Of a stretch of DNA of 64,000 bases, positions 1-64,000 are shown in pieces. The translations under genes and the position numbers were made by a program. Every line of letters starts with the position of its first letter. Positions within the stretch are counted from its first letter, which is position 1. A model generated the notes under the pieces. That model had not been told where the DNA came from. It ran no database searches and was given only the letters and a program-made list of their open reading frames with translations. This stretch comes from a virus. Where the stretch lies: the IMG/VR virus record IMGVR_UViG_3300036715_000153, positions 64,001 to 128,000 of that record. One strand, given 5' to 3'.

Positions 1-1009
1 TTGCAGCAGCAGATATACTTGAGATTGTTGATGTCTGAGTTTGGTCGCATCTAGCGTACTTGATACAACGACCAGTACCGTATGAGAAAGAAAGCGCACT
101 TGCATTCAAGTTTACGTTGTTCGTTATACCTACGCCAGCAGTACCGTTTACCCAGTTACTTACAGTATTACAATATAAACCGGCAGAGTTATAAAGAACC
201 CAACCCTCTGGTATTTGTTGTGAAACTGCGAATGTTAGCGTAGAAACGCCAGTAGCCGCAGTTAAGTTACCGCTACCTAGAACTTTAAAGTATGCACCTG
301 GATTTGTAGTAAGGTTATATGTTAATGTTGTACTAGACGGTGCAGAAGTTATCACGAACAATCCGTTATAACCGTCTGTTATGTCTGTTCCACGCAAACC
401 ACCAACACCAATCCAGTCACCTGTAACATATCCATGCGCAGAGGCGAATGTTAGCGTGACAACACCGGCAGACCAAGATGCATCGATGATTGGCTGAGAC
501 CATGGTTGATAGTAGTAGGCGCCGGCAGATGTCTGTGATGCTTGCGCAGCAGCTGCAAAAGTACAAGTAAGAGATGCTGAGATTGCATTTAAGATCGTGC
601 CGATATATGTACCAGTGGATGTATACAGTTTTGTTCCAGCTGGATATGTTTGTGCAACCGAGAATGTACCAGTAGTGGCTGCCGATGCGACTGTTAATGT
701 AGTAGCACCGCCAGAAATTAAAGCGGGAGTTGGAGCAGTACCAGAACCACCTGTGTATGGAATAATACTGACGTTTGTACCGTCAATTAATACTCCACCA
801 TTAATTGCCGTAGCAGATACAGTAACAGAATCTAAAGAACCATTAGATGCACCTGGGGATGTAATATGACCCGCGTTCCATTTTGTATCTGTGTCGATTA
901 TTAGTTTTCCGTTGTTCTGGGCAATACTATCGACTACAGCTGTAGTCATAATCTGTTGACCGGATATTAGATCATAGTTGATAGATGCTTCGTGAATAAA
1001 GTTTGCCAT
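1..1009 (-). CDS. Virion structural/decoration protein, 3'-truncated by the window edge
   Basis: Own translation from ATG at 1009: MANFIHEASINYDLISGQ..., open to position 1. Thr/Gly/Ala-rich, with an FCCH-like segment (VTLTFASAHGYVTGDWIGVGG). Late promoter upstream. Confidence 0.75.
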   Translation of the reverse strand, partial: MANFIHEASINYDLISGQQIMTTAVVDSIAQNNGKLIIDTDTKWNAGHITSPGASNGSLDSVTVSATAINGGVLIDGTNVSIIPYTGGSGTAPTPALISGGATTLTVASAATTGTFSVAQTYPAGTKLYTSTGTYIGTILNAISASLTCTFAAAAQASQTSAGAYYYQPWSQPIIDASWSAGVVTLTFASAHGYVTGDWIGVGGLRGTDITDGYNGLFVITSAPSSTTLTYNLTTNPGAYFKVLGSGNLTAATGVSTLTFAVSQQIPEGWVLYNSAGLYCNTVSNWVNGTAGVGITNNVNLNASALSFSYGTGRCIKYARCDQTQTSTISSISAAA

Positions 1010-1038
1010 TTAATAAGTCCAATAATCCTCGTTTATGA

Positions 1039-1046
1039 TATTTATA
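1039..1046 (-). promoter_or_regulatory. T4-type late promoter TATAAATA
   Basis: Exact TATAAATA on the minus strand about 30 nt before the ATG at 1009. Confidence 0.65.
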
Positions 1047-1053
1047 ATAGTAA

Positions 1054-1075
1054 AATGGGAACCGAAGTTCCCATT
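1054..1075 (-). terminator. Rho-independent terminator with cUUCGg tetraloop
   Basis: Minus strand AATGGGAAC-TTCG-GTTCCCATT running into a short T tract, just after the stop of 1100..2827. Confidence 0.75.
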
Positions 1076-1099
1076 AATACGATTCATTACTTTTAAATA

Positions 1100-2827
1100 T
1101 CACGCATCTGAGGTTTGCACAATACCTTGCGAGCCACCCGAGGATCCAAGTGATGCAGAGAATGTTTGGAACGTCTTAATCGAATCTGTATAACTTGGTC
1201 CAGTACCACCAAATCGAGCACGCACTGCTAATGTTCTAGGTGTACCAGAGTACACGCAGTTATAAGACATCGTAGCGCCAGAAGAAATACCATCGATATA
1301 ACTGATGAATGCGTTTGCACCGTTTACCGCATTATTAGTCGAGAAGTTATACGATGTAATTGTGAACGTCTTAGTAGCAAAATTAACTGCCGAATACGGA
1401 TGGCGTGTATATTGACCGTTTGCTCTCAGAATACGAATCGTGCCTGTTGAAGGAGTATCCGCTGGTATAGCCTGTGTTACCACAACCGATGTAACAGCCG
1501 CACCAGATAATACACCGTTCAATGTAAACTGACTAACGTCTATTGCAGTCCCGGTAGATGGGCCAACGAGAACAGAGTAGCCACTCAACAAGTTAGACAC
1601 AGTGAATGATACGTTGTTTGGTGGATTACGAGCTACACCGTCGAGTGCAGTGAACAAATCGTCCTTAGTTACGTCTACATATTCCAGTGCAAAACCATAA
1701 GCACCGACAATCGCTGAACCAGTCGACTGTCCGCAGAATGGTGTCGATACCGTTGTTTCTAATACTGTACCAGTTGTTGCAGTAACACCGCCTTGTGTAA
1801 CTGTGCCAGTAGGAGCAACACCTGACAGTAATTGAATATACATTGTGCCTGATGTGCCGCCGTCAATATCAGCTAAGATAGCACCTGTACCTGCTGTGGT
1901 ACCTGAGCCCCACGTTAAGCTAGCACCACCTTGAACAAAGGTTCCGCCAGCCTGTGCTGTATATGTTACTGAATGAGTGATGCCTCTGAACAGTTCACCT
2001 GGTACACCATATATAGTTGTTACGTTCGTACGACCAGTTAAGTATTTCATACGCTCATAGAACTGTTTGATCGTGAACGTATCTCTATTCCATTGTGAAT
2101 AATAAGATTCTAGCGAACCGTTATTATCCATATCAATCTGATTATAACCAGCTGTGAGGTTTGTAATTGTTGTCCAACCCGAAACTGTCGCACTCGCTGT
2201 TGTGTTGTTCAAGTCAGCTGCGTATGTCAAAGGTACAACGTTTACACCGCGACCTGTACCGGGAATCTTAAATTCTGAGTATGTTTTAAACCATTCCCGA
2301 GTTTGGAACAGTACACGCTTACCGTCTATGTCTGAACCAGCTGTACGAACCTTCAACATAAACTGTGTAGATTTACCTGTTGCTGTATCTGGGTTCAGAC
2401 CACGGTAAGAGGCACCATTTGGAGTATTATTCCAGAAGTCGGTAGTTACACGAGCACCAGCTTGAATAACGTCAACATAGCAGCCTGGGTTTGCAACAAC
2501 AGCTACACCGTCCCAAATATCTGTACCACCGCCCTGAATAATCGAACCACCGTAAATGTATTCAGATGCTTTAGTAGTATATGCTTCGTCTAGTGCATAC
2601 CCATTAATCAAGTTGATGATCGTATCAAACGATTTATCCGTTGGGGTATCACGTGTAATATCCATGAAGTCATCTAGTGCAGATGCCTGATCATCTGCCA
2701 AGTCTTGTAGCCAACGATGCAGTTCCAAGACAGTTACGTAATTGGCTCCAGCTACACCGTGTGCGGCTCCTACATATCTAATCGTCTTGTCAGTGTTGAC
2801 TGCCCAAGATGTGCTTACTAATGCCAT
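1100..2827 (-). CDS. Putative virion structural protein
   Basis: 575-aa T/G/S-rich ORF. ACTAAATA motif at 2854-2861 and AAGGAA RBS upstream; terminator downstream. Confidence 0.7.
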   Translation of the reverse strand: MALVSTSWAVNTDKTIRYVGAAHGVAGANYVTVLELHRWLQDLADDQASALDDFMDITRDTPTDKSFDTIINLINGYALDEAYTTKASEYIYGGSIIQGGGTDIWDGVAVVANPGCYVDVIQAGARVTTDFWNNTPNGASYRGLNPDTATGKSTQFMLKVRTAGSDIDGKRVLFQTREWFKTYSEFKIPGTGRGVNVVPLTYAADLNNTTASATVSGWTTITNLTAGYNQIDMDNNGSLESYYSQWNRDTFTIKQFYERMKYLTGRTNVTTIYGVPGELFRGITHSVTYTAQAGGTFVQGGASLTWGSGTTAGTGAILADIDGGTSGTMYIQLLSGVAPTGTVTQGGVTATTGTVLETTVSTPFCGQSTGSAIVGAYGFALEYVDVTKDDLFTALDGVARNPPNNVSFTVSNLLSGYSVLVGPSTGTAIDVSQFTLNGVLSGAAVTSVVVTQAIPADTPSTGTIRILRANGQYTRHPYSAVNFATKTFTITSYNFSTNNAVNGANAFISYIDGISSGATMSYNCVYSGTPRTLAVRARFGGTGPSYTDSIKTFQTFSASLGSSGGSQGIVQTSDA

Positions 2828-2852
2828 GATCGATTCCTTTTGTTAATTGTAT

Positions 2853-3176
2853 TTATTTAGTTTTTCTATTATTTTGATTTTGAATAATCTGTTTCAGAAG
2901 CTCCTGTTGATTATCAAATCTTTCTTTAGCAAGGGAATCTGCTTTACTTTGCGCTTCAATCATAGCTTTAGTACGCTCATCCAATCGTTCTTGACCAGCT
3001 TGTAATGTATTAACCTGGGCGTGTACTTCTGCATTAGATTTAACTGCATCTTCTAAAGTTTGGACTTTATTTATGGTCTGGCCCCATGCGACGCTACCAG
3101 CGAACAATGCAATGATAATGAACCAATATGTTTTTAACCACTCTAAAAATTCTGGTGTTTTACTTCTGATAGTCAT
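2853..3176 (-). CDS. Membrane-anchored coiled-coil protein (holin/spanin-like)
   Basis: Start probably MTIRSK (AGGA RBS). One hydrophobic helix (YWFIIIALFAGSVAW) followed by coiled coil. Confidence 0.55.
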   Translation of the reverse strand: MTIRSKTPEFLEWLKTYWFIIIALFAGSVAWGQTINKVQTLEDAVKSNAEVHAQVNTLQAGQERLDERTKAMIEAQSKADSLAKERFDNQQELLKQIIQNQNNRKTK

Positions 3177-3354
3177 ATTTCCTATGTTCCTTACTGTAGC
3201 CATTTTTAGACTCTTTACACCCAATAACGAGCGTCAATACTGCATAGAATATTCCGATTGAGAATAATGAAACATCATAGTATAGTATAGCAACAGTCGA
3301 AATACCTATACTAAGTAATATCGACGCTATCCACATAATAGTATTTAACGTCAT
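3160..3354 (-). CDS. Small two-TM membrane protein
   Basis: 64 aa, two hydrophobic stretches, overlaps both neighbours. Confidence 0.5.
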   Translation of the reverse strand: MTLNTIMWIASILLSIGISTVAILYYDVSLFSIGIFYAVLTLVIGCKESKNGYSKEHRKYDYQK

Positions 3355-3800
3355 AATATTCCACTAGCAGGTACACCACGAAGTCTAACTGCTTCGAGTG
3401 CTTCCTTTAATGTTTTAGTTAGTGATTCGATGTGTTCATCGCGAATGCTGAGTTCTTTATCTTTGATAAGTATTTTATCTTGTAGTTCGATGTTTTCTTT
3501 CTCAAGCGCAACGAGCATACGAACACTGATGGTCAAATCTGCAATCTTGACATTTAACTCTGCATTCTCTTGTGCTAATCTCTTGAGCTGATCCGACATA
3601 ATATTCATGTGTTCTGCCATGCGAGTATTTTCTAGTCTAAGATTTTCAAATAGATTCTGACTAGCCTGATCTATTGATGTATCTCTTTTCTCTGTGTAGA
3701 ATAATCTACGGACGTGTCTAATGAAATATATGAGTGCGGTTATTGAAGCTCCACCACCTAATACGTATGCTACTGGGTCGGACGATAATATATCTATCAT
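3351..3800 (-). CDS. N-terminal TM plus coiled-coil protein (lysis-cassette type)
   Basis: VAYVLGGGASITALIYFI helix followed by long heptad repeats. Confidence 0.6.
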   Translation of the reverse strand: MIDILSSDPVAYVLGGGASITALIYFIRHVRRLFYTEKRDTSIDQASQNLFENLRLENTRMAEHMNIMSDQLKRLAQENAELNVKIADLTISVRMLVALEKENIELQDKILIKDKELSIRDEHIESLTKTLKEALEAVRLRGVPASGIL

Positions 3801-3804
3801 ATTA

Positions 3805-4248
3805 TTATTTTGTAGATGGGAAACGTATTAAAGACCACCATGATGCCATAGCTAAAACTATAGCTGACCCAGCGGCATCGGGCATAGAATGAAATACTTG
3901 TTCACACAATACAGAGCTTAACATTCCAATTGAAATGCCTGTCCATAAGAATGATCCAAGAATCGAATCTAGAAAAAATAGAATTTTTATTCGCTTACAT
4001 GAGAACAACGAGACCATTGCGGCGATACCATGAATACAAAATAGCAAAGTCCAAATTTCTTCTGGCATCGCTTTATCGGCCACATAAAACATTGGTCTAT
4101 CGAACGTATTCCCTGGCATTGCCAGTAAGATAGCCCATGATAAAGACGATAATGCTAACACTAATCTTAGTGCCAAAAGATCAGCCTCATTGAAGAGATG
4201 CGATAACTTTTCCTTAAAGGATTTATTTTTATCTTCTGAGCATTTCAT
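3805..4248 (-). CDS. Four-TM membrane protein (holin-like)
   Basis: Four hydrophobic segments in 147 aa. Confidence 0.55.
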   Translation of the reverse strand: MKCSEDKNKSFKEKLSHLFNEADLLALRLVLALSSLSWAILLAMPGNTFDRPMFYVADKAMPEEIWTLLFCIHGIAAMVSLFSCKRIKILFFLDSILGSFLWTGISIGMLSSVLCEQVFHSMPDAAGSAIVLAMASWWSLIRFPSTK

Positions 4249-4610
4249 TATTTAGCCTTAGATTTCCCAGATGCGTCTTCTACAACAGCTTCTTCATCTT
4301 TACTAGACTTACTTCCCATGTACTTACTCCAGCCAGCCATGAGACCCATAGCAGCCAAATACAAACCAAAGATACCTTCGGTTAAAGTACCAGCGACTGT
4401 CAGCTTCGTAACAACCCAAGTACCTGTGAAGATAGCAACCAATTGTCCTAGACCTGTCTTAGATGCTTTACCTTTTTCATCTACGAGTAGATCGAACACA
4501 TTAAATGTGTGATTAGATTGAACATGTGCTCTCCACAAGATTATTGCAATAATACCAACAGCAGTAATGTGTGGAATGTATGGAATATAAGGTGTAAGAA
4601 AATCAATCAT
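4248..4610 (-). CDS. Putative holin-like membrane protein
   Basis: Three TM segments and a charged C-terminal tail (SKSSKDEE...KSKAK). Confidence 0.55.
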   Translation of the reverse strand: MIDFLTPYIPYIPHITAVGIIAIILWRAHVQSNHTFNVFDLLVDEKGKASKTGLGQLVAIFTGTWVVTKLTVAGTLTEGIFGLYLAAMGLMAGWSKYMGSKSSKDEEAVVEDASGKSKAK

Positions 4611-5128
4611 ATCGTGTACATAATTTCCATTTTAGTAGATGCGCCGATTGCTGAAATATTAACAGCCAGATATGTCCATTTATTAGTCATTGCGACTACT
4701 GTGGAGCTACCGTCTGTCGCTGTATTCGATAGCGTACCGAGTGCAGGTACCCAGTGAAGATTGTCTAGTGAACCTTCAAGTGTCGCTGTAGTTGTACCTG
4801 TTCCAGTTACAAACGACTGAATGATTTGACCGGCGCCGGTTGAGTTTTGTGGTATAAATACGTAACGTCCGGTTGCACCTGCGCGGAACGAGTCTATCGA
4901 CACTGTACCCGTTAGGAATAATGCATAATCAGATGAACACTGTACCGTGAATACGGTTGCTGATGTAACTGTTGCAGATGCTTGTAGGTCTTGTGGGGAG
5001 TTTGTTGATTTGATACGTACTGCATCACCTGTAACTAGGTTATGGTTTAATGTAGTTGTTACAGTGAGAACGTTAGATGCCCACACTGCTGTGTAATCTA
5101 ATTCGCGTTTGACTTTTCTGGATGACAT
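4607..5128 (-). CDS. Putative structural protein with FCCH-like domain
   Basis: LTVTTTLNHNLVTGDAVRI motif; late motif ACTAAATT at 5162-5169. Confidence 0.6.
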   Translation of the reverse strand: MSSRKVKRELDYTAVWASNVLTVTTTLNHNLVTGDAVRIKSTNSPQDLQASATVTSATVFTVQCSSDYALFLTGTVSIDSFRAGATGRYVFIPQNSTGAGQIIQSFVTGTGTTTATLEGSLDNLHWVPALGTLSNTATDGSSTVVAMTNKWTYLAVNISAIGASTKMEIMYTI

Positions 5129-5168
5129 AGATGCATTACCTGTTTAATGTTTAACTATAGTAATTTAG

Positions 5169-5738
5169 TTATCTTGTAGTTTCACCGCCGAGCTTCAATG
5201 AAATCCTTGGTCTTATATCAATCGTAATACGTCTTTTAGCTCCAACAGCTTCTTTGTGGATATTGTTCAATGACCATCCAAACTGTATCATATAACCATA
5301 GCGATCAGTCCACTTGCCCGCCTTCTTATAATCGAAGTATTTAACGTTATTGTTCTTACAGGTACGATATACCGAACCTAGTGTATAACCATTGTCGCCG
5401 ATGTCAATCTCTTGCCCAGTCGATGTGTATTCAGATATTCTACTTACATTAATACCATACAGCTGCATGAAACCATAAGCAGGATTTCTCAATGCCCAAT
5501 TAAATCCGCATACCCACTTCTTACGCCAAGGTGCATAATCTTTTGTATAAGACATCTCACGATCAATAAACATCTGATCACCAATGGCTGGTGCATCTTG
5601 CGTCTGAAACCAACCTAACCATGATGGTAGATAACCTTCGTCGTTAATAAAGAAAGGCAAGATAGGAGATAATATTACGTTTAAAATCATCACCACGATT
5701 GTTGCAACTGCTAGACAGAACCATTCAATAAACATCAT
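5169..5738 (-). CDS. Conserved phage hypothetical membrane protein of tail-fibre regions
   Basis: N-terminal TM; LPSWLGWFQTQD and WALRNPAYGF motifs. Confidence 0.6.
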   Translation of the reverse strand: MMFIEWFCLAVATIVVMILNVILSPILPFFINDEGYLPSWLGWFQTQDAPAIGDQMFIDREMSYTKDYAPWRKKWVCGFNWALRNPAYGFMQLYGINVSRISEYTSTGQEIDIGDNGYTLGSVYRTCKNNNVKYFDYKKAGKWTDRYGYMIQFGWSLNNIHKEAVGAKRRITIDIRPRISLKLGGETTR

Positions 5739-5808
5739 AGTCCATGCCCAATCATGTAAATGAGTGTTAAGAATGTTGTCATAAAGATTAATATGATTGT
5801 TGCTCGTT

Positions 5809-6252
5809 TCATGTTGGATCCTTTAATAGTGGACTAAGCATTAGATTAGATGATATTCTGCTTAGGTTGTCGTATCTTAGTAAGTTTACTCCGGCTTCTT
5901 TGAAACAGTATGCTACCAATTCAAAGCAAAACCATTTATCGGTTTCTTGCCAATCTCTGTTGAATGCAAACCCTAATACGCCTAGCCAGTCATAAGATTT
6001 ATTTAATTGGTCGATTGCTGTTAGGTGTATCTTATCGTATTGCTCCGCAGTTACTTCGACCTCTAAGATGAGATATTTATCAGGCTCTACTTCTCTTAAT
6101 TTAACTCCGCCTGGTAGTGCACCTAATAGTCGCCCATCTGGCATAATAAAATCTACGTGAGAATAGTCTGACCAATCTCTCCATCTAATAAGTCTCGAAA
6201 TTAATGAGTTTGTGGTTGAGAATCTTAGTCTTATTTTCACTAAACAGTCCAT
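5809..6252 (-). CDS. Permuted papain-like (YiiX/NlpC-P60-type) amidase
   Basis: YSHVDF (His), YDWLGVLG and WFCFELVA (Cys; usually CSE) in permuted order. True start may be GTG at 6240. Confidence 0.7.
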   Translation of the reverse strand: MDCLVKIRLRFSTTNSLISRLIRWRDWSDYSHVDFIMPDGRLLGALPGGVKLREVEPDKYLILEVEVTAEQYDKIHLTAIDQLNKSYDWLGVLGFAFNRDWQETDKWFCFELVAYCFKEAGVNLLRYDNLSRISSNLMLSPLLKDPT

Positions 6253-6369
6253 ACCATAATAGGTAATTCGGCGAGCAGTATGTGTGCAAACTTATACTCG
6301 ATACTGTCGATTTTGTTTTGTAGGTCTTTACAGTTCATATTATCCCTTAACGAATATCTGTGATGTAGA

Positions 6370-8097
6370 TCATAGCACTCGGACACGCACTTCGCCACGC
6401 GCTCCTGCACCTGCTGCACCATTCAAACCATATCCACCTCCGGATGGTGCCAAACCATTTTTAGAATTCACATTACCGCCTGCACCACCCAGAACTGAGG
6501 GGCCGCCAACAGTTGCGCCATCACTGCTACCACCGCCACCGCCATAAATTGAGCCAGTTCCATAACCGCCGCCGGATACCCCACCGCCCCCGCCACCTGT
6601 TGTAATTACATAAGTGCTAGGGGTCACCGAACCAGTGCCAGCTGCACCCTGTTCCGTTGTCACTGTATCTTTATAATTTACAGACCAGTTAGTTACGGAT
6701 GCTCCGGGAGTATGACCTACTGCGCTAGTACCACCACCGCCAGCGCCGCCGCCTACGCTACTTGTTCCGCCACCGCCTCCGCCTACACTTAATAAAGAAC
6801 CAACTGAAGACGCGCCTCCATTACCTCCTGGGTTACCTGCTGCACCGCCGGCTCCAACAGTAACAGTTTCGGTTGCGCCCATTTGTGATGCGAGCACTAC
6901 TCTGCTCGCATATGCACCCCCTCCCCCGCCATCAGTAGATACATTACTGCCACCGCCGCCGCCGCCCCAACATTCAATTAGTATTTGCGCATTGGGATCG
7001 ATTAAGGATGGTTTTTTCCACGTACCGCTAGCTGTGAATGTCTGATAATTTCGGTTGTTACTTATCTGCTTAGAGTTCGAATATGCGAATCCCATCCAAT
7101 TTGAGCCATCGCACGTCAGCACAACGGAAGCACCTGGATCGAGCGGCAATGTTGAACCATACCTGCCGGCAGCATATATTAGTTGGGCGCAGGATATTGT
7201 TACAACGCCACCTGTATCAAAATTATATATAGAAATAATCTTTCCACCATTACCCGTAGGCGATGGCAGAGTCACTGTTCCATCACTTGCGCTATTATAG
7301 TAAAGAAGATTTCCGAAATCTGTCGCTGTTAATGTTGCTCCGGCAGAAACACTATACATTGTGCCTCCGTGCCAATTTGATGCTGTCTGTGCAAAAGCTG
7401 TTGTCGCGAGTTGTGTAGTGTTAGTACCGGCTGCTGCAGTGGGTCCACTTGGCGTGCCTGTAAAGGTAGGACTTGTAGCAAATACATTAACACCGGTCCC
7501 TGTTTCATCCGTCAAGGCAGCGGCAAGTTGTGCAGAAGTAAACGAACCAAGAACAGTCGCATTGCCAACTGATGTGACGTGTCCCGTTAAGTTAGCATTG
7601 GTAGTTACTGTAGTAGCTGTAGTAGCTGTAGTAGCTGTAGCTGCGTTACCACCAATACTTAAATTTGCCACTGGAGTTGTTGAAGTAACAGCAAATGGCG
7701 GAGTTCCAGTTGCAATTGCTGATGTAAACGTACTCGCACTAAACGGCTGGGTAGCGTCACCATTCCTACTAGCCTTTGATGTAAACCCATCTACTATGTT
7801 AGTTCCATCGCCTCTTAATAAGGCAGTTGTTCCGTTTAGTAATGTTACTCCAGTACCACTAAGAGTCTTTACCACTATACTAAATCCACCAACCGTATTG
7901 TTTACTACAATATATGCGTTAGGTGTTGATGGAAGAATCAAGTTCCTAGTAGCAGTTAAAGTGCCTCCTACAGAAATAGTAGGATTAATTAACTTATCTG
8001 TAGAAACCGTGAAGTCTGCAGTATTATCATGTACGACTGCAGAAGTGCCCTTCAAGGACTTATCAATCGTAGGTGAATTTCCTATGTATCCTGTCAT
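6370..8097 (-). CDS. Tail fibre protein with C-terminal glycine-rich domain
   Basis: SPTFTGTPSGPTAAAGTNTTQLATTAF fibre motif; FTASGTW...CWGGGGGG Gly-rich domain; TATAAATA at 8124-8131. Confidence 0.8.
   Translation of the reverse strand: MTGYIGNSPTIDKSLKGTSAVVHDNTADFTVSTDKLINPTISVGGTLTATRNLILPSTPNAYIVVNNTVGGFSIVVKTLSGTGVTLLNGTTALLRGDGTNIVDGFTSKASRNGDATQPFSASTFTSAIATGTPPFAVTSTTPVANLSIGGNAATATTATTATTVTTNANLTGHVTSVGNATVLGSFTSAQLAAALTDETGTGVNVFATSPTFTGTPSGPTAAAGTNTTQLATTAFAQTASNWHGGTMYSVSAGATLTATDFGNLLYYNSASDGTVTLPSPTGNGGKIISIYNFDTGGVVTISCAQLIYAAGRYGSTLPLDPGASVVLTCDGSNWMGFAYSNSKQISNNRNYQTFTASGTWKKPSLIDPNAQILIECWGGGGGGSNVSTDGGGGGAYASRVVLASQMGATETVTVGAGGAAGNPGGNGGASSVGSLLSVGGGGGGTSSVGGGAGGGGTSAVGHTPGASVTNWSVNYKDTVTTEQGAAGTGSVTPSTYVITTGGGGGGVSGGGYGTGSIYGGGGGSSDGATVGGPSVLGGAGGNVNSKNGLAPSGGGYGLNGAAGAGARGEVRVRVL
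7611..7643. repeat. 9-bp tandem repeat (TAGTAGCTG) encoding Thr-Ala-Thr repeats
   Basis: tagtagctgtagtagctgtagtagctgtagctg, inside the fibre gene. Confidence 0.8.
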
Positions 8098-8161
8098 TAT
8101 TTAATTACCATTTATATTAATATTATTTATACTAATTAATCCGAAGTAATCATGGTTGATG

Positions 8162-8587
8162 TTACCATACTACCGCTTGAACTTCTTCGACTGTAGCAGC
8201 CGCATTTACTATATTCGTCAAATCGATTAACTTCGCCGAGTATGATTGATAAGAAGCCTTACCATCAGATAGAACCTGCTTAATCTGAGCCGCAGTATGA
8301 GGTCGTTTGGCCCAAACTCCTGCTGAGTCGCAATTCCAGAAATCGACACTTTCGCCCGATGTAACAGCGCCGATTAAATTAATCTGGTCATTCTGTTTAC
8401 TTGGATATGTGTAAGCTGTACCTAGTGCGCTGGAGGAGAATCCAGAGACAATGGCAGCACCACATGAGGCTGTCAGGATTTCAATCTGTGTAGCTTTAAC
8501 GAAGGTTAATATTTCATCCTCAGTATAAACAATTGGGTTTGCAGGGGGTGGAAGACCATTGTGAGGCCATTGTGTGATGTCTGTCAT
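8162..8587 (-). CDS. DUF4376-like tail fibre assembly protein
   Basis: GFSSSALGTAYTYPSKQNDQINL...HTAAQIKQV...VQAVVW pattern; lies between fibre genes. Confidence 0.75.
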   Translation of the reverse strand: MTDITQWPHNGLPPPANPIVYTEDEILTFVKATQIEILTASCGAAIVSGFSSSALGTAYTYPSKQNDQINLIGAVTSGESVDFWNCDSAGVWAKRPHTAAQIKQVLSDGKASYQSYSAKLIDLTNIVNAAATVEEVQAVVW

Positions 8588-8596
8588 ATTTTTCCT

Positions 8597-10078
8597 TTAA
8601 ACCGTTGTCATTACACGATTACCTGTGCCTGTATTTGCAATAGCAGCAAATACAGTTCCGTTCCATGCTATACCGAGCCAATTATTATCAGCCGCACTAG
8701 CTCTGATCGTCCAGGTAATACCATCTGGTGATGTCATTACTCTGTTACCTGTACCGGCATCTGCAACTGCTGCAAATACCGTACCGTTCCACGCTATACC
8801 TGTCCAATCAATATCGGCTGCACTAGTCCTTATCGTCCAGGTAATACCATCTGGGCTAGTCATTACACGATTACCTGTTCCGGTATATGCAACAGCCGCA
8901 AATACAGTTCCGTTCCATGCTATACTGTACCAATTATTATCAGCTGGAGAAGTTCTGATCGTCCACGTTATTCCATCTGGGCTAGTCATTACTCTGTTGC
9001 CTGTACCAGTCTCAGCAACAGCAGCAAATACTGTGCCGTTCCACGCGATAGCGCGCCAAGAATTATCAGCTGCACTAGCTCTGAGTGTCCAGGTAATACC
9101 ATCAGGACTAGTCATTACTCTATTGCCAGTGCCTGTATATGCAACAGCAGCAAATACGGTGCCGTTCCACGCTATACCACTCCAACTATTATCGGCTGCA
9201 CTAGTCCTTATCGTCCAGGTAATACCATCTGGGCTAGTCATTACACGATTACCTGTTCCGGTATATGCAACAGCCGCAAATACCGTTCCATTCCACGCAA
9301 TAGCGCGCCAATTATTATCAGCTGCACTAGCTCTGAGCGTCCAGGTAATGCCGTCCGGCGATGTCATTACACGATTACCTGTTCCGGTATCTGCGACAGC
9401 TGCAAATACTGTACCGTTCCACGCGATAGCGAGCCAATTATTATCAGCTGCGCTAGTTCTCGAATTCCACCTAGACCCAGTTATCCGAGAATCTGTATAT
9501 TTCGATGTTTCGACTACCTGTCCACCATAACCTTGTATGCTGGTTGGTGGCGATGCCCATGCTCCAGCTGTTACTTGAGATGTTAGAATAAAACCAATTA
9601 GTCTATAAGGTAAATTTGTCCTGGCAGTGGTCGAATAAGCAACCGTCGAATAGTCAGATGATGTACTAATTGCTGTGGTTGATATTAACCCAGTTTCGGA
9701 TAAATCTATAGCCAACTGACCAGCAGAGTTTACAACGAATAGCTCTGCTGTACCGCCGTTGTTCATGACGCCTACGATAAGACGAGCACCCACATTACTG
9801 AATGTTCCTAGTGTAGCTGTCGACGGAACTACCAGATTATCGGGAGTAGCATTAAACGAGCTAACACTACCACTGCCAAGCGTAGCAGAACGGAAGGTCA
9901 TGTATTTTGCTGATGCGCCGATTGTTAAAGCATTAGATGCAACTGTTGCAGTTATAGTAGGAAGTTCGTCATTAGTAACTAGAACAGGATCGCCTGCACT
10001 ATTTACCACGATACTATTACCTACATTGCTAGACTTGAAAAGTCGGGCTAACTTTGATATTGAAAAAGCGTTAGACAT
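8597..10078 (-). CDS. Tail fibre/receptor-binding protein with 7-bladed Asp-box beta-propeller
   Basis: Seven 42-aa repeats; six end in the Asp-box S-P-D-G-I-T-W. Confidence 0.8.
   Translation of the reverse strand: MSNAFSISKLARLFKSSNVGNSIVVNSAGDPVLVTNDELPTITATVASNALTIGASAKYMTFRSATLGSGSVSSFNATPDNLVVPSTATLGTFSNVGARLIVGVMNNGGTAELFVVNSAGQLAIDLSETGLISTTAISTSSDYSTVAYSTTARTNLPYRLIGFILTSQVTAGAWASPPTSIQGYGGQVVETSKYTDSRITGSRWNSRTSAADNNWLAIAWNGTVFAAVADTGTGNRVMTSPDGITWTLRASAADNNWRAIAWNGTVFAAVAYTGTGNRVMTSPDGITWTIRTSAADNSWSGIAWNGTVFAAVAYTGTGNRVMTSPDGITWTLRASAADNSWRAIAWNGTVFAAVAETGTGNRVMTSPDGITWTIRTSPADNNWYSIAWNGTVFAAVAYTGTGNRVMTSPDGITWTIRTSAADIDWTGIAWNGTVFAAVADAGTGNRVMTSPDGITWTIRASAADNNWLGIAWNGTVFAAIANTGTGNRVMTTV
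8600..9469 (-). repeat. Seven 126-bp in-frame tandem repeats
   Basis: Unit WTIRTSAADNNWxxIAWNGTVFAAVAxTGTGNRVMTSPDGIT; period 126 nt (ccaggtaata at 8711 and 8837). Confidence 0.95.
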
Positions 10079-10159
10079 TTATTATTTCCTTTACTGTGGA
10101 ACCTCTCAGTTCCTATTGAAGTCTGGTTAAAATCGTTAACCAATCAACATTTTATTTAT

Positions 10160-10205
10160 AACAGGTGCATAAAACGTAACAGTCTTTAGCTGTTACGCAG
10201 CCGAC
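10160..10205 (+). mobile_element. Solo IS605-type end (left-end/right-end fusion, PATE/MITE-like scar)
   Basis: TTAT|aacaGGTGCATAAAA-CGTAACAGTCTTTAGCTGTTACG-CAGCCGAC: left-end leader, one hairpin, right-end tail of the element at 13942-15482. Confidence 0.85.
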
Positions 10206-10206
10206 T

Positions 10207-11592
10207 TTATATATCCGACGACAATATAATTTTATTTGTGGCAGTATTATTGTTTCTTAGTCCGCAAACCTGTCCTGTGACTAAACCAGAAGCAACATTA
10301 ATAATTAGATTTAACTTGTTGGTGTCTGCAGTTGCCGAGCCGTTTATAGCAATAGAAGTAGTTGTTACTCTACTAACCCCCACCTCTAACTCGAATAGGT
10401 TAGCAGTAAGTGTATTTTCTATCACAGGGATAGATATCATCCCACGAACATCAACCTCGACCAGTGCGCTTGATGCAGATATACACTGACCATTTCCAAT
10501 TTGTCCATATAACGAAGTATTACCTATGTTTCGTACACGCTCCTGACACCTAGCCAACATCTCAGCTCTGCTAACTGAGGCTGATGTGGGTTGAGTGCCT
10601 TTATTAATTCTCATGTTTGAAATAGCCCAGACGTTTCCTACTGTAGCTAGGTCGTTAACTTGGTTGGCAGTGCATCTATAACCTCCTGCTATCCACTGAT
10701 CGACTGATGCGGTTTGATAAGTAGAACCGCCAGAATGAGATATCATTAATCTTACTCCAATCCCTGTAGTATAATTCCACGTTCCAGCAGTGGGTAATCC
10801 ACCTACTACAGTAAATTGATATTCATTCCACGTGTTTGCTACGGCGACATTAATCTCATGTACATAGGATAGATCGGCACCACTATTTGTGAGCGCTACG
10901 CCATGAATACCAGCAAGCGGAAATTTTGCCCAGAATGCTACCGTGAAGGTATTACCAACTAGATCGTAATTAACAATATCGTAGCCTGTAATTTTATGGT
11001 TATCCACCATCGTATCGCTTGCCACAGTTGTAGTATCTGCCGTTGTGACTGTAACTTGCCGCGATTTTCTACCCGTCGTATGACCAGTTCCTTGACTTAC
11101 ATCTAATACTGCTGATGTCGAATTTCCATTTGACCAACCATCAAGATCGCCTGCTGTATTTGCCGCTGATACAAAGCTAGTCCCGCGCTGAGCAATATCA
11201 AAATTTGGATTCAAGGCAGCGTTGGGCGTGGAGATTGTTGCCCCATTAATTGTTGAGGCGGAGAACTGCTGAGCAGAATCGCCGGCTAGATTAGCTTTAC
11301 CTGCAAGCAACACATCTGCATCAGATTTGCTATAACTGTTTACAGGTGCATCGGCGTATCTAGCAAGTGCAAATACCTCGTCACCTACCGATAGCGGAAC
11401 AGTCATTGTAAAGGAAGTACCACTAGTAGCAGTATAATCCACAGCACTCGATTGAATTGCTCCGTTTACGAATACATCTAAAAAACCAGGAGTATATCCA
11501 ATATTGAATACTGTCTGTCCAGCAGTAGCAACAACGGTTTGTCTATTCTCGTTGTTGGATGACGAAACGGGCTCTTTACCGATATATGACAT
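10207..11592 (-). CDS. Tail fibre/receptor-binding protein
   Basis: MSYIG N-terminus; ATAGQTVF...DVFVNG...DYTATSGTS adaptor; NPNFDIAQRGTSF carbohydrate-binding-like domain. Confidence 0.8.
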   Translation of the reverse strand: MSYIGKEPVSSSNNENRQTVVATAGQTVFNIGYTPGFLDVFVNGAIQSSAVDYTATSGTSFTMTVPLSVGDEVFALARYADAPVNSYSKSDADVLLAGKANLAGDSAQQFSASTINGATISTPNAALNPNFDIAQRGTSFVSAANTAGDLDGWSNGNSTSAVLDVSQGTGHTTGRKSRQVTVTTADTTTVASDTMVDNHKITGYDIVNYDLVGNTFTVAFWAKFPLAGIHGVALTNSGADLSYVHEINVAVANTWNEYQFTVVGGLPTAGTWNYTTGIGVRLMISHSGGSTYQTASVDQWIAGGYRCTANQVNDLATVGNVWAISNMRINKGTQPTSASVSRAEMLARCQERVRNIGNTSLYGQIGNGQCISASSALVEVDVRGMISIPVIENTLTANLFELEVGVSRVTTTSIAINGSATADTNKLNLIINVASGLVTGQVCGLRNNNTATNKIILSSDI

Positions 11593-11593
11593 G

Positions 11594-12136
11594 TTAAGTC
11601 CTCACTGCTATTGACATGTCGATATTCAATGTATTAGCAGAGCTTACACTAATAAACAGTTTTTCTCCTGCCAGCAGAGTGAGTTTCGGCATGGGTAGCG
11701 CACCACCGTAGGGGATAATGATATTGTTAAATATATTACTATAGGTCACTCCATCAACAAGGAGTCGATCGACTGTTACCAGACGATCGAGCTTTGATAC
11801 GTCATCAATGTTAGATACTGTACCAGTGAATATGGTGGCTGTAAGTCCAGCAGTTGAAGCTGTGGTATAAACTAAAACCCTACCTAAGGTGACTGTGGTC
11901 GAAGCGATCGTTGATTGTGTTACAGATAGGTTATACGTACCAGTTCCACCTGTGCCTGTACCTAGAGATGAGATAGTTGTACCTGCTACAATTCCAGCCA
12001 CGTGGACTAGCTGACCGACTGCTACAGCTCCAAGTGTAACGGAGGTTACCGTCAATACTGTGCCTGATATTGAACCTACTACTACAGCCGATCCAATATT
12101 GGGTTTAAGATTTATTGCATTGAGTGCTATTGTCAT
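11594..12136 (-). CDS. Putative tail/fibre adaptor protein
   Basis: Beta-rich, in the fibre cluster; contains the VGQ...GIVAGTTISS decoration segment. Confidence 0.6.
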   Translation of the reverse strand: MTIALNAINLKPNIGSAVVVGSISGTVLTVTSVTLGAVAVGQLVHVAGIVAGTTISSLGTGTGGTGTYNLSVTQSTIASTTVTLGRVLVYTTASTAGLTATIFTGTVSNIDDVSKLDRLVTVDRLLVDGVTYSNIFNNIIIPYGGALPMPKLTLLAGEKLFISVSSANTLNIDMSIAVRT

Positions 12137-12142
12137 ATTTTA

Positions 12143-12337
12143 TTATCCACCGAAAAGTAGCGCGTTCAAGAAAGAATCATCAGCTGCTGTTGCTTTCACT
12201 TCATTGACTGCAGCAACGATAGATGATGTGTCCGCTGTTGTTAATAGAGTTATATCACCTACTGCACTATCAGTTGCATTAGTGTTAGCCCGCCACTCAT
12301 CGAACGTATTATCTAAGGTAGTTTGGTGTATAGTCAT
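12143..12337 (-). CDS. Small structural protein
   Basis: FDEWRANTN and SIVAAVNEV motifs of T4-like fibre/neck proteins; late motif at 12365-12372. Confidence 0.6.
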   Translation of the reverse strand: MTIHQTTLDNTFDEWRANTNATDSAVGDITLLTTADTSSIVAAVNEVKATAADDSFLNALLFGG

Positions 12338-12367
12338 ATAGTGTAACCTTGTTATTTATCTGTTAAT

Positions 12368-13813
12368 TTAGTTGACGTTATGCCAAACTATTCCACCACG
12401 AACTTCTGTTTCTGGTTCGTCTCTCGCCATCGCAATAGATAGTATCTGTGGTAACATATCGTGTGCTAGTCTATCTTTATATGCAGCTAATACTGCCGCT
12501 CTCGCATCGCTGTTGTTGAGCGATTTAAAATATTCTTGAGTTGTAGCCCAAGCAAATAACACGATCGTCATAACCATATCGTCGTGTGCATTATCGTCTG
12601 CCTCGTACGAAGATCCTTTACTAATAAACGTAGAGAACTCTGAAATCGTCGCTTCGTCGTTTATAATAAGCAAGTCTGACTCGATAATCTGTTTTGCATT
12701 CGAACAACCGATGCGCTTCGTACGCTTGTCTGTCCTCAATCCGTTCTGCTGTTGCATTGATGCACCAGACATTAACTGTTGTCCGTGTTTAGTAGATTGC
12801 CCTACCCACGCAACGTTCTCGTAACCAAACTCATATACTAGCGTATCTGCGACTTGTTTACCCGTAGACTGAATCTCAATCAATACAAATGCTGTGTTAT
12901 ATTTAGTTGCAGTTTGATATATGAAGTCCGGGAATACCATAGGATTCATTCTATTATTCTTATACGTTGCGACCTGATTATACGGTTTAGCCGTAATGTC
13001 TATTACGCTGAATGCAGACGAATCCCCACCCACACCTTCAGAGCAGTCGACTGTCATCATGTATTGGTGACCTTCAATCGGGGATTGGTATATTTTTAAA
13101 TTGTTATGAATTAGTTCTGGATTAGCGTGTACTAGCTTGCGTAGTGTTTGTGAGTTTAATAGCGTACCAGATGAACCGATAAACTCTGCACCAAACTCTT
13201 GGTCGAACGTTTCTTGACCAATGTTAGAAATCGTATCTGCTTTCCATTTCTCATCTCTACCCGGTACGTCCCACCAGTTGATAGAGTTGGCTACGAACAG
13301 CGAACGTTTTGACTCCGCGTCTACCCACAGCTTATAGAAATGATTCAGACCTTTGGGTGTAGACACCAAGATAACCTTAGTTTCTTGACCAGATGAAATA
13401 GTGGGATATACTGAGTCCCAGAACTCTGCCCACTGAGTGCCCATGATAAAAGCTACCTCGTCTACAAACAGCAGACTGATGGACGTATTGTGTGAAACTA
13501 TTCCGTTGGCATAATATTTATTATCTTTAACCACGAATGCAGGATCGTACATCTTCTTACTACAGTTTATAATAGTTTTACTCGATACTTTACTTATACC
13601 CGATTCTGTCACTAACGCTGCACCATTGCGAATAGATGATGCCTTTTTCCATCCTCGATCAGTCATTAACGGGTGGTTGGGAGTTACTTCTATAGAATTA
13701 CCATTGATTGTCTCGAATTTAATAGTTTCGTCTGTGTCATATACAGCGACACCCGAAAAATCGGACCACCCGTCTGGTGTAAGTATTTCCCAATCGGTGT
13801 TATTTAGAAACAC
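12368..13813 (-). CDS. terL: Terminase large subunit, C-terminal half, fused to a C-intein
   Basis: After the intein (...GIVSHN): TSISLLFVDE (Walker B), VSTPKG, QEFGAEFIGS, and nuclease residues MTVDCSEG and HDDMVM. Confidence 0.95.
   Translation of the reverse strand: MFLNNTDWEILTPDGWSDFSGVAVYDTDETIKFETINGNSIEVTPNHPLMTDRGWKKASSIRNGAALVTESGISKVSSKTIINCSKKMYDPAFVVKDNKYYANGIVSHNTSISLLFVDEVAFIMGTQWAEFWDSVYPTISSGQETKVILVSTPKGLNHFYKLWVDAESKRSLFVANSINWWDVPGRDEKWKADTISNIGQETFDQEFGAEFIGSSGTLLNSQTLRKLVHANPELIHNNLKIYQSPIEGHQYMMTVDCSEGVGGDSSAFSVIDITAKPYNQVATYKNNRMNPMVFPDFIYQTATKYNTAFVLIEIQSTGKQVADTLVYEFGYENVAWVGQSTKHGQQLMSGASMQQQNGLRTDKRTKRIGCSNAKQIIESDLLIINDEATISEFSTFISKGSSYEADDNAHDDMVMTIVLFAWATTQEYFKSLNNSDARAAVLAAYKDRLAHDMLPQILSIAMARDEPETEVRGGIVWHNVN
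13487..13813 (-). other. C-intein (109 aa) of an atypically split intein
   Basis: MFLNNTDWEILTPDGW; block B TPNH; block F MYD; block G SHN followed by +1 Thr. Confidence 0.9.
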
Positions 13814-13926
13814 GAATCCGCCCGAGCTGGTAAGAAGTTAACTAACAAGTCGTGACGGTCATGCATCACTTCCCCGTGATTTACATCGATCGACAGCTTA
13901 GTTATGTAAAATGATTGAGTCATCAT
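13804..13926 (-). CDS. 40-aa bridging ORF overlapping the C-intein start
   Basis: AAGGAG RBS; MMTQSFYITKLSIDVNHGEVMHDRHDLLVNFLPARADSCF*; its last codons overlap the GTG at 13813. Confidence 0.45.
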   Translation of the reverse strand: MMTQSFYITKLSIDVNHGEVMHDRHDLLVNFLPARADSCF

Positions 13927-13988
13927 TGAAATCTCCTTTATCTTTGGTGCATAAAACGTAACAGTCTTTAGCTGTTACGATGTAGCAC

Positions 13989-14139
13989 CTATCCCTGATT
14001 TAAAATATACTGTTTTACTGTCTCCGTTGATGCTTGTCCAGTCGATGCTACAAAATATCCATTAGACCAAAAAGTTCTTTCTTTCCAAAAATATTTAGAA
14101 AGATCAAAATGTTTCCAAATTTCAATAGTTGTTTTCCAT
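13989..14139 (-). pseudogene. tnpA: Internally deleted Y1 transposase
   Basis: ATG GAA AAC AAC TAT joined out of frame to KTTIEIWKHFDLSKYFWKERTFWSNGYFVASTGQASTETVKQYILNQG*, the TnpA C-terminus with the YIxxQ catalytic Tyr. The HUH region is missing. Confidence 0.85.
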
Positions 14140-15329
14140 AATATATTATTTAGTGAAATATATTTTCAATTTATAGTGAAATATTAAAAATGATAACTAA
14201 ATAGTAGTATGGAATTCAAAGCATACAAATTCAGAATATACCCAACAAAGGAACAAGAGAAAACTCTTGCTAAGTTCTTTGGTGCCAAACGATGGATTTT
14301 TAATCATTATCTTCACGAAAATAAACAACGCTTTCAGAATAAAGAAAAGCACCTTTCTAATTTCGATATTAACTATGATATTACAACTCTTAAAACATTA
14401 GAAGAAACTTCTTGGTTAAAAGAAATTGATTCTATATTACTACAGAACGCCAGTGAAGATTTACACACTGCATATTCGAATTTCTTTAATTCTATAACTG
14501 GTAAACGTAAAGGTCCTTCTATTTCGATCCCTAAGTATAAGTCGAAATATGATAAACAATCATATCGTACTCGCGGTGTAAAGGTGAACTTCGACGATAA
14601 TATAATAACTTTACCAAAAATTAAGAAAGTCAAGGCAGCTATTCATCGTAAATTCACTGGTAATATTAAATCATCGACAGTTTCAAAAACTGCATCTGGT
14701 CAGTATTATATTTCAATACTCGTTGAGGAAGATATTAAACTACTTCCTGCATCTGGTATCGAAATTGGTATTGATCTTGGTATCAAAGACTTGTGTATTT
14801 TGTCTAATGGTATCAAGTTTCAATCTCCTAGAATATTACTAGCAAAAGCCACGCTAGAATTAAAGAAGCAACAACGTAAACTAAGTAGAAAGCAAAAGAA
14901 TTCTAAAAATAGAGCCAAGCAGAAAATTAAGGTAGCTAAAGCATATCAACGAATAACAAATATTCGTAATGCTTACTATCACGAAATTTCTAATTATCTC
15001 GTTACGAATTTCGATGCAATATACATGGAAAGTCTCAATGTAAAAGGAATGCTAAAGAATCGTAAATTAAGTAGATCAATTCAAGAGTCTAGTTGGTCGA
15101 CATTAGTTAATATGATTCAATATAAAGCAGGATTTTACGGTAAAACTTTTCATCAAATTGGTAGATTTGTTCCTTCGACAAAAACATGTTCGTGCTGTAA
15201 TCATAAATTAGATTCGATTTCTCTTTCTACTAGAGAATGGTCTTGTCCGGTGTGCAATACACTTCACGACAGAGACCTGAATGCAGCATCGAATATTAAA
15301 AATTTCGGTCAATTAGATGTATATGATCG

Positions 15330-16560
<1,231 letters not shown>

Positions 16561-16564
<4 letters not shown>

Positions 16565-17466
16565 GGTGTCACCACTATAGTAGAATCGAGTTGTTCGCTA
16601 TCCATGTCAAATAAAGTCATCGTCGCAGTCTGAATAGTCTTATTACCCAACGTGTTCAACGAAACAGTTGCAGCCGGATTCGTTGCGGTAGAATTAGTAG
16701 ACACTGTAAATGATGTACTATTTATGATGCCAGTTACGTATGTGCTAACAACAAATCCAGTCCCAGTTAATAGCTGCCCGATTTTAATTCCAGCAGTAGA
16801 TGCGATAGTAACTACATTAGATCCAGTCGTTATACCTATCGTAATCGTTTGGATGTTATTGGAGCCCATAACAGGACCGAACATATATGTCTTGATAGTA
16901 AAGCTCAACGTCCACTGGATATCTCTTGCCTCCCCGTAATCTGAGTCTGGGGTATTGTCTTGATAGTCAACTCCATTGAGAACGACTGGAGTATCCTTTA
17001 CGATGTTAAGCGTAGGGAAGTCTTTAGTCTTGATTACAAATTCTGGATTGAAGAACGGTAGTATCTGTTCTACGATCTGTAACCCGTCCTCGATATTAGC
17101 AACAGCAATATATAACTCCATCTGGATATTATATGGCACAGGCTGCATCTGTGTAGCCATCGTGGTAGGCGATGTACTATATTTGGTTAATTGTGTTTGT
17201 TGGATTTTTCTATCTATGTCATATTCAAACGACAACATGTTGAATGCCATTCTGGGAACGACTCGCTTCATGTTATAGTTTAATCCGGGGTCTTCCGCTT
17301 TTCTGGAATACGCCTTATCGGCAGACGAGAATGACAGTGGTACGTTGACCACCTGTGAGGGCGCAGTGCCGGCAGTACGTACTATTTGAATGTCATTAAA
17401 CAAGCTCCCGAATGCAGAGATTATAGACTTAGTATGTGCTGTATAAAATGGTGGGTTGTTTAGCAT
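16561..17466 (-). CDS. gp15: Tail sheath stabiliser/terminator
   Basis: AFGSLFNDI, PRMAF, PVPYNI, QIVEQILPFFNP; extra domain near the C-terminus. Confidence 0.92.
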
Positions 17467-17625
17467 GTATGTGTTTGATTATTATTTGTTTTTATTTATT
17501 TAGCAGTTTAATGCATGATTAACAGACATTTAACGTATCTATATCACATTATTGGTAAAATCGTGAAATCTGTCGAAAATTTACGTTTAAAATCAGTAAC
17601 ATACAACCACGATTTTCACATATTT

Positions 17626-18318
17626 TCACGGAGTCCCGAACGGCGAATTCTCATCAAACGTTAGAAACTGATTAGACATATCTTGTACGGTTTGATTGCT
17701 TGCCCACGGATCAGTATTTACATTAGGGTTAACTGTAATATCATTACTGAAATCTGCTTCCTGCGAATCGACTGCGGGCACACCTGTCTGTAGACTTTCT
17801 GATGAATATGACCACTTCTCACACGTAACCGAAAGAGTATGGTGTATGCCCAGAGGGAACCAACCAATAGACTCAAACTTATCTATGAATGAAATCTTAA
17901 AGAAGTCGGTTGAACCGAACATAGGGAACTCATCCTGCATAGGTATAAACACGATATACCCTTCCATAGGTCGCAATGCACCGGGACCAGTAACACCATT
18001 GGCTGCAGCTATCTCTCTCCACTCCTTAGCAGATATATGAAAACTGAATTCTTCGTTGTTAGTAAACCCAAACTTGGTGAATAATGCATCACCAGATACA
18101 CCGTTTTTAGCATCTTCAAATATAACTGGTACCTTGAATGCCTTAGATAACACAGGCATACGGTCTTCTCTGAAGAAAGTATCTACGTTATTAAACTCGT
18201 TAGGAATTACATATATCTCTACCCCATATAGCTGAGTTAGTTCTTGAGATAAAGACTCTATAAGTCTACGCTCAGAGTTAGTGCTCGGATTGGTTTGAAA
18301 ATATTGTGATTTAGCCAT
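17626..18318 (-). CDS. gp14: Neck protein
   Basis: LYGVEIYVIP, TKFG, RPMEG, YSSESLQTGV, FDENSPFG. Confidence 0.88.
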   Translation of the reverse strand: MAKSQYFQTNPSTNSERRLIESLSQELTQLYGVEIYVIPNEFNNVDTFFREDRMPVLSKAFKVPVIFEDAKNGVSGDALFTKFGFTNNEEFSFHISAKEWREIAAANGVTGPGALRPMEGYIVFIPMQDEFPMFGSTDFFKISFIDKFESIGWFPLGIHHTLSVTCEKWSYSSESLQTGVPAVDSQEADFSNDITVNPNVNTDPWASNQTVQDMSNQFLTFDENSPFGTP

Positions 18319-18319
18319 A

Positions 18320-19057
18320 TCAGCCTACCATCATCATTGCAGGCAAACTATACATATCTATAAGCTCTTGTTTTAGCTCTTTGATCTCTTCGGTAGCCTC
18401 TTGTTTTAACTCTTGACCGCTGAACAAAAGACCGCCGGGGAGTGCAACTTGAGAATACTTGGACAAGACATTGGACCAAACGAGCTTGATCAGTGCCACC
18501 GTGTAATTCTGTAACCACTCATCGCCCCATATCAGGGAGTTTGATGTTGGGTCGACAGCCGACCACCCTTCGAGTATCATATATGAATCAACCGGAATCG
18601 TATCCCAGTCTAGGTCGAGGCTCACCTTACCAACCACACGGTTAAACCTAATAGGCTTTTCTCCACTGGTTAGCATAGAGATAGTAGAACGGTAGTTCAT
18701 CAGTAGTTGATATGATGCCATACCAGTACCACGCATTGCCTGCCATAGCGCATCGGACGCAAGGATAAAGCTAGTGTTCAGTACATTAGATCCAACGCCG
18801 GATTGGAATTGAAACAGACGAGTCACACCTGTGATACTGGATGGGACAGGTATGTACTTGTTCGTTATATCGTCTTGTGTGACCTTATGGGGAATATACA
18901 CCAACTCTGTGCCGTTGTAGTGTACGCGCTGAAACAACGAGATAGCCTTGTCGATTTGATCCTCGATTTGAATATCGGCAACGTTGATCGTTATAACTGG
19001 TGAACCAAGTTGTCTCAAACAAAAATCCTTAAACTCGTCGCGAGTTGATGGTATCAT
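18320..19057 (-). CDS. gp13: Neck (head-tail adaptor) protein
   Basis: CLRQLGSPVITINVA, WLQNYTVALIKLVWSNVLSKY, LPGG. Confidence 0.92.
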   Translation of the reverse strand: MIPSTRDEFKDFCLRQLGSPVITINVADIQIEDQIDKAISLFQRVHYNGTELVYIPHKVTQDDITNKYIPVPSSITGVTRLFQFQSGVGSNVLNTSFILASDALWQAMRGTGMASYQLLMNYRSTISMLTSGEKPIRFNRVVGKVSLDLDWDTIPVDSYMILEGWSAVDPTSNSLIWGDEWLQNYTVALIKLVWSNVLSKYSQVALPGGLLFSGQELKQEATEEIKELKQELIDMYSLPAMMMVG

Positions 19058-19236
19058 TCTTTGTCCCTCAATTCCAGTATCATTTTTAGCATGACATCAT
19101 TTTTCATTTTTAGTTGCCTAACCTCATTCTCCAATTCAAGTATCCTTGCAGGGAACGATTCCTCGGTTTGTTTCTTTTGGTGTGCAATTAAAAATTGCAA
19201 CCTTTCACTTGGTATATCGCTAGATGGCAAGCGCAA
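19054..19236 (-). CDS. Small coiled-coil hypothetical protein
   Basis: 60 aa, overlaps both neighbours on the coding strand. Confidence 0.5.
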   Translation of the reverse strand: MRLPSSDIPSERLQFLIAHQKKQTEESFPARILELENEVRQLKMKNDVMLKMILELRDKE

Positions 19237-20767
19237 TCGCTCTCAGCTGTTTAGCTCTTGGAGGTAAACAGGAGTTAGCTCCTCTGAAAACCAACTTAAT
19301 TGAATATGTTTTAAACTCTGCCAAACCTCTGACTTCCAATGTATAGTCCTTAAACTCTGTAGCAGTGGTAGATAGTACAGGAGTTATCGGATAAGCCAAT
19401 AATACCCAACTAGAATCAGCTACAGTATCAGTGTCGGAAACCTTATAATATACATCTATCATATTGCCGGTAGTAATATTAGCAGCAAACGATATCCGTA
19501 TAGACGTAGCCTTAGTATCCAATGTAATCGGCTTGGCTACATATTTGGATATAGACGACCCCGCATTCTTATCTGTCTCAGCAACTACACGTCGAGACGG
19601 TACGTTAGTTTCGTCATCAAGTAGATGGTCAACCATGACCACATTCATTAGATCCTGTCGAATAATAGGAGATACGTTTGCATTTGAAGTGCTAATCGTT
19701 GCCTTAATAAGCAAAGGCTCAGTCGATGGTAGAAACGCCGCCTTATTATTGACAGACGGAACCATAATAGGATCCTTCAGGTCTATATCAGTGTTCACGT
19801 CCAACTTCACATAGTCGGTCGCTGTAACGTACCTGGTCTGATTACCACCACGCGATCTACCGCTAGTTGTTTTAATGTAGAAATCGCAGTTTGTGCTGGG
19901 CGGCTTAACATACCTAGTCGTCACGTTAATCAGATCTGCTTTAAGGTTGACAGTTAACATCATACTCTTAACATAGCATATACCGGTAGCTGTAGGTGGT
20001 GTACCTGTAACAGTTATACCGAATGAGTCGTTGTCTGCAACGGTAACAATATATTCCTTAGACACAGCTGCACCGCCTGCTCCATTCAACTGAACTACAG
20101 TGAGACCATTGAACGTGCTAGGTGCGGGGTCATTGACGCTTATGGACACCCGATCATTTACAAATAACCCGTGGTTTTTAATGTTAAAGTAGACAGTCGA
20201 TGAACCAGATACAGTTTCAAGAATATGTCCATTGACAAACACCGGATTTAGGGGAGTAGATTTCAGTGTAAGGTTATATACAGTATTGGTTGTAAATTGA
20301 GCCTTGTATAACCTGAACATCAAGTCAGACGATGTATCCGGTGTCCACGTTGTACCGCCGTTTGCAAGGTACAATACACCCGGGTTAGGTTGTTTAGAAA
20401 TAGATGTAGACTTGTTTATCGCTACCTGACCTATTTGTGCAACCCACGCATTATATCTGTCTGAGTTGGTTCTAAGAATAATTGCATATTCTTTATCCTC
20501 TTCCAACACGACCGGACCACTGAACACGAACTTGGTTGCAGTCTGGGCATAATCACTAGTACCGACTTGGGAGGCAGCCATTATTACAGTGGAGTTGGGT
20601 ACATTAGTCTCACTAGGAATACCTTCGTTTGTTGTCCTAATTTCGAGTACAATGGGAACCAGTTGGTCTTTCGTTTTAAAGAATATATCAACCGCAGTCA
20701 AATACATTCCGCCCTTAATGCCGTTTGTATTGAATGTCTGTGCGAACGATGTTGTTAGTTTAGGCAT
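19220..20767 (-). CDS. VrlC/DUF4815-like virion protein, C-terminal segment
   Basis: AQTF...YLTAVDIFFKTKD...DLMFRLYKAQF, SKYVAKPITL, LRAIAL. Confidence 0.75.
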   Translation of the reverse strand: MPKLTTSFAQTFNTNGIKGGMYLTAVDIFFKTKDQLVPIVLEIRTTNEGIPSETNVPNSTVIMAASQVGTSDYAQTATKFVFSGPVVLEEDKEYAIILRTNSDRYNAWVAQIGQVAINKSTSISKQPNPGVLYLANGGTTWTPDTSSDLMFRLYKAQFTTNTVYNLTLKSTPLNPVFVNGHILETVSGSSTVYFNIKNHGLFVNDRVSISVNDPAPSTFNGLTVVQLNGAGGAAVSKEYIVTVADNDSFGITVTGTPPTATGICYVKSMMLTVNLKADLINVTTRYVKPPSTNCDFYIKTTSGRSRGGNQTRYVTATDYVKLDVNTDIDLKDPIMVPSVNNKAAFLPSTEPLLIKATISTSNANVSPIIRQDLMNVVMVDHLLDDETNVPSRRVVAETDKNAGSSISKYVAKPITLDTKATSIRISFAANITTGNMIDVYYKVSDTDTVADSSWVLLAYPITPVLSTTATEFKDYTLEVRGLAEFKTYSIKLVFRGANSCLPPRAKQLRAIALAI

Positions 20768-21792
20768 GTGTTATTCTTTTTATCCATGAATATTGTTACT
20801 GTAGTTGCTAACCGGAACATAGCGATAATGGACAACATAAGATATGCTCTAGCAATGCCGCACGATTTCGGCTTGCCGAATATTCTATTTTTAATCCCAA
20901 CCAGCTTGCTAATAGGGACACCGAATGTCATTAGGAACTTACCTGTTATGTTACCTTCGTGGTATTTACCTTGTCTAAAAGCCATCTCATGTGTCCACGG
21001 GATTATCATATCAATGGCCCACTGTGTCAGCAGATTTTGTGCGATAGTCCTATCTTTCTTCCAGAAGAAAACATCTGGTCCTTTACCACTCATTATGTCA
21101 ACTGCATCAGATGCCCATGAGAGATACCCGAAGTATGTATCTGGACTTGTTCTTATTGTATCCAACCCATACTGTTTGTCTGCATTATATATTGTTTTAT
21201 TTATATAGCCAAGTTCATACATCTTGGTACATATAACAGTGCCTCCGCCGCCACCTTGAATCCACGGTTTAGATGGAGCCGGTGGAACAGGTGGGTCTGG
21301 AGTCCACACCTGGGTGTACACGTTGATGGGCACGTCCTCTATATAAGGGTCCTTGAAGATGGTGTTACCCTCAGCAATAAATACAGAATCAGCATAAGTT
21401 ACTTCACGCGACGGGTCTAGACTGTTTGTTATACGCAATATCTTTCTGCCTACGACAAATCTGTTGGCGGGAAGATAGAATCTAGCATAAACTGTACCAT
21501 TAAGTCCGACCACCATCTGACTACCGATTGCGGCAGCACCAACAGAGTTTGCATTATATTCCGCCTCAGTCAATGGCTTGCACATAGCAGACACATCTAT
21601 ATTATCGAATGTGACGAATACAGGTGTGTAAGGCCCTAACGACATACCCTTAATGAGAATTTCTTTAGCGTGTATATATGGGACAGATACGTGGTTAGCA
21701 TCGGCTGTCCCAACGTTGATTATAGGTGTGCTCCAAGTCCTGTACTTAGTAGTTGGTACTAATATTGTAGTAACTTCTGTATGATATGCCAT
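20755..21792 (-). CDS. VrlC/DUF4815-like middle segment plus C-terminal GGGGTVICT domain
   Basis: PYIHAKEI...PYTPVFVTFDNIDVS; Pro-rich linker; then VICT...YG...GYLSWA. Confidence 0.65.
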   Translation of the reverse strand: MAYHTEVTTILVPTTKYRTWSTPIINVGTADANHVSVPYIHAKEILIKGMSLGPYTPVFVTFDNIDVSAMCKPLTEAEYNANSVGAAAIGSQMVVGLNGTVYARFYLPANRFVVGRKILRITNSLDPSREVTYADSVFIAEGNTIFKDPYIEDVPINVYTQVWTPDPPVPPAPSKPWIQGGGGGTVICTKMYELGYINKTIYNADKQYGLDTIRTSPDTYFGYLSWASDAVDIMSGKGPDVFFWKKDRTIAQNLLTQWAIDMIIPWTHEMAFRQGKYHEGNITGKFLMTFGVPISKLVGIKNRIFGKPKSCGIARAYLMLSIIAMFRLATTVTIFMDKKNNTCLN

Positions 21793-21793
21793 G

Positions 21794-21976
21794 TTAAGAG
21801 TTCACCAATTCAAAATTAGCAGATGGTTGATATTTCCATTGCTCCGAGTTATCAACCGATTTCACTAAACTATTAGAGTTTGCAATAAAATCGACTGAAG
21901 TATAAGTAATACCATCAACCACGAATACAGCACCAACGTGTTCGGCATCTATTGAAAATGTTGTTATATCTGGCAT
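21794..21976 (-). CDS. Small hypothetical protein
   Basis: 60 aa, AAGGAA RBS, tightly packed between neighbours. Confidence 0.55.
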   Translation of the reverse strand: MPDITTFSIDAEHVGAVFVVDGITYTSVDFIANSNSLVKSVDNSEQWKYQPSANFELVNS

Positions 21977-21978
21977 TG

Positions 21979-24900
21979 TTAATTCCTTAATGTTGTTACT
22001 AGAGGCAACGTGATCGTATCGACTTCGCTATCGCGTGTAGGGGATATTTCCATAGAACCTGCCCATATAAATACAGAGTTACCATTAACGTTTACAGGGC
22101 GCGATGCTAATCCTTGATCAACCGCAACAACCTCTGTATATGGTATGAAGTATGAATCGCCCCATTGAACAAGTGGAGAATATGTATTTACACTCATACC
22201 AACCGACTTATGATTGAATATAGGGCGCACTTCGCCTGCATCTATATCTAGTGTCGCCCTATATTCGTTGTTACCTAGATCAGCACTATCTGTTGTAGTG
22301 AATGAATCTGCAAAGAACCCAGACTTGAATCTGTTTAAGCCAGTGTTAGCGTCGACTATCTGTGTGTCCTTAACTGAGGCTTCCAACATGTTCTGTGTTA
22401 CAGCAACCTCTACATTAGCAATTCTTTTTTCTAATTTAGTTATATCCGCCATAGTGTACCGCTTGTGTTCCTGTGGAGTGATAATAACTTTATCTAGTTC
22501 TGCGTCTGCTGTAAATGCCGGTAAGAATACATCTGCTATTTTCATATTAGATGCATCGGATACATCCTCTGGCAATGTTGGTATATCAGCTGGCTGACCC
22601 TCAACAACTCTAACAATACTCTCATCTGTTATATACAGCGAATCATATCTAGGCAAGAAGTACGAATAGTCATACGTCAGGAGAGTGTTAGTCTGTATCT
22701 GATTCTTTGCAATGGAAGATGTAGCTGCACCAGAAGCAACCCTAATACCGATGGCCACTATAATACTAGACGCGTTGGTACATGCACCAGATAGTGTAAG
22801 AGTCGTACCGTTCTTTGCGGTGATATATGTGCCCCATGGAATACCAGGACCAACAACTAAACCAGTGGTTGCGCCGACGTTAATTAGATCGGATGTATCA
22901 CCGATTAAAGTTAGCGTAGTCGAACCTGTTATCGTGCCGAGGTAGAAGTTGAAGTCTGTATATGTGTCTGCTCGTGAATCAATTGTATCGCGAACATCTA
23001 TCTTGTTCGATCCCTCTGTAAACGATGGTATAGCCGCTTGATATTCTCCGCCGATATTGGCATAGGAATCTACAGTGTAAATCTCACCTGTCCTGGTAAA
23101 GTATCTGTATTGTATTTTTACCTGACCGCGAGCTTTCTTCTTACCCGGTATAAACTCAAGATATGAACCACCATATTCCAACGAATTCTGGTTCTGCACT
23201 AAACGGTAACTTGACTTGATATCGGGATCAGATGTTGTAGCTGCTGTGCCTGTTGCCTGTGAGTCATAGATGTGAGATATGTCATACACGTCCTGAACAC
23301 CTAATGGTATTCTTGCACCGGGGACAGCGACGTTCAGGTCTGCGGCGGTCGTCAATAATTTTGTGCCAACGTTTGCTGTCTTGATATATGGTGCAAAGAT
23401 TGTTACTGTATGACCGGCTGCTAGTGAAGTGTTAACTGCCAAAGATATGGTACCAGCACCAGATAGGACAGATGCACAGTCTAATATAGTTCCAATCTGT
23501 GCACCAGCAGATACATAACCGAAGTACGATGTACTAGATATAGGAGCCAATATTTCACCGGATGTACCAGCATTACTACCATCTCCGTTGGAATCTAAAT
23601 TAATAACAATCTTCTTGAGGATGGTATAAGATGTAGTGGAAACGTTAGATGAGTTCTTGATAGTATTGACCCAATTACTTGGCATCTTAACTAACAGGGA
23701 AGCACTTTCATTCTTGTTTACGATTGTTCGTAATGAAACGATAGACCTGACCAATGATGTACCACCGACAACAGAATCTCCGTCAGTCAATGGGCCGTTT
23801 GTACTATTTTTATATGCAAACAATCTCTTATTTGCAGAATCCCACTTGAACACCACGACACTAGATGTAGACCCAATGGAACCAGTAACAATCTCCGATG
23901 TAGTGAAGTTACCAGTGTTGTTAATCATGTAGTATGATTGTAGTACCTTGCCGCAACACTGAGTTGATGAAGCCGAGACGTTGAATGACCCGATATCACC
24001 TTGTGTTTTACCTGAGTTCAGATTGATATCGTATACGAACAACTTGAATATTGCATCAGCTAATGTGTTTGGACTTGTACCAGAATGGAATGCAATATTC
24101 CTAACTCTAGCATACCCGATGATATTTCCAGCCGGAGTTCCTACGACTGTTACTGGTGCATCTCTTAATTCTATTAAAGTGCCTACATCTACCTGTGGAG
24201 AACCATACATCGATGCTACGTAGAAATAATTACCAACATTAAATAATGAGTTACCGACTGAATATTTAATGGACCTAGCTCTGTTCAATCTCACGTTTGT
24301 GTTGTTGCCGATCGGACATTCAAACCCGTTTACATATGCTTTATTTGCATCCAACTCGACACCGACACATGTCTTCGCATAATCAATAGACTCCGTTACT
24401 TTGGTTTGATCTGGAAACTGAATAAGAACATTGTCTTGAGTATAGATACCATTGTTTGTTTCGAGCCTTAACCATGGTCGTACCTTAAATGATACAGGCT
24501 TCACAATGAAGTTGCCGTTAGTATCGTATGAACGTCTGGCAATAGTCTTTAACACTTCATTATATGTAGACGTCTGCTCTACTTCAATTTGTACGCCATC
24601 TATAATTCTTGTTAGTTCGATGAAGTCATTTGTCGGTATCGCAGATAAACTGTATCCAGTTAAGGATAGTGACATCTTGTATCTATGTGCACCAGGAGCA
24701 AGTTCATTCGATGTACCCAGTGCAGGGTCAAGTAAAGTAGCATCGTCTGAATCTGTTACGATTGTTTCGACTATATTTAAACCAACACGAATATTTGTAG
24801 TGCTTGGGTCCTTTGCAATAGGTACAGAATGTGAAAATACCTTTACGAAATAGTTGTTCGCATAATAGATACCATCACTAATACTGGCTACCCATGATAT

Positions 24901-25422
24901 CAGTTCTGTGCCATCAGCTTCATTGGTATTTTGAATAGTACCGCATGCAACCAACGCAATTGGGTCACCGAGCGAGTCGTAGTTCTGTATGTACAGGGTC
25001 TGACCAATCGTGCCGCGCAACTTGGGTGTTGCCTCATTGGACTGTGCCGTAGTTCTTACGTAAATTGTATTTGGTGTAGACCCGACCTTATTAGTTGCAC
25101 ATATAACCTCTATACGCGAACCACTCAGGCTACCACAGTACAGTGTCTTACCAACCAACTCTTGTACCGAAGCAATATCGATTAATGCGTCGGCTAGTTC
25201 GATATAACCAAGAACGGCTAACGAATAATTACCAGGGATAACAACAGACCCGTGTTTAAATATATGGTCACCGAGTCTTGATATTTGACTCTGCACCAAA
25301 GATTGAGTTTGATTCAGTTCCCTAGTTTGTACAGAAAACCCAGGGCGATACAATACCTTGTAGAACTCCTTCGTTTCATCGAAGTCGTCATAGTACGGGG
25401 ACTGATTAAAATTTAATGCCAT
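21979..25422 (-). CDS. DUF4815/VrlC-like large virion (baseplate) protein, N-terminal segment
   Basis: SPYYDDFD...LYRPGFSVQTRELNQ, APGAHRYK, KRYTMADI, NRFKSGFFADSF. Confidence 0.85.
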   Translation of the reverse strand: MALNFNQSPYYDDFDETKEFYKVLYRPGFSVQTRELNQTQSLVQSQISRLGDHIFKHGSVVIPGNYSLAVLGYIELADALIDIASVQELVGKTLYCGSLSGSRIEVICATNKVGSTPNTIYVRTTAQSNEATPKLRGTIGQTLYIQNYDSLGDPIALVACGTIQNTNEADGTELISWVASISDGIYYANNYFVKVFSHSVPIAKDPSTTNIRVGLNIVETIVTDSDDATLLDPALGTSNELAPGAHRYKMSLSLTGYSLSAIPTNDFIELTRIIDGVQIEVEQTSTYNEVLKTIARRSYDTNGNFIVKPVSFKVRPWLRLETNNGIYTQDNVLIQFPDQTKVTESIDYAKTCVGVELDANKAYVNGFECPIGNNTNVRLNRARSIKYSVGNSLFNVGNYFYVASMYGSPQVDVGTLIELRDAPVTVVGTPAGNIIGYARVRNIAFHSGTSPNTLADAIFKLFVYDINLNSGKTQGDIGSFNVSASSTQCCGKVLQSYYMINNTGNFTTSEIVTGSIGSTSSVVVFKWDSANKRLFAYKNSTNGPLTDGDSVVGGTSLVRSIVSLRTIVNKNESASLLVKMPSNWVNTIKNSSNVSTTSYTILKKIVINLDSNGDGSNAGTSGEILAPISSTSYFGYVSAGAQIGTILDCASVLSGAGTISLAVNTSLAAGHTVTIFAPYIKTANVGTKLLTTAADLNVAVPGARIPLGVQDVYDISHIYDSQATGTAATTSDPDIKSSYRLVQNQNSLEYGGSYLEFIPGKKKARGQVKIQYRYFTRTGEIYTVDSYANIGGEYQAAIPSFTEGSNKIDVRDTIDSRADTYTDFNFYLGTITGSTTLTLIGDTSDLINVGATTGLVVGPGIPWGTYITAKNGTTLTLSGACTNASSIIVAIGIRVASGAATSSIAKNQIQTNTLLTYDYSYFLPRYDSLYITDESIVRVVEGQPADIPTLPEDVSDASNMKIADVFLPAFTADAELDKVIITPQEHKRYTMADITKLEKRIANVEVAVTQNMLEASVKDTQIVDANTGLNRFKSGFFADSFTTTDSADLGNNEYRATLDIDAGEVRPIFNHKSVGMSVNTYSPLVQWGDSYFIPYTEVVAVDQGLASRPVNVNGNSVFIWAGSMEISPTRDSEVDTITLPLVTTLRN

Positions 25423-25508
25423 CGGATATTCCTGTTATCGGTTAATGTAGAATTTAGTTATTATTATTCCGTATTTGAGTCAACTAAGTAGTTGTTTCTG
25501 ATATTATA

Positions 25509-26801
25509 TCAGAAAGATAAAATTATGGAAATCGACTCGCGCTGATCTAACGAACGGTTAACTAAACGTCTGTAGTCTTTGTAGAACAGAATTCCACTGT
25601 TAGGCTTAATCTGGGAATTTGTCTTTGCAATAGTACCACCAGCAAATGCAGCAGATGTACCACCCGTAACAGTGTTAGATGTATCGAATGTTCCCAGTAC
25701 ATTATTGAGTCGTAGTGTCTTTGTACTTGCATTCCAATCTATAACAGTTCCCGACGCCCCTGTTACTGCCTGCGTTACCGTTTCATCACCCACAAAGGCC
25801 CCAGAAGCTGTAGTGAATACTAGGTGCGTGGATGCATCCAATGTAGTAGCAGTGGCAACGGTGTTGGTTCCGTATAACAATGGATTTTTAATAATAACAA
25901 TCTTACGATAGTCGTTATCTACTGAGAACACACCACCTTCGTCCAAGTTAAGTACAGTGTTTAGCATGGAATAAGAGGCAAATAATTCGTTCTCTATATC
26001 TTTACCGTGACCGCCGAATGGACTAATAATTGCTCTAGCGGCTGCTGCACCAGATCCAAATGCAACTGTAGCATACGTATAACCAGATCCGATAGAGTTA
26101 ACCACGATATGATCGATTGGCTGATTGCCGCTGCCTACTACCAATACTGCCGTAGCTGTACAGCCTGTACCGTCGCCGGTCACTGTAACTGACGGAGGAG
26201 TTGCATACGAACCAGCTGTAGTAACCTTAATGGTGTGAATCGCACCATCGACCGCTGCCTGTTGTGTAGCCCATTGATTGGAACCATCCGACACAGTCAG
26301 CGTCTGAACTGGTATCCAATTCTGACTAGGGAATGAATTCAACTTAGAGGCTGTAATAGTGGTCATGTATTTCCATACATATCCATCAGATGTACTAAAG
26401 GTAGATGTAGAATATCCAGTCGGTTGACTTGTAGATAAGGCACCCTTGTTATTGTCTATACACTTATACACGTCATATGAGCTGTTAGTGACATAGAACG
26501 TCTTGGTGTTTAGTGTATTATCTGCATCGTCGTACATATCATACACAGTGTTGACTGCCCATGTATGGATTGGGACAGATGCTGTAACACCGGCAGCAGT
26601 AATTCTCTTTAATGATAACAAATCTCTGTAGTCTGTTACCAGTTGACCAAATGAATCCGACGGTGTATCTGGAGATGACTCGGTAGTCCATGGAGTTTGT
26701 TTACCAATACCGAGATAATATGTATCTGCCCCAGAAGCAATAGCTGCTCTTAGTTGTTGTGATTGGATAATTCTGTATGAGTTTGTGATATATGCAGTCA
26801 A
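25509..26801 (-). CDS. gp8: Baseplate wedge subunit
   Basis: YDVYKCIDN, DGYVWKYM, ISPFGGHGKD, NDYRKI; TTG start. Confidence 0.88.
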   Translation of the reverse strand: MTAYITNSYRIIQSQQLRAAIASGADTYYLGIGKQTPWTTESSPDTPSDSFGQLVTDYRDLLSLKRITAAGVTASVPIHTWAVNTVYDMYDDADNTLNTKTFYVTNSSYDVYKCIDNNKGALSTSQPTGYSTSTFSTSDGYVWKYMTTITASKLNSFPSQNWIPVQTLTVSDGSNQWATQQAAVDGAIHTIKVTTAGSYATPPSVTVTGDGTGCTATAVLVVGSGNQPIDHIVVNSIGSGYTYATVAFGSGAAAARAIISPFGGHGKDIENELFASYSMLNTVLNLDEGGVFSVDNDYRKIVIIKNPLLYGTNTVATATTLDASTHLVFTTASGAFVGDETVTQAVTGASGTVIDWNASTKTLRLNNVLGTFDTSNTVTGGTSAAFAGGTIAKTNSQIKPNSGILFYKDYRRLVNRSLDQRESISIILSF

Positions 26802-26843
26802 TGTAGTATGCCCCTATTGTAATTTCTATAATTTAGTTTATGG

Positions 26844-28535
26844 TTAGAATCTAGGATATATGACGTTCAATGACCCGTCCAGTCTATAGTGTTCGGCGTC
26901 TGGTAGATAATGTATTCTCGAACTTCTTAGCGGTTCGCTATTGACGGACACGTCCGAACTCCATGACCGGATTGTATCTGACGCAAAGTCCTTTATGGAC
27001 CTAGTATAAAAATTGAATTTCCAATCTTCTACCTTATATCTAGGCACATTGAAAGGTATATCTGGGGACTTCTCTATCATGATTATCGAATCCCTGCCAC
27101 CCACTACAGGAATGTCGATACTAGATGTAGCCGATATCAAGAAGTTCAATATGCCTCGATATAGATACCCACCGCGTTCATCCAACTCGTTGATCGTTCC
27201 AATATTAATACCGATGGACGCCAATTCCTCTATGGCTAGTTCACCGAATAAAGCCATACCAGCAGGATGTAGAATATCCTTTAAATACGACTTATAATTA
27301 CTTAGAGCATGACCGGACCTAATGACATACGAATATGGCATGTACTCTCTGTCGTTTTGTAGTATCGCCGTTTTGTCAGAAGTCATGCCATTCGTGGATA
27401 AAAACCTTCCACTATATAAACACAGTGTACCTATAGACCCAGTACCTATTGCTATCTCATCACCGACATAAGTAGGCAACGATTGTGTAAACTGTACAAT
27501 CGGGGTAATTGTGTTATAGTCAGACCCGAATGACTTTATGTCCACTGTCTTGATCTTACCTATATTTGTTCCATTAGCGATCAGTACAGCTCCAGACCCA
27601 CCACCTGTTTGAGAAGCACATGATAGGGTTGGTCGTTCTTTAAACAAAGATTGCGACCTGAATATTTGTACCGATGCTATTTGGCCTTGTAAAGAAACCC
27701 CCGGTACATACGATGTGATATCTGTTACCCTTGCCTCAAAAGCAGATGGAGGCACAGTTGTGATCATGTCTCCTACAGCGTAGAATGATCCTGGATCGAG
27801 AATGGTGATCGAGTCTATCTTTCCAGACTCAACCTCTTCTACCTCCACAGCTAACCCTACACCGTCACCGCCAGATACTAGACCAGAATCTCCTTTTCTA
27901 TAATATTGTCCAGTGGTAGACATTGTAACAGAAGTGATAGCAGACAAGACAGTCGACGTATAACCATTGACTAATACTGTTTCCCCATATAGAAAAGTCC
28001 CAGTTATCCCACTGATAAATATTTCATATATCAAGTGAAGACCACTGTAATAACTAACAACCGATTCAATTCGGGCAATTGCGCCAGATGCATTCGTAAC
28101 CGAATACCCAGCAGAATTCACAATAAGTGGATTGTCACATGTTACCTTGATACTTGTCCGCTTTAACCAACTACTATCGGACGAGTTGAACAATTGATTC
28201 GACGGATAAGATATCGAAGCCGACTCACCATAGACTGTTCTGAATAACAGCTTAACCGATTCCTCTGTACCCTTTGAGCCATAGAACTCGCGAGCGTGCT
28301 TAATGAATGACCGTTTATCTGCGACTATCTCAGGAGGCAATACAAACAGGTATTGGTTGACAAAGTTTGTTAGGAAGTTTTCTGTAGTTTGATCTACATC
28401 GAGTGTAGTTTTTAATTCTTGATGATTATTCGACAACCACTCATAGTATGCACTAAGGAAGTCTACAAATCCTGGAGCATCTTCCTTTATGAATTGTGGT
28501 ATTCTTGCTAATGATGACTGACCAAGATAACTCAT
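26844..28535 (-). CDS. gp7: Baseplate wedge initiator (gp7-like)
   Basis: FLSAYYEW, FYGSKGTEESVKLLFR, YSYVIRS, LHPAGM. Confidence 0.8.
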   Translation of the reverse strand: MSYLGQSSLARIPQFIKEDAPGFVDFLSAYYEWLSNNHQELKTTLDVDQTTENFLTNFVNQYLFVLPPEIVADKRSFIKHAREFYGSKGTEESVKLLFRTVYGESASISYPSNQLFNSSDSSWLKRTSIKVTCDNPLIVNSAGYSVTNASGAIARIESVVSYYSGLHLIYEIFISGITGTFLYGETVLVNGYTSTVLSAITSVTMSTTGQYYRKGDSGLVSGGDGVGLAVEVEEVESGKIDSITILDPGSFYAVGDMITTVPPSAFEARVTDITSYVPGVSLQGQIASVQIFRSQSLFKERPTLSCASQTGGGSGAVLIANGTNIGKIKTVDIKSFGSDYNTITPIVQFTQSLPTYVGDEIAIGTGSIGTLCLYSGRFLSTNGMTSDKTAILQNDREYMPYSYVIRSGHALSNYKSYLKDILHPAGMALFGELAIEELASIGINIGTINELDERGGYLYRGILNFLISATSSIDIPVVGGRDSIIMIEKSPDIPFNVPRYKVEDWKFNFYTRSIKDFASDTIRSWSSDVSVNSEPLRSSRIHYLPDAEHYRLDGSLNVIYPRF

Positions 28536-28539
28536 TATG

Positions 28540-30306
28540 TTATACCGATGCTAATATTGAAACAGTGGTCTTGTTGATATCAATACTCAACACTTGATTA
28601 AACACAGAGATAACCTCACTATGTTTTGGTGTTGCTGTTATAGCGAATTGAGTTTCACCTAAAATCATGGTTGGCTTAAAGTTTGATAAAATAACCTCCC
28701 CAGTGATATAATCCACTGTGCCATAAACCTCTGACGTATAGAATACAGTTTGGTCAGACTTAATATAGTATCCATACAACTTACCATCGACGTCTGTCAG
28801 TCTAAACTGTTGATCAGCCGAGTATGAAGGGATAATGATATTTGTTGATTGTATGCTTCTAGGTTGTATTTCTGTTCTAAACTTATATTTATAGGTCGAT
28901 GCAGCAGCGGTAACAGGCAACGATATCTTCATGGATATCTGTAATACTGTACCGGTGAATGAAGGATCGACTTTATCAATCAATGCAGTTAGCGTAGACA
29001 GTTGGAAGTTACCACCAAAACTCTTTAAGTAAGTATCGTTGTAATATGATATTTTAGTCAACACTTGACTATGTAAAGTCTCTGGTGTGGATACAGTTAA
29101 ATGTCTATTTGACCGAACATAGCCATCTAAAGTTATAGTGATAATCTCAGGATCAATTATGACCGGCTTAATGGACATTACGCTACGTTGCTTAATAACC
29201 TGCTCCAACACCTTTTTAGATTCGGTGGACAGAGGTCTCAAATCTTCAGGCAGAACAGAGCAAAATACCTTACCAACCATAGGAGGGTCATTATCCTCAC
29301 CGCCCCAAACCTGAACAGACTTCAAATGCGGGTAGTCTTGAATAATATGAGTCGAATAGTCGTGTGGTGTCACTGATCTATATTGTGCAGCGTATGACTT
29401 CTTTGCATTGTCCCTGACCCTCTCAATAGATTCCTCTGTAGCACCACCGTTGGATGTCTCTGTGCAGACCGCAGTAGATGTTACGTTAGGATACAATGAA
29501 CTGTTTACCGTAAACACAGATATACCGTTACCCAAATCTCTGTTACCCACAAGATAACTCACTGAGATGATATTACCAGGGATCAAGGCTTTACTAATAA
29601 ACCCGTCACCAAAGTACAATTCATATTCACCACTACCATTCATTTGCGTGTAATACACAGGAGATGACTGGTTTAAACCTACTATGGATTCAGATTTAAA
29701 GAACTCTTCTGTGAAGTTGATAGTGGATGATGTTTGTACGGTGACTATCAGACTAGACATATCAACGCCCAGGTTAGGTATCCTGAATATCTTAGTCGTT
29801 GCGTCTACAGTATATTGGACATTGTATAATCTACCTTCTGATATTGATAACCCACTATATGTATATACGGTTGGGTCGATTGTCTGTAAAGCATTTACAT
29901 CAGAGAGGCTAACGAACTCATATGTATTTCCGTCTACGCCCTTACCACTAAACTTTGTACCACGGGACATCAATATACCTGGTGGTGTATTAAACACGCC
30001 ACTGATCGTGACATCAATAATTGCCCTTGCAGACTTAGCAGACTGTGGAGTGTAACCTAATTCTTTAGCCTTAGACACGATAGATGATTTCAACAATGCT
30101 GAGTCTAAGAATGACTCACTCAAACCCATGTGTTGATAGAACAAATATAGTTGGCTGTTCGCTGCAAGCAAATCTAATAAAACGTTAACGTTGCTACCTT
30201 CAAAGTTAATATCTTGGAAAGCATCTTGCGCAGACATATATGCCTTAAGAGAACTCTTAAGACTATCGAAGTCGATGTTTGATAAATTTAAAGCTGTGCG
30301 CGTCAT
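28540..30306 (-). CDS. gp6: Baseplate wedge subunit
   Basis: DFDSLKSSLK, ESFLDSA, LYFGDG, AQYRSVT, WGGED, GTVDYITG. Confidence 0.93.
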   Translation of the reverse strand: MTRTALNLSNIDFDSLKSSLKAYMSAQDAFQDINFEGSNVNVLLDLLAANSQLYLFYQHMGLSESFLDSALLKSSIVSKAKELGYTPQSAKSARAIIDVTISGVFNTPPGILMSRGTKFSGKGVDGNTYEFVSLSDVNALQTIDPTVYTYSGLSISEGRLYNVQYTVDATTKIFRIPNLGVDMSSLIVTVQTSSTINFTEEFFKSESIVGLNQSSPVYYTQMNGSGEYELYFGDGFISKALIPGNIISVSYLVGNRDLGNGISVFTVNSSLYPNVTSTAVCTETSNGGATEESIERVRDNAKKSYAAQYRSVTPHDYSTHIIQDYPHLKSVQVWGGEDNDPPMVGKVFCSVLPEDLRPLSTESKKVLEQVIKQRSVMSIKPVIIDPEIITITLDGYVRSNRHLTVSTPETLHSQVLTKISYYNDTYLKSFGGNFQLSTLTALIDKVDPSFTGTVLQISMKISLPVTAAASTYKYKFRTEIQPRSIQSTNIIIPSYSADQQFRLTDVDGKLYGYYIKSDQTVFYTSEVYGTVDYITGEVILSNFKPTMILGETQFAITATPKHSEVISVFNQVLSIDINKTTVSILASV

Positions 30307-30341
30307 ATCTATTAATACCTAATTATATTGTGTTAATTTAG

Positions 30342-30752
30342 TTATCTAGAACGTTCTATTGCTATTTCCAGTCTAACTGGATTTGACGTGTTTATGATAG
30401 TAAACACAATATTAACCAAGGCTTCGTAATCATCATTATTAATACTTACGTCAATACTGTTAATGATTACCCTAGGTTCATATATAGATATGATATCGGA
30501 TAAGTTTCGTTTTAGGATAGCACCGGTCAAAATATCTACATTTTCAAATAACAGTCGTCTGACGTTAGATGCGATATCTGGATGAAATGGTTTATCACCG
30601 GTATTGAATTGAATTAGATTTCTAAGAGACTGTTTGACAGCATTTTCATCAGTCTTGAGTACTAAGTCTCCTTTACCAGAAGCAAGCACTTGTCCTGGAT
30701 GAGGTTTCATAGAAATATCTAAATCAGAGTATTTATTAGCACGAGTAGTCAT
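30342..30752 (-). CDS. gp25: Baseplate wedge subunit
   Basis: YSDLD, AVKQSLRNL, KPFHP, YEPRV. Confidence 0.92.
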   Translation of the reverse strand: MTTRANKYSDLDISMKPHPGQVLASGKGDLVLKTDENAVKQSLRNLIQFNTGDKPFHPDIASNVRRLLFENVDILTGAILKRNLSDIISIYEPRVIINSIDVSINNDDYEALVNIVFTIINTSNPVRLEIAIERSR

Positions 30753-30819
30753 ACTAATAATTTAGTTGGCATAGATACATAGCATTGGGCGGCAGCCGTA
30801 TGTACTTACCTATCTATAG

Positions 30820-30858
30820 ATTATTACACCTTTTTTTTCGCTTGTCAACCTATTTATT
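30820..30858 (-). promoter_or_regulatory. Sigma70-like promoter
   Basis: AAATAGG-TTGACA-17 nt-AATAAT; same upstream context as the promoter at 49.8 kb. Confidence 0.45.
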
Positions 30859-30862
30859 TCAA

Positions 30863-31327
30863 TTATAATTTTAACATACACAATTCTTTGAACAGTTCAG
30901 GGGTTTTATTAAACCAACTCCGCATTATCTTAGCTCTAATGTTACCGTTGTAGCAGTTTTCATTAAACAGTGCTCCTGTAACGAACAAGATATGTTCTTC
31001 ACTATAAGACAGAGATGCCTTAGTGCTACAGAACATAAGTATCTCACGCTTAAACATATCCTTGCCAAGACGTTCTATCTCAGATTGCAAATAAGGTGAG
31101 GACGACCAATATTCTTCCCAATCCGAAGTTTTCCTTAGTTTCTTCTTTTTACCATTAACCATCTTAGTTGCGGCTTTGGTCAACATCTTCTTACCATAGT
31201 AGAACTTACCATTATCGACGTTCGTTATCTTATAGACAAACCCTAGAGCACCTTCAGGTATATCATCTTGTGTTATTATTTTATCTTCGAACATCCAGTT
31301 TGACATTTTACACTCGACCCTGTACAA
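30863..31327 (-). CDS. GIY-YIG-family (Seg-like) endonuclease domain protein
   Basis: GFVYKITN...YYGKK, SDWEEYWSSS, FKREIL, YNGNI; likely start MSNWMFE. Confidence 0.75.
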   Translation of the reverse strand: MYRVECKMSNWMFEDKIITQDDIPEGALGFVYKITNVDNGKFYYGKKMLTKAATKMVNGKKKKLRKTSDWEEYWSSSPYLQSEIERLGKDMFKREILMFCSTKASLSYSEEHILFVTGALFNENCYNGNIRAKIMRSWFNKTPELFKELCMLKL

Positions 31328-31359
31328 TTAACTAAATCAACATCCAGAACACATATTTA

Positions 31360-31391
31360 AACAGGTGCATAAAACGTAACATGCAGTTGAC
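31360..31391 (+). mobile_element. Collapsed solo IS605-type end
   Basis: aacaGGTGCATAAAACGTAACA-t-GCAGTTGAC: left leader and right tail, with the hairpin interior deleted. Confidence 0.8.
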
Positions 31392-31423
31392 GTGATGTAA
31401 CTATTAACAGAGAAGAGTAAACC

Positions 31424-31729
31424 ATGAAAGAAAAATTGATTTCAGTATTAAAAGAAGTTCGTTCACTACATAGGGAAGCGAATAATTATTTGGACAAAGT
31501 ACCGAATGATCTTCAGATGTACATCATGGATAATACGTATTCTAATGCAATTAGTATAATCAATGATCGTCTACTCCACGCATTGTTTGGTAATATGTAT
31601 GAAGATGTATCTTGGTTTTTGTTTGAATTTAAACCAAAAGACACCCCTCAAATTTGGCTGGCAGACAATACTCCCATCACCTTAACTTGTGATGAAGACT
31701 ACTATCAATATCTTAGGGACCACGGATGA
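31424..31729 (+). CDS. Hypothetical protein
   Basis: 101-aa ORF with purine-rich RBS. Confidence 0.65.
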   Translation: MKEKLISVLKEVRSLHREANNYLDKVPNDLQMYIMDNTYSNAISIINDRLLHALFGNMYEDVSWFLFEFKPKDTPQIWLADNTPITLTCDEDYYQYLRDHG

Positions 31730-31905
31730 TCAGACCTACCGCAACAGTATCAAAAGAACTAAACCAAGATACATATTTGACTGAGTTTAGAATTTCATGT
31801 ATTATCAATGAAGATAGCTTGATTGCAGAATCATACGTAAAGACACAGGATGAAATTGCTCTTGAGTTGGGGCATCTAATATTAAAGGCAACGGGGAATG
31901 TATGA
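31726..31905 (+). CDS. Hypothetical protein (59 aa)
   Basis: MIRPTATVSKEL...KATGNV*; ATGA overlaps at both ends. Confidence 0.55.
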   Translation: MIRPTATVSKELNQDTYLTEFRISCIINEDSLIAESYVKTQDEIALELGHLILKATGNV

Positions 31906-32603
31906 TTAAAATTGAAGGAAGAAATGGGTACAACGTTTTAGACCACGGCATGGTAGCACTCGTTGAAAGTATGGGTAGTGATCTGTCAATTGTGCGAAAT
32001 GCACGAGTGTCCTATGATGCCGAATGGCGTACAGGTGAAGATGATGGTAAAGATGCAAAACTTATCAATTATCTAGTTAAAAATAATCACACATCACCAT
32101 TGGAAGCTGTGCAGTTTACGTTCGAAGTAAAGGCTCCTATATTTGTGTTCAGACAGTGGCATCGTCATCGCACTTGGTCATTTAATGAGATTAGCGCAAG
32201 ATACTCTGAGTTGCCAGCAGAATTTTATATTCCAGATTTGAATCAGATTACGAGCCAACATTCTAGTAACAAGCAGATGCGTACTACCGATCAACATGAG
32301 CACGCAGAAATTTGGCAGAAGATTATGCGAGATAGCAACGCTGTGTCGTTTAGCCATTATCGCGGTATGATTGCTGATGGTGTTCCTCGTGAGCTTGCCA
32401 GGACAGTGCTACCTGTTGCTACGTACAGTAAAATGTTCGCAACTGTAGACTTATCTAATCTTATGAAATTTGTTTCACTGCGTAGCCATGATCATTCACA
32501 GTATGAAATTCGTGTGTACTCGGATGCTATGCTTAAAATTGCTAAAGAAGTTTGTCCAATTGCTGTCGCGGCATTCGAAGAAAAGTTTGGGGTCAAATCA
32601 TGA
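31902..32603 (+). CDS. thyX: Flavin-dependent thymidylate synthase
   Basis: HTSPLE, RQWHRHRTWSFNEISARY, RELARTVLP. Confidence 0.97.
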   Translation: MIKIEGRNGYNVLDHGMVALVESMGSDLSIVRNARVSYDAEWRTGEDDGKDAKLINYLVKNNHTSPLEAVQFTFEVKAPIFVFRQWHRHRTWSFNEISARYSELPAEFYIPDLNQITSQHSSNKQMRTTDQHEHAEIWQKIMRDSNAVSFSHYRGMIADGVPRELARTVLPVATYSKMFATVDLSNLMKFVSLRSHDHSQYEIRVYSDAMLKIAKEVCPIAVAAFEEKFGVKS

Positions 32604-32815
32604 CATCTTACAAATTAGTCGATGCAACAAAATCGGTAGAAAAAGAAAGCAACGGAGAACAATACCATATCAATTGTTATGATGATTTGAAACCGTACTA
32701 CGCTTACATCGTTGGTAAGCACGGACATGACGCAGGACAAAAGATGTTGAAGAACGTGTTCAATGGTGAAAAAGTAATGAGTGAGTTGGTTGAGCGAACC
32801 CAAAGAGGATATTAA
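32600..32815 (+). CDS. Hypothetical protein
   Basis: Likely start MTSYKLVD, ATGA overlap with thyX. Confidence 0.55.
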   Translation: MTSYKLVDATKSVEKESNGEQYHINCYDDLKPYYAYIVGKHGHDAGQKMLKNVFNGEKVMSELVERTQRGY

Positions 32816-33475
32816 ATGGTAGCAGTTAAGGATGTTAAAAAAGATATGAACAAAAATCATCTAGAAACAATGTTGAAAATGCAAGACAATTTCAACAAGG
32901 TAGTAAACCCAGATTGGCGTACTGCCGGTTATCGCTGGGATGATTGTATTATGATGGAAGCAGCCGAGCTATTTGACCACTATGGTTATAAACATTGGAA
33001 GAAACAAACTCCAGACCTAGATCAATGTAGGATGGAACTCGTTGATATTTGGCATTTTATTATGTCCAGTGTGTTAGAGCATAATAAGAATATTGAAGAT
33101 GCAATATATGAAATCAAATTTGCATACGGTTATTGGGTAACACGCGAAAACCATATCACCGACACAAAAGAAAACATTCGCGGCTTGATTAGAAATGCGG
33201 CTACTGGCAAAATTGATTTCAATGCGTTCTTTGCCCTACTTAATGCGTTTGATATGGATACCGACGATCTGTTCAAGCGGTATCTTGGTAAGAATGCTTT
33301 AAATGGCTTTAGACAATCAAAAAATTATAAATCTGGTGAATATATCAAAGACTGGAATGGTCGCGAAGACAATGAGGTTCTGACTGAGATCCTTAATAAG
33401 TTGGATGTAAATTCTACAACATTCGTATCTGATGTATATGCTGAACTGGAGAGAGAATATGCAGAGGTATGCTAA
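32816..33475 (+). CDS. dut: Dimeric (all-alpha) dUTPase
   Basis: EAAEL, YKHWKK, ELVDIWHF, KNALNGFRQ, WNGREDNEVL. Confidence 0.9.
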   Translation: MVAVKDVKKDMNKNHLETMLKMQDNFNKVVNPDWRTAGYRWDDCIMMEAAELFDHYGYKHWKKQTPDLDQCRMELVDIWHFIMSSVLEHNKNIEDAIYEIKFAYGYWVTRENHITDTKENIRGLIRNAATGKIDFNAFFALLNAFDMDTDDLFKRYLGKNALNGFRQSKNYKSGEYIKDWNGREDNEVLTEILNKLDVNSTTFVSDVYAELEREYAEVC

Positions 33476-33636
33476 TGTCTAAATCATATACAGTCGAAGT
33501 TCAGATCGACGATGTCGGTGAATATTTTATCGAGATACCAGACGACATATTAAATGCACTTGAGCTAGACATTGGTGATACAGTAGAATGGACCGATATA
33601 GGCGGCGGATGTTTCGCGCTAAAAAAGGTCCTATAA
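33475..33636 (+). CDS. AbrB/MazE/SpoVT-like small DNA-binding protein
   Basis: MSKSYTVEVQIDDVGEYFIEIPDDILNALELDIGDTVEW. Confidence 0.7.
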   Translation: MSKSYTVEVQIDDVGEYFIEIPDDILNALELDIGDTVEWTDIGGGCFALKKVL

Positions 33637-33672
33637 ATTCATTCACAAAACATTAATAATTAGAAAAGCGAT

Positions 33673-34665
33673 ATGTCAAAAAAGCCACACGTACTTCAAG
33701 TCCCACCAAGTGCAGTAGTAGAATATTATAAAGAGCCGGTTGAATTTGCAGACGAGCAACAAAAGGTATTTTGGTTGCCGGATGAAATTAAGGTCGAGAA
33801 GGATGTTCAAGACATCCTGATTAATATGACGCCATCTGAGAAGCATGGTGTGATGACAGTGTTAAAGTTGTTTACTTTATATGAGTTGAAAGCTGGTTCT
33901 GACTATTGGAACGGCAAGTTTGTAAAGATATTCAAGCGTCCAGAGTTTCGTAGAATGGCTGCAGTGTTCTGTTCATTTGAACTGGGAGTACATGCTCCTT
34001 TCTACCGTAAACTTAATAAAGAACTTCACGTAGACAATGACGAGTTTTACCTAGAGTACGCCGATGACCCAATTCTTAAAGAGCGCATGGAGTTCATCGA
34101 CGATGTTGTTTCATCTAAAAATGATCTTTACTCGCTCGCAGCATTCTCTATGGTTGAAGGTGCAATTTTATATTCATCATTTGCCTTTCTGAAACATTTC
34201 CAAAGTCAGGGCAAGAATAAACTTCTAAACGTAGTTCGAGGAATTAACTTCTCGGTACGCGATGAAAACATACATTCGATTGCTGGGGCATGGTGTTTTA
34301 AGACACTCAAAGATCAACTTGAACTAACTGTAGAGGAAGAAGAAAATCTTCGAACCGTAGTGTATGAAACTGCTATGAAGATACACGAACACGAATCTCA
34401 CATTGTCAAGAAGATATTTGAGGTCGGTCTGATCGATGGTATTACTTCAACACAGCTACAACATTTTGTAGACTCTCGCATTAACGTATGCATGGAACAA
34501 CTTGGATATAGCAAAGTGTTTGATGTAAAATATAATCCAGTCGGCGAATGGTTTTATCAGGGAATTAATAACTATCAGTTCTTGGATTTCTTCTCAGGAA
34601 TGGGATCCAACTATAACCGCAACTGGAACGAAGACGAGTTCGAATTTAAAGAGTACACAAAATGA
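33673..34665 (+). CDS. nrdB: Ribonucleotide reductase class I, beta subunit
   Basis: FWLPDEI, ELGVHAPFY, VEG, RDENIH, DFF. Confidence 0.95.
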   Translation: MSKKPHVLQVPPSAVVEYYKEPVEFADEQQKVFWLPDEIKVEKDVQDILINMTPSEKHGVMTVLKLFTLYELKAGSDYWNGKFVKIFKRPEFRRMAAVFCSFELGVHAPFYRKLNKELHVDNDEFYLEYADDPILKERMEFIDDVVSSKNDLYSLAAFSMVEGAILYSSFAFLKHFQSQGKNKLLNVVRGINFSVRDENIHSIAGAWCFKTLKDQLELTVEEEENLRTVVYETAMKIHEHESHIVKKIFEVGLIDGITSTQLQHFVDSRINVCMEQLGYSKVFDVKYNPVGEWFYQGINNYQFLDFFSGMGSNYNRNWNEDEFEFKEYTK

Positions 34666-36371
34666 CAAAAGAAAATCAATACAAAGTTTATAAAGACATT
34701 CGTACTCAACATCAGGCAGCTGGTATGATGCCGATGCACTATACTACGGCTGCTGTGCAGATGTTCTGGCAGAAGTATCTATACGAGGCATCGAGTGTTA
34801 AAGAACAGTTTGAGCGTATTGCAAAAACAGCAGCTAAACATTTACCTGAAGATATACAAAGTAAAGCATACACAAAGTTCTTTGATATGTTATGGAATGG
34901 TTGGTTGAGTCCATCTACGCCTGTTCTAGCTAATATGGGTACTACTCGTGGACTTCCTGTGTCCTGCGCAGGTGGAGCAATTCGGGATAGCATTCACGGT
35001 TTTTATTCACATCAACTCGAAACTGCTGTACTGACTAAACATGGGTTCGGTACATCTGGTTATATGGGCGATATTCGTCCACGTGGCAGTAAGATCGGTG
35101 TAGGTGGTACAGCATCTGGTGTAATTCCTGTATTCACTACACTTGTTCAAACAATGCGCAATGTTGCTCAGGGTACAGCAAGACGCGGTGCGTGGGCCGG
35201 CTATCTACCAATTGATCATGGTGACTTTGATGAGCTATGCGATTATGTTCAAGCTAATCCAGATGATGCTAACGTTGGCTGGGTAATCTACGATGAATAT
35301 ATTGCAAAGTTAGAAGCCCAAGACCCAGAAGCAGTTCGTAGATTCAAAAAAGCTATGAAGATGAAGATGGTTACAGGTAAAGGATACTTCTTCTTCCATG
35401 GTAACGTGAATCGTCAAAGTCCACAGATGTATAAAGACTTAGGTTTAACAGTTAAGGCGTCTAACCTCTGTGCAGAAATCGATCTCTTCTCCGGTGAATA
35501 TAAAGGCGAAGATCATACATTCACGTGCGTTCTGTCATCATTGAATGTGGCTAAGTATGACGAATGGAAAGATACGGATACAATATTCTGGGCTACGGTA
35601 TTTCTCGATTGCGTTGCATCAGAGTTTATTGAACGCGGAAAGAATATTAAAGGTATCGAATCTGCTATTCGTGCGACTGAAAAAGGTCGTGCACTAGGTT
35701 TAGGTGTTTGTGGGTTCCATACGTACTTACAGTCAAAGATGATTCCGTTCGAATCATTAGATGCTCAGTTCTTCAACACAAGACTATTCAAAAATATCAA
35801 AGACGAAAGTACACGTGCATCTGGATGGTTAGCGGAATTACTAGGTGAACCAGAATGGTGTAAAGGTTATGGTGTTCGTAATACACATCGTATTGCTGTT
35901 GCACCGACAAAATCGAGTGCTATCTTCATGGGCAACGTATCCGAAGGTATTAATCCAGATCCAGCAATGACGATGACTCAGCTAACTGCTGCGGGTGAAA
36001 TTGAGAAGATCAATAGTGAACTGGTCAAGTTAATGAAGTTGAAGGAAGTATATTCCAAAAAGAATATTCAAGAAGTTATTGATGCTGACGGATCAGTTCA
36101 GGGAGTTGATTGGCTAACACCAGAAGAGAAAGAAGTATTCAAGACCGCATTCGAGATTAATCCTGAGGTGATTATACGTCTGGGTAGCCAACGTCAAGTA
36201 TTCATTGACCAAGGCCAAAGTTTGAATTTATTTTTCGATGCAAACGAAGATGCCGCCTGGATTGCTCATATCCACCGCCTAGCATTCTTGGATAAGAACC
36301 TAAAGAGTTTATATTACATCTATTCTAAAGCCGGTGTAAAGGGATCTAAGGACTGCGTAGCATGTTCGTGA
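34662..36371 (+). CDS. nrdA: Ribonucleotide reductase class I, alpha subunit (no ATP cone)
   Basis: SPSTPVLAN, PVSC, SNLCAEI, APTKSS, SLYY, C-terminal CVAC. Confidence 0.96.
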   Translation: MTKENQYKVYKDIRTQHQAAGMMPMHYTTAAVQMFWQKYLYEASSVKEQFERIAKTAAKHLPEDIQSKAYTKFFDMLWNGWLSPSTPVLANMGTTRGLPVSCAGGAIRDSIHGFYSHQLETAVLTKHGFGTSGYMGDIRPRGSKIGVGGTASGVIPVFTTLVQTMRNVAQGTARRGAWAGYLPIDHGDFDELCDYVQANPDDANVGWVIYDEYIAKLEAQDPEAVRRFKKAMKMKMVTGKGYFFFHGNVNRQSPQMYKDLGLTVKASNLCAEIDLFSGEYKGEDHTFTCVLSSLNVAKYDEWKDTDTIFWATVFLDCVASEFIERGKNIKGIESAIRATEKGRALGLGVCGFHTYLQSKMIPFESLDAQFFNTRLFKNIKDESTRASGWLAELLGEPEWCKGYGVRNTHRIAVAPTKSSAIFMGNVSEGINPDPAMTMTQLTAAGEIEKINSELVKLMKLKEVYSKKNIQEVIDADGSVQGVDWLTPEEKEVFKTAFEINPEVIIRLGSQRQVFIDQGQSLNLFFDANEDAAWIAHIHRLAFLDKNLKSLYYIYSKAGVKGSKDCVACS

Positions 36372-36454
36372 TCGACATTATTTCAAAGTTTGCGTTAATT
36401 GCTTTGGCAGTTATCGCCGACGTTGTGTTAATCGCGAATGCGATACATCACTGG

Positions 36455-36483
36455 TAGACAAACCAGTATATGTGTTGTATAAT
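36455..36483 (+). promoter_or_regulatory. Sigma70-like promoter upstream of gp33
   Basis: TAGACA-17 nt-TATAAT. Confidence 0.55.
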
Positions 36484-36490
36484 ATACTTA

Positions 36491-36527
36491 GTAACAGCTA
36501 AAGACTGTTACTTTTTATGCACCTGTT
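36491..36527 (-). mobile_element. Solo IS605-type end, minus orientation
   Basis: Minus strand TTAAT|aacaGGTGCATAAAAAGTAACAGTCTTTAGCTGTTAC; right tail lost. Confidence 0.82.
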
Positions 36528-36551
36528 ATTAAACAATAAGACGCGACCAAT

Positions 36552-36800
36552 ATGACCGAAGACACCCAATTTGTATTAGAGCCTGAAGACTTTTCCCTAC
36601 AAATAGAACTATACTTAAAGAAGAACCGTTGCGACGGTTACGTATCTGCAATTCTTAAATACTGTACCGAATACTGTATAGACATCGAAGATGTTGTTAC
36701 GTTGATCCCGCCCACGCTTAAGGCAAAGTTAGCAGAAGAGGCTAATGAGTACGGTGTTCTGATTAAAGATTTATCTATCCCTATGATGAGGATCGAATAG
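36552..36800 (+). CDS. gp33: Late transcription coactivator
   Basis: FSLQIE, YVSAILKYC, IPPTLKAKLAEEA; in gp33-59-32 order. Confidence 0.85.
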   Translation: MTEDTQFVLEPEDFSLQIELYLKKNRCDGYVSAILKYCTEYCIDIEDVVTLIPPTLKAKLAEEANEYGVLIKDLSIPMMRIE

Positions 36801-37391
36801 TTGCAAGAAGTTTCGTTAGAAAGAGTCATACAGCTTTTCAACATTATTCGGCTATACTACCAAGGAAAATATGACTGGGTAAAGTATAACGGACACTCCA
36901 AGTCTTATCCTAAAATGGATATACAAAAGAACGCAATTGCTCGTAAGTTAATATCTGAGTTTAAAACAGAGGAAGAGATCATACGGCATTTTGCCATATC
37001 TCTATTTTACGACAAGGGCTGTTACTTAGATACGATCGCAAAGCCAGACACGATTAGTCAAAGTAAGGGATATTTAACAGCATTGACAGATGTAAGTCGA
37101 TGTGTTAATATTGTAGTTCAGTTAGACATCCCAAGTGTAATTAAAGAGCACGATGGATACGCCGCAGATATACTGTTGGCACTAATTGGTAATAGGCTAA
37201 ACCCAGTTGCGTTTGCTTTACTAGAATCCTCGACATCTATGTCGAGACAGTGGACTAATGCTGTATGGGAATTAAACAAACACAAGGTAAATTGCTTAGT
37301 AACGTTAATGCAGATACCGACATCATTTGGTAGTGAGTTTAGACGTGAGTTTAGACAACAACTAAATACAACTGCTAGCATCGTTAAGTAG
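36801..37391 (+). CDS. gp59: Helicase loader
   Basis: YDWVKYNG motif; between gp33 and gp32. Confidence 0.7.
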   Translation: MQEVSLERVIQLFNIIRLYYQGKYDWVKYNGHSKSYPKMDIQKNAIARKLISEFKTEEEIIRHFAISLFYDKGCYLDTIAKPDTISQSKGYLTALTDVSRCVNIVVQLDIPSVIKEHDGYAADILLALIGNRLNPVAFALLESSTSMSRQWTNAVWELNKHKVNCLVTLMQIPTSFGSEFRREFRQQLNTTASIVK

Positions 37392-37435
37392 ACGACTAGC
37401 ATACAACAGCGCAACATCACATAAAGGAAAACAAA

Positions 37436-38350
37436 ATGATTAATATGTCCGCATTGAAAAAGTCTTCTTCTAAAGACTTACTCGCAAAACTCCAATCCAA
37501 AGTAGAAACATCAGACACCAAGAAAACGTTTGAAAAAGATACACGCATGTGGCAACCTGCTACAGACTCAGCGGGTAATGGCTCCGCTGTAATTCGTTTC
37601 TTACCAGCAGTAAGCGAAGACGACACTCCGTATGTTAAGTCTTACTCCCATGGCTTCAAGGTAGGTAGTAAGTGGTTCATCGAGAACTGTCCATCGACAT
37701 TAGGTATTAAAGACGGATGCCCAGTATGTTCTGCAAATTCTGAACTATGGAACTCCGGTCTAGAATCTGATAAAAAGATTGCAGGTGAGCGTAAACGTAA
37801 ACTGTCATTCTACTCCAACGTACTCGTTATTAAAGATCCAGCAAATCCCGAAAACGAAGGTCAGGTTCGTATTTATCGTTACGGTCAGAAGATCTTCGAC
37901 AAGATTAAAGAAGCAATCAAAGGCGATGAAGATATGGAAGTAGGCGCTATCGATCCGTTTAACTTCTTCGATGGTGCGAACTTTGTTATTAAGATTGCTC
38001 AAGTTGCCGGGTTCAAGAACTACGATAAGAGTAAGTTTGCATCTAAGACAGAACTGTATGATGGCGATGAAGATAAACTGCGTGCTATTTTAGAAAAGTT
38101 ACACGACATCAACTCTTTCGCAGACCCTAAGTTGTTTAAGTCATCAGACGAACTACAGAAGAAGTTTGATCTTGTGCTGGGTGCAAGTACAAGCAAAGGT
38201 TCGATGAGCGTAGCTGATTCATCCGAAGAGTTCGAACAGGTACAAAAGTCTAAACCAGCAACAGAGCGAGCAGCACCTGCTAAACCTGCTGCTGTTGTAG
38301 AAGATGAAGAAGACGATATGGCGTTCTTCAAAGCACTCGCTAACGGTTAA
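37436..38350 (+). CDS. gp32: Single-stranded DNA-binding protein
   Basis: GNGSAVIRFLP, WFIENC, CPVC, NYDKSKF, acidic tail. Confidence 0.97.
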   Translation: MINMSALKKSSSKDLLAKLQSKVETSDTKKTFEKDTRMWQPATDSAGNGSAVIRFLPAVSEDDTPYVKSYSHGFKVGSKWFIENCPSTLGIKDGCPVCSANSELWNSGLESDKKIAGERKRKLSFYSNVLVIKDPANPENEGQVRIYRYGQKIFDKIKEAIKGDEDMEVGAIDPFNFFDGANFVIKIAQVAGFKNYDKSKFASKTELYDGDEDKLRAILEKLHDINSFADPKLFKSSDELQKKFDLVLGASTSKGSMSVADSSEEFEQVQKSKPATERAAPAKPAAVVEDEEDDMAFFKALANG

Positions 38351-38366
38351 TATTAAGGAGACTATA

Positions 38367-39089
38367 ATGGCATTACCCCGTATAGATCTCCCGACATATA
38401 AGATTACGCTGCCTGTATCAAAGACAGACGTAGTCTTCCGGGCATACACTGCCAGAGAAGAAAAGATATTGTTGATTGCTAAAGAAGCCGGTGATGTCGA
38501 CCAGATTCCTCAGGCAATTAAACAAATTATATCTAACTGTTCTGGCATCGAAGACCCAGATATGTTGTGTGAGGCTGACAGAGATTATATCTTAGTTCAA
38601 CTTAGATCGAAAGTAGTAGGAAACATAGAAACGCTGCGATATGTTTGTAAAGCAGACGTAGATGGTGCACCGTGTAACTCTTCGTTAGAGGTCGACGTAA
38701 ACTTAAACGACATTAAGGTACATCAAGAAATTACAAGCGATATCATTCCCCTAACAAAATCGATCGGTGTCAGATTTAAAGTACCGACGTTGAAGTTAGA
38801 GAACTTAATCTCGAGTAAGAACTTTACACATGAGATTGATAAAATTCATGCTAGGATGTACGGGTCTTTAGTATCTATCTATGACGAAAATACAGTTACC
38901 GATGTTCAGGACATTCCGTATCTAGATTTTGAAGATTGGTTGTTAGACTTACCATCGCATCAGTATGAGATGATTACAAAATATTTCGACAACGTTCCGT
39001 ATATCTCACATACAGTAGAAACGACATGTAGTAAGTGTAAGACTGTACATAAGTTGACTCTACGCGGAATAGACGATTTTTTTCGCTAA
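38367..39089 (+). CDS. gp26: Baseplate hub/tail assembly chaperone
   Basis: AAGGAG RBS; MALPRIDLPTY, REEKILLIA, LRSKVVG, C-terminal GIDDFF. Confidence 0.85.
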   Translation: MALPRIDLPTYKITLPVSKTDVVFRAYTAREEKILLIAKEAGDVDQIPQAIKQIISNCSGIEDPDMLCEADRDYILVQLRSKVVGNIETLRYVCKADVDGAPCNSSLEVDVNLNDIKVHQEITSDIIPLTKSIGVRFKVPTLKLENLISSKNFTHEIDKIHARMYGSLVSIYDENTVTDVQDIPYLDFEDWLLDLPSHQYEMITKYFDNVPYISHTVETTCSKCKTVHKLTLRGIDDFFR

Positions 39090-39250
39090 TCACTTCAAGT
39101 AGATCATTACTAGAATACTATAAGATTAACTTTCAATTAGGATTCACTCATAGTGCTGATCTAGAATATTTAGATAACTGTTTACCTTTTGAGCGTGATA
39201 TGTATGTTAAAATGCTCATTGATAAGATAGAAAAAGAGAATAGCAAGTGA
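39077..39250 (+). CDS. gp51: gp51-like segment, probably reached by -1 frameshift from gp26
   Basis: FSLITSSRSLLEYYKINFQL...LDNCLPFERDMYV in the -1 frame after T TTT TTT; no start codon before the conserved part. Confidence 0.7.
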   Translation, partial: FFSLITSSRSLLEYYKINFQLGFTHSADLEYLDNCLPFERDMYVKMLIDKIEKENSK

Positions 39251-39261
39251 TGAACTAAATT

Positions 39262-39285
39262 AAAGGGACAGCATGTCCCTTTTTT
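39262..39285 (+). terminator. Rho-independent terminator directly after a late promoter motif
   Basis: AAAGGGACA-GCA-TGTCCCTTTTTT, preceded by ACTAAATT (39254-39261). Confidence 0.7.
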
Positions 39286-39299
39286 GTGAGTATAATATA

Positions 39300-41177
39300 A
39301 TGGCTAAAGACGAAATCAAAACAGCAGAAGAAAAAGCAAAAGCATCCGCTAAAGCTAGGGCCGACGCCAGTAAAAAAGTGGGAGCGATAAGCGGAGTTAA
39401 TGCTGGATCGGATTTACTAAACTCGTTTCTTCAAGAACAGATTCGACTGTTAAAGCTAGAAGAAAAGGCTGCAGTTGCCCAAGAAAAGTTAGACGCGATA
39501 TTACTAAAGAATGCTAAAGGAGAAGCATCTGACGAAGAACTCGATGTATTAAAAGAGTCCCATAAAGAACTCAAGAAACTGACACTCGAGATAAAGAACC
39601 AGCGCAAGTACGAAAATACAGATATCGTCGGTGCCGACGACACCGAGGACTTAACTAAAGAGATTACGCGATTAGCGGCATTACAAGAAAAGACCCAGAA
39701 GAAGTTTCTCGAGGCTACGTTAGCCGGAGATCAGGAGTCGATGGATAAAATTAGCAAACAGATGGAGGCTATCGTAGCCGGACAGAAGTCTGCTGAGTCT
39801 GCCGTATCTGACATCGAGACTAGAAAGAAAGGTGGCGCAAGGGGTTTGATGTCTTATGCAGGTGGCGCCGCAAAAGAGTTTATAGGCAGCAAGATAGAAG
39901 AACACGCTCCAGTCATAGCAGATCTATGGGATAGATACACTGGAATGAAAAAGAACCAAGCCGTTCAAAGACAAACTGGACAAAAGGTTACTGGTATCGG
40001 TACTGGTATATTAAACAGCATCGATAAAGCAACTGCTGTAGGTGGCGCAGACAGAGGTTTGATATCCGCGATTAAAGGATCTAAGCAGGGCGAAGACGTA
40101 TCACTAGATGCAGTCGCAAAAGAAGATAATAAAAACATAGAGAAAATCGCTCATGACATCGGGCTGTTATTAGATGAATCTAAGAAGTCCAATAAACTAA
40201 CAGAGGCTCAAGTTGAGTTGGTAGACGACAAGAGAGAAGAGGATGAAGCTAAAGGTAAACTACTTTTAGAAAATAAAACAGAAAAACATGTAGAGAAGAA
40301 GGGACTACCTGCAATAGCGACTGCGCTAACAAAGAAGGACGAGAAGGAATGTCCCAGTATGTTAGAAAGCGTCATTAGTGGAGGAGGTGCGTTGATGAAA
40401 GTCTTACCTGCGCTGATGAGTGCCGCCATTCCTCTCGCTCTAGGTGCGCTTGCCGCCAGTGGTGGATTTGCTATTAAGAAGCTCTGGGACTTGTTCACTA
40501 TGACAGAAGATGATAAGGCGCCGTGGGTTCGAGAACAAAATAAAATGCTCGCAGAAAAGAAAGATGCTTCTGATAAAATTCGAACCGACGAATTAGCTAA
40601 ACAAGGTATAGTAGGAGACGAAGCAAAAAATATGCTCCGTACTACAGATTATAGTAAAGTTGCTGCCCAGAGCGCTGCCGTTGATGTGAGCGGTCCTTCT
40701 ACTGCGGCGTTTGTCCCTGCTATGTCGACTGCCGAGTTTACGAAACACAATGAAGAATTAAAACAACAGGCACTAGCAGATTATGCAGCTAAACAAAACG
40801 CTCCCGATGTTGCGAAGACTCCCGCTATTGTACCTGCAGCTAAGACCGAAGAGCCTAAGGGGAGTGTCATAACTAAGGACCAAGATGCAACCCGTGAAAA
40901 ATTGGAAGCTACCTTATACAAAGGGGGACTCGAGGTCGACGATAATGAGATGAATAAAAAGTTCTCACAATCATCTAAGGCCCTCGCAGCTGCATCAGAA
41001 GCAGCCAAATTAAAAGAAAGGGCAGATAAATCGGATACGGGTAGTCCTAATGTAACAGTTCTACCTGCACCAGTTCCGCCTCCAGTGATTATCAATAATC
41101 AATCTAAGTCATCTAGAAATAGCGACTCGTCTATGACTAGATTAAACAATAGTACACTGGCTGGAGCAGTTTACTAG
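39300..41177 (+). CDS. Putative tape measure protein (gp29-like)
   Basis: K/E/A-rich helical protein with a hydrophobic Gly/Ala segment and PPVIINN C-terminus; follows the frameshifted chaperone pair. Confidence 0.7.
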   Translation: MAKDEIKTAEEKAKASAKARADASKKVGAISGVNAGSDLLNSFLQEQIRLLKLEEKAAVAQEKLDAILLKNAKGEASDEELDVLKESHKELKKLTLEIKNQRKYENTDIVGADDTEDLTKEITRLAALQEKTQKKFLEATLAGDQESMDKISKQMEAIVAGQKSAESAVSDIETRKKGGARGLMSYAGGAAKEFIGSKIEEHAPVIADLWDRYTGMKKNQAVQRQTGQKVTGIGTGILNSIDKATAVGGADRGLISAIKGSKQGEDVSLDAVAKEDNKNIEKIAHDIGLLLDESKKSNKLTEAQVELVDDKREEDEAKGKLLLENKTEKHVEKKGLPAIATALTKKDEKECPSMLESVISGGGALMKVLPALMSAAIPLALGALAASGGFAIKKLWDLFTMTEDDKAPWVREQNKMLAEKKDASDKIRTDELAKQGIVGDEAKNMLRTTDYSKVAAQSAAVDVSGPSTAAFVPAMSTAEFTKHNEELKQQALADYAAKQNAPDVAKTPAIVPAAKTEEPKGSVITKDQDATREKLEATLYKGGLEVDDNEMNKKFSQSSKALAAASEAAKLKERADKSDTGSPNVTVLPAPVPPPVIINNQSKSSRNSDSSMTRLNNSTLAGAVY

Positions 41178-42244
41178 AAACCGAGATACTTTGCAGCTTT
41201 ACCGCCGTATTTGCTGTCTTTGATGTCTTTGACAAACTGGTCGATCTTACCCAGCGGTGGCGCTGGCTTTGGAGCTGGTTTAGCCGCGGCTTTGTACTCA
41301 CCGTATGTCAATGGCTGTTTAACTCTATCGGCGATCTCAATTGGTATTACGTTTTCGACTGCCATCTGTAGCGTTAATCTATGATACTCGCCTTGTGCTG
41401 CGGTGTTAAGGTCTAAAGACCCTGCAGCCTTAGGGAACGTTCCTTTAAGCAACACACAGTAGACGTCGTTATTAGTTTCGTCTGTTTGGTATAAGTAAAT
41501 GTCTGCTGCATAGTCATCGAAGAATCTAGGACTACCTCTTTTAAAGTTATAGATAGAGTTCGCCCATCTATCGAAGAATGCCTTTTCATCCATATCACCG
41601 AAGCAACGTAGTACCAACGATACTTCGTCTATGTTATATCCTGTTGCTATAGGTGTGTGGTATCCGCCATAATTTGTAGATACTGTATCGAAGCTAATTC
41701 CGGGAAACGCAAAACTCTCGATAGAATATCCTAGCAATGTACTACTAAGATCACCTTGTTCTGTTACCTTCCTCGCCAAACTATGCTTTTCTACTATCCA
41801 GTCGGCAAGTATGATTGGTGGAGGGACGAACTCAATTCTAAAACGGTTGGTCTTCGATAAACCTTTGTCTTTAATGTACGTTAAGAAACTGCGAATGCTG
41901 ATCTGGGTATCTGCGTTGTACGGCAGATGCTCGAGCTGATACACATCGCCTGTAGGATCTAGCGGAGGATACGTTTCGGCTTGAACGCTAGCCTTCTTCT
42001 TAAGAAACTCTTCGGTCGGGTCTTTAAGTCCAACTAGAACCTGAAAATCTTCGTAGCCGGCCTGACCTTGCTTTACTGTATCGAAAATCTGTCTGGCGGC
42101 TCCTTGTGCGCCGCCCTTTACATCTCCAACCTTTCCCTTAGTTTCACTTAGCGCCCCAGTAAACTTAGATGTCGTATTAGACAGGTTTGCTTTAGCATCA
42201 TTAAGCGGTTGCGTAATCTGCTTTGTAAAATCGAACAGTCCCAT
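41174..42244 (-). CDS. gp54: Baseplate tail-tube initiator
   Basis: GLSKTNRFRIEF, FFDRW, FFDDY, TFPK; next to gp2 and gp4. Confidence 0.75.
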   Translation of the reverse strand: MGLFDFTKQITQPLNDAKANLSNTTSKFTGALSETKGKVGDVKGGAQGAARQIFDTVKQGQAGYEDFQVLVGLKDPTEEFLKKKASVQAETYPPLDPTGDVYQLEHLPYNADTQISIRSFLTYIKDKGLSKTNRFRIEFVPPPIILADWIVEKHSLARKVTEQGDLSSTLLGYSIESFAFPGISFDTVSTNYGGYHTPIATGYNIDEVSLVLRCFGDMDEKAFFDRWANSIYNFKRGSPRFFDDYAADIYLYQTDETNNDVYCVLLKGTFPKAAGSLDLNTAAQGEYHRLTLQMAVENVIPIEIADRVKQPLTYGEYKAAAKPAPKPAPPLGKIDQFVKDIKDSKYGGKAAKYLGF

Positions 42245-42246
42245 GA

Positions 42247-42789
42247 TTATTTGTTGTACTTGAATTGAGCAAACGGAAGTGAAATAACCATTTCGAAAAA
42301 TGATCTGTGAATGTTTATCGCTGGTGATGCAATGTGGTCGAACAGGTACATCTTAGTAAACGGTGCATAAGCAGTTGCGACTTCCCCTAACACTGTCTGA
42401 ATCGCGCGGAGACTGCCCAGTTCTGTTTTAGTAGATTCGCCAGCTTTAAGTAACGCCACTATGATTTTAATTCTATGTGCGGGAGGAATATAGTGAAGAT
42501 TAATTCCTTTCCAAGATCTAGCATCGACAGATGTAACTAACACAAGTGGAAACGCATCCCATACAGGCAACGTATCTTTGTGTTTTGCATCGTATAGATA
42601 CGTCACAAGCATCCCAGGCTTAAACTTAGTAATCGCTGTTCCTTCGCGCTTTAATTGCGATAGGGTAGTGTTGCTTATGTTTTTCTTTATATAGTCAGAG
42701 AACCATTTCGCAGACTTGGCGGTACCCATAGGAGTAGTCTTCTTACCCCGAGAATTCCAAGCATTAATTAATTCGGAACTTAACGACAT
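42247..42789 (-). CDS. gp2: DNA end protector
   Basis: YDAKHKDTLPVWDAFPLV, GINLHYIPP. Confidence 0.93.
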   Translation of the reverse strand: MSLSSELINAWNSRGKKTTPMGTAKSAKWFSDYIKKNISNTTLSQLKREGTAITKFKPGMLVTYLYDAKHKDTLPVWDAFPLVLVTSVDARSWKGINLHYIPPAHRIKIIVALLKAGESTKTELGSLRAIQTVLGEVATAYAPFTKMYLFDHIASPAINIHRSFFEMVISLPFAQFKYNK

Positions 42790-43256
42790 TATCTTTTACC
42801 TTTACGGGGATACAGATGATGTTCGGTCAACACAACAAACTCATAACCTCTTGCAGCGGCATACGCCGATGCTGCTTCCCACTTACATTGATTCTTGATA
42901 TACGTTTCTATCTCTTTTGAATATCGCATCTGAGCCTTTCTATTATTCGTTTTAGGCGGCGTAGGCTTATTAACTTCCTTAGACGGCTTAATCTCGATTA
43001 GCAAAGTCTTAACAGTATTGTCGTTAGATCTGATTTTGACTAAAAAATCTACAAAATACCTATGGTTCTTGTTATCTACTGGAAAATAATATGGAACGAC
43101 GATAGTTTCAGATGACCACTCTATTACGTTTTCTCTTGAGTCGCACCACTTACACATGCGCTGCTCCCAGGAAGACCGATATACTATGTCAGATGAGTCC
43201 CCTATATACTTTTGAGGGTTAACGCATACATATTTTCCTTGCTTATATTTACCCAT
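42789..43256 (-). CDS. gp4: Head completion nuclease
   Basis: NPQKYIGD, YRSSWE, HRYFVDF, IEIKP, NQCKWEAA. Confidence 0.95.
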   Translation of the reverse strand: MGKYKQGKYVCVNPQKYIGDSSDIVYRSSWEQRMCKWCDSRENVIEWSSETIVVPYYFPVDNKNHRYFVDFLVKIRSNDNTVKTLLIEIKPSKEVNKPTPPKTNNRKAQMRYSKEIETYIKNQCKWEAASAYAAARGYEFVVLTEHHLYPRKGKR

Positions 43257-43263
43257 CTAGCTA

Positions 43264-43292
43264 ACTAAATATAATTATATCGTTAATTTAGT
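43264..43292. promoter_or_regulatory. Crossed divergent late promoters (ACTAAATA on +, ACTAAATT on -)
   Basis: Motif on each strand in the 46-nt gap between gp4 and gp48. Confidence 0.7.
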
Positions 43293-43302
43293 TTATAATT
43301 TC

Positions 43303-44409
43303 ATGGCAAATCGGCAGACAGATGTGAACGTAGGTAAGGGTTCTAAAGAATCGTACTCCGTGGCCTTTAATAAAGGGGCGATCGGCAAGTTACAGTTTCC
43401 CTCAGATATCGGAACCGACGCGAGACCGAACTTTATTGTTATTTATATAAATGAAGTTTCAGGCACAAAATATTTCTCGTCTATATCTAACAGACTTGCA
43501 AAGACAGATCAGCCTGCGAGTGGCGGAGCGAATACAGGTGCAAGCTCCTTGCAGACAGGAGGCAAAGTTCCTGAAACATCAACACTAGCAACCGCGTCGG
43601 GAATATATAATAAATCGTTGCTGGAGGGGTTAAAGACGTATGCCGCAGGTAAAGCGGGGGATAACAAGGCATTTAATAGACTGTTGAGTATAATTGCACT
43701 ACCTATGCCGGCTCAGTTTGCTGCGCCTCTAACTACATCTTGGGCAGGAAACGATGCTTCTGCATATACGCTAGCAAAAGCAATGAGTAACCCTGGGTTC
43801 GGCGACGTAGCATCAAAGATAAAGGAATCGCTAGTTAACAAGCAAATGGCTGAAGCAAAGCAAGGTGCTAATTCGAATAGAGTGGTATCAAACCCGGCAA
43901 TGGAGTCGTCGTTTCAATCGGTGAGCCCTCGCAGCTATGAAATGACGTGGGAGTTATATCCTAAGAACTTAACTGAGGCTAAAGCTATCTGGGATATTAT
44001 TCAGATACTCAAAGCGTTTGCCTTGCCCTCGATGGCAGCAGGTGGGTCTTTATTGTTGTCACCTGCGATATTTGATTTTGAGTTCCATCATAAAACAAGT
44101 AGGAACGATTGGTTACCAAAGTCGCTATCTTGTGCGATACAGAACATATCTGTAAACTACATTATGGGTGGAGGATTCTCTGGATTCGACTTATCGGGTG
44201 GTCAATCTGAATATCTGAATGTTCTCGATAATGCCAAACCACTAAAAGATGGGTCGCCATCAACTGGAATATCTCTAAGCGTATCGTTTACTGAGATTGA
44301 AGTTCTTACTCGCGATAGGTTGGACGTGGGGTCATCAGAAAATGCGAGTGGTCGGGAACCATTTACATTTAACATAGGCGGATATTCATCGAATGACGGT
44401 ACACTATAA
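43303..44409 (+). CDS. gp48: Baseplate tail-tube cap
   Basis: LQFPSDI, IALPMP, NPAMESSF..PRSY, LSVSFTEIEVLTR. Confidence 0.85.
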   Translation: MANRQTDVNVGKGSKESYSVAFNKGAIGKLQFPSDIGTDARPNFIVIYINEVSGTKYFSSISNRLAKTDQPASGGANTGASSLQTGGKVPETSTLATASGIYNKSLLEGLKTYAAGKAGDNKAFNRLLSIIALPMPAQFAAPLTTSWAGNDASAYTLAKAMSNPGFGDVASKIKESLVNKQMAEAKQGANSNRVVSNPAMESSFQSVSPRSYEMTWELYPKNLTEAKAIWDIIQILKAFALPSMAAGGSLLLSPAIFDFEFHHKTSRNDWLPKSLSCAIQNISVNYIMGGGFSGFDLSGGQSEYLNVLDNAKPLKDGSPSTGISLSVSFTEIEVLTRDRLDVGSSENASGREPFTFNIGGYSSNDGTL

Positions 44410-44915
44410 TGTCTAATATATTCTTTTCAAATTTCCCAGTAGTAGACTATTGGATTGGATCAGACGCACCCACTAGAATCCGACACATCATGCCCAGATT
44501 TAAGTTGGTAGACTTAGTTGGGAATAATTCTGGTAACTACGACATATATCGAATGACAGATGGCGACACACTAGAAAGCGTGGCTCAGCTGGTTTACGGC
44601 GATGCTCGTTGGTACTGGGTGCTCGCGCTATACAACAATATATCTGACCCATACGAATCTTTGCCTATCTCTAACTCAGACTTAATCGCCCGCGTTAAAG
44701 AAGTGTACGGAGATGATAAGGTCAACGCAGTACATCACTACGAAGATGACATCGGCAACGAGTGTGGACAGTATGCTGATGGATCACCTCAGCCTGTAAC
44801 TAACTTCCAATACGAAGATAGATTAAATACAGAGAAAAGAAAGATAAAGATTCCAAATTCTAAATATCTACAAAACTTCCAACAGATGCTTGAAGATGTT
44901 ACGAAAGACCTATAA
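44409..44915 (+). CDS. gp53: Baseplate wedge subunit
   Basis: FFSNFP, VYGDARWYWV, VHHYE, YEDRLNTEKRKIKI. Confidence 0.9.
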   Translation: MSNIFFSNFPVVDYWIGSDAPTRIRHIMPRFKLVDLVGNNSGNYDIYRMTDGDTLESVAQLVYGDARWYWVLALYNNISDPYESLPISNSDLIARVKEVYGDDKVNAVHHYEDDIGNECGQYADGSPQPVTNFQYEDRLNTEKRKIKIPNSKYLQNFQQMLEDVTKDL

Positions 44916-46186
44916 TGTCAGAATTACCACAAAAATCTGGCTCAGTAAAATATAGTAGAATAGAGCTCACATCACACACAGGCGATGTAGCAGATATCCA
45001 ACACATAACACAGCAAGTGGACTTATATGAGGATCTGTTTGCTAACCATTTATCTGGTAGCATCACCATACTAGATGCGACTGGTTTTTCTTCGATGTTC
45101 CCGGTAATCGGACAAGAAACACTTCTGATGCAATACCGAGTAGTTGGTGCGGATTTAAAAGAACTACGACTCGCAGTATATAAAGTAGAACGAGTTCAGT
45201 CTACTCAAAATGCGGACTTAGTAAAAATGCACTTTGTATCTCAAGAAGCATATATAGGTCTAACTACAGTAATATCTAAGTCTTTTAAAGGTAGCGCTGC
45301 TAGTATAGTGAAGACGGTGTTCGACGACTATATCGGTACAGGTAAGCCTATGAACATAGAAAACTCTAAGTTCCCGATTAATGTTATCGCCCCAAAGTGG
45401 AATCCGTTTTATTTTATTAATTGGCTAGCAGGCAGAGCCATACCCGCCGATGGAAAGACACCGTCCTTTTTCTTTTACGAAACGATATCTGGGTTTAACT
45501 TTGTATCGCTAGAGTCTAAGTTTAAGACTCCATCTAAGGGTGTTTGGCGTAAACAGTTACCAAACGCATCTCAGTCTGCCAACTCCCCGGACTTCGATAA
45601 ACTATCATATAACACAACAACAATCCACTCATACGAATTATTAGAAGCATTCGACTTTATCACATCTCAACTACACGGCATGATAGGTTCTGAGATGTAT
45701 GTAGTAGATAGTCTTAGCAACGGGTATAGAAAGATAACGTTCGATTACTTAGAAGAGTTTAAGAAATCGAAACACCTAAACGAATCCCCGATATCCGTCA
45801 GGACTACATCGTTCGGTCACACATTTAACTCCCCAGGTATAACTAGAATCGCACATGATAGCTCTAGAGCCTTTACTGGGCTAGATACTGCTAATAAATA
45901 TGAGGAGTGGGTACTGCCGAGAATATCTTTTATGCAACAACTCAACGGACAACGACTACAAATAGAAGTTGCCGGTAACGGCGTAGTTGAAGTCGGTGAT
46001 GTGGTGACGATATTTATTCCTCTGGTAGCATCATCAGAAACACTAGAGCCTAGGCCAGATCCTATTCTGTCCGGGAACTATATTATAACAGCAATTCATC
46101 ATGTAATGGGATTAACTACACACGAAATGATCGTAGAGTTATGTAAGGAGTCGACGATTACAATACCTAAGGTAGATAGAAAATGA
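44915..46186 (+). CDS. gp27: Baseplate hub protein (gp27-like)
   Basis: LYEDLF, PVIGQE, FFFYETISGFNFVSLE, SGNYIITAIHH; precedes gp5. Confidence 0.75.
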   Translation: MSELPQKSGSVKYSRIELTSHTGDVADIQHITQQVDLYEDLFANHLSGSITILDATGFSSMFPVIGQETLLMQYRVVGADLKELRLAVYKVERVQSTQNADLVKMHFVSQEAYIGLTTVISKSFKGSAASIVKTVFDDYIGTGKPMNIENSKFPINVIAPKWNPFYFINWLAGRAIPADGKTPSFFFYETISGFNFVSLESKFKTPSKGVWRKQLPNASQSANSPDFDKLSYNTTTIHSYELLEAFDFITSQLHGMIGSEMYVVDSLSNGYRKITFDYLEEFKKSKHLNESPISVRTTSFGHTFNSPGITRIAHDSSRAFTGLDTANKYEEWVLPRISFMQQLNGQRLQIEVAGNGVVEVGDVVTIFIPLVASSETLEPRPDPILSGNYIITAIHHVMGLTTHEMIVELCKESTITIPKVDRK

Positions 46187-48942
46187 AACGGGATTTAGGA
46201 CCAACACCAACAATATTCTTCATCGGTATCGTCGAAGATAGAAACGACCCTGAAGAGCTGGGTCGCGTCAGAGTCAGAGTGTTTGGACTACACACAGAAT
46301 CTAAAGTAGACATTCCAACTAAAGACTTGCCTTGGTCTCCAGTTATCATGAGCTCGACTAATCCAGGTAAGTCTGGTGTAGGTTGGTCGCCTAATGGCTT
46401 AGTGCCAGGATCTAAGGTAATCGGGTATTTCTCAGATGGCGCCGCTCAACAACAATATGTCGTCCTCGGGTCGCACTTAGGCATTAACGATGATGTTTAC
46501 GGCGGGCCGCAGTCGGCGATACCCGCAGCAGATGCTAAGTCCCCTGCGGTTGTTAATGCTGCTAATCCAGCGACATCTACAAATCGCGTAGATGCAAATG
46601 GTAATCCTTTACCAGACGGAGTCGCGCAAGATCCAAATACAGTACCCAGAGAAAATGCCCCAGAGGTTGTTACTGTTATAATTCCGCCTTGGAAGCTAGG
46701 CCAATCGTCTATATCATATGAAACAGAACGTAGATCTCCCGGAGACATCACTATAGTAGATGGCGTAGCATTCTATGGTAAGTGGATGTTTAGTAGCCAA
46801 ACTGAAGATTTAAAGTCTTATGTTAAGGTGTGCCCATATACAGTTGAGTTCGGTGGTCTGGATGTACCGGGAACCCAGTTTAATTATATCTGGGGCAACT
46901 TGGGTAAAACGAATACGACTGAGTTTGCTGACGATCAATATGACTATGTTAAGAAAACTGTATATCAAAAACTGATTGCCAAACTCGCTCACGTTCAGAT
47001 GTCCGAACGAGGCAACGGAGTGCAAGATTGTATCTGGGCTACTTCTGTTTTATATGGGGTTACTGGTGGACTGAAAGTTGTTAATAGAGCACTCGCCGAT
47101 AAAGACCTGACTGAGATTACCGACGTCGATATCGTAACGCTTATCCAAGACGATAAAGTTCGTAATATTGCAGAAGACTTTAAAGGTAAATCTACAGATG
47201 GACTCGCAGCTAGGTTTGCTGCAGAAAAGTCTGCGATGCTCCTGTTATGCGAAGACGTTGCTACGCCAGACTTACCACCGACACCTGTACCTGCTACAGA
47301 TATATACAAACAACCTATAATTAAACCTCTACCCGCGAATACAAGAAAAGAACCGACAGAAGATAAAGAGCCCGCAGGTTTTAAAGATCCTAAAGGAGTA
47401 TATCCTAAGAAGTTGTATAAGGGGGCGGCAGATACCAATCATCAAGCAAGAAACAAGTCTAGTATCACAGGCACTGCTACCGATGCAAAGTCTAAGTCTA
47501 TACTAAGTAACGCTGGCGAACCGGCTTCTCCATACAAGGCAAAGTATCCATATAATAAGGTATATGAATCTGAGTCTGGTCATGTTATAGAAATCGACGA
47601 TACGATAGGTGGTGAGCGAGTCCACGTGTATCATAGATCTGGGTCATATATAGAGTTTTATCCAGACGGCACGATCGTAAAGAAGTCGGTTAAAGACGAC
47701 ACAGAAATAGTTCTTAGCAATAAGTCTGTATATGTCGTAGGTACGTGTAATATTACTGTAGAAGGCAACACTGCTGTGAAGTGCATGGGAAGTATAGACA
47801 TCCAAGCTAAAGATGACATATCTATGATGGCAGGTGGCAATATTTCTATTATGGCAGGTGGCGATCTTGTAGCAAGCTCTGCCCGTAACAGTAACTTCCA
47901 GGCGGGTAAACAAGCTTCTATGGATGCTCCTAAGATCGTACAGAACGCCGGTGCTGCTGGTGCAGTCAAGATAGATATCGGCAGTAAGATAGAAGCACAG
48001 ATGGCTATGGCAGAACAAACAGATGCGGGGCCCGATGATTCTCCAGACGACGAGCCAGATATATCTGCAGAGCAAGCCAAGGCTGATTTTGAAAAGAAGA
48101 ACGGATATAAGTTACCGACAGACCCAGCAAATACAGCAACATTCAAAGACGAGCCTATCGTAGAAAAGGTTATGACTGTTAGTATATCTAATTCCAATCC
48201 ACATACAGTTACGATAGATGCGGATAGCGTATTAAAGTCTACAGATGGACTGGTCGTGGGTCAGACGTTGTCTGGTACAGGGATTCCTAAGGGAGCATCT
48301 ATCGCTTCAGTAATAGATACGTCGACGTTCACTATAGATAAAGATGTTACTAATTCTGTCGTCTCATCTATCGCATCGTTTGGTCCGCCTGTTGCGAAAC
48401 ATGTAGTCGTCGAAGTTGCACCTACTTCGGGACCATACACACCAGCCTACCAGTTATCTGAGAACGTAACTATTAAAGACATGACAGCAACTCCTGTATC
48501 TCCGTTTAAGCTGGTTGCTCAGGTGGGACTAACAGAAGATCAAATTGTGCAGAATATGAAAGCAGTCGCGGTTAACGTAATCGAGCCGGTTCATAAGTTA
48601 ATGGGTGCCGGTAAATACGCGATCACCAATGCTTTACGAAACGCTGTTGGTGCCAAGTACCCGTCAGACCACCACTTCGGGTCTGCCGTAGACTTCCAAT
48701 TCCCGGGGATTGCTGCTACAGAGATTATCCATATAGCTAAGAAGATATCCGATATATTGCCGGCATACCATCAAGTTATTTTAGAGTACCACGCGAATGC
48801 CCCGGTAGTTCATATCGCTTATCGCTTACCCGGGCATCCTCGAGGCGATAATAAGAAGACTACGCATACTGCGTTCAAGACCCCATTTACAGGAATGCCT
48901 CGCGGCTTCTGTGATAAGAACATGAATTTAATTTACCCGTAA
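46183..48942 (+). CDS. gp5: Baseplate central spike with a muramidase-like domain and a C-terminal M15 peptidase
   Basis: OB fold GIVEDRNDPEELGRVRVRVFGLH; YPYNKVYESESGHVIEIDDT; beta-helix repeats; SDHHFGSAVD. Confidence 0.92.
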   Translation: MKRDLGPTPTIFFIGIVEDRNDPEELGRVRVRVFGLHTESKVDIPTKDLPWSPVIMSSTNPGKSGVGWSPNGLVPGSKVIGYFSDGAAQQQYVVLGSHLGINDDVYGGPQSAIPAADAKSPAVVNAANPATSTNRVDANGNPLPDGVAQDPNTVPRENAPEVVTVIIPPWKLGQSSISYETERRSPGDITIVDGVAFYGKWMFSSQTEDLKSYVKVCPYTVEFGGLDVPGTQFNYIWGNLGKTNTTEFADDQYDYVKKTVYQKLIAKLAHVQMSERGNGVQDCIWATSVLYGVTGGLKVVNRALADKDLTEITDVDIVTLIQDDKVRNIAEDFKGKSTDGLAARFAAEKSAMLLLCEDVATPDLPPTPVPATDIYKQPIIKPLPANTRKEPTEDKEPAGFKDPKGVYPKKLYKGAADTNHQARNKSSITGTATDAKSKSILSNAGEPASPYKAKYPYNKVYESESGHVIEIDDTIGGERVHVYHRSGSYIEFYPDGTIVKKSVKDDTEIVLSNKSVYVVGTCNITVEGNTAVKCMGSIDIQAKDDISMMAGGNISIMAGGDLVASSARNSNFQAGKQASMDAPKIVQNAGAAGAVKIDIGSKIEAQMAMAEQTDAGPDDSPDDEPDISAEQAKADFEKKNGYKLPTDPANTATFKDEPIVEKVMTVSISNSNPHTVTIDADSVLKSTDGLVVGQTLSGTGIPKGASIASVIDTSTFTIDKDVTNSVVSSIASFGPPVAKHVVVEVAPTSGPYTPAYQLSENVTIKDMTATPVSPFKLVAQVGLTEDQIVQNMKAVAVNVIEPVHKLMGAGKYAITNALRNAVGAKYPSDHHFGSAVDFQFPGIAATEIIHIAKKISDILPAYHQVILEYHANAPVVHIAYRLPGHPRGDNKKTTHTAFKTPFTGMPRGFCDKNMNLIYP

Positions 48943-48954
48943 GGAGAACATCGC

Positions 48955-49506
48955 ATGAAAGAACTATCTGGGCTACACGAATCTATCAGACCTAAGGCCG
49001 AGAAGCTAATTCAGTTAGCTAAAGAAAGATTCGACCTTGTAATTAAGATTACTATGACTTTGCGTACTAATAAAGAGCAAACTGCACTCTACGCTAAAGG
49101 TAGAATGTCATTAGTTGAAGTTAACAAGTTGATGAGGATCGCAGGACTTCCTGAGATAACTGCAAAAGAAAACATAATCGTAACCAAGGCATCTTCGGTA
49201 GATACGTCTTTCCATGGCTATGGTATGGCGTTTGATATTGCTGTGTTTGATTCCACTGGTAAGATGGTTAAGTGGGACGATTCGTCTGATTGGAACAATG
49301 ACGGCATTAACGACTGGGCTCAAGTTGGATCGCTGGCAGATGAATGTGGTCTTGAGTGGGGAGGTAACTTCTCTGCTATCCCCGATAAACCGCACTATCA
49401 AGACCGCATGGGTTGGACGATAGCGGCACTCAAGTTGGCTAAGATTCCAGCGGGCGAAGTGTATGTTGGACTACCGTACAATACACCAGCAAAATCAATG
49501 ACTTAA
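48955..49506 (+). CDS. Endolysin, M15C (L-Ala-D-Glu) peptidase family
   Basis: LRTNKEQTALYAKGR, SFHGYGMAFD, GLEWGGNF, DKPHYQ. Confidence 0.9.
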   Translation: MKELSGLHESIRPKAEKLIQLAKERFDLVIKITMTLRTNKEQTALYAKGRMSLVEVNKLMRIAGLPEITAKENIIVTKASSVDTSFHGYGMAFDIAVFDSTGKMVKWDDSSDWNNDGINDWAQVGSLADECGLEWGGNFSAIPDKPHYQDRMGWTIAALKLAKIPAGEVYVGLPYNTPAKSMT

Positions 49507-49569
49507 AATTAAATAGCATTATTTGAGTGCTTTAATACGATTTTAACGTGTAAAGATGTGTAATCGTGG

Positions 49570-49594
49570 AAAAACGGCATTTATGCCGTTTTTT
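49570..49594. terminator. Bidirectional terminator
   Basis: AAAAACGGCAT-TT-ATGCCGTTTTTT between convergent genes. Confidence 0.7.
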
Positions 49595-49622
49595 GTGTTT
49601 ATTAATCAGTGACTTACAACCA

Positions 49623-49793
49623 TCAATTTCCTGTTTGTATAATAGTAACTGGGCCGTGTCCTGCAGTTACATCTTCCCTAAACACTTTACGCTGAATAGC
49701 CACATACTCAACAAAAGTCATCGGTGTTTTCTGTCTAGACTCCAGCGTGCGTACGTAGCTAATATAACCTTCGTTGTAGAATTTGTCGTTCAT
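49623..49793 (-). CDS. Small early protein (56 aa)
   Basis: MNDKFYNEGYISYVRTL...; AAGGAG RBS, its own promoter and terminator. Confidence 0.65.
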   Translation of the reverse strand: MNDKFYNEGYISYVRTLESRQKTPMTFVEYVAIQRKVFREDVTAGHGPVTIIQTGN

Positions 49794-49822
49794 TGTGTAA
49801 TCTCCTTTAAGTTTGTGTAGTG

Positions 49823-49851
49823 ATTATACATTACATTTCAAACAAAGTCAA
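49823..49851 (-). promoter_or_regulatory. Early sigma70-type promoter
   Basis: TTGACT-17 nt-TATAAT followed by CACTACA. Confidence 0.75.
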
Positions 49852-49867
49852 CCTATTTGTATGCGTG

Positions 49868-49895
49868 AAAAAGCCCAACTTAATGGGCTTTTTTT
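49868..49895. terminator. Rho-independent terminator ending the enzyme operon
   Basis: AAAAAGCCCA-ACTTAA-TGGGCTTTTTTT. Confidence 0.8.
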
Positions 49896-49896
49896 A

Positions 49897-50937
49897 CTAA
49901 GCTACGTAGTTCTTTACCATTGTTTGCCAGCCTTCTTGTCCTTCATAAGCTGCACACACCTTTAATGCGTTAACTAGCGTTCTCATGTTAATGCGGTTTT
50001 GCTTACCGCCAGACTCTTGAATAAATTCAAATACTTCTTGTCTGAGCTTATTGCTAAGTTGTAGATTCTCAGGTAACTCGATCTTATTAACGAGCGAACG
50101 CATTACTTCTAGCATCTCGTCTTTCGTAGGATTAATCTCCATAACAAATCCACGAGTACGAATAGCACCATCTGGGTCTAACTTCTTAATACTTACGTTT
50201 GCTACGAGAATAATCCCGCCTTCGAAGTTAAAGTATCTTGGTAACTGCTCTCCGCCTTCTTCCGGCTCTTCTTGGAAAGCTGGATCGTAATAGTTACCGC
50301 CCTTCTTGTTAAAGCTGATCTTACGAGTCTTACCGGAATCGGTTGCTGCCTTAATCATGTTACGAACTTCTGGGTCATTCATCAGAGTGTCACACTCATC
50401 AAACAGTATAATCTCTTTGCGGTGGTTGAATAACGTTTCGTATGTTGCTGCGGCAGATCCAGCACCGACTGTCTTAAAGTATCCATCACCATCAGATAGT
50501 CCCGCTGCTCTCATCTCAGACTCTAGGTTATGAGTATTGTGATGTAATACTCCTGCTGCGTCGTAGTAAACATGTTCGTTGCTATCTACAGAAATATCAT
50601 ACAGGTCTACAATTTCATCAGAAACAGCAACTTCGGCGACAACCTCTGTAGAATCTTTACCAAGAACTACGTTACCAAACACTAGATTGGATGCTTTAAC
50701 TGTGTCGTTTGATTCAGTCACAAACATATGACTGCAACCACAATTCACTACCTTACCGGAGTCGAACGTAACAGTGCAGAGTTTATCTTGTTTGCGAATA
50801 AATCCAGATATTGGTTTGTATCCGGTTGGGGTATTTGTTTCTAGTCCAAGAGATTCTATATTATATAGATAATCCAGTTGGGGTTCGGTAATGTTATACA
50901 GGTCGAGTACCTGTAATTTAATGTCGTTTAAGTTCAT
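49897..50937 (-). CDS. AAA+ ATPase, C-terminal half, fused to a C-intein
   Basis: C-intein ends VLHHN; then THNLE, Walker B IILFDECD, sensor VAN, Arg finger AIRTR. Start ATG 50937 or TTG 50967. Confidence 0.88.
   Translation of the reverse strand: MNLNDIKLQVLDLYNITEPQLDYLYNIESLGLETNTPTGYKPISGFIRKQDKLCTVTFDSGKVVNCGCSHMFVTESNDTVKASNLVFGNVVLGKDSTEVVAEVAVSDEIVDLYDISVDSNEHVYYDAAGVLHHNTHNLESEMRAAGLSDGDGYFKTVGAGSAAATYETLFNHRKEIILFDECDTLMNDPEVRNMIKAATDSGKTRKISFNKKGGNYYDPAFQEEPEEGGEQLPRYFNFEGGIILVANVSIKKLDPDGAIRTRGFVMEINPTKDEMLEVMRSLVNKIELPENLQLSNKLRQEVFEFIQESGGKQNRINMRTLVNALKVCAAYEGQEGWQTMVKNYVA
50536..50937 (-). other. C-intein (134 aa)
   Basis: TPTGYKPI, CGCSH (block B), LYDISV (block F), HVYY...HHN followed by +1 Thr. 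Confidence 0.9.
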
Positions 50938-50999
50938 AAGCCTCTTCTTTAGCTGTCTGTTGTTCAATGTATCTTGGCGAGAAATCCCACGTATATCTT

Positions 51000-51044
51000 T
51001 TAATTAGATGTGCGTATATCTAATTCGGTGTCTTGGCGTAAACA
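51000..51044 (-). other. N-intein, 14 aa
   Basis: CLRQDTELDIRTSN* directly after Walker A GPGGTGK. Confidence 0.8.
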
Positions 51045-51890
51045 CTTACCTGTTCCGCCGGGGCCCGTAAGCATTAATAGATTAGTTGCACCAGACTTAA
51101 TCAGTCTTACAAATCCACGTAGATGTTGTAGTTGATCTGCGTACGCAACCTTCTCTGCTTCATCTTCTAGATCGTTCGTAGAACCAGGTGTGATGTCTTG
51201 TTCTTTAGCCATAGACTTAGATACGCGAACTGTTGCACCGCCTGCTGCTTCCAGTGCCTTAGCGTAGTCAATCTTAGACGGGCTGCCGATGAACACTGGG
51301 GATTTACCAGACGTATCAAATACAGATGGGTTAGTTTCTACGATTACTTGGAACAGTTTAAACTCTGGACGTCCAAGTGCTAACTTAACTTCTCGATAAC
51401 CGATCTTATCTCCAACATTCATCTTAGCTACGTATGCGCGAATGTTGTCTGCGATCATCGAAGACATTTCATTCAATACTTCTGCTTCGGTTAACTCAGA
51501 CTCGTTTACATCGACTGGAACGAAGTCGAACTCTGCTACGCGAGGAGTTTTAAGGATGTCGACGATCTGTGGCAGGATCTTAACGATAGATACGCTGTGG
51601 TCGAATGTAACATCGAACTTAGTATCTTTGTTCTTCCATATAGTAATCGAATCTAGTACATCTTGATTTAATGATTTACCCAGCCAGTTAAACCGGACAC
51701 ACGAGTCCGTCTTATAAAAGAAACGCACACCTGTAAACGTTTTGCCTGCAACCATAAACGTTTCGTATCCAGGCATACGATGGAAAGTCTGACCGACTCT
51801 TTTAGTTAAATACTTCTGGATTAGTAATGCGACGACGTGAACGTCTTTAGCGTTCACTGCCTCTACTAGGTAGTCACTGTATGATTTCAT
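51000..51890 (-). CDS. AAA+ ATPase, N-terminal half, with capsid-targeting-like N-terminus
   Basis: MKSYSDYLVE start; LMLTGPGGTGK then intein Cys1; late motif at 51917-51924. Confidence 0.85.
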   Translation of the reverse strand: MKSYSDYLVEAVNAKDVHVVALLIQKYLTKRVGQTFHRMPGYETFMVAGKTFTGVRFFYKTDSCVRFNWLGKSLNQDVLDSITIWKNKDTKFDVTFDHSVSIVKILPQIVDILKTPRVAEFDFVPVDVNESELTEAEVLNEMSSMIADNIRAYVAKMNVGDKIGYREVKLALGRPEFKLFQVIVETNPSVFDTSGKSPVFIGSPSKIDYAKALEAAGGATVRVSKSMAKEQDITPGSTNDLEDEAEKVAYADQLQHLRGFVRLIKSGATNLLMLTGPGGTGKCLRQDTELDIRTSN

Positions 51891-51912
51891 GTTGGATAGG
51901 TGTTGTGTAAAA

Positions 51913-53394
51913 TTATAATTTAGTGTAATTTGAAAAAGACATTAAGCTAGACTCATTCATTTTTGTTTTAGCAAGATCCCAAATATGTTTAGCTTGCGCA
52001 TCAGTGGTCTTACTTGGAAGATATTTAGCAAATGACGTGTAATCTCCATCACTAACAAACTTACGAATCTTAGTACCAGAAATCCCAGAAACATCATCGT
52101 CAGAGTCAGGATCACGCTCGCCTGCAGACACCACCTTAAAGCCATTAAGATTAATAGAAGTTTTTGGATTACCATTGTTCAAATATACCTTTATCTTTGA
52201 TTCGAATTCCGATACTCTATCTGACCCGACTACGAGAGTAACATCTGTATAACCCTCATCTGCTAATTTCATAAGTGCAGTGAACACAGTCGTAGGTGTG
52301 TCTTGTTTAGTATATATTACATCACCAAATAAACTAGAAAGGAACTTCGCCTTGTCATCAAACGACAGGGGATTCTTTTTCTTATCGTGCGACTTACTTA
52401 GAAAAACGATTGGAGTGGCGTGTTCTGTCTTTGCAATAGATATAACCTTGTCGATAAGTAACTCATGTCCAGTAGTTGGGATGTTTAGTCTACCGAACGT
52501 TATTACTGCTTTCTTTAATGCTACGCCTTCAGTCAGATGTTTAACGATATCTGCGATAGCACGATTCTTTTCATCGCCCTTGGGGGTATTTACTTCCCCA
52601 GACTTCACACTCACCATAGAAGTAAATACCCCAGCCATACGAGTCTTAGCACGCTGAGTCTTAATCTTAGACTTTACATCTTTGAGAAGATCGTCGAATG
52701 ATTGATCTAGGTTATACTTATACAACAATGTTTCTACGTCTTTAAAGTTCTTTGACTTCCATAGAATCTCTCGATCCTTTTGTTTAAACGTACCAGGCTC
52801 GTATGTAACTTTTCTAAGTTGGAGTTCTTGTCCAGAGAGATTGAATTCCCACTCTTGATCTTTGTCCAGCTTAGTCGGAATTTTGATACCCAGAGAGGCG
52901 AACAATGTTTTGACGGGAGTCTCGACAGTAGCAACTTTAACTAATCCGAGCACGATACCTTGTACTTCTGCAGGAAGATCGAGGAACCTACCCTTAAAGT
53001 GTGCCTCTTCTTTATCTAGCGCACACATGTTATCTATCTGAGCCGAGTAACCTAACTTCTTATCGTGATAGCGAATAGTGACCAACTCACCCGTATTACC
53101 GGTACGCTTACCGGCATGTTTATCTGATGTAAAGGGCTCGATGACAGAATCTGGCATTGCCTCGAAGAACTTAACTAGGGCTAGTTTAAGTGCCTTCTTG
53201 TCGGAGTATCCATCGAAGTGTACGATGATGTCGATGTCGCCGAACGAATCTTTATCTGGATTAGAGTTATACGAACCGGATGGCTTGAACGATACAAATC
53301 CGGGAAACTTCGATATAATCTTTTCGTAAGACGCAAGGAACTGTTTGAAATGTTCTCTCGATTTTACTCTGTCTGCCCCAGTAGAACCCGACAT
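51913..53394 (-). CDS. Fusion of a Pol-beta-like nucleotidyltransferase and a HIGH-class cytidylyltransferase-like domain
   Basis: SGSY...GDIDIIV; TFGRLNIPTTGHELL, KKNPLSF, VVGSDRV, SAGERDPD, ISGTKIR. Confidence 0.8.
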   Translation of the reverse strand: MSGSTGADRVKSREHFKQFLASYEKIISKFPGFVSFKPSGSYNSNPDKDSFGDIDIIVHFDGYSDKKALKLALVKFFEAMPDSVIEPFTSDKHAGKRTGNTGELVTIRYHDKKLGYSAQIDNMCALDKEEAHFKGRFLDLPAEVQGIVLGLVKVATVETPVKTLFASLGIKIPTKLDKDQEWEFNLSGQELQLRKVTYEPGTFKQKDREILWKSKNFKDVETLLYKYNLDQSFDDLLKDVKSKIKTQRAKTRMAGVFTSMVSVKSGEVNTPKGDEKNRAIADIVKHLTEGVALKKAVITFGRLNIPTTGHELLIDKVISIAKTEHATPIVFLSKSHDKKKNPLSFDDKAKFLSSLFGDVIYTKQDTPTTVFTALMKLADEGYTDVTLVVGSDRVSEFESKIKVYLNNGNPKTSINLNGFKVVSAGERDPDSDDDVSGISGTKIRKFVSDGDYTSFAKYLPSKTTDAQAKHIWDLAKTKMNESSLMSFSNYTKL

Positions 53395-53691
53395 TTACGC
53401 TTTACCGTTCCACTTTGAATATCCTTCATCGGACAGATCGTGTTTAAATACGCGATTCACAGGGTATGCAGATATAGTGCCGTCCTTAAGTTCTACGTGA
53501 ATCATCGTAGCACCGATCTTCTTTACTTTACCGACTATAGTTTGACCTACTGTAGTTCCTGGTACGCGGACATCGTCACCGACCTCTGGCTTGTAGACTA
53601 CCTTCTTTTCGAATGCTTCTTGTAATTTTACAGATTTTGTCGGCTCATGTCCGAGGTACTCATCACCCAAAAACTCTTTAAAACTTTTCAT
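53395..53691 (-). CDS. Small putative internal head protein (SH3/KOW-like)
   Basis: MKSFKEFLGDE start; VGDDVRV...GKVKKIG. Confidence 0.65.
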   Translation of the reverse strand: MKSFKEFLGDEYLGHEPTKSVKLQEAFEKKVVYKPEVGDDVRVPGTTVGQTIVGKVKKIGATMIHVELKDGTISAYPVNRVFKHDLSDEGYSKWNGKA

Positions 53692-54311
53692 TGTAACCCC
53701 TTAATAGATCCGTCGTGTAGTGCTTCGTATGCGTAGAAGTTAATATCTGGGTATTTGTCTTTCATTCCCTGAAATGCTGTTAGATTAGCCATTGCGTCAT
53801 CAAACAGTCGAACGCTACCATAACTACCGTTATCTATGTATTTAGTTATAATCTCTACCTTACGCTCGGCACTCGATCCACTACCTAGATTACCCGCTCG
53901 CTCTACGTACACTTTGTCTATATCAAATCCGTGTTCTTTAAATGTATTAAGGAATAGATCTTTGTTATCGAAGTCGGCTCGAGCAGTAATGATGATCATC
54001 TTACTATTAGGCATAGACTCTATTCCCTTTAGGATTGCCTTAGCCCTATTCATCATCTTGACGATTACCTTAGATGACTCGTTAAACTTCTTAGCATCTC
54101 TGAATTCGCCAAAGTCATACGACTCGCCATCTTTCAATTTGTAAATATTGAATTCACGATTAGTTAATCTCTTTACAACTTTACCGTCCTTCATAACAGA
54201 AATCATTGCGAAGGTATGAAATAGGGTATCGTCGATATCAAATATGGTGAGACCATCTATACCATGTTTGGCTGATGCCTTTTCTGAGATAAACTGTTTA
54301 AACGATTTCAT
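53688..54311 (-). CDS. HAD-family phosphatase
   Basis: IFDIDDTL (motif I), ITAR (II), K (III), LFDD (IV); MKSFKQFISE start. Confidence 0.88.
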   Translation of the reverse strand: MKSFKQFISEKASAKHGIDGLTIFDIDDTLFHTFAMISVMKDGKVVKRLTNREFNIYKLKDGESYDFGEFRDAKKFNESSKVIVKMMNRAKAILKGIESMPNSKMIIITARADFDNKDLFLNTFKEHGFDIDKVYVERAGNLGSGSSAERKVEIITKYIDNGSYGSVRLFDDAMANLTAFQGMKDKYPDINFYAYEALHDGSIKGLQ

Positions 54312-55285
54312 TTTAGTAATTCTGAATCGGGCGGAAGGAACTTTCCGGTGAGCCCTAGCTTAGCTTTACGCTTTTTCCATTCAGCTTGGAGATTGTCGGG
54401 AACGTCGCATCTTGTACTGTCTAATATCTTAAGATAGATATCTACCCAAGCATCGTACTTGTCTTTAGGTAGCTTCTTAATAATATCGAACAGTTTATAA
54501 TAATTTTGTCTGTCTGCTGTAGTTATCTTTGTATGTAGCGCGTCTGATAATACTTTCAATGCCTTGTCTGGATCGGTTGCAATAACCTCACCAGTTTCCT
54601 TATCTTTAACTCCAGACACGTGATTAAATGACATACCTGCTACTTGGAATAACGCCAACATCCCTTGGGTAGCGTGTAAACCTTTCACGTTAGAATCTTC
54701 GGGGTACACGTCACCATAATAGCTAAACTTCAACCAGTTTATGTTACCTGCCATCCAGTCGATCTGAACCCCGATGCCTATATCTTTACCTTCAGGACTT
54801 ATCTGCGGAAATAAACCAAAGATATTACCTGCAGTGACTTTATTTTCATCGCAATATAGTCTAGGGGCATGTGCATTAATATATACAGTCAGACATTTTA
54901 AGAACGCCTTAAATGATAGTTGTTCTGGCGTCGACGTCTTAGCCCGCTTCTCAAGTTTAGCAAATTCTGCATGTACGTCTTTGGGGTCTATCCCCCACTC
55001 AGCAATAGACTTATCAGACATAGTTGCATCTAGTAAAGATGATGTATCTATTCCTAAGTCGATGTCTCCACTGTACGCCTTTTTACCAACTGAACCGAGT
55101 GGATGAAAGTGTTTGTCATTGAATATCGAGGCCTTCTTGGGGAAGATTTGTTTCAGTTCCTTGAAGTATGCGTCTAACGTCGGCTTAATGTATTCTAGCT
55201 TAATGGAGGCAGTCTTACCCTTGAAGACGTTTCCGCCCTCAGATAGTTGTTCTGTTGTGATGAATTGTAGATATGATTTTATCAT
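54308..55285 (-). CDS. Pol-beta-superfamily nucleotidyltransferase
   Basis: LGSVGKKAYSGDIDLGID, VQIDWM, KGLH; start MIKSYLQFITTEQLSE-GGNVF. Confidence 0.78.
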   Translation of the reverse strand: MIKSYLQFITTEQLSEGGNVFKGKTASIKLEYIKPTLDAYFKELKQIFPKKASIFNDKHFHPLGSVGKKAYSGDIDLGIDTSSLLDATMSDKSIAEWGIDPKDVHAEFAKLEKRAKTSTPEQLSFKAFLKCLTVYINAHAPRLYCDENKVTAGNIFGLFPQISPEGKDIGIGVQIDWMAGNINWLKFSYYGDVYPEDSNVKGLHATQGMLALFQVAGMSFNHVSGVKDKETGEVIATDPDKALKVLSDALHTKITTADRQNYYKLFDIIKKLPKDKYDAWVDIYLKILDSTRCDVPDNLQAEWKKRKAKLGLTGKFLPPDSELLK

Positions 55286-56346
55286 TTTGAGTTTACCTGC
55301 ATGTCGTATAAATCTGCGCCCTTTTCAATATAGTTCCGGACGTACTGGGTTTTGCTTTCTAACTTCATTCTGATTCGTAGCAGATCGACAACCTTACCAC
55401 TTGCATCTTTAGAAGTAATTAATACCTGAGGATACTTTCCATCGCTCTTAACGACAGCAACTATCTTATTCGGGAACACTAATGTCTTAGGATTATAAAC
55501 CTTAGAAACTTTATTTAAATGTACTAATTCTATGTCCTCTGTTCCTATCATGAAGTGAACGATAGCGGATTTTAAAGTCTTTCCGGATGTTTTTTCTGAC
55601 GAATCGTTGTAACCCGGTTCCCCCGATATAGCTTGTGCTAGTTCTTCGTAGCTGTATTTTATCGCAGAGTTAATATCGCCTGCTGCATAAAACTCGGTAT
55701 ATTTTTTCATAACGGAAGGTGGAATAGTAAACCCAAACAGATCCCAAAGAACTTCTTGCTTTGCTGGCTCTGCCCCACCGATCTGCCCAAACTGCTTAAC
55801 TACACCTGCTTTCAGAGATACCGATAAGTTTAATTCCGTTTTACCGTTTGGGCCAGACACCTTAACATACACGTCTTGTTTGGTTCCGGTTTGATTGCCG
55901 ATCCCGTCTGCTACGAAATCCATAACATTGACTTGGTTATTCGTATAGAACAACATTGCAGTAGATTTTAGGTTGGCATCGTTTACATAGTGTAGCGCTG
56001 CATCTGTAATAGGCTTGATCCTTTTATTGGAAAATATATCTGGACTGAACAGTGCATCGAGGTTACTCTTAGCTAGTCGAATCGTTAGGTTAATTTCATC
56101 CTTGATATGTGGATTTTCGTTTGGTGCTTGCCATGTAGCCATAACGGTGTCATTAGTCGTTCTACCTGCTGCGGCAGTCACCGTTTTCATAATGTCTTTG
56201 ATGTCTTGCAATACGATATCGCTGTCTCTTTTCATAAACCGCGCAACACATGCTAAGATAAATATGCCTTCAGCAACGTCTCCGGCGTTAAACTTCGTTA
56301 TATTCCCAGACACTTCCTCAAGTAAAAACTCTTTATAGCTTAACAT
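55282..56346 (-). CDS. Putative PD-(D/E)xK-like nuclease, internal head protein candidate
   Basis: MLSYKEFLLEE start; GDVAEG, TKQDVYV, SVSLKAG; late motif at 56410-56417. Confidence 0.6.
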   Translation of the reverse strand: MLSYKEFLLEEVSGNITKFNAGDVAEGIFILACVARFMKRDSDIVLQDIKDIMKTVTAAAGRTTNDTVMATWQAPNENPHIKDEINLTIRLAKSNLDALFSPDIFSNKRIKPITDAALHYVNDANLKSTAMLFYTNNQVNVMDFVADGIGNQTGTKQDVYVKVSGPNGKTELNLSVSLKAGVVKQFGQIGGAEPAKQEVLWDLFGFTIPPSVMKKYTEFYAAGDINSAIKYSYEELAQAISGEPGYNDSSEKTSGKTLKSAIVHFMIGTEDIELVHLNKVSKVYNPKTLVFPNKIVAVVKSDGKYPQVLITSKDASGKVVDLLRIRMKLESKTQYVRNYIEKGADLYDMQVNSK

Positions 56347-57365
56347 TTTTTCCATTTCCCGAATTCAAGCATAGCACGGGCACCACGAAAGGTCCATGCG
56401 TCTAATTCTAATTTAGTTCCCGCGCACACTGCATCATTTAGGTCTTTATGTGCGAACGAGTCGGGAAATATAACTACATTGAAGCCATGCTCGATCGCAG
56501 TCTTTAACTTCTTTACCCCGACAGGTGCGCGTGGTTCATTATCGAAGACCAATACAAGATTCTCTTTGGGTAACAGATATGCTGCTCGCTCAAGCGATGC
56601 GTCTGCCGTAGCAACACCATTAGGCACCATCATGGAATCTATCGGCCCTTCTGTCACATATATTGGGCTAGATTCGTCGACCAGCTCTAACCCAAACAGT
56701 TTCAGTTCGTCCTCAACCTTGGTAGTGAGATACCGTATTTTGGGATTCGCATCTAGAGAACGACCCTGCATGAATACCAGCTTACCTTCTTTATTCCTAA
56801 ACGGAAACACAACGCGGCAATCGTCGGGTAGCATACTTGTATCTATATCGTAGCCAAACTCTGCTGACATTTCCTTGACCGACGATTTGTAGCCCTCGGT
56901 GTACATGATACGATTCCATTGATCTTTTGGAATCATTCTACTCTCTAGATACTTTACCGCTGTGTGGTTACTGGGAAGCTCTGTAACGGTATAGAAGAAG
57001 TCCGCGATTGTTTTCTTCGAAGGTAGTAATACTTTGCTCGACTTGACCGTCGCATAATCAAATTCCTCTTTAGGTTTAGATACGGATAGCGATTCTAGTT
57101 GGTATTCGGCGTACAGTCCAGGATCGATTTCCTTTATGAACTTTGACAGGTGCATAGACGCTCCGCAGTTAAAGCAACCATATATAAGGTTACCACCGCG
57201 TTCAAATATTGTACCTCGAGTTTTTGTTTTATTACTTTGAGAGTCGCCGCACAAAGGACACGACATAACCCAATTAGAATTTCCCTTATTTTTGAAATTT
57301 CTAATATACGAAAGTCTGTTGGCAAACATAATTTGAATATATAGCGGAATTCCTTTACTTAACAT
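56340..57365 (-). CDS. gp61: DNA primase
   Basis: CPLCGDS/CFNCG zinc finger, QGRSL, TEGPIDS, FDNEPR, KDLND. Confidence 0.95.
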   Translation of the reverse strand: MLSKGIPLYIQIMFANRLSYIRNFKNKGNSNWVMSCPLCGDSQSNKTKTRGTIFERGGNLIYGCFNCGASMHLSKFIKEIDPGLYAEYQLESLSVSKPKEEFDYATVKSSKVLLPSKKTIADFFYTVTELPSNHTAVKYLESRMIPKDQWNRIMYTEGYKSSVKEMSAEFGYDIDTSMLPDDCRVVFPFRNKEGKLVFMQGRSLDANPKIRYLTTKVEDELKLFGLELVDESSPIYVTEGPIDSMMVPNGVATADASLERAAYLLPKENLVLVFDNEPRAPVGVKKLKTAIEHGFNVVIFPDSFAHKDLNDAVCAGTKLELDAWTFRGARAMLEFGKWKKC

Positions 57366-57440
57366 TTCATCCTTAATATATCAGGTTTGATACGATATCT
57401 GCGGGCCCTAGACACTCTACGACATACTTGAATAAGTAAG

Positions 57441-57474
57441 AGAAAGCCAATCTTAAACAAACTGGCTTTCTTTT
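57441..57474. terminator. Possible terminator hairpin
   Basis: AGAAAGCCA-13 nt-TGGCTTTCT downstream of the early small-gene cluster. Confidence 0.45.
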
Positions 57475-57476
57475 CA

Positions 57477-57626
57477 TTACTCTGTCGCGTCTTTTGGATT
57501 CATAGTTTCACGAACCAGCTTCAGTGCAGTGTTAACACTTGTGAAAACAAACTGACCTGCTTCTGTAGATACTACGAAGCCGTTCTCTACCGCTTCAATG
57601 TGTGCAAATGGTTTAGACTCGGTCAT
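57477..57626 (-). CDS. Small hypothetical protein (49 aa)
   Basis: MTESKPFAHIEAVENGFVV...; starts 1 nt after the upstream stop. Confidence 0.55.
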   Translation of the reverse strand: MTESKPFAHIEAVENGFVVSTEAGQFVFTSVNTALKLVRETMNPKDATE

Positions 57627-57627
57627 A

Positions 57628-57822
57628 TTAACCCACCAACGTGTAAGTAGTGACGCCGTACGTATTCTTGCCAGTTACGATACGATGCCCTTCTTGTGCC
57701 AGATCGTAGATACGCTTTGCTACGCTAGCTTGTGGCATACCGAAACGCTGTGCGGCTTGGGCGGTCGAGAGAGGCTTGCCGCTTTGCAGAGACGCCAATA
57801 CTTTTGATTTTTGTGATACCAT
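57628..57822 (-). CDS. Winged HTH DNA-binding protein
   Basis: SQKSKVLASLQSGKPLSTAQAAQRFG...RIYDL...GHRI. Confidence 0.78.
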   Translation of the reverse strand: MVSQKSKVLASLQSGKPLSTAQAAQRFGMPQASVAKRIYDLAQEGHRIVTGKNTYGVTTYTLVG

Positions 57823-57890
57823 GTTGTACTTCCTTTCATCATATATAGATCAGTCTTATTTAATCTTGTGCTGATCGTTACCAAGTAAAC

Positions 57891-58100
57891 TCACTTCTTT
57901 GCTTCTACCCAATAAATACCCGAACTGGCGTACCCAGATGCCCAACGATAACACCCTGTGTGTCCTCGTAGGCTGAACTGCAAAGATTCGGTGCCTTGAA
58001 ATCCTATATTTAATTTCTGTCCATGAAACGGCCCGCCACTTGCTATTACAGTATAGAACTTTTGTTTGTAACGACTGCTTCTGTATTTTGGAAACATCAA
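57891..58100 (-). CDS. Hypothetical protein
   Basis: 69 aa, GGPFHGQ motif, coupled to the upstream gene. Confidence 0.55.
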   Translation of the reverse strand: MMFPKYRSSRYKQKFYTVIASGGPFHGQKLNIGFQGTESLQFSLRGHTGCYRWASGYASSGIYWVEAKK

Positions 58101-58330
58101 ATATTCCTCACAATACCGACTAGGTTAATAACAAAGAACATCGCGTTCACCAACATAACAGACTTCACGCCTTGAGCCTTGCTTAACACGACTAAGCTAG
58201 CAACGTTAGCTATTATAAAAATAATGTAGCCATACAGTGCTGCCCCGATATTTGCTGCCACGAGGCAGGCTCCTATAACAGAGCACACCACTACTGCTAC
58301 GTCTGCTATTCTACGAATCATATTAACCAA
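58097..58330 (-). CDS. Small three-TM membrane protein
   Basis: Hydrophobic 77-aa ORF. Confidence 0.65.
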   Translation of the reverse strand: MVNMIRRIADVAVVVCSVIGACLVAANIGAALYGYIIFIIANVASLVVLSKAQGVKSVMLVNAMFFVINLVGIVRNI

Positions 58331-59021
58331 TCCTCAATGTGTTAGGCTTATTGATCTGTCCGTTTAGACTAATACCAGCACCGTACACCTTACCGCTAGT
58401 ATATCCTGCGAGTCCTGCCCGTTGTTCCTTGCTAGCCTTTGTCATCAACCTCACACCCATACTTGCTATGAAGTCTGCGTTAGCTTTTGATTCAGAGTCA
58501 TACATTGATGCAAGCACGAGCGCAGTACCTGTCGTTTCTTTGTATTCTGCTTCCTGTAACTGTCTAAGTTCTTTACAACGAGCGTATATAACATCTGCTG
58601 CACCCTTGTAGAAGCTAGTCTTCCAAGAGTTGTCCAATTTGTCTTTACGCGCAACCTTACCGCCTTCTGACTTAATAGATTTGATTATGTATTCCGACAT
58701 CATCTGTGCTGTGACTACGTTTGAAGTCTTACCGATAAACTTGTGCTTAAACACTTTACCTTGACGTTCTGAATAATAGGTACAAAAGAACAATTGAGCA
58801 ACAGAGTTCGATATGCGTCTTGCCCACGGAGAACTAAACCCAAGCAAGTCTATTGCCTGACGAATCTCTTTAACAACTAGATCATCTTCATCCAGATTAT
58901 ACTTAGACATCGTTTTGTATGCCATACGGAGCGCATTATCACGTTCTCCTTGGGCTGCTGCTGGGTCATTTGCAATCGCCATCATCTTTTTAACTCTGCT
59001 AATTATCGTATCTGTGCTCAT
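58323..59021 (-). CDS. DUF2786-like protein
   Basis: IISRVKKMMAIA...ERDNALRMAYKTMSKYNL, SFYKG, GYTSG. Confidence 0.75.
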   Translation of the reverse strand: MSTDTIISRVKKMMAIANDPAAAQGERDNALRMAYKTMSKYNLDEDDLVVKEIRQAIDLLGFSSPWARRISNSVAQLFFCTYYSERQGKVFKHKFIGKTSNVVTAQMMSEYIIKSIKSEGGKVARKDKLDNSWKTSFYKGAADVIYARCKELRQLQEAEYKETTGTALVLASMYDSESKANADFIASMGVRLMTKASKEQRAGLAGYTSGKVYGAGISLNGQINKPNTLRIG

Positions 59022-59057
59022 AATGTAGTCTCCTGTTTCGTAAAGTTCATGTAGTGA

Positions 59058-59092
59058 TTATACAGCCTTGTACGAATAAATCAACCTTTATT
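59058..59092 (-). promoter_or_regulatory. Early sigma70-type promoter
   Basis: AAATAAAGG-TTGATT-16 nt-TATAAT-CACTACA; same downstream signature as the 49.8-kb promoter. Confidence 0.7.
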
Positions 59093-59115
59093 TGGACCCT
59101 AAAACAATCAATGAC

Positions 59116-59517
59116 TTACCATCTACCTAAAACCAACTTATATTCCATTTCCCATAAGTTTCTGTCTTTGTACGGCACGATTATTATGTCAGACATATCG
59201 AATCCCTTAAATGTGGCTGGGCAGTGAACGATATCTAGAAGCTTCCATTCAGTCAACAATCTGGATATCGTGTATAAGTTGCTACGCTCGTCTGGAGTTA
59301 GCTCTTCTACATGTAGTCCATTTAAGGCTAGCCCAGTCTTGTAGTTAATTAAGAAGTATCTGCCTTGGATGTGCATGATATTCCAGAACAGCGTTAACGT
59401 CTTTACCTCACACTGTTTTGCTTTACCGATCCGTTCTAGCGTTTCTTTAATACGCAGGAAATCTGCCTCTTGTTTGATTGATATTTCTATCATGTCGTCT
59501 AATAGCAGTTCTATCAT
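59116..59517 (-). CDS. regA: Translational repressor RegA
   Basis: DFLRIKETLERIG, GRYFLINYK, LLTEWKLL; follows gp62. Confidence 0.85.
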   Translation of the reverse strand: MIELLLDDMIEISIKQEADFLRIKETLERIGKAKQCEVKTLTLFWNIMHIQGRYFLINYKTGLALNGLHVEELTPDERSNLYTISRLLTEWKLLDIVHCPATFKGFDMSDIIIVPYKDRNLWEMEYKLVLGRW

Positions 59518-59888
59518 GCTCTGCCGCCCTTGTTAGTTCTTTCTTTTAGCCGTTCTATCTCAGTCGGGGTAATCATATCTACGATAGATCTTGCATAGGT
59601 GTCAGAATAGCCATAGCAACTCTTTAGTAGTTCCACGACATCGTCGCTTTCGGCCTTATGCCACTTACCGAACCTTTTACCCTTTTTAACAGTGTTATAT
59701 AAAAAGTCGAACTGCATCTTTTTGTCGATGTGCGACATTTGATTTACTTGGTTCGCGAGTAGCACTGTATCGGCGAACTGACTCAATCCCTTGTTAATCA
59801 TAAACGGAACATAATCCTTTTCCATGTCCGTCGACCACAGATGTTGTTTCTTTTCATTTATGATAGATAATATATCGAATGGAGTCAT
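59514..59888 (-). CDS. gp62: Clamp loader small subunit
   Basis: YVPFMINKGLSQFADTVLLAN, QFDFL, RFGKW, KGG. Confidence 0.93.
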   Translation of the reverse strand: MTPFDILSIINEKKQHLWSTDMEKDYVPFMINKGLSQFADTVLLANQVNQMSHIDKKMQFDFLYNTVKKGKRFGKWHKAESDDVVELLKSCYGYSDTYARSIVDMITPTEIERLKERTNKGGRA

Positions 59889-59983
59889 CTAACAATCTTC
59901 CGCATGTTGAGTATTGCCATCTTCGTCGGTATCCCAAAAGAACACAACACTTTTTCCGTATACTGATACATCGACCATGAATA

Positions 59984-60946
59984 TCATTTGAACTCGACTC
60001 CCGACATAACTTCAATGGAAAATGCTGCCATATTTAACTCTTGGTCAGGACACGTTACAGACTTATATTGATACTCGGCGATAATTAATACTATCTGCGG
60101 AATGCTCTGTGGCTCAACTAAGTCATACATCGAATCATACATCGCGCGGAATACAGCATCGGTAGACATCGTTCCAATGTTCTCTGCAATCCACTTACGC
60201 GCATCTTTAAATGACTTAGCCTTAAGAGCTGCAGTAAACGCATCAATGCTATTATTAGATCCGTACTTAACCACATCTCCGTCGATCTTCCCAGTAGCAG
60301 AAGCATAACGTTGTAGTTCGTTGAGCGTTCGACGATAGTCTGGAAAATGTTTAGTGATTACTTCTACGAGTGCTCGTTTATCGAACCCGATACCCTCGTT
60401 AGTGAGGATCGCTCCAGCACGATCAAACATTTGCTTAGCTAACGCTGGCTTATCTTCATTGTTAATATGGAAATCAATAACAGAACAGCGGGAGTGTATT
60501 GGCTGAATAATACGATTAGGAAAGTTACAAGTAAGAAAGAATCTAACATGTTGAGAATATTCCTCCATGAACGCCCTGAAGGCAGATTGTAAAATAGGTG
60601 TCGATGAATCAAACTCATCGCAAATAATAACCTTAGTATTACCAGACAAAGACACGCTAGATGCGTATTGAGTCATCGTGGTTCTCAGGACATCGATACC
60701 TCGATCGTTTGATAGGTTTAGTAAGATGAAGTCAAACCCGAGTTCGTTACACAGTGCCTTGGCAATAGTTGTTTTGCCTTGCCCGGCGCCGCCAGACAGT
60801 AGTAGGTGTGGTGTATCCTTGCGCTCGACGTAACCTTTAAAAATGTCTTTAATGTTCTTCGGCAGTACACATGCGTCGATTGTAATTGGACGGTATGCTT
60901 CTGTCCAAATAGATTCCATGGGGTGAGTCTTCGTCACTTCGTTCAT
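59984..60946 (-). CDS. gp44: Clamp loader large subunit
   Basis: WTEAYRP, GGAGQGKTT, IICDE, IHSRC, FPDYRR. Confidence 0.96.
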   Translation of the reverse strand: MNEVTKTHPMESIWTEAYRPITIDACVLPKNIKDIFKGYVERKDTPHLLLSGGAGQGKTTIAKALCNELGFDFILLNLSNDRGIDVLRTTMTQYASSVSLSGNTKVIICDEFDSSTPILQSAFRAFMEEYSQHVRFFLTCNFPNRIIQPIHSRCSVIDFHINNEDKPALAKQMFDRAGAILTNEGIGFDKRALVEVITKHFPDYRRTLNELQRYASATGKIDGDVVKYGSNNSIDAFTAALKAKSFKDARKWIAENIGTMSTDAVFRAMYDSMYDLVEPQSIPQIVLIIAEYQYKSVTCPDQELNMAAFSIEVMSGVEFK

Positions 60947-60995
60947 ATTATATTCCTGTGGTTATTCGTTAGGGTGGAATCTCGCCACCCAGATG

Positions 60996-61685
60996 TTAGT
61001 TTTGTGCTACTTTGCTACTTGCTTCCATTGCCACAAACAGTGCCATACGAGCCGAAGTAAACTTCACCAGACCTTTAAAGGAGATGTTAACCGTATACTC
61101 GTCTGCCAGCAGTTTCAAGTTCTCGACACGCAAATCCACAGTGTATGTTGATTGTGGCTCATCGCTTACAGGGATAGTCATTACGTTAGCACTAGGGTTT
61201 TTCTTGTCACATACATTAATAGAGATGCCATCTCCAGATCCAATTACTTGGATATCTGGTGCACCGATAACTCCAGATGCCTTAATGATTTGAGCAAGCG
61301 TGTCCGCAGTCAGCTTAAACGTCGCATCCCATGATGGATCGGGGTTTGCCTTGGATGGATATACCAACAACTCTTTAGCAGATGCAACATACTTGAGCTT
61401 AGTGCCTTTCGTTTGACCGGATTCTGTAATCGTTACAAACTTTTCTGTGAACGTTAACTCTGGAGTCTTAAACAATGTAAGCGATGCGAGCAGCTCACCT
61501 AGGTTGTAGACCGGGAACTCAACAGGGAACGTTTCCGCGACCTCAGATTTAAACACAACGTTCTTGCCTACGCTCATGCTCCAGATAAGATTGCTATCCT
61601 CACGAATTAACATGTTCTGGTTTACAGAATAAGCCATACGCATCAACTCTACTGTTTCTTTACTTAGTACGATACTCTTTGACAT
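60996..61685 (-). CDS. gp45: Sliding clamp
   Basis: LSKETVE, FPVEFPVYNL, ENLKLL; upstream of gp44. Confidence 0.9.
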   Translation of the reverse strand: MSKSIVLSKETVELMRMAYSVNQNMLIREDSNLIWSMSVGKNVVFKSEVAETFPVEFPVYNLGELLASLTLFKTPELTFTEKFVTITESGQTKGTKLKYVASAKELLVYPSKANPDPSWDATFKLTADTLAQIIKASGVIGAPDIQVIGSGDGISINVCDKKNPSANVMTIPVSDEPQSTYTVDLRVENLKLLADEYTVNISFKGLVKFTSARMALFVAMEASSKVAQN

Positions 61686-61723
61686 CTTATATTCCTCTTC
61701 TTTGTTGTTAGTTAATCATTATA

Positions 61724-62425
61724 TTATACGACTGGGGTGTTGTCAACTTCATTTTCGTTTAATGGCATTTCTGCATTCTCGGGCAATTCTAATAACTTAG
61801 ACAATGCTCCGTTGTAGAGTATATCAAGGTTGTCGTGTAGATAGCCATCAAACATACCGTGTTTGATCGATTCTTCTGCATCCATAAACACATCACAATC
61901 TTTAACTAGGTGCTTTTTGATGTATTTGATATCTTTGCCCGTTTCTTTGACGTACGTATTAACGATACGCTTTGCTGTCATCTCAAAGTCTTTAACGCGA
62001 GCCATTAAGTCTACGTGTTTAGATGTACCTTCTCCAAAGTCTGCAGAGTATTGATGAGACAACACAGAACAATTCTCATCAATCAGTCTAGTTTCACATG
62101 ACATCGCAATAAACAGAGCAGCAGAGGAACACGTACCAACTGCAACACAATTCACAGGGATGAGCGATGATTTAATAAAAGCGATTAGAGCGTATGCAGC
62201 AGACACATCCCCACCGCCAGAATTGATTATTAAGGTGATCGACTCGTGTTTACCTTTAAGACTCTCTGTGTGTATAAACTGCGACGCATTGCTACACGAC
62301 TGCTCTGTTATAGTTCCCTTAAGATAATACACTCCAGTTTCTTGCGATTCACTGTACACTGGATCTATCATACTTTCCAGGGACAGTTCTTCGACTGCAC
62401 TTTCGTCAGACGACATTCGTTTCAT
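61724..62425 (-). CDS. clpP: ClpP-like serine protease
   Basis: INSGGGDV, CSSAA (Ser nucleophile), LSHQ, DVFMDAEESIKHG; GGAGG RBS before MKRMSS. Confidence 0.85.
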   Translation of the reverse strand: MKRMSSDESAVEELSLESMIDPVYSESQETGVYYLKGTITEQSCSNASQFIHTESLKGKHESITLIINSGGGDVSAAYALIAFIKSSLIPVNCVAVGTCSSAALFIAMSCETRLIDENCSVLSHQYSADFGEGTSKHVDLMARVKDFEMTAKRIVNTYVKETGKDIKYIKKHLVKDCDVFMDAEESIKHGMFDGYLHDNLDILYNGALSKLLELPENAEMPLNENEVDNTPVV

Positions 62426-62426
62426 A

Positions 62427-62753
62427 TTACCTCCGTTTCTTTTTAGACTGAGGTGCCGGTTCTGATACGACAACATCAGGAGTAGACTCCACAACAGGTT
62501 CGACGACATCTAATGATACAACTTCTGTTTTAATCTGTTTACCGTGCTCCCAATACTCTACGTGACCGTTTAATCGCACAATAGCAGGTCCGTCTTTTCT
62601 GTGAAGTTGGTTGTCCTTGAGATACCACTTTTCTCCGTTGGGAAATTCGATTGCTGGGCCATCATCGCAATGTAGTCCAACCTTAACCCCGTCGACGACT
62701 TTAAATCGTTCGACTTTACCATCTGGGTGTGTTACTACTAACTCTTCTGTCAT
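62427..62753 (-). CDS. Hypothetical protein with LHxxDGPA repeats
   Basis: LHCDDGPAIE and LHRKDGPAIV. Confidence 0.7.
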   Translation of the reverse strand: MTEELVVTHPDGKVERFKVVDGVKVGLHCDDGPAIEFPNGEKWYLKDNQLHRKDGPAIVRLNGHVEYWEHGKQIKTEVVSLDVVEPVVESTPDVVVSEPAPQSKKKRR

Positions 62754-62786
62754 TATACGTCCTTTACTGTTAAAGTGTGATTGAAT

Positions 62787-63380
62787 TCACAAACCATTAA
62801 AAATCCTTCGTAGTGGTTTATCGAGATACCGGCTGTGTTCCATATTGCTCCAGAAATAATTACCAGAAATAATAGCATTCTGAATTACATTTAAAAGCGG
62901 ATTAATTTCAGTAAGTGGTTTTAACTCGCAACAAATATAGATTTGATTTTCTTTGCTTTTCTCTGCGTAGTGTATGCCTATCTTCTTATCGAAGTTATCT
63001 TTTTCTGAGCAGATAGAAGGATATACTTTAATGATATTATTCTTGTAATTGATATCACAGATAAGAGTAGCACCACCTTTAGCCGCGATCTCAGTTGTAT
63101 CATAATTAAAGCCACGCACATGACGAATCACGGTTACTACATCTGGCTTTTCTTCTTTCTTAGGTGATTCGGTTGAAAGAAGAAACTGTGCTTTCTCTAA
63201 ACCAAGATATGTAATAATATTAATAGCAGAACCATCTTTATCTACTAGATAATAATGATTTTCTCCTGAAATGATGTTAGTTAGAGAGCAAAGAATTGCC
63301 TCATACTTAACATCGAACAACATTCCTGTTTTATTGACGTGTGCTTTCTTCCCGTCTATGAAATCTTGCAGATTAAACAT
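62787..63380 (-). CDS. Hypothetical protein
   Basis: 197 aa; KGGATL and CSEKDNFDKKIG motifs; AAGGAG RBS. Confidence 0.65.
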   Translation of the reverse strand: MFNLQDFIDGKKAHVNKTGMLFDVKYEAILCSLTNIISGENHYYLVDKDGSAINIITYLGLEKAQFLLSTESPKKEEKPDVVTVIRHVRGFNYDTTEIAAKGGATLICDINYKNNIIKVYPSICSEKDNFDKKIGIHYAEKSKENQIYICCELKPLTEINPLLNVIQNAIISGNYFWSNMEHSRYLDKPLRRIFNGL

Positions 63381-63556
63381 TATACATACTCCTTATTAGT
63401 TGTGTCAATATCTCGAACGCTTTCTTTCTTTACCATATACACACATTTAAAAACTGTTTCATACACGACATCGTAAATCTGACCGATCTTGTCGTGGTAC
63501 CAAGTTCTAATATCCCCGCCGTGTGCTTCCGATGAAACAATCTTTTCCCCGATCAT
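63380..63556 (-). CDS. Hypothetical protein (58 aa)
   Basis: GAGGAG RBS; MIGEKIV...WYHDKIGQIYDV. Confidence 0.55.
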   Translation of the reverse strand: MIGEKIVSSEAHGGDIRTWYHDKIGQIYDVVYETVFKCVYMVKKESVRDIDTTNKEYV

Positions 63557-63613
63557 AAAATCTCCTCATTTAATTTGTTATTCAAGAACTCACGCACGAT
63601 CATGTTAATAGGA

Positions 63614-63715
63614 TTAGATACCGCATTCATCTTTGCCTATGTAACGTGCTTGATGTTGTACGTTCTTAACTACATCTCGGAATCTACCGATACTATTGTA
63701 TGGTATATGTTTCAT
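63614..63715 (-). pseudogene. Possible N-terminal remnant of a phage RNA ligase
   Basis: MKHIPYNSIGRFRDVVKNVQHQARYIGKDECGI* resembles, from memory, N-termini of Rnl2-like phage ligases; stops before any KxHG motif. Confidence 0.35.
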
Positions 63716-63743
63716 TTCTTTTACTCATCCATTACTAATGGTG

Positions 63744-64000
63744 CTATGCTAGCAATTGTACATTCTTTAACGTTGATATTGGGCTATTACACCAACCCGC
63801 AATAAACTCTGATATAGATCCATACTTACCTATAGAAACCACATACTCTGAATTCTCTTCGGTGTTATATGCGACCTGATATCTCTTAGGTTCTTCAGTT
63901 TCTCTCATCGCCTCAGACTTCTCTGCATAGTTTGTGTGATAATAGTGTTTACTGTCAACAAACCCAACAGGATATCCATCAATGTCTGTTAGGATATCAG
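63744..64000 (-). CDS. Hypothetical protein, 5'-truncated by the window edge
   Basis: Open frame DILTDIDGYPVGFVD...VQLLA*. Confidence 0.45.
   Translation of the reverse strand, partial: DILTDIDGYPVGFVDSKHYYHTNYAEKSEAMRETEEPKRYQVAYNTEENSEYVVSIGKYGSISEFIAGWCNSPISTLKNVQLLA

Follow-up and report, generated by a model that had tools for sequence, protein, structure and literature searches.

Can an ATPase whose nucleotide-binding loop is cut between the Walker A lysine and threonine be made whole again, and what kind of element has made the cut? The question is raised by a minus-strand locus in a window of 64,000 nucleotides (positions 64,001 to 128,000 of the virus record IMGVR_UViG_3300036715_000153), part of a viral genome in IMG/VR (140,394 bp, flanked by direct terminal repeats) that was assembled from a metagenome. 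A sequence-only reading of the window had described GPGGTGK followed by 14 residues and a stop, a gap of 62 nt, a separate ORF starting with a 134-residue C-intein (IntC) that ends in HHN-T, and a product of about 494 residues, and every one of these statements holds. It had explained them by a split intein with an ultra-short N-intein (IntN), Cys1 and Thr+1, the splicing of which would restore GKT. This explanation is now supported by an empty site, by split relatives and by a HINT fold that is predicted to begin at helix α1. We think that the locus very probably holds a natural split intein of class 1 with an atypical (S1) break; it separates Lys from Thr in the Walker A sequence GPGGTGK|T and is predicted to splice.

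The features of the locus are collected in Table 1. The N-half ORF (51890..51003, minus strand, 296 residues) passes through ...GATNLLMLTGPGGTGK into CLRQDTELDIRTSN and TAA, its 3' end reading ...LTGPGGTGK|CLRQDTELDIRTSN. The C-half opens with an ATG at 50937, with AAGAAGAGG upstream and 3 nt (CTT) between the two, which is a short spacing from Shine-Dalgarno core to start codon. Its intein part ends in HHN, is followed by THNLESEMRAAGLSDGDGYFK, and the C-half stop lies at 49899..49897. Both ORFs are full length and have no internal stops. Removal of 14 + 134 residues would leave a spliced product of 282 + 212 = 494 residues, in which GPGGTGKT is restored. The 62-nt spacer is surrounded by direct and inverted repeats, and a scan of the locus for promoters and terminators gave nothing better than shuffled sequence. 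Programmed frameshifting at the junction was considered and rejected, there being no slippery heptamer at TCTAATTAAAAG as read directly from the sequence. Among the neighbours of the locus are, on the plus strand, a gp5-like baseplate hub gene and an M15 peptidase gene and, upstream on the minus strand, a nucleotidyltransferase-like gene.

Table 1. Features of the split ATPase locus, in window coordinates.
Feature	Coordinates	Strand	Description	Basis
N-extein, 282 aa	51045..51890	(-)	N-terminal domain and start of the AAA+ module; ends with Walker A GPGGTGK	ORF list and translation
IntN, 14 codons, CLRQDTELDIRTSN	51003..51044	(-)	Cys1 nucleophile; counterpart of HINT strands β1-β2	
N-half stop, TAA	51000..51002	(-)	Overlaps the TAA of the IntC frame (TAATTAA)	
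Spacer, 62 nt, without endonuclease gene	50938..50999	(-)	Shine-Dalgarno-like AAGAAGAGG at 50941-50949	
IntC, 134 aa (MNLNDIKLQ...AAGVLHHN)	50536..50937	(-)	Helix α1 onward	
IntC blocks			Block B His70; block F Asp114; block G His133-Asn134	
C-extein, 212 aa, from Thr+1 (THNLESEM...)	49900..50535	(-)	AAA+ remainder, Walker B in IILFDECD, C-terminal helical part	

The host protein is a phage AAA+ ATPase of a widespread family, phrog_1250, many alleles of which bear inteins. The sequence-only reading had called it uncharacterised; this is right in so far as phrog_1250, matched by the C-extein with an E-value of 1.4e-20, is annotated as of 'unknown function', but the protein is no orphan. The Walker B motif IILFDECD is present, the spliced product would carry the Walker A motif GPGGTGKT, and there is a weak match to Pfam AAA_16. 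Remote homologues are found in many T4-like enterobacterial phages, where they are labelled as hypothetical, 'ATP-binding' or (wrongly) thioredoxin. Phage GenBank records gave no match to the window DNA or to the N-half and only remote T4-like matches to the C-half, and scans of IMG/VR with single-sequence patterns found no close relative of the window.

Alleles without the intein are available for comparison. The closest host-gene relative, P0002, is a partial protein that lacks the intein and is 74-77% identical to both window halves (77% for the C-extein); it runs uninterrupted across the site as GPGGTGKTWNLESEM / LLMLTGPGGTGKTWNLESEM / ...LLMLTGPGGTGKTWNLESEMQAAG... A second one, P0003 (493 residues), reads GKGGTGKTYSIEAEM across the same site. 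The N-extein aligns with these two homologues as far as GTGK, and both continue through the insertion point as GGTGKT(W/Y), so the predicted ligation product agrees residue for residue with natural alleles that have no intein. The intein is absent from 64 of the 80 host-gene loci retrieved from IMG/VR, and the intein-less homologues have about 495-520 residues. The predicted structure of P0003 (pLDDT 87.7) comprises an N-terminal α/β domain and an AAA+ module, the latter resembling NorQ/MoxR, NSF, proteasomal Rpt, Vps4 and RFC subunits.

Taken as a single sequence, the inserted material gives modest evidence of being an intein. The Pfam Intein_splicing model matches IntC with an E-value of 4e-4, which is below the curated cut-off, and searches of PDB sequences return CatC, a consensus intein of the atypical kind (2.8e-6, the best single-sequence match), gp41-1 and VidaL. 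The evidence from the family and from structure is strong. A profile of the IntC family finds VidaL as its best match in the PDB (E 3.5e-9), and in an alignment of 22 IntC sequences the residues His70, Asp114, His133, Asn134 and Thr+1 (Thr135) are invariant. On the other half, Cys1 directly follows GPGGTGK and aligns with the Cys or Ser1 of the relatives. An AlphaFold model of IntC built from the 22-sequence family alignment has a mean pLDDT of 93.6, with a helix at residues 3-14 as its first element, and the top Foldseek matches of this model are all inteins, headed by the VidaL crystal structure 6vgv. In the model, the HINT fold of IntC begins with α1. The PDB matches, the confidence of the model and the exclusive presence of inteins among the top structural matches place the intein signal well above chance.

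Whether the split itself is genuine had to be judged from relatives. When 1.84 billion cluster representatives were searched exhaustively with HMMER, no close relative of the window intein came up, that is, none above about 39% identity, so conservation of the stop and restart could be examined at the level of the family, with IntC sequences at most 38% identical to that of the window. Seventeen proteins consisting of IntC and C-extein (343-370 residues) span the whole C-half ORF at 37-43% identity. Genomic context was compared for 21 intein-bearing loci, in each of which the P-loop of the same host gene is interrupted. The sequence-only reading had looked to homologues for a conserved stop and restart, and at this family level they bear it out: 18 of the 21 loci are split, all at the same structural point, and the relatives' IntC genes begin at the position equivalent to the window ATG. 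The IntN tails have 13 residues in L010, L012, L014, L016, L017, L018, L020 and L021, 14 in L019, 20 in L009 and 29-33 in L001-L008. In L001 and L003-L005, which have tails of the longest class, the tail end overlaps the start of an endonuclease gene, so the conserved core is again of about 13-14 residues. The window IntN aligns with these cores and with residues 1-14 of L011, one of three loci (L011, L013 and L015) with a contiguous intein of 151 residues.

In 14 of the 18 split loci the halves are separated by an ORF of 351-455 residues, a free-standing endonuclease gene that in L001 and L003 exceeds the Pfam threshold for DUF559 (a Vsr-like family). The L010 group, made up of four contigs from three metagenome samples, has no endonuclease gene and a 144-nt spacer. 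Its two halves share one reading frame and are separated by two or more stops, which makes a frameshift artefact impossible in this group, and the presence of this arrangement in four separate contigs indicates that a split without the endonuclease gene has been maintained. The split is a family trait and not an artefact. As to the window junction itself, a contig from another assembly, L090 (JGI 3300035180), matches the window at 100% identity but stops at 50811, within IntC, and two exact-pattern scans of metagenome contigs found no second assembly that spans the junction.

The most direct challenge to a genuine split comes from the reading frames. Three-frame translation confirmed the caveat of the sequence-only reading that no stop interrupts the IntC frame before the end of IntN: the first stop upstream in that frame is a TAA which shares bases with the IntN stop in TAATTAA, so a single added T would fuse both ORFs through a linker of 22 residues. 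The locus might then encode a contiguous cis-splicing mini-intein, its apparent split being produced at TAATTAA by an assembly error of 1 nt or by a frameshift that occurred very recently; in the single chain the linker (LKDIRGISRQDTLNNRQLKKRL) would follow intein residue 14 and precede intein residue 15. That the genome is a metagenome assembly, and that contiguous alleles of this intein family do exist (L011, L013 and L015, and the matches of about 650 residues in the search of 1.84 billion representatives), lends this reading some weight. We consider it highly unlikely, however, because the break coincides exactly with that of 18 relatives and the ATG, with its Shine-Dalgarno sequence, occupies the position at which their IntC genes begin. 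The 14 + 134 residues of the window are collinear with L011, and the window break maps between residues 14 and 15 of L011 with no linker or extra material there, so that the 22 residues would have no counterpart in a contiguous relative. Moreover, 21 open codons arise by chance in about 24% of cases at the local base composition, and the junction is not a long homopolymer.

Two other readings accept the break and deny the splicing. After loss of an endonuclease gene the element might be a decaying remnant that no longer splices, leaving the ATPase gene effectively a pseudogene. The intein is absent from the nearest relatives of the host gene, P0002 and P0003, the window intein sits on a long isolated branch, and close relatives that could reveal purifying selection are lacking, all of which would fit such decay. 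Decay would nevertheless have had to spare every catalytic residue, the full length of both ORFs with no internal stop, an IntC sequence that yields a highly confident model, and exteins that remain 74-77% identical to P0002 over their whole length, and we regard this reading as unlikely. Split-intein halves generally bind each other tightly, and this property could in principle hold a two-chain ATPase together without covalent ligation. Here, though, the cut lies between the Walker A Lys and Thr, a domain of 148 residues would stay in the nucleotide-binding loop, and the full set of splicing residues, which mere association does not need, is conserved; a non-covalent ATPase of this kind is scarcely credible.

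For the favoured reading, a naturally split intein that splices in trans, the following course can be proposed. The two halves would be translated as separate cistrons, with an independent ribosome-binding site for the second, probably from one transcript. After translation the 14-residue peptide would dock on IntC as its missing β1-β2 hairpin, and splicing would follow the standard class-1 chemistry, with a thioester at Cys1, transesterification to Thr+1 and cyclisation of Asn134. The 494-residue ATPase would thus be released with its P-loop GPGGTGKT intact. Since the P-loop is interrupted before splicing, ATPase activity should depend on it.

The insertion point is not the same throughout the family. 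With reference to the pattern GxxGxGK[ST], VidaL and most relatives have their intein at P-loop position 4|5, and in the window, L004, L009 and L018-L021 it is found at Lys7|Thr8. In the IntC tree, which has long branches and weak support, a single origin of the inteins at the GK|T site is not separated from a double one, and the window intein occupies a long isolated branch. The element most likely descends from a fractured-gene cassette, that is, a split intein accompanied by a free-standing homing endonuclease gene, from which the endonuclease gene has been lost. A remnant of the 3' end of this gene, of the kind that VidaL allele L086 retains, was sought in the spacer. A third frame is open there for 33 codons; it gave no Pfam match at E-values up to 10 and could not be aligned convincingly with the relatives' endonuclease tails. 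The state without an endonuclease gene is shared with the L010 group and with some VidaL alleles.

The closest parallel is VidaL (PDB 6vgv/6vgw; Burton et al. 2020), which has an IntN of 16 residues (PMC13014065). Its native loci were sought with a short degenerate pattern taken from the VidaL peptide, and four were recovered (L086-L089). On the N-side they read ...VFAGESG|CLPKEAVVQ(I/V)RLTKKG-stop, with the 16-residue IntN, and their IntC ends in SHN|SGKS..., within a UvsX/RecA-like recombinase. The SGK in the crystal construct had suggested that VidaL might come from a phrog_1250 host gene; this was rejected, the native host being the recombinase. In two of the alleles the halves flank an endonuclease gene, and in the other two they flank only a 58-nt spacer, which still encodes the last 13 codons of that gene; this is direct evidence that such cassettes lose the endonuclease and stay split.

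The layout in the window is the VidaL design in another host gene. Both are natural atypical inteins split at S1, the site after β2 in VidaL and PolB16 (PMC13014065), and both have Cys1 and lie in the P-loop of a phage ATPase. VidaL has an IntN of 16 residues, an IntC of 123 (in L086) and, in the alleles without endonuclease, a spacer of 58 nt, whereas the corresponding values in the window are 14 residues, 134 residues and 62 nt. The sequence identity is only about 24%. The hosts differ as well, a UvsX/RecA-like recombinase in one case and the phrog_1250 AAA+ ATPase in the other, and so does the insertion point, which is GESG|SGKS (4|5, Ser+1) in VidaL and GTGK|T (7|8, Thr+1) in the window. 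The splicing of VidaL has been demonstrated, whereas that of the window intein is predicted from its sequence and the model.

Among other characterised systems, PolB16 OarG has an IntN of 15 residues, described as 'the shortest characterized' (PMC10189870). Like the window intein, it is naturally split at S1 with a very short IntN, and interest in it comes from semisynthesis with synthetic IntN peptides; unlike it, as far as its description allows a comparison, it is cysteine-independent (Ser1/Ser+1), has an IntC of 168 residues, and interrupts a PolB-type DNA polymerase from a sheep-gut metagenome. The engineered Ssp DnaB M86, broken at nearly the same point close to the N-terminus, has an IntN that is shorter still (11 residues; PMC13014065). 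Foldseek matches its fold (6frh) to that of the window IntC, but its split is artificial and laboratory-evolved rather than natural. The fractured genes of Dassa et al. (2009, PMC2677866) consist of an N-half with IntN, a free-standing endonuclease gene, and IntC with the C-half, a layout exactly matched by the phage relatives L001, L003, L009, L017, L018 and others, while the window has a 62-nt spacer only and no endonuclease gene. The 2009 set has canonical split points, and the host ATPase is absent from that paper, in which the word 'ATPase' does not occur (PMC2677866).

Published natural atypical IntN fragments have 15-37 residues (PMC10189870, PMC13014065), and the shortest lengths quoted in the sequence-only reading, 15 residues for PolB16 (PMC10189870) and 16 for VidaL (PMC13014065), are correct. 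Its suggestion that the window IntN is among the shortest natural ones stands, 14 residues being nominally one below the published record of 15; the window is not unique in this, since L010, L017 and L018 have tails of 13 residues, so that the short IntN is a property of the family and the window does not hold its shortest member. We lean slightly towards the view that an IntN of 13-14 residues is functional here, which would make it the shortest natural one known (below the 15 residues of PolB16), and that this lineage has moved by three residues, from GG|TGKT to GTGK|T, with Thr as the +1 residue. The S1 split, the P-loop ATPase of a phage as host and the ancestry in a fractured gene belong to a class that is already established, and no new mechanism is involved. 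The novelty lies in the host gene, a phrog_1250 AAA+ ATPase, and in the P-loop insertion point, the second one for phage split inteins. The locus is, besides, probably one more case in which a split intein has outlived its homing endonuclease gene.

The practical interest is for protein engineers, and it is moderate otherwise. N-terminal pieces that are cheap to synthesise are wanted as tools for protein semisynthesis and live-cell labelling, and few natural split inteins with a short N-piece have been characterised: VidaL with 16 residues, PolB16 with 15 and the TerL types with 25-37. The locus and its relatives offer diverged natural pairs with N-pieces of 13-14 residues and Cys1/Thr+1. Sister alleles with Ser1/Thr+1 as catalytic residues also exist, and all of these together could widen the panel of orthogonal inteins with short fragments. 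The TerL types, namely AceL-TerL, GOS-TerL and Cat (PDB 6dsl), resemble the window intein in having a short IntN, of 25-37 residues, and in residing in P-loop ATPases of phages; they are split at S2, after helix α1, and their IntN is therefore longer (PMC13014065). An intein of this AceL-TerL / GOS-TerL / Cat type is also carried by the same viral genome, in its TerL.

Inteins of the phrog_1250 AAA+ ATPase occupy two sites within the same Walker A motif: comparison of loci L004, L009 and L018-L021 with L001-L017 in the alignment of IntN cores (A2) placed homologous inteins at GTGK|T and at GG|TGKT (the bar marks the splice junction), three residues apart and both followed by Thr as the +1 residue. 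Three loci (L011, L013 and L015) encode an uninterrupted intein of 151 aa in ORFs of 666 aa. In the IntC tree this contiguous form branches within a clade of split alleles (support 99/97), and its nested place suggests either that a split intein was re-fused or that splitting was repeated independently.

In this ATPase gene, the sister alleles L001 and L003 carry Ser1 in their N-half tails (SFSGST... and SISGST...) and Thr at +1, and therefore no cysteine serves as splice-junction nucleophile in them, although their IntC still contains cysteines away from the junctions. PolB16 is described as the sole known natural cysteine-less atypically split intein (PMC13014065). The Ser1 alleles could be additional candidates for this class.

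The characterised VidaL intein has its native loci in L086-L089, in which it is inserted at GESG|SGKS of a UvsX/RecA-like recombinase, and its alleles occur both with and without an endonuclease gene between the halves; in L086 and L087, the 58-nt spacer retains coding for the final 13 codons of the endonuclease (VECVNSIIKEIKD). Within the ATPase family, 2.8 kb separates IntN from IntC in the L018/L020/L021 group. An endonuclease-like ORF of 455 aa takes up only about half of this gap, and the other ~1.3 kb lacks any long ORF on the same strand. In the window itself, direct repeats lie on both sides of the IntN stop in mirrored order, together with an inverted repeat; these repeats may be the trace of a recombination event or may form a small hairpin.

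Coordinates of intein-associated features
Feature	Location	Strand
Large terminase gene, both halves	window 12368-16107	minus
404-aa ORF between terminase halves	window 14209-15423	plus
Ser1 N-half tail	L001:1784-1963	
Ser1 N-half tail	L003:1544-1723	
IntC of Ser1 allele	L001:2980-3390	
IntN-IntC gap	L018:1654-4440	
Repeats around IntN stop	window 50969-51038	
Direct repeat GT(A/G)TCTTGGCG	window 50969 and 51028	
Direct repeat CGTATATCT	window 50990 and 51013	
8-bp inverted repeat across IntN stop codon	window 51002-51009 / 51018-51025	

The large terminase gene of the phage is also in two halves. Its N-half reads SSSAIRG|C, with 37 further residues before a stop (an IntN of 38 aa), and its C-half starts with an IntC of ~109 aa ending at the junction GIVSHN|TSISLLFVDE. 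Together with the ATPase intein, this gives two different short-IntN split inteins in one genome.

An independent metagenome contig of 3151 nt from JGI sample 3300035180 (L090) is 100% identical to window 47661-50811, and the phage is thus present in that sample too. The same sample contains a different phage (L008) that bears the Ser1 allele of the intein.

Follow-up and report, generated by a model that had tools for sequence, protein, structure and literature searches.

A cluster of seven minus-strand ORFs (49897-56346) in a marine T4-like phage appears to encode capsid cargo, that is, proteins loaded into the head by a leader peptide, trimmed by a gp21-type protease and delivered with the DNA; judging by the sequences, we put the probability of this reading at about 0.62. 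A leader resembling the capsid-targeting sequence of T4 was identified on five of the seven ORFs, or on five of six proteins when the two halves of a split ATPase are counted as one, and all five start as quoted in an earlier note on this DNA. The window, the whole stretch of 64,000 nucleotides analysed, belongs to a 140 kb phage genome that encodes an S77 gp21-type head protease (E 7.6e-36) and a gp23 capsid protein, in which ALQE↓A occupies the position of the T4 gp23 cleavage site (arrows mark actual or predicted cut sites). The phage is related only distantly to T4, and part of its capsid gene is ~67% identical in DNA sequence to marine phages. The features of the cluster are as follows.

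56409..56416, minus: late-promoter-like CTAAATTA, 61-70 nt upstream of p1, within the 3' end of the primase gene; spacing atypical
55282..56346, minus: p1, 354 aa; leader MLSYKEFLLE↓E, then a predicted restriction-endonuclease-like PD-(D/E)XK nuclease
54308..55285, minus: p2, 325 aa; N-terminus MIKSYLQFITTEQLSE, 16-aa leader ending QLSE↓GGNVF, then a predicted minimal family-X-like (Pol beta palm and thumb) nucleotidyltransferase
53688..54311, minus: p3, 207 aa; leader MKSFKQFISE↓K, then a predicted HAD-superfamily phosphatase
53395..53691, minus: p4, 98 aa; leader MKSFKEFLGDE, then a small basic protein, ~9.6 kDa when mature, pI 9.2
51913..53394, minus: p5, 493 aa; predicted Pol-beta-type NTase (residues 1-290) fused to a HIGH-motif cytidylyltransferase-like domain
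51916..51923, minus: late-promoter-like CTAAATTA, 33 nt upstream of the p6 start codon; spacing typical
51000..51890, minus: p6, 296 aa; leader MKSYSDYLVE↓A, a ~270-aa domain, Walker A GPGGTGK, then a 14-residue N-intein
51003..51044, minus: N-intein CLRQDTELDIRTSN, 14 aa, within p6
50536..50937, minus: C-intein, from an ATG after an AAGAGG ribosome-binding site to ...VLHHN
49897..50535, minus: C-extein (p7), rest of the predicted AAA+ ATPase from Thr+1; Walker B ILFDECD; phrog_1250
49868..49894, minus: intrinsic terminator hairpin and U-run directly after the p7 stop codon; 10-bp stem, -13.8 kcal/mol, z -4.8

Successive genes from p1 to p4 share an ATGA overlap, and the p4 stop codon is followed directly by the start of p5. 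The p1 gene overlaps the primase gene; the cluster adjoins primase both here and in Flavobacterium phage immuto. The hairpin after p7 bears out the single terminator described previously. The late-promoter motifs proposed in the earlier note held in part. The T4 late sequence TATAAATA was not enriched within the window, and both cluster sites read CTAAATTA instead. CTAAAT[AT] was found 33-42 nt upstream of major capsid, baseplate, sheath-stabiliser and head-closure genes, at 14 of 55 sites (~1% expected), and this excess before late genes indicates that it is the late-promoter-like motif of this phage. The p6 site is typical; the site before p1 is less certain because it lies 61-70 nt away and inside the primase gene. 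Flanked by this phage's late motif and by a terminator, the cluster probably consists of late genes, of which the first five, given the overlap of p1 with primase and the distance of the motif, may also be read early.

The T4 capsid-targeting sequence is MKTYQEFIAE (10.1101/2021.01.19.427310), in which the aromatic residues at positions 4 and 7 matter for targeting, and the aliphatic residue 8 and Glu 10 for cutting (PMC9026906). The cluster leaders agree with these determinants, that of p2 being offset by one residue; together with the gp21-type protease and gp23, this upholds their earlier description as T4-type. A genome-wide scan of ~191 genes revealed only two additional leader genes, encoding a 94-aa protein starting MKTYKEFLSE (8/10 identical to the T4 sequence) and a 243-aa protein starting MSFKSYLNE, located in the head module with the portal gene on one side and gp21 on the other. 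The probability that five of the seven tagged genes would fall within one seven-gene run by chance is ~4e-5, corrected for all possible windows. Leader codons vary from copy to copy, indicating that the peptide is conserved rather than the DNA, and the proteins downstream of the leaders are mutually unrelated. The AF2 models of p1 and p2 show the leader as a disordered segment that is not part of the fold. The same leader occurs on homologs in many other phages and is optional in the p1, p3, HIGH-NTase and ATPase families, which have members with and without it; by these comparisons the tag is modular. For the mature proteins, pI values of 8.0-9.2 are predicted. In T4, proteins bearing the leader are ejected, enzymes fused to it, among them EcoRI and staphylococcal nuclease, are packaged and delivered, and gp21 also cleaves the majority of the core proteins (PMC9026906).

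In 120 homologs of p2 the leader ranges from 6 to 194 aa and always abuts an invariant GGNVF; P1 is Glu in 109/115 and P3 is Leu, Ile or Val in 114/115, which identifies the gp21 cutting motif. The conserved domains of relatives thus begin exactly after the aliphatic-x-Glu site, and five p2 homologs simply start MGGNVF. The AF2 model of p2 (pLDDT 92) had family X polymerases as its best nine structural matches (Z 8.3-9.2); the alignment covered 183 aa for Pol beta (Z 9.2) and 164/176 residues for ASFV Pol X (Z 9.0). GS...D74-x-D76 and D176 are invariant among the homologs, and comparison with Pfam and PDB found no polymerase that matches at the level of sequence. At these moderate Z scores, p2 is predicted to be a minimal family-X (Pol beta/ASFV Pol X-like) nucleotidyltransferase, which sharpens its previous assignment as a Pol-beta NTase. 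It shares the palm and thumb fold and the three catalytic Asp with family X polymerases and ASFV Pol X, but has neither an 8-kDa lyase nor a fingers domain; a helical part is added at its C-terminus, and its glycine-rich N-terminus is strictly fixed. The ASFV virion carries that virus's repair enzymes.

HinP1I and MspI, two type II restriction endonucleases that act as monomers, were the best matches to the p1 model (pLDDT 90.5), with Z 7.5 and 197-204 residues aligned, and the next best match scored 4.9; Foldseek gave HinP1I a probability of 0.96 at an E-value of only 2e-3. The shared fold spans ~200 residues, whereas no sequence match was found. Among 65 p1 homologs D158-X18-S177-x-K179 is invariant, similar in spacing to the HinP1I motif SD-X18-QxK. 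Most of these homologs have an N-terminal domain of ~95 aa, which in p1 is swapped for the leader, and several have CTS-like leaders; a cyanophage homolog adjoins a DNA methyltransferase. The nuclease-like protein of the earlier note is therefore best described as a predicted HinP1I/MspI-like restriction nuclease, at a moderate Z; structure prediction recovered the assigned enzyme folds for both p1 and p2 (Z 7.5-9.2, moderate).

The previous assignments of the remaining genes were mostly confirmed. In p3 the HAD motifs (DxDxT, T/S, Lys and DD) are invariant among 17 relatives, which match HAD subfamily IIIB and, weakly, PNK3P and HAD_SAK_1; p3 itself weakly matches the phrog_415 polynucleotide kinase family, and many of its relatives have a leader of the same type. 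The p4 protein, which resembles a T4 internal protein, is small, as claimed, and basic, whereas its SH3-like label has behind it solely a sub-threshold Pfam match to an MscS beta-domain, the only family match obtained. Asp at position 10 blocks cleavage of T4 IPIII (PMC9026906), and by analogy the Asp at this position in p4 may do the same.

For p5, matches to phrog_3041 (6.5e-52) and, slightly below cut-off, to Pfam CTP_transf_like corroborate a predicted second nucleotidyltransferase fused to a HIGH-motif transferase. Its start, MSGSTGADR, contains no leader motif, and MSG[VS][AT]GADR is fixed across 120 p5 homologs. Relatives of the N-terminal part (p5N) have the tag at the C-terminus or in a linker, behind a GE↓S site in the form (L/F)GE↓S..MSFKEYL; p5 of this phage has only a remnant, HLTE↓G. 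True polyproteins, containing cut sites in their interior, also occur among relatives.

Genes p6 and p7 bear out the intein-split ATPase of the earlier note and are predicted to encode an AAA+ ATPase split by an atypical intein. The C-intein is similar to the CatC consensus atypical split intein (E 7.4e-6), the gp41-1 intein and VidaL, and the C-extein belongs to phrog_1250. In the unsplit homologs P0393 and P0395, which start MAIKSFTSFINE and MKQFKQFIAE, GTGKT is uninterrupted. For the C-extein, an Atlas structure search gave TM ~0.8 to viral clusters, several with AAA Pfam labels.

Gene neighbourhoods were also conserved: in L071-073 the HAD, p2, p5N, HIGH-NTase and ATPase genes form one operon, adjoining DNA polymerase, UvsX and helicase genes. 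The isolated Flavobacterium phage immuto has the same NTase pair and a gp21-type protease; its p2 homolog is leaderless, with a stop codon just upstream, so the pair can work without loading by this leader. The DNA of immuto is fully fdPreQ1 (PMC10516641). QueD is present in the genome studied here, in 9/16 p2-bearing records, including 5/5 of those at least 59% complete, and in 0/5 records with p3 but without p2. No p2 was found in any other 7-deazaguanine phage among 50,697 phage records.

Based on T4 IPI-III and Alt, we propose that the ~10-residue leader on p1, p2, p3, p4 and p6 ties the nascent proteins to the scaffolding core of the prohead, p6 and p7 having first been trans-spliced to a tagged ATPase of ~495 aa. 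A gp21-type protease would then cut after aliphatic-x-Glu, freeing mature basic proteins that would stay in the head with the DNA and exit with it at the next infection. In p2 this cut would yield the exact GGNVF N-terminus that leaderless relatives obtain by Met1 removal, so cleavage is probably needed for activity, and the leader may hold the enzyme silent inside the producing cell. Packed into the head would be the restriction-like nuclease (p1), the minimal Pol X-like nucleotidyltransferase (p2), the HAD phosphatase (p3), the small basic p4 and the spliced AAA+ ATPase; p5 would be untagged and cytoplasmic, or might ride in with its constant neighbour p2. The weakest step is the target, most likely nucleic acid at the very start of infection, where the proteins might cut unmodified host or rival DNA or trim, fill or tail DNA or RNA ends. 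The modelled folds lean to DNA, and the tRNA 3'-end healing and re-tailing, NMPylation and NAD or signal metabolism suggested previously gained no specific support. The untagged p5, the leaderless immuto p2 and the odd placement of the first late-promoter site argue against a simple kit. Asp at position 10 of p4, the one-residue offset of the p2 leader and the overlap of p1 with primase also weigh against the cargo reading.

These same p5 and immuto proteins would fit a cytoplasmic DNA-maintenance module, for example one repairing or processing 7-deazaguanine DNA, with the leader serving as a tag for assembly, regulation or translation and having nothing to do with the capsid. We consider this unlikely, though far from negligible: the cluster lies beside primase here and in immuto and beside replication genes (DNA polymerase, UvsX, helicase) in L071-073, the best fold matches are DNA enzymes, and QueD here, its co-occurrence with p2 and the fdPreQ1 DNA of immuto point the same way. 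However, the QueD link may reflect only common descent, and p2 is absent from the other 7-deazaguanine phages among the 50,697 records. A maintenance role also leaves unexplained a T4 loading signal reproduced residue for residue on unrelated proteins, a gp21 motif that ends leaders of every length (6-194 aa) before the conserved domain, and the move of the tag to the C-terminus where the N-terminus is fixed. It is less probable still that the proteins are loaded and cut but serve the head, as core or scaffold parts or as DNA-condensing or -processing factors. The tagged 243-aa gene inside the head module, the basic predicted products and the cutting of most T4 core proteins by gp21 (PMC9026906) would agree with such a role, but leader-bearing T4 proteins are ejected (PMC9026906), and the catalytic motifs, intact across hundreds of homologs, argue for enzyme work needing nucleotides and substrates not available in a sealed head. 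Chance or a remnant of recent gene duplication, conceivable for a short motif in the AT-rich first codons of phage genes, is scarcely credible given the clustering probability, the differing codons, the unrelated proteins behind the leaders and the same leader on homologs of many other phages.

As capsid cargo, the cluster most resembles the T4 internal proteins. Both have a ~10-residue leader with the determinants given above for positions 4, 7, 8 and 10, a gp21-type protease, basic products and a variable gene set whose sole common part is the leader; Alt is a T4 example of an enzyme as cargo and of gp21 cleavage at a C-terminus (PMC9026906, PMC3012670, PMC12373910). T4 internal proteins of known function inhibit GmrSD-type restriction enzymes, and all three are small (~8-20 kDa), whereas four of the five tagged products here are predicted enzymes of 22-55 kDa, one needing trans-splicing. 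The predicted intein of that ATPase, with its very short N-part, long C-part, Cys1, terminal HN and Thr+1, is of the atypically split type (Cat consensus, VidaL, AceL-TerL), but differs in that its N-part, 14 residues long, sits within the Walker A loop of an ATPase bearing a capsid tag. The concept of enzymes delivered with the DNA at the first moment of infection, as proposed here, is shared with polyvalent proteins and with the proteins that phages P1 (Dar), Mu and N4 inject; such enzymes include Pol-beta-type NTases, ParB-like nucleases and ADP-ribosyltransferases (PMC5512222). Most of these proteins are large chains of several domains, linked to MuF or portal domains, without a T4-type leader, whereas here the genes are separate and each tagged gene has its own tag.

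The window covers bases 64001-128000 of the source record (140,394 bp, with direct terminal repeats). Among the genes of this record are those for an S77 prohead protease of the gp21 type (PF03420, E 7.6e-36) and for the major capsid protein, gp23 (PF07068, E 5.4e-112), and its head module follows the T4 order of portal, three small genes, protease, acidic scaffold and capsid. The capsid protein contains ALQE↓A (arrow, cut position) at the site matching the T4 gp23 cut. The nearest named phages based on capsid gene DNA were marine, namely Pseudoalteromonas phage XG4, Methylophilales phage Melnitz and cyanomyoviruses, with an identity of ~67% over part of the gene only, and no near DNA match to the gene cluster described here was found among 50,697 phage records. 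Across the whole genome, GGCC was strongly scarce (observed/expected 0.42), GATC and CATG were present at observed/expected ratios of ~0.7, and AAGCTT, GTATAC and CATATG were likewise avoided.

The cluster comprises seven minus-strand ORFs (window 49897-56346), designated p1, nearest the primase gene, to p7. An earlier note, made from the sequence alone, had described N-terminal leader peptides resembling the capsid-targeting sequence of T4, MKTYQEFIAE (10.1101/2021.01.19.427310), and such leaders were confirmed on five of the seven ORFs; p5 starts MSGSTGADR. The ORFs p1 to p4 are joined by ATGA overlaps, and the start of p5 is located immediately 3' of the p4 stop codon. A scan of all start codons in the whole genome identified only two further tagged genes:

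Own genome 20721-21005 (outside the window), minus strand: tagged gene of 94 aa, beginning MKTYKEFLSE, 8/10 identical to the T4 sequence.
Own genome 52231-52962 (outside the window), minus strand: tagged gene of 243 aa, beginning MSFKSYLNE, between the portal gene and the gp21 gene.

The corrected chance probability of finding five of the seven tagged genes within one seven-gene run among 191 was ~4e-5. The same leader residues are encoded by differing codons between copies, indicating selection on the peptide. In mutants of T4 IPIII, residues 4 and 7 affected targeting and residues 8 and 10 cutting (PMC9026906); the T4 determinants tested were thus an N-terminal leader of ~10 aa with an aromatic residue at positions 4 and 7, an aliphatic residue at position 8 and Glu at position 10. 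The leaders of p1, p3 and p6 fitted these positions exactly, with Tyr/Phe, Phe/Tyr, Leu/Ile and Glu, respectively. The p4 leader has Asp10-Glu11, while that of p2 is offset by one residue and has a second site, QLSE, with the predicted cut position at residue 16. Structure models of p1 and p2 had the leader disordered and outside the fold.

The strongest new evidence for leader cutting, as predicted from sequence comparison, came from the junction between the leader and the conserved domain of p2. More than 800 relatives of p2 were found in metagenomes (60–73% identity), none of them annotated, and in all of the best 120 of these the conserved domain begins GGNVF[KA]G[KR]. Upstream of GGNVF, the relatives carry a leader of 6–27 residues or, in some cases, a leader together with an additional whole domain, reaching 194 residues, and part of these have an HExxH motif. 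The residue before GGNVF was Glu in 109 of 115 leaders, and two residues ahead of that position Leu, Ile or Val was found in 114 of 115; such an aliphatic-x-Glu arrangement is what gp21 cuts, and removal of the leader at this point is predicted. Five relatives begin with MGGNVF, in which removal of Met1 would generate the identical end. In five of the 120 relatives (P0005, P0026, P0039, P0040 and P0059), Cys replaces the Glu just before GGNVF. In six others (P0070, P0083, P0095, P0097, P0098 and P0117), an extra domain of ~120 aa that contains an HExxH motif separates the leader from E↓GGNVF, which would make these proteins small polyproteins cut at two places.

The p5 family, with more than 2000 relatives in metagenomes, has a fixed N-terminus, MSG[VS][AT]GADR; where a leader is present, as in a few members, it is short and ends in Glu. 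Stand-alone forms of the first (NTase) domain of p5, hereafter p5N, carry the stretch (L/F)GE↓S..MSFK[ED][YF]L at the C-terminus; in fused forms it is found in the linker ahead of the HIGH-motif domain. The p5 encoded in the window is without this tag stretch, and HLTE↓G alone is left. Taken together, the junction pattern, the position of the p5 tag and the disordered leaders point to a removable address tag read by the head protease and are otherwise hard to explain. The leaders almost certainly serve as address tags like those of T4, with cutting by the protease predicted; by analogy with T4, the tagged proteins are likely to be loaded into the head and delivered together with the DNA.

No hits above threshold were obtained for any of the seven proteins in Pfam, NCBIfam or PADLOC, and PDB sequence searches with single proteins and family profiles gave nothing usable for p1, p2, p3 and p5. 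The functions proposed in the earlier note, that is, a nuclease-like protein (p1), a Pol-beta NTase (p2), a HAD phosphatase (p3), an NTase-HIGH fusion (p5) and an intein-split ATPase (p6/p7), were in keeping with structure models, motifs and relatives, for p1 tentatively. The model of p2 (pLDDT 92) showed a Pol X-like palm and thumb, and its three catalytic Asp residues, D74, D76 and D176, are invariant. The nine top structure matches were all family X polymerases (Z 8.3–9.2), including the palm and thumb of Pol beta (Z 9.2, covering Pol beta residues 142–338 only) and ASFV Pol X (Z 9.0, 164 of 176 residues aligned), followed by terminal uridylyl transferases (Z 5–7); giant-virus Pol X entries were also among the matches in a viral structure library. 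As p2 is without the 8-kDa lyase and fingers domains of canonical family X members and had no Pfam, NCBIfam or PDB sequence match, we refer to it as Pol X-like without assigning it to family X.

A second Pol-beta-type domain is found in p5, joined to a HIGH-motif transferase. The HIGH half contains TTGHELL and ISGTKIR, corresponding to HxGH- and ISxTxxR-type motifs, and p5 matched the profiles phrog_3041 (6.5e-52) and phrog_395 (5.8e-37); against Pfam PF01467 it scored 19.6, with a cut-off of 21. That p2 and p5N are paralogs was considered and rejected, since no significant BLASTP or profile-profile match was obtained and motif order alone is common to both.

For p1, the structure model (pLDDT 90.5) matched two monomeric restriction enzymes, HinP1I and MspI (Z 7.5 each over ~200 residues, next match 4.9), suggesting a possible PD-(D/E)XK fold, with weak agreement from Foldseek (HinP1I, probability 0.96, E 2e-3). 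The residues D158-X18-S177-x-K179, which would correspond to the catalytic D...(Q/N/S)xK motif, are invariant in 65 p1 relatives. In place of the leader, an N-terminal domain of ~95 aa is present in most relatives, several have similar leaders, and a relative in a cyanophage adjoins a DNA methyltransferase. The HinP1I and MspI sites, GCGC and CCGG, are not avoided in the phage's own genome and therefore give no clue to the target of p1.

In p3, the HAD motifs I–IV (DxDxT, T/S, K, DD) are all invariant across 17 relatives, 10 of which matched HAD subfamily IIIB, with faint matches to polynucleotide 3'-phosphatase families; the window p3 itself fell under the Pfam and NCBIfam cut-offs. p4 is a small basic protein. 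p6 and p7 represent the halves of an AAA+ ATPase, split within GTGK/T by an intein with an N-part of 14 residues. They show the features of atypically split inteins, namely Cys1 with block A on a short N-part and a long C-part ending in HN followed by Thr, and the C-intein is similar to VidaL and to CatC, a consensus sequence of atypical split inteins. Unsplit ATPase relatives of 493 and 498 aa have GTGKT intact and start MAIKSFTSFINE and MKQFKQFIAE; a tagged full-length ATPase is therefore probably the real product of p6 and p7, formed by the predicted splicing. A second intein start inside p7 (SLGLET) was discounted, because alignments with VidaL and CatC placed this stretch in later strands. 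The N-domain of p6 had no confident structural look-alike, and a pattern search found no relatives in IMG/VR. The predicted mature proteins of the cluster have a pI of 8.0–9.2.

Conservation of the gene neighbourhood, which the earlier note had suggested as a check, was evident. The genes for p2 and p5N are directly adjacent, in that order, in 73 of 80 IMG/VR loci (L040-L119); in the phage studied here (window 51913-55285) p3 and p4 sit between p2 and p5. In three loci (L071-073), a HAD protein, p2, p5N, a HIGH-motif enzyme and an unsplit ATPase are encoded by one operon, with an N-terminal tag on every protein but p5N, whose tag is C-terminal. In none of the 80 loci did p1 or the primase gene adjoin p2. 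HAD and HIGH-motif genes also travel together in many other contigs, often next to a gene for a tagged protein of ~400 aa with a ligase-type K(W/Y)DG motif, a family without a homolog in the phage's own genome and encoded at the following positions:

L014 7594-8763: tagged ~400-aa protein, KxDG ligase motif.
L026 1186-2415: tagged ~400-aa protein, KxDG ligase motif.
L028 3998-5233: tagged ~400-aa protein, KxDG ligase motif.
L035 7858-9069: tagged ~400-aa protein, KxDG ligase motif.

Judged by eye only, a tagged gene in L004 (9866-10579) resembles an R-S-E ADP-ribosyltransferase (LYRG, SWTAS, ELEF), and one in L005 (10158-10598) a ParB-like nuclease (NGRHRY).

The sole cultured phage with the NTase pair was the Flavobacterium phage immuto, in which the gene order, from primase through nuclease, p2 homolog and p5-like fusion to HAD nucleotidase, is the same. 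The nucleotidase of immuto, which is of the NT5C type, was considered as a relative of p3 and showed no real similarity to it. The p2 homolog of immuto is leaderless, with a stop codon just upstream, and an S77 protease is present in this phage; the NTase pair can thus work without a leader. Every guanine in immuto DNA is replaced by 7-deazaguanine, fully fdPreQ1 (PMC10516641). QueD, an enzyme of the 7-deazaguanine pathway, is encoded in the genome studied here (32041-32598), in which no DpdA was detected with the Pfam TGT model. QueD was present in nine of 16 p2-bearing records (L045, L046, L064, L076, L087, L095 and others), among them each of the five with a completeness of 59% or more, and in none of five records with p3 but without p2. 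The control set for this association is weak, since a capsid-protein pattern search gave only three short loci, and the co-occurrence of p2 and QueD may represent a functional link or mere shared ancestry.

With regard to expression, the T4 late promoter TATAAATA was not enriched in the window (8 found, 7.3 expected) and was absent from the cluster. The motif CTAAAT[AT] was located 33–42 nt upstream of a start codon in 14 of 55 copies, compared with ~1% expected, and the genes led by it include those for the major capsid protein, three baseplate proteins, a sheath stabiliser and a head-closure protein. Of the two late-promoter motifs of the earlier note, one is a copy of this motif, the phage's own putative late motif, 33 nt before p6, at typical spacing, whereas the copy 61–70 nt before p1, at atypical spacing and within the end of the primase gene, is less convincing. 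Transcription from the primase gene may therefore also continue into p1 to p5. The cluster ends in a strong hairpin followed by a U-run, which corresponds to the terminator proposed in that note. Just past it, a near-consensus sigma-70 promoter (TTGACT, 17-nt spacer, TATAAT; window 49823-49851, minus strand) precedes an ORF of 56 aa (window 49623-49793).

The earlier note had proposed tRNA, protein or NAD as targets of these enzymes; the predicted folds point to DNA in preference to these. In a fuller reading, to which we assign a probability of about 0.2, a conserved five-part machine consisting of a HAD phosphatase, two Pol X-like NTases, a HIGH-motif transferase and an AAA+ ATPase would be loaded into the head. 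Both NTases would need an exact free N-terminus, and at least p2 would be kept inactive by its leader until cut by the head protease. The machine would be delivered ready to act on lesions or ends of DNA ahead of all phage gene expression and would be linked to phages with guanines replaced by 7-deazaguanines; in the phage studied here, a restriction-like nuclease would be added to its cargo.

T4 provides the precedent for such loading, and varied cargo for the signal was anticipated by Black's group (PMC9026906); our literature search found no paper in which the capsid-targeting signal was connected with enzymes of this kind or with phages that are marine or uncultured, and no proteome data for the uncultured phage studied here. 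If the tagged proteins are loaded and delivered as proposed, distant marine relatives of T4 deliver sets of nucleic-acid enzymes, one of them a restriction-like nuclease and another a minimal polymerase-like enzyme, by means of the T4 signal and protease. The list of phage actions in the first seconds of an infection, before transcription, would be longer, and the large unannotated families of p2 and p5 would gain a role. In practical terms, the leaders and cut sites would be natural and portable means by which enzymes could be brought into T4-type capsids; the split intein of the cluster, moreover, has a very short N-part. Few head proteins of T4 are known to carry the loading signal, namely three small internal proteins and the enzyme Alt, which has a shorter propeptide.
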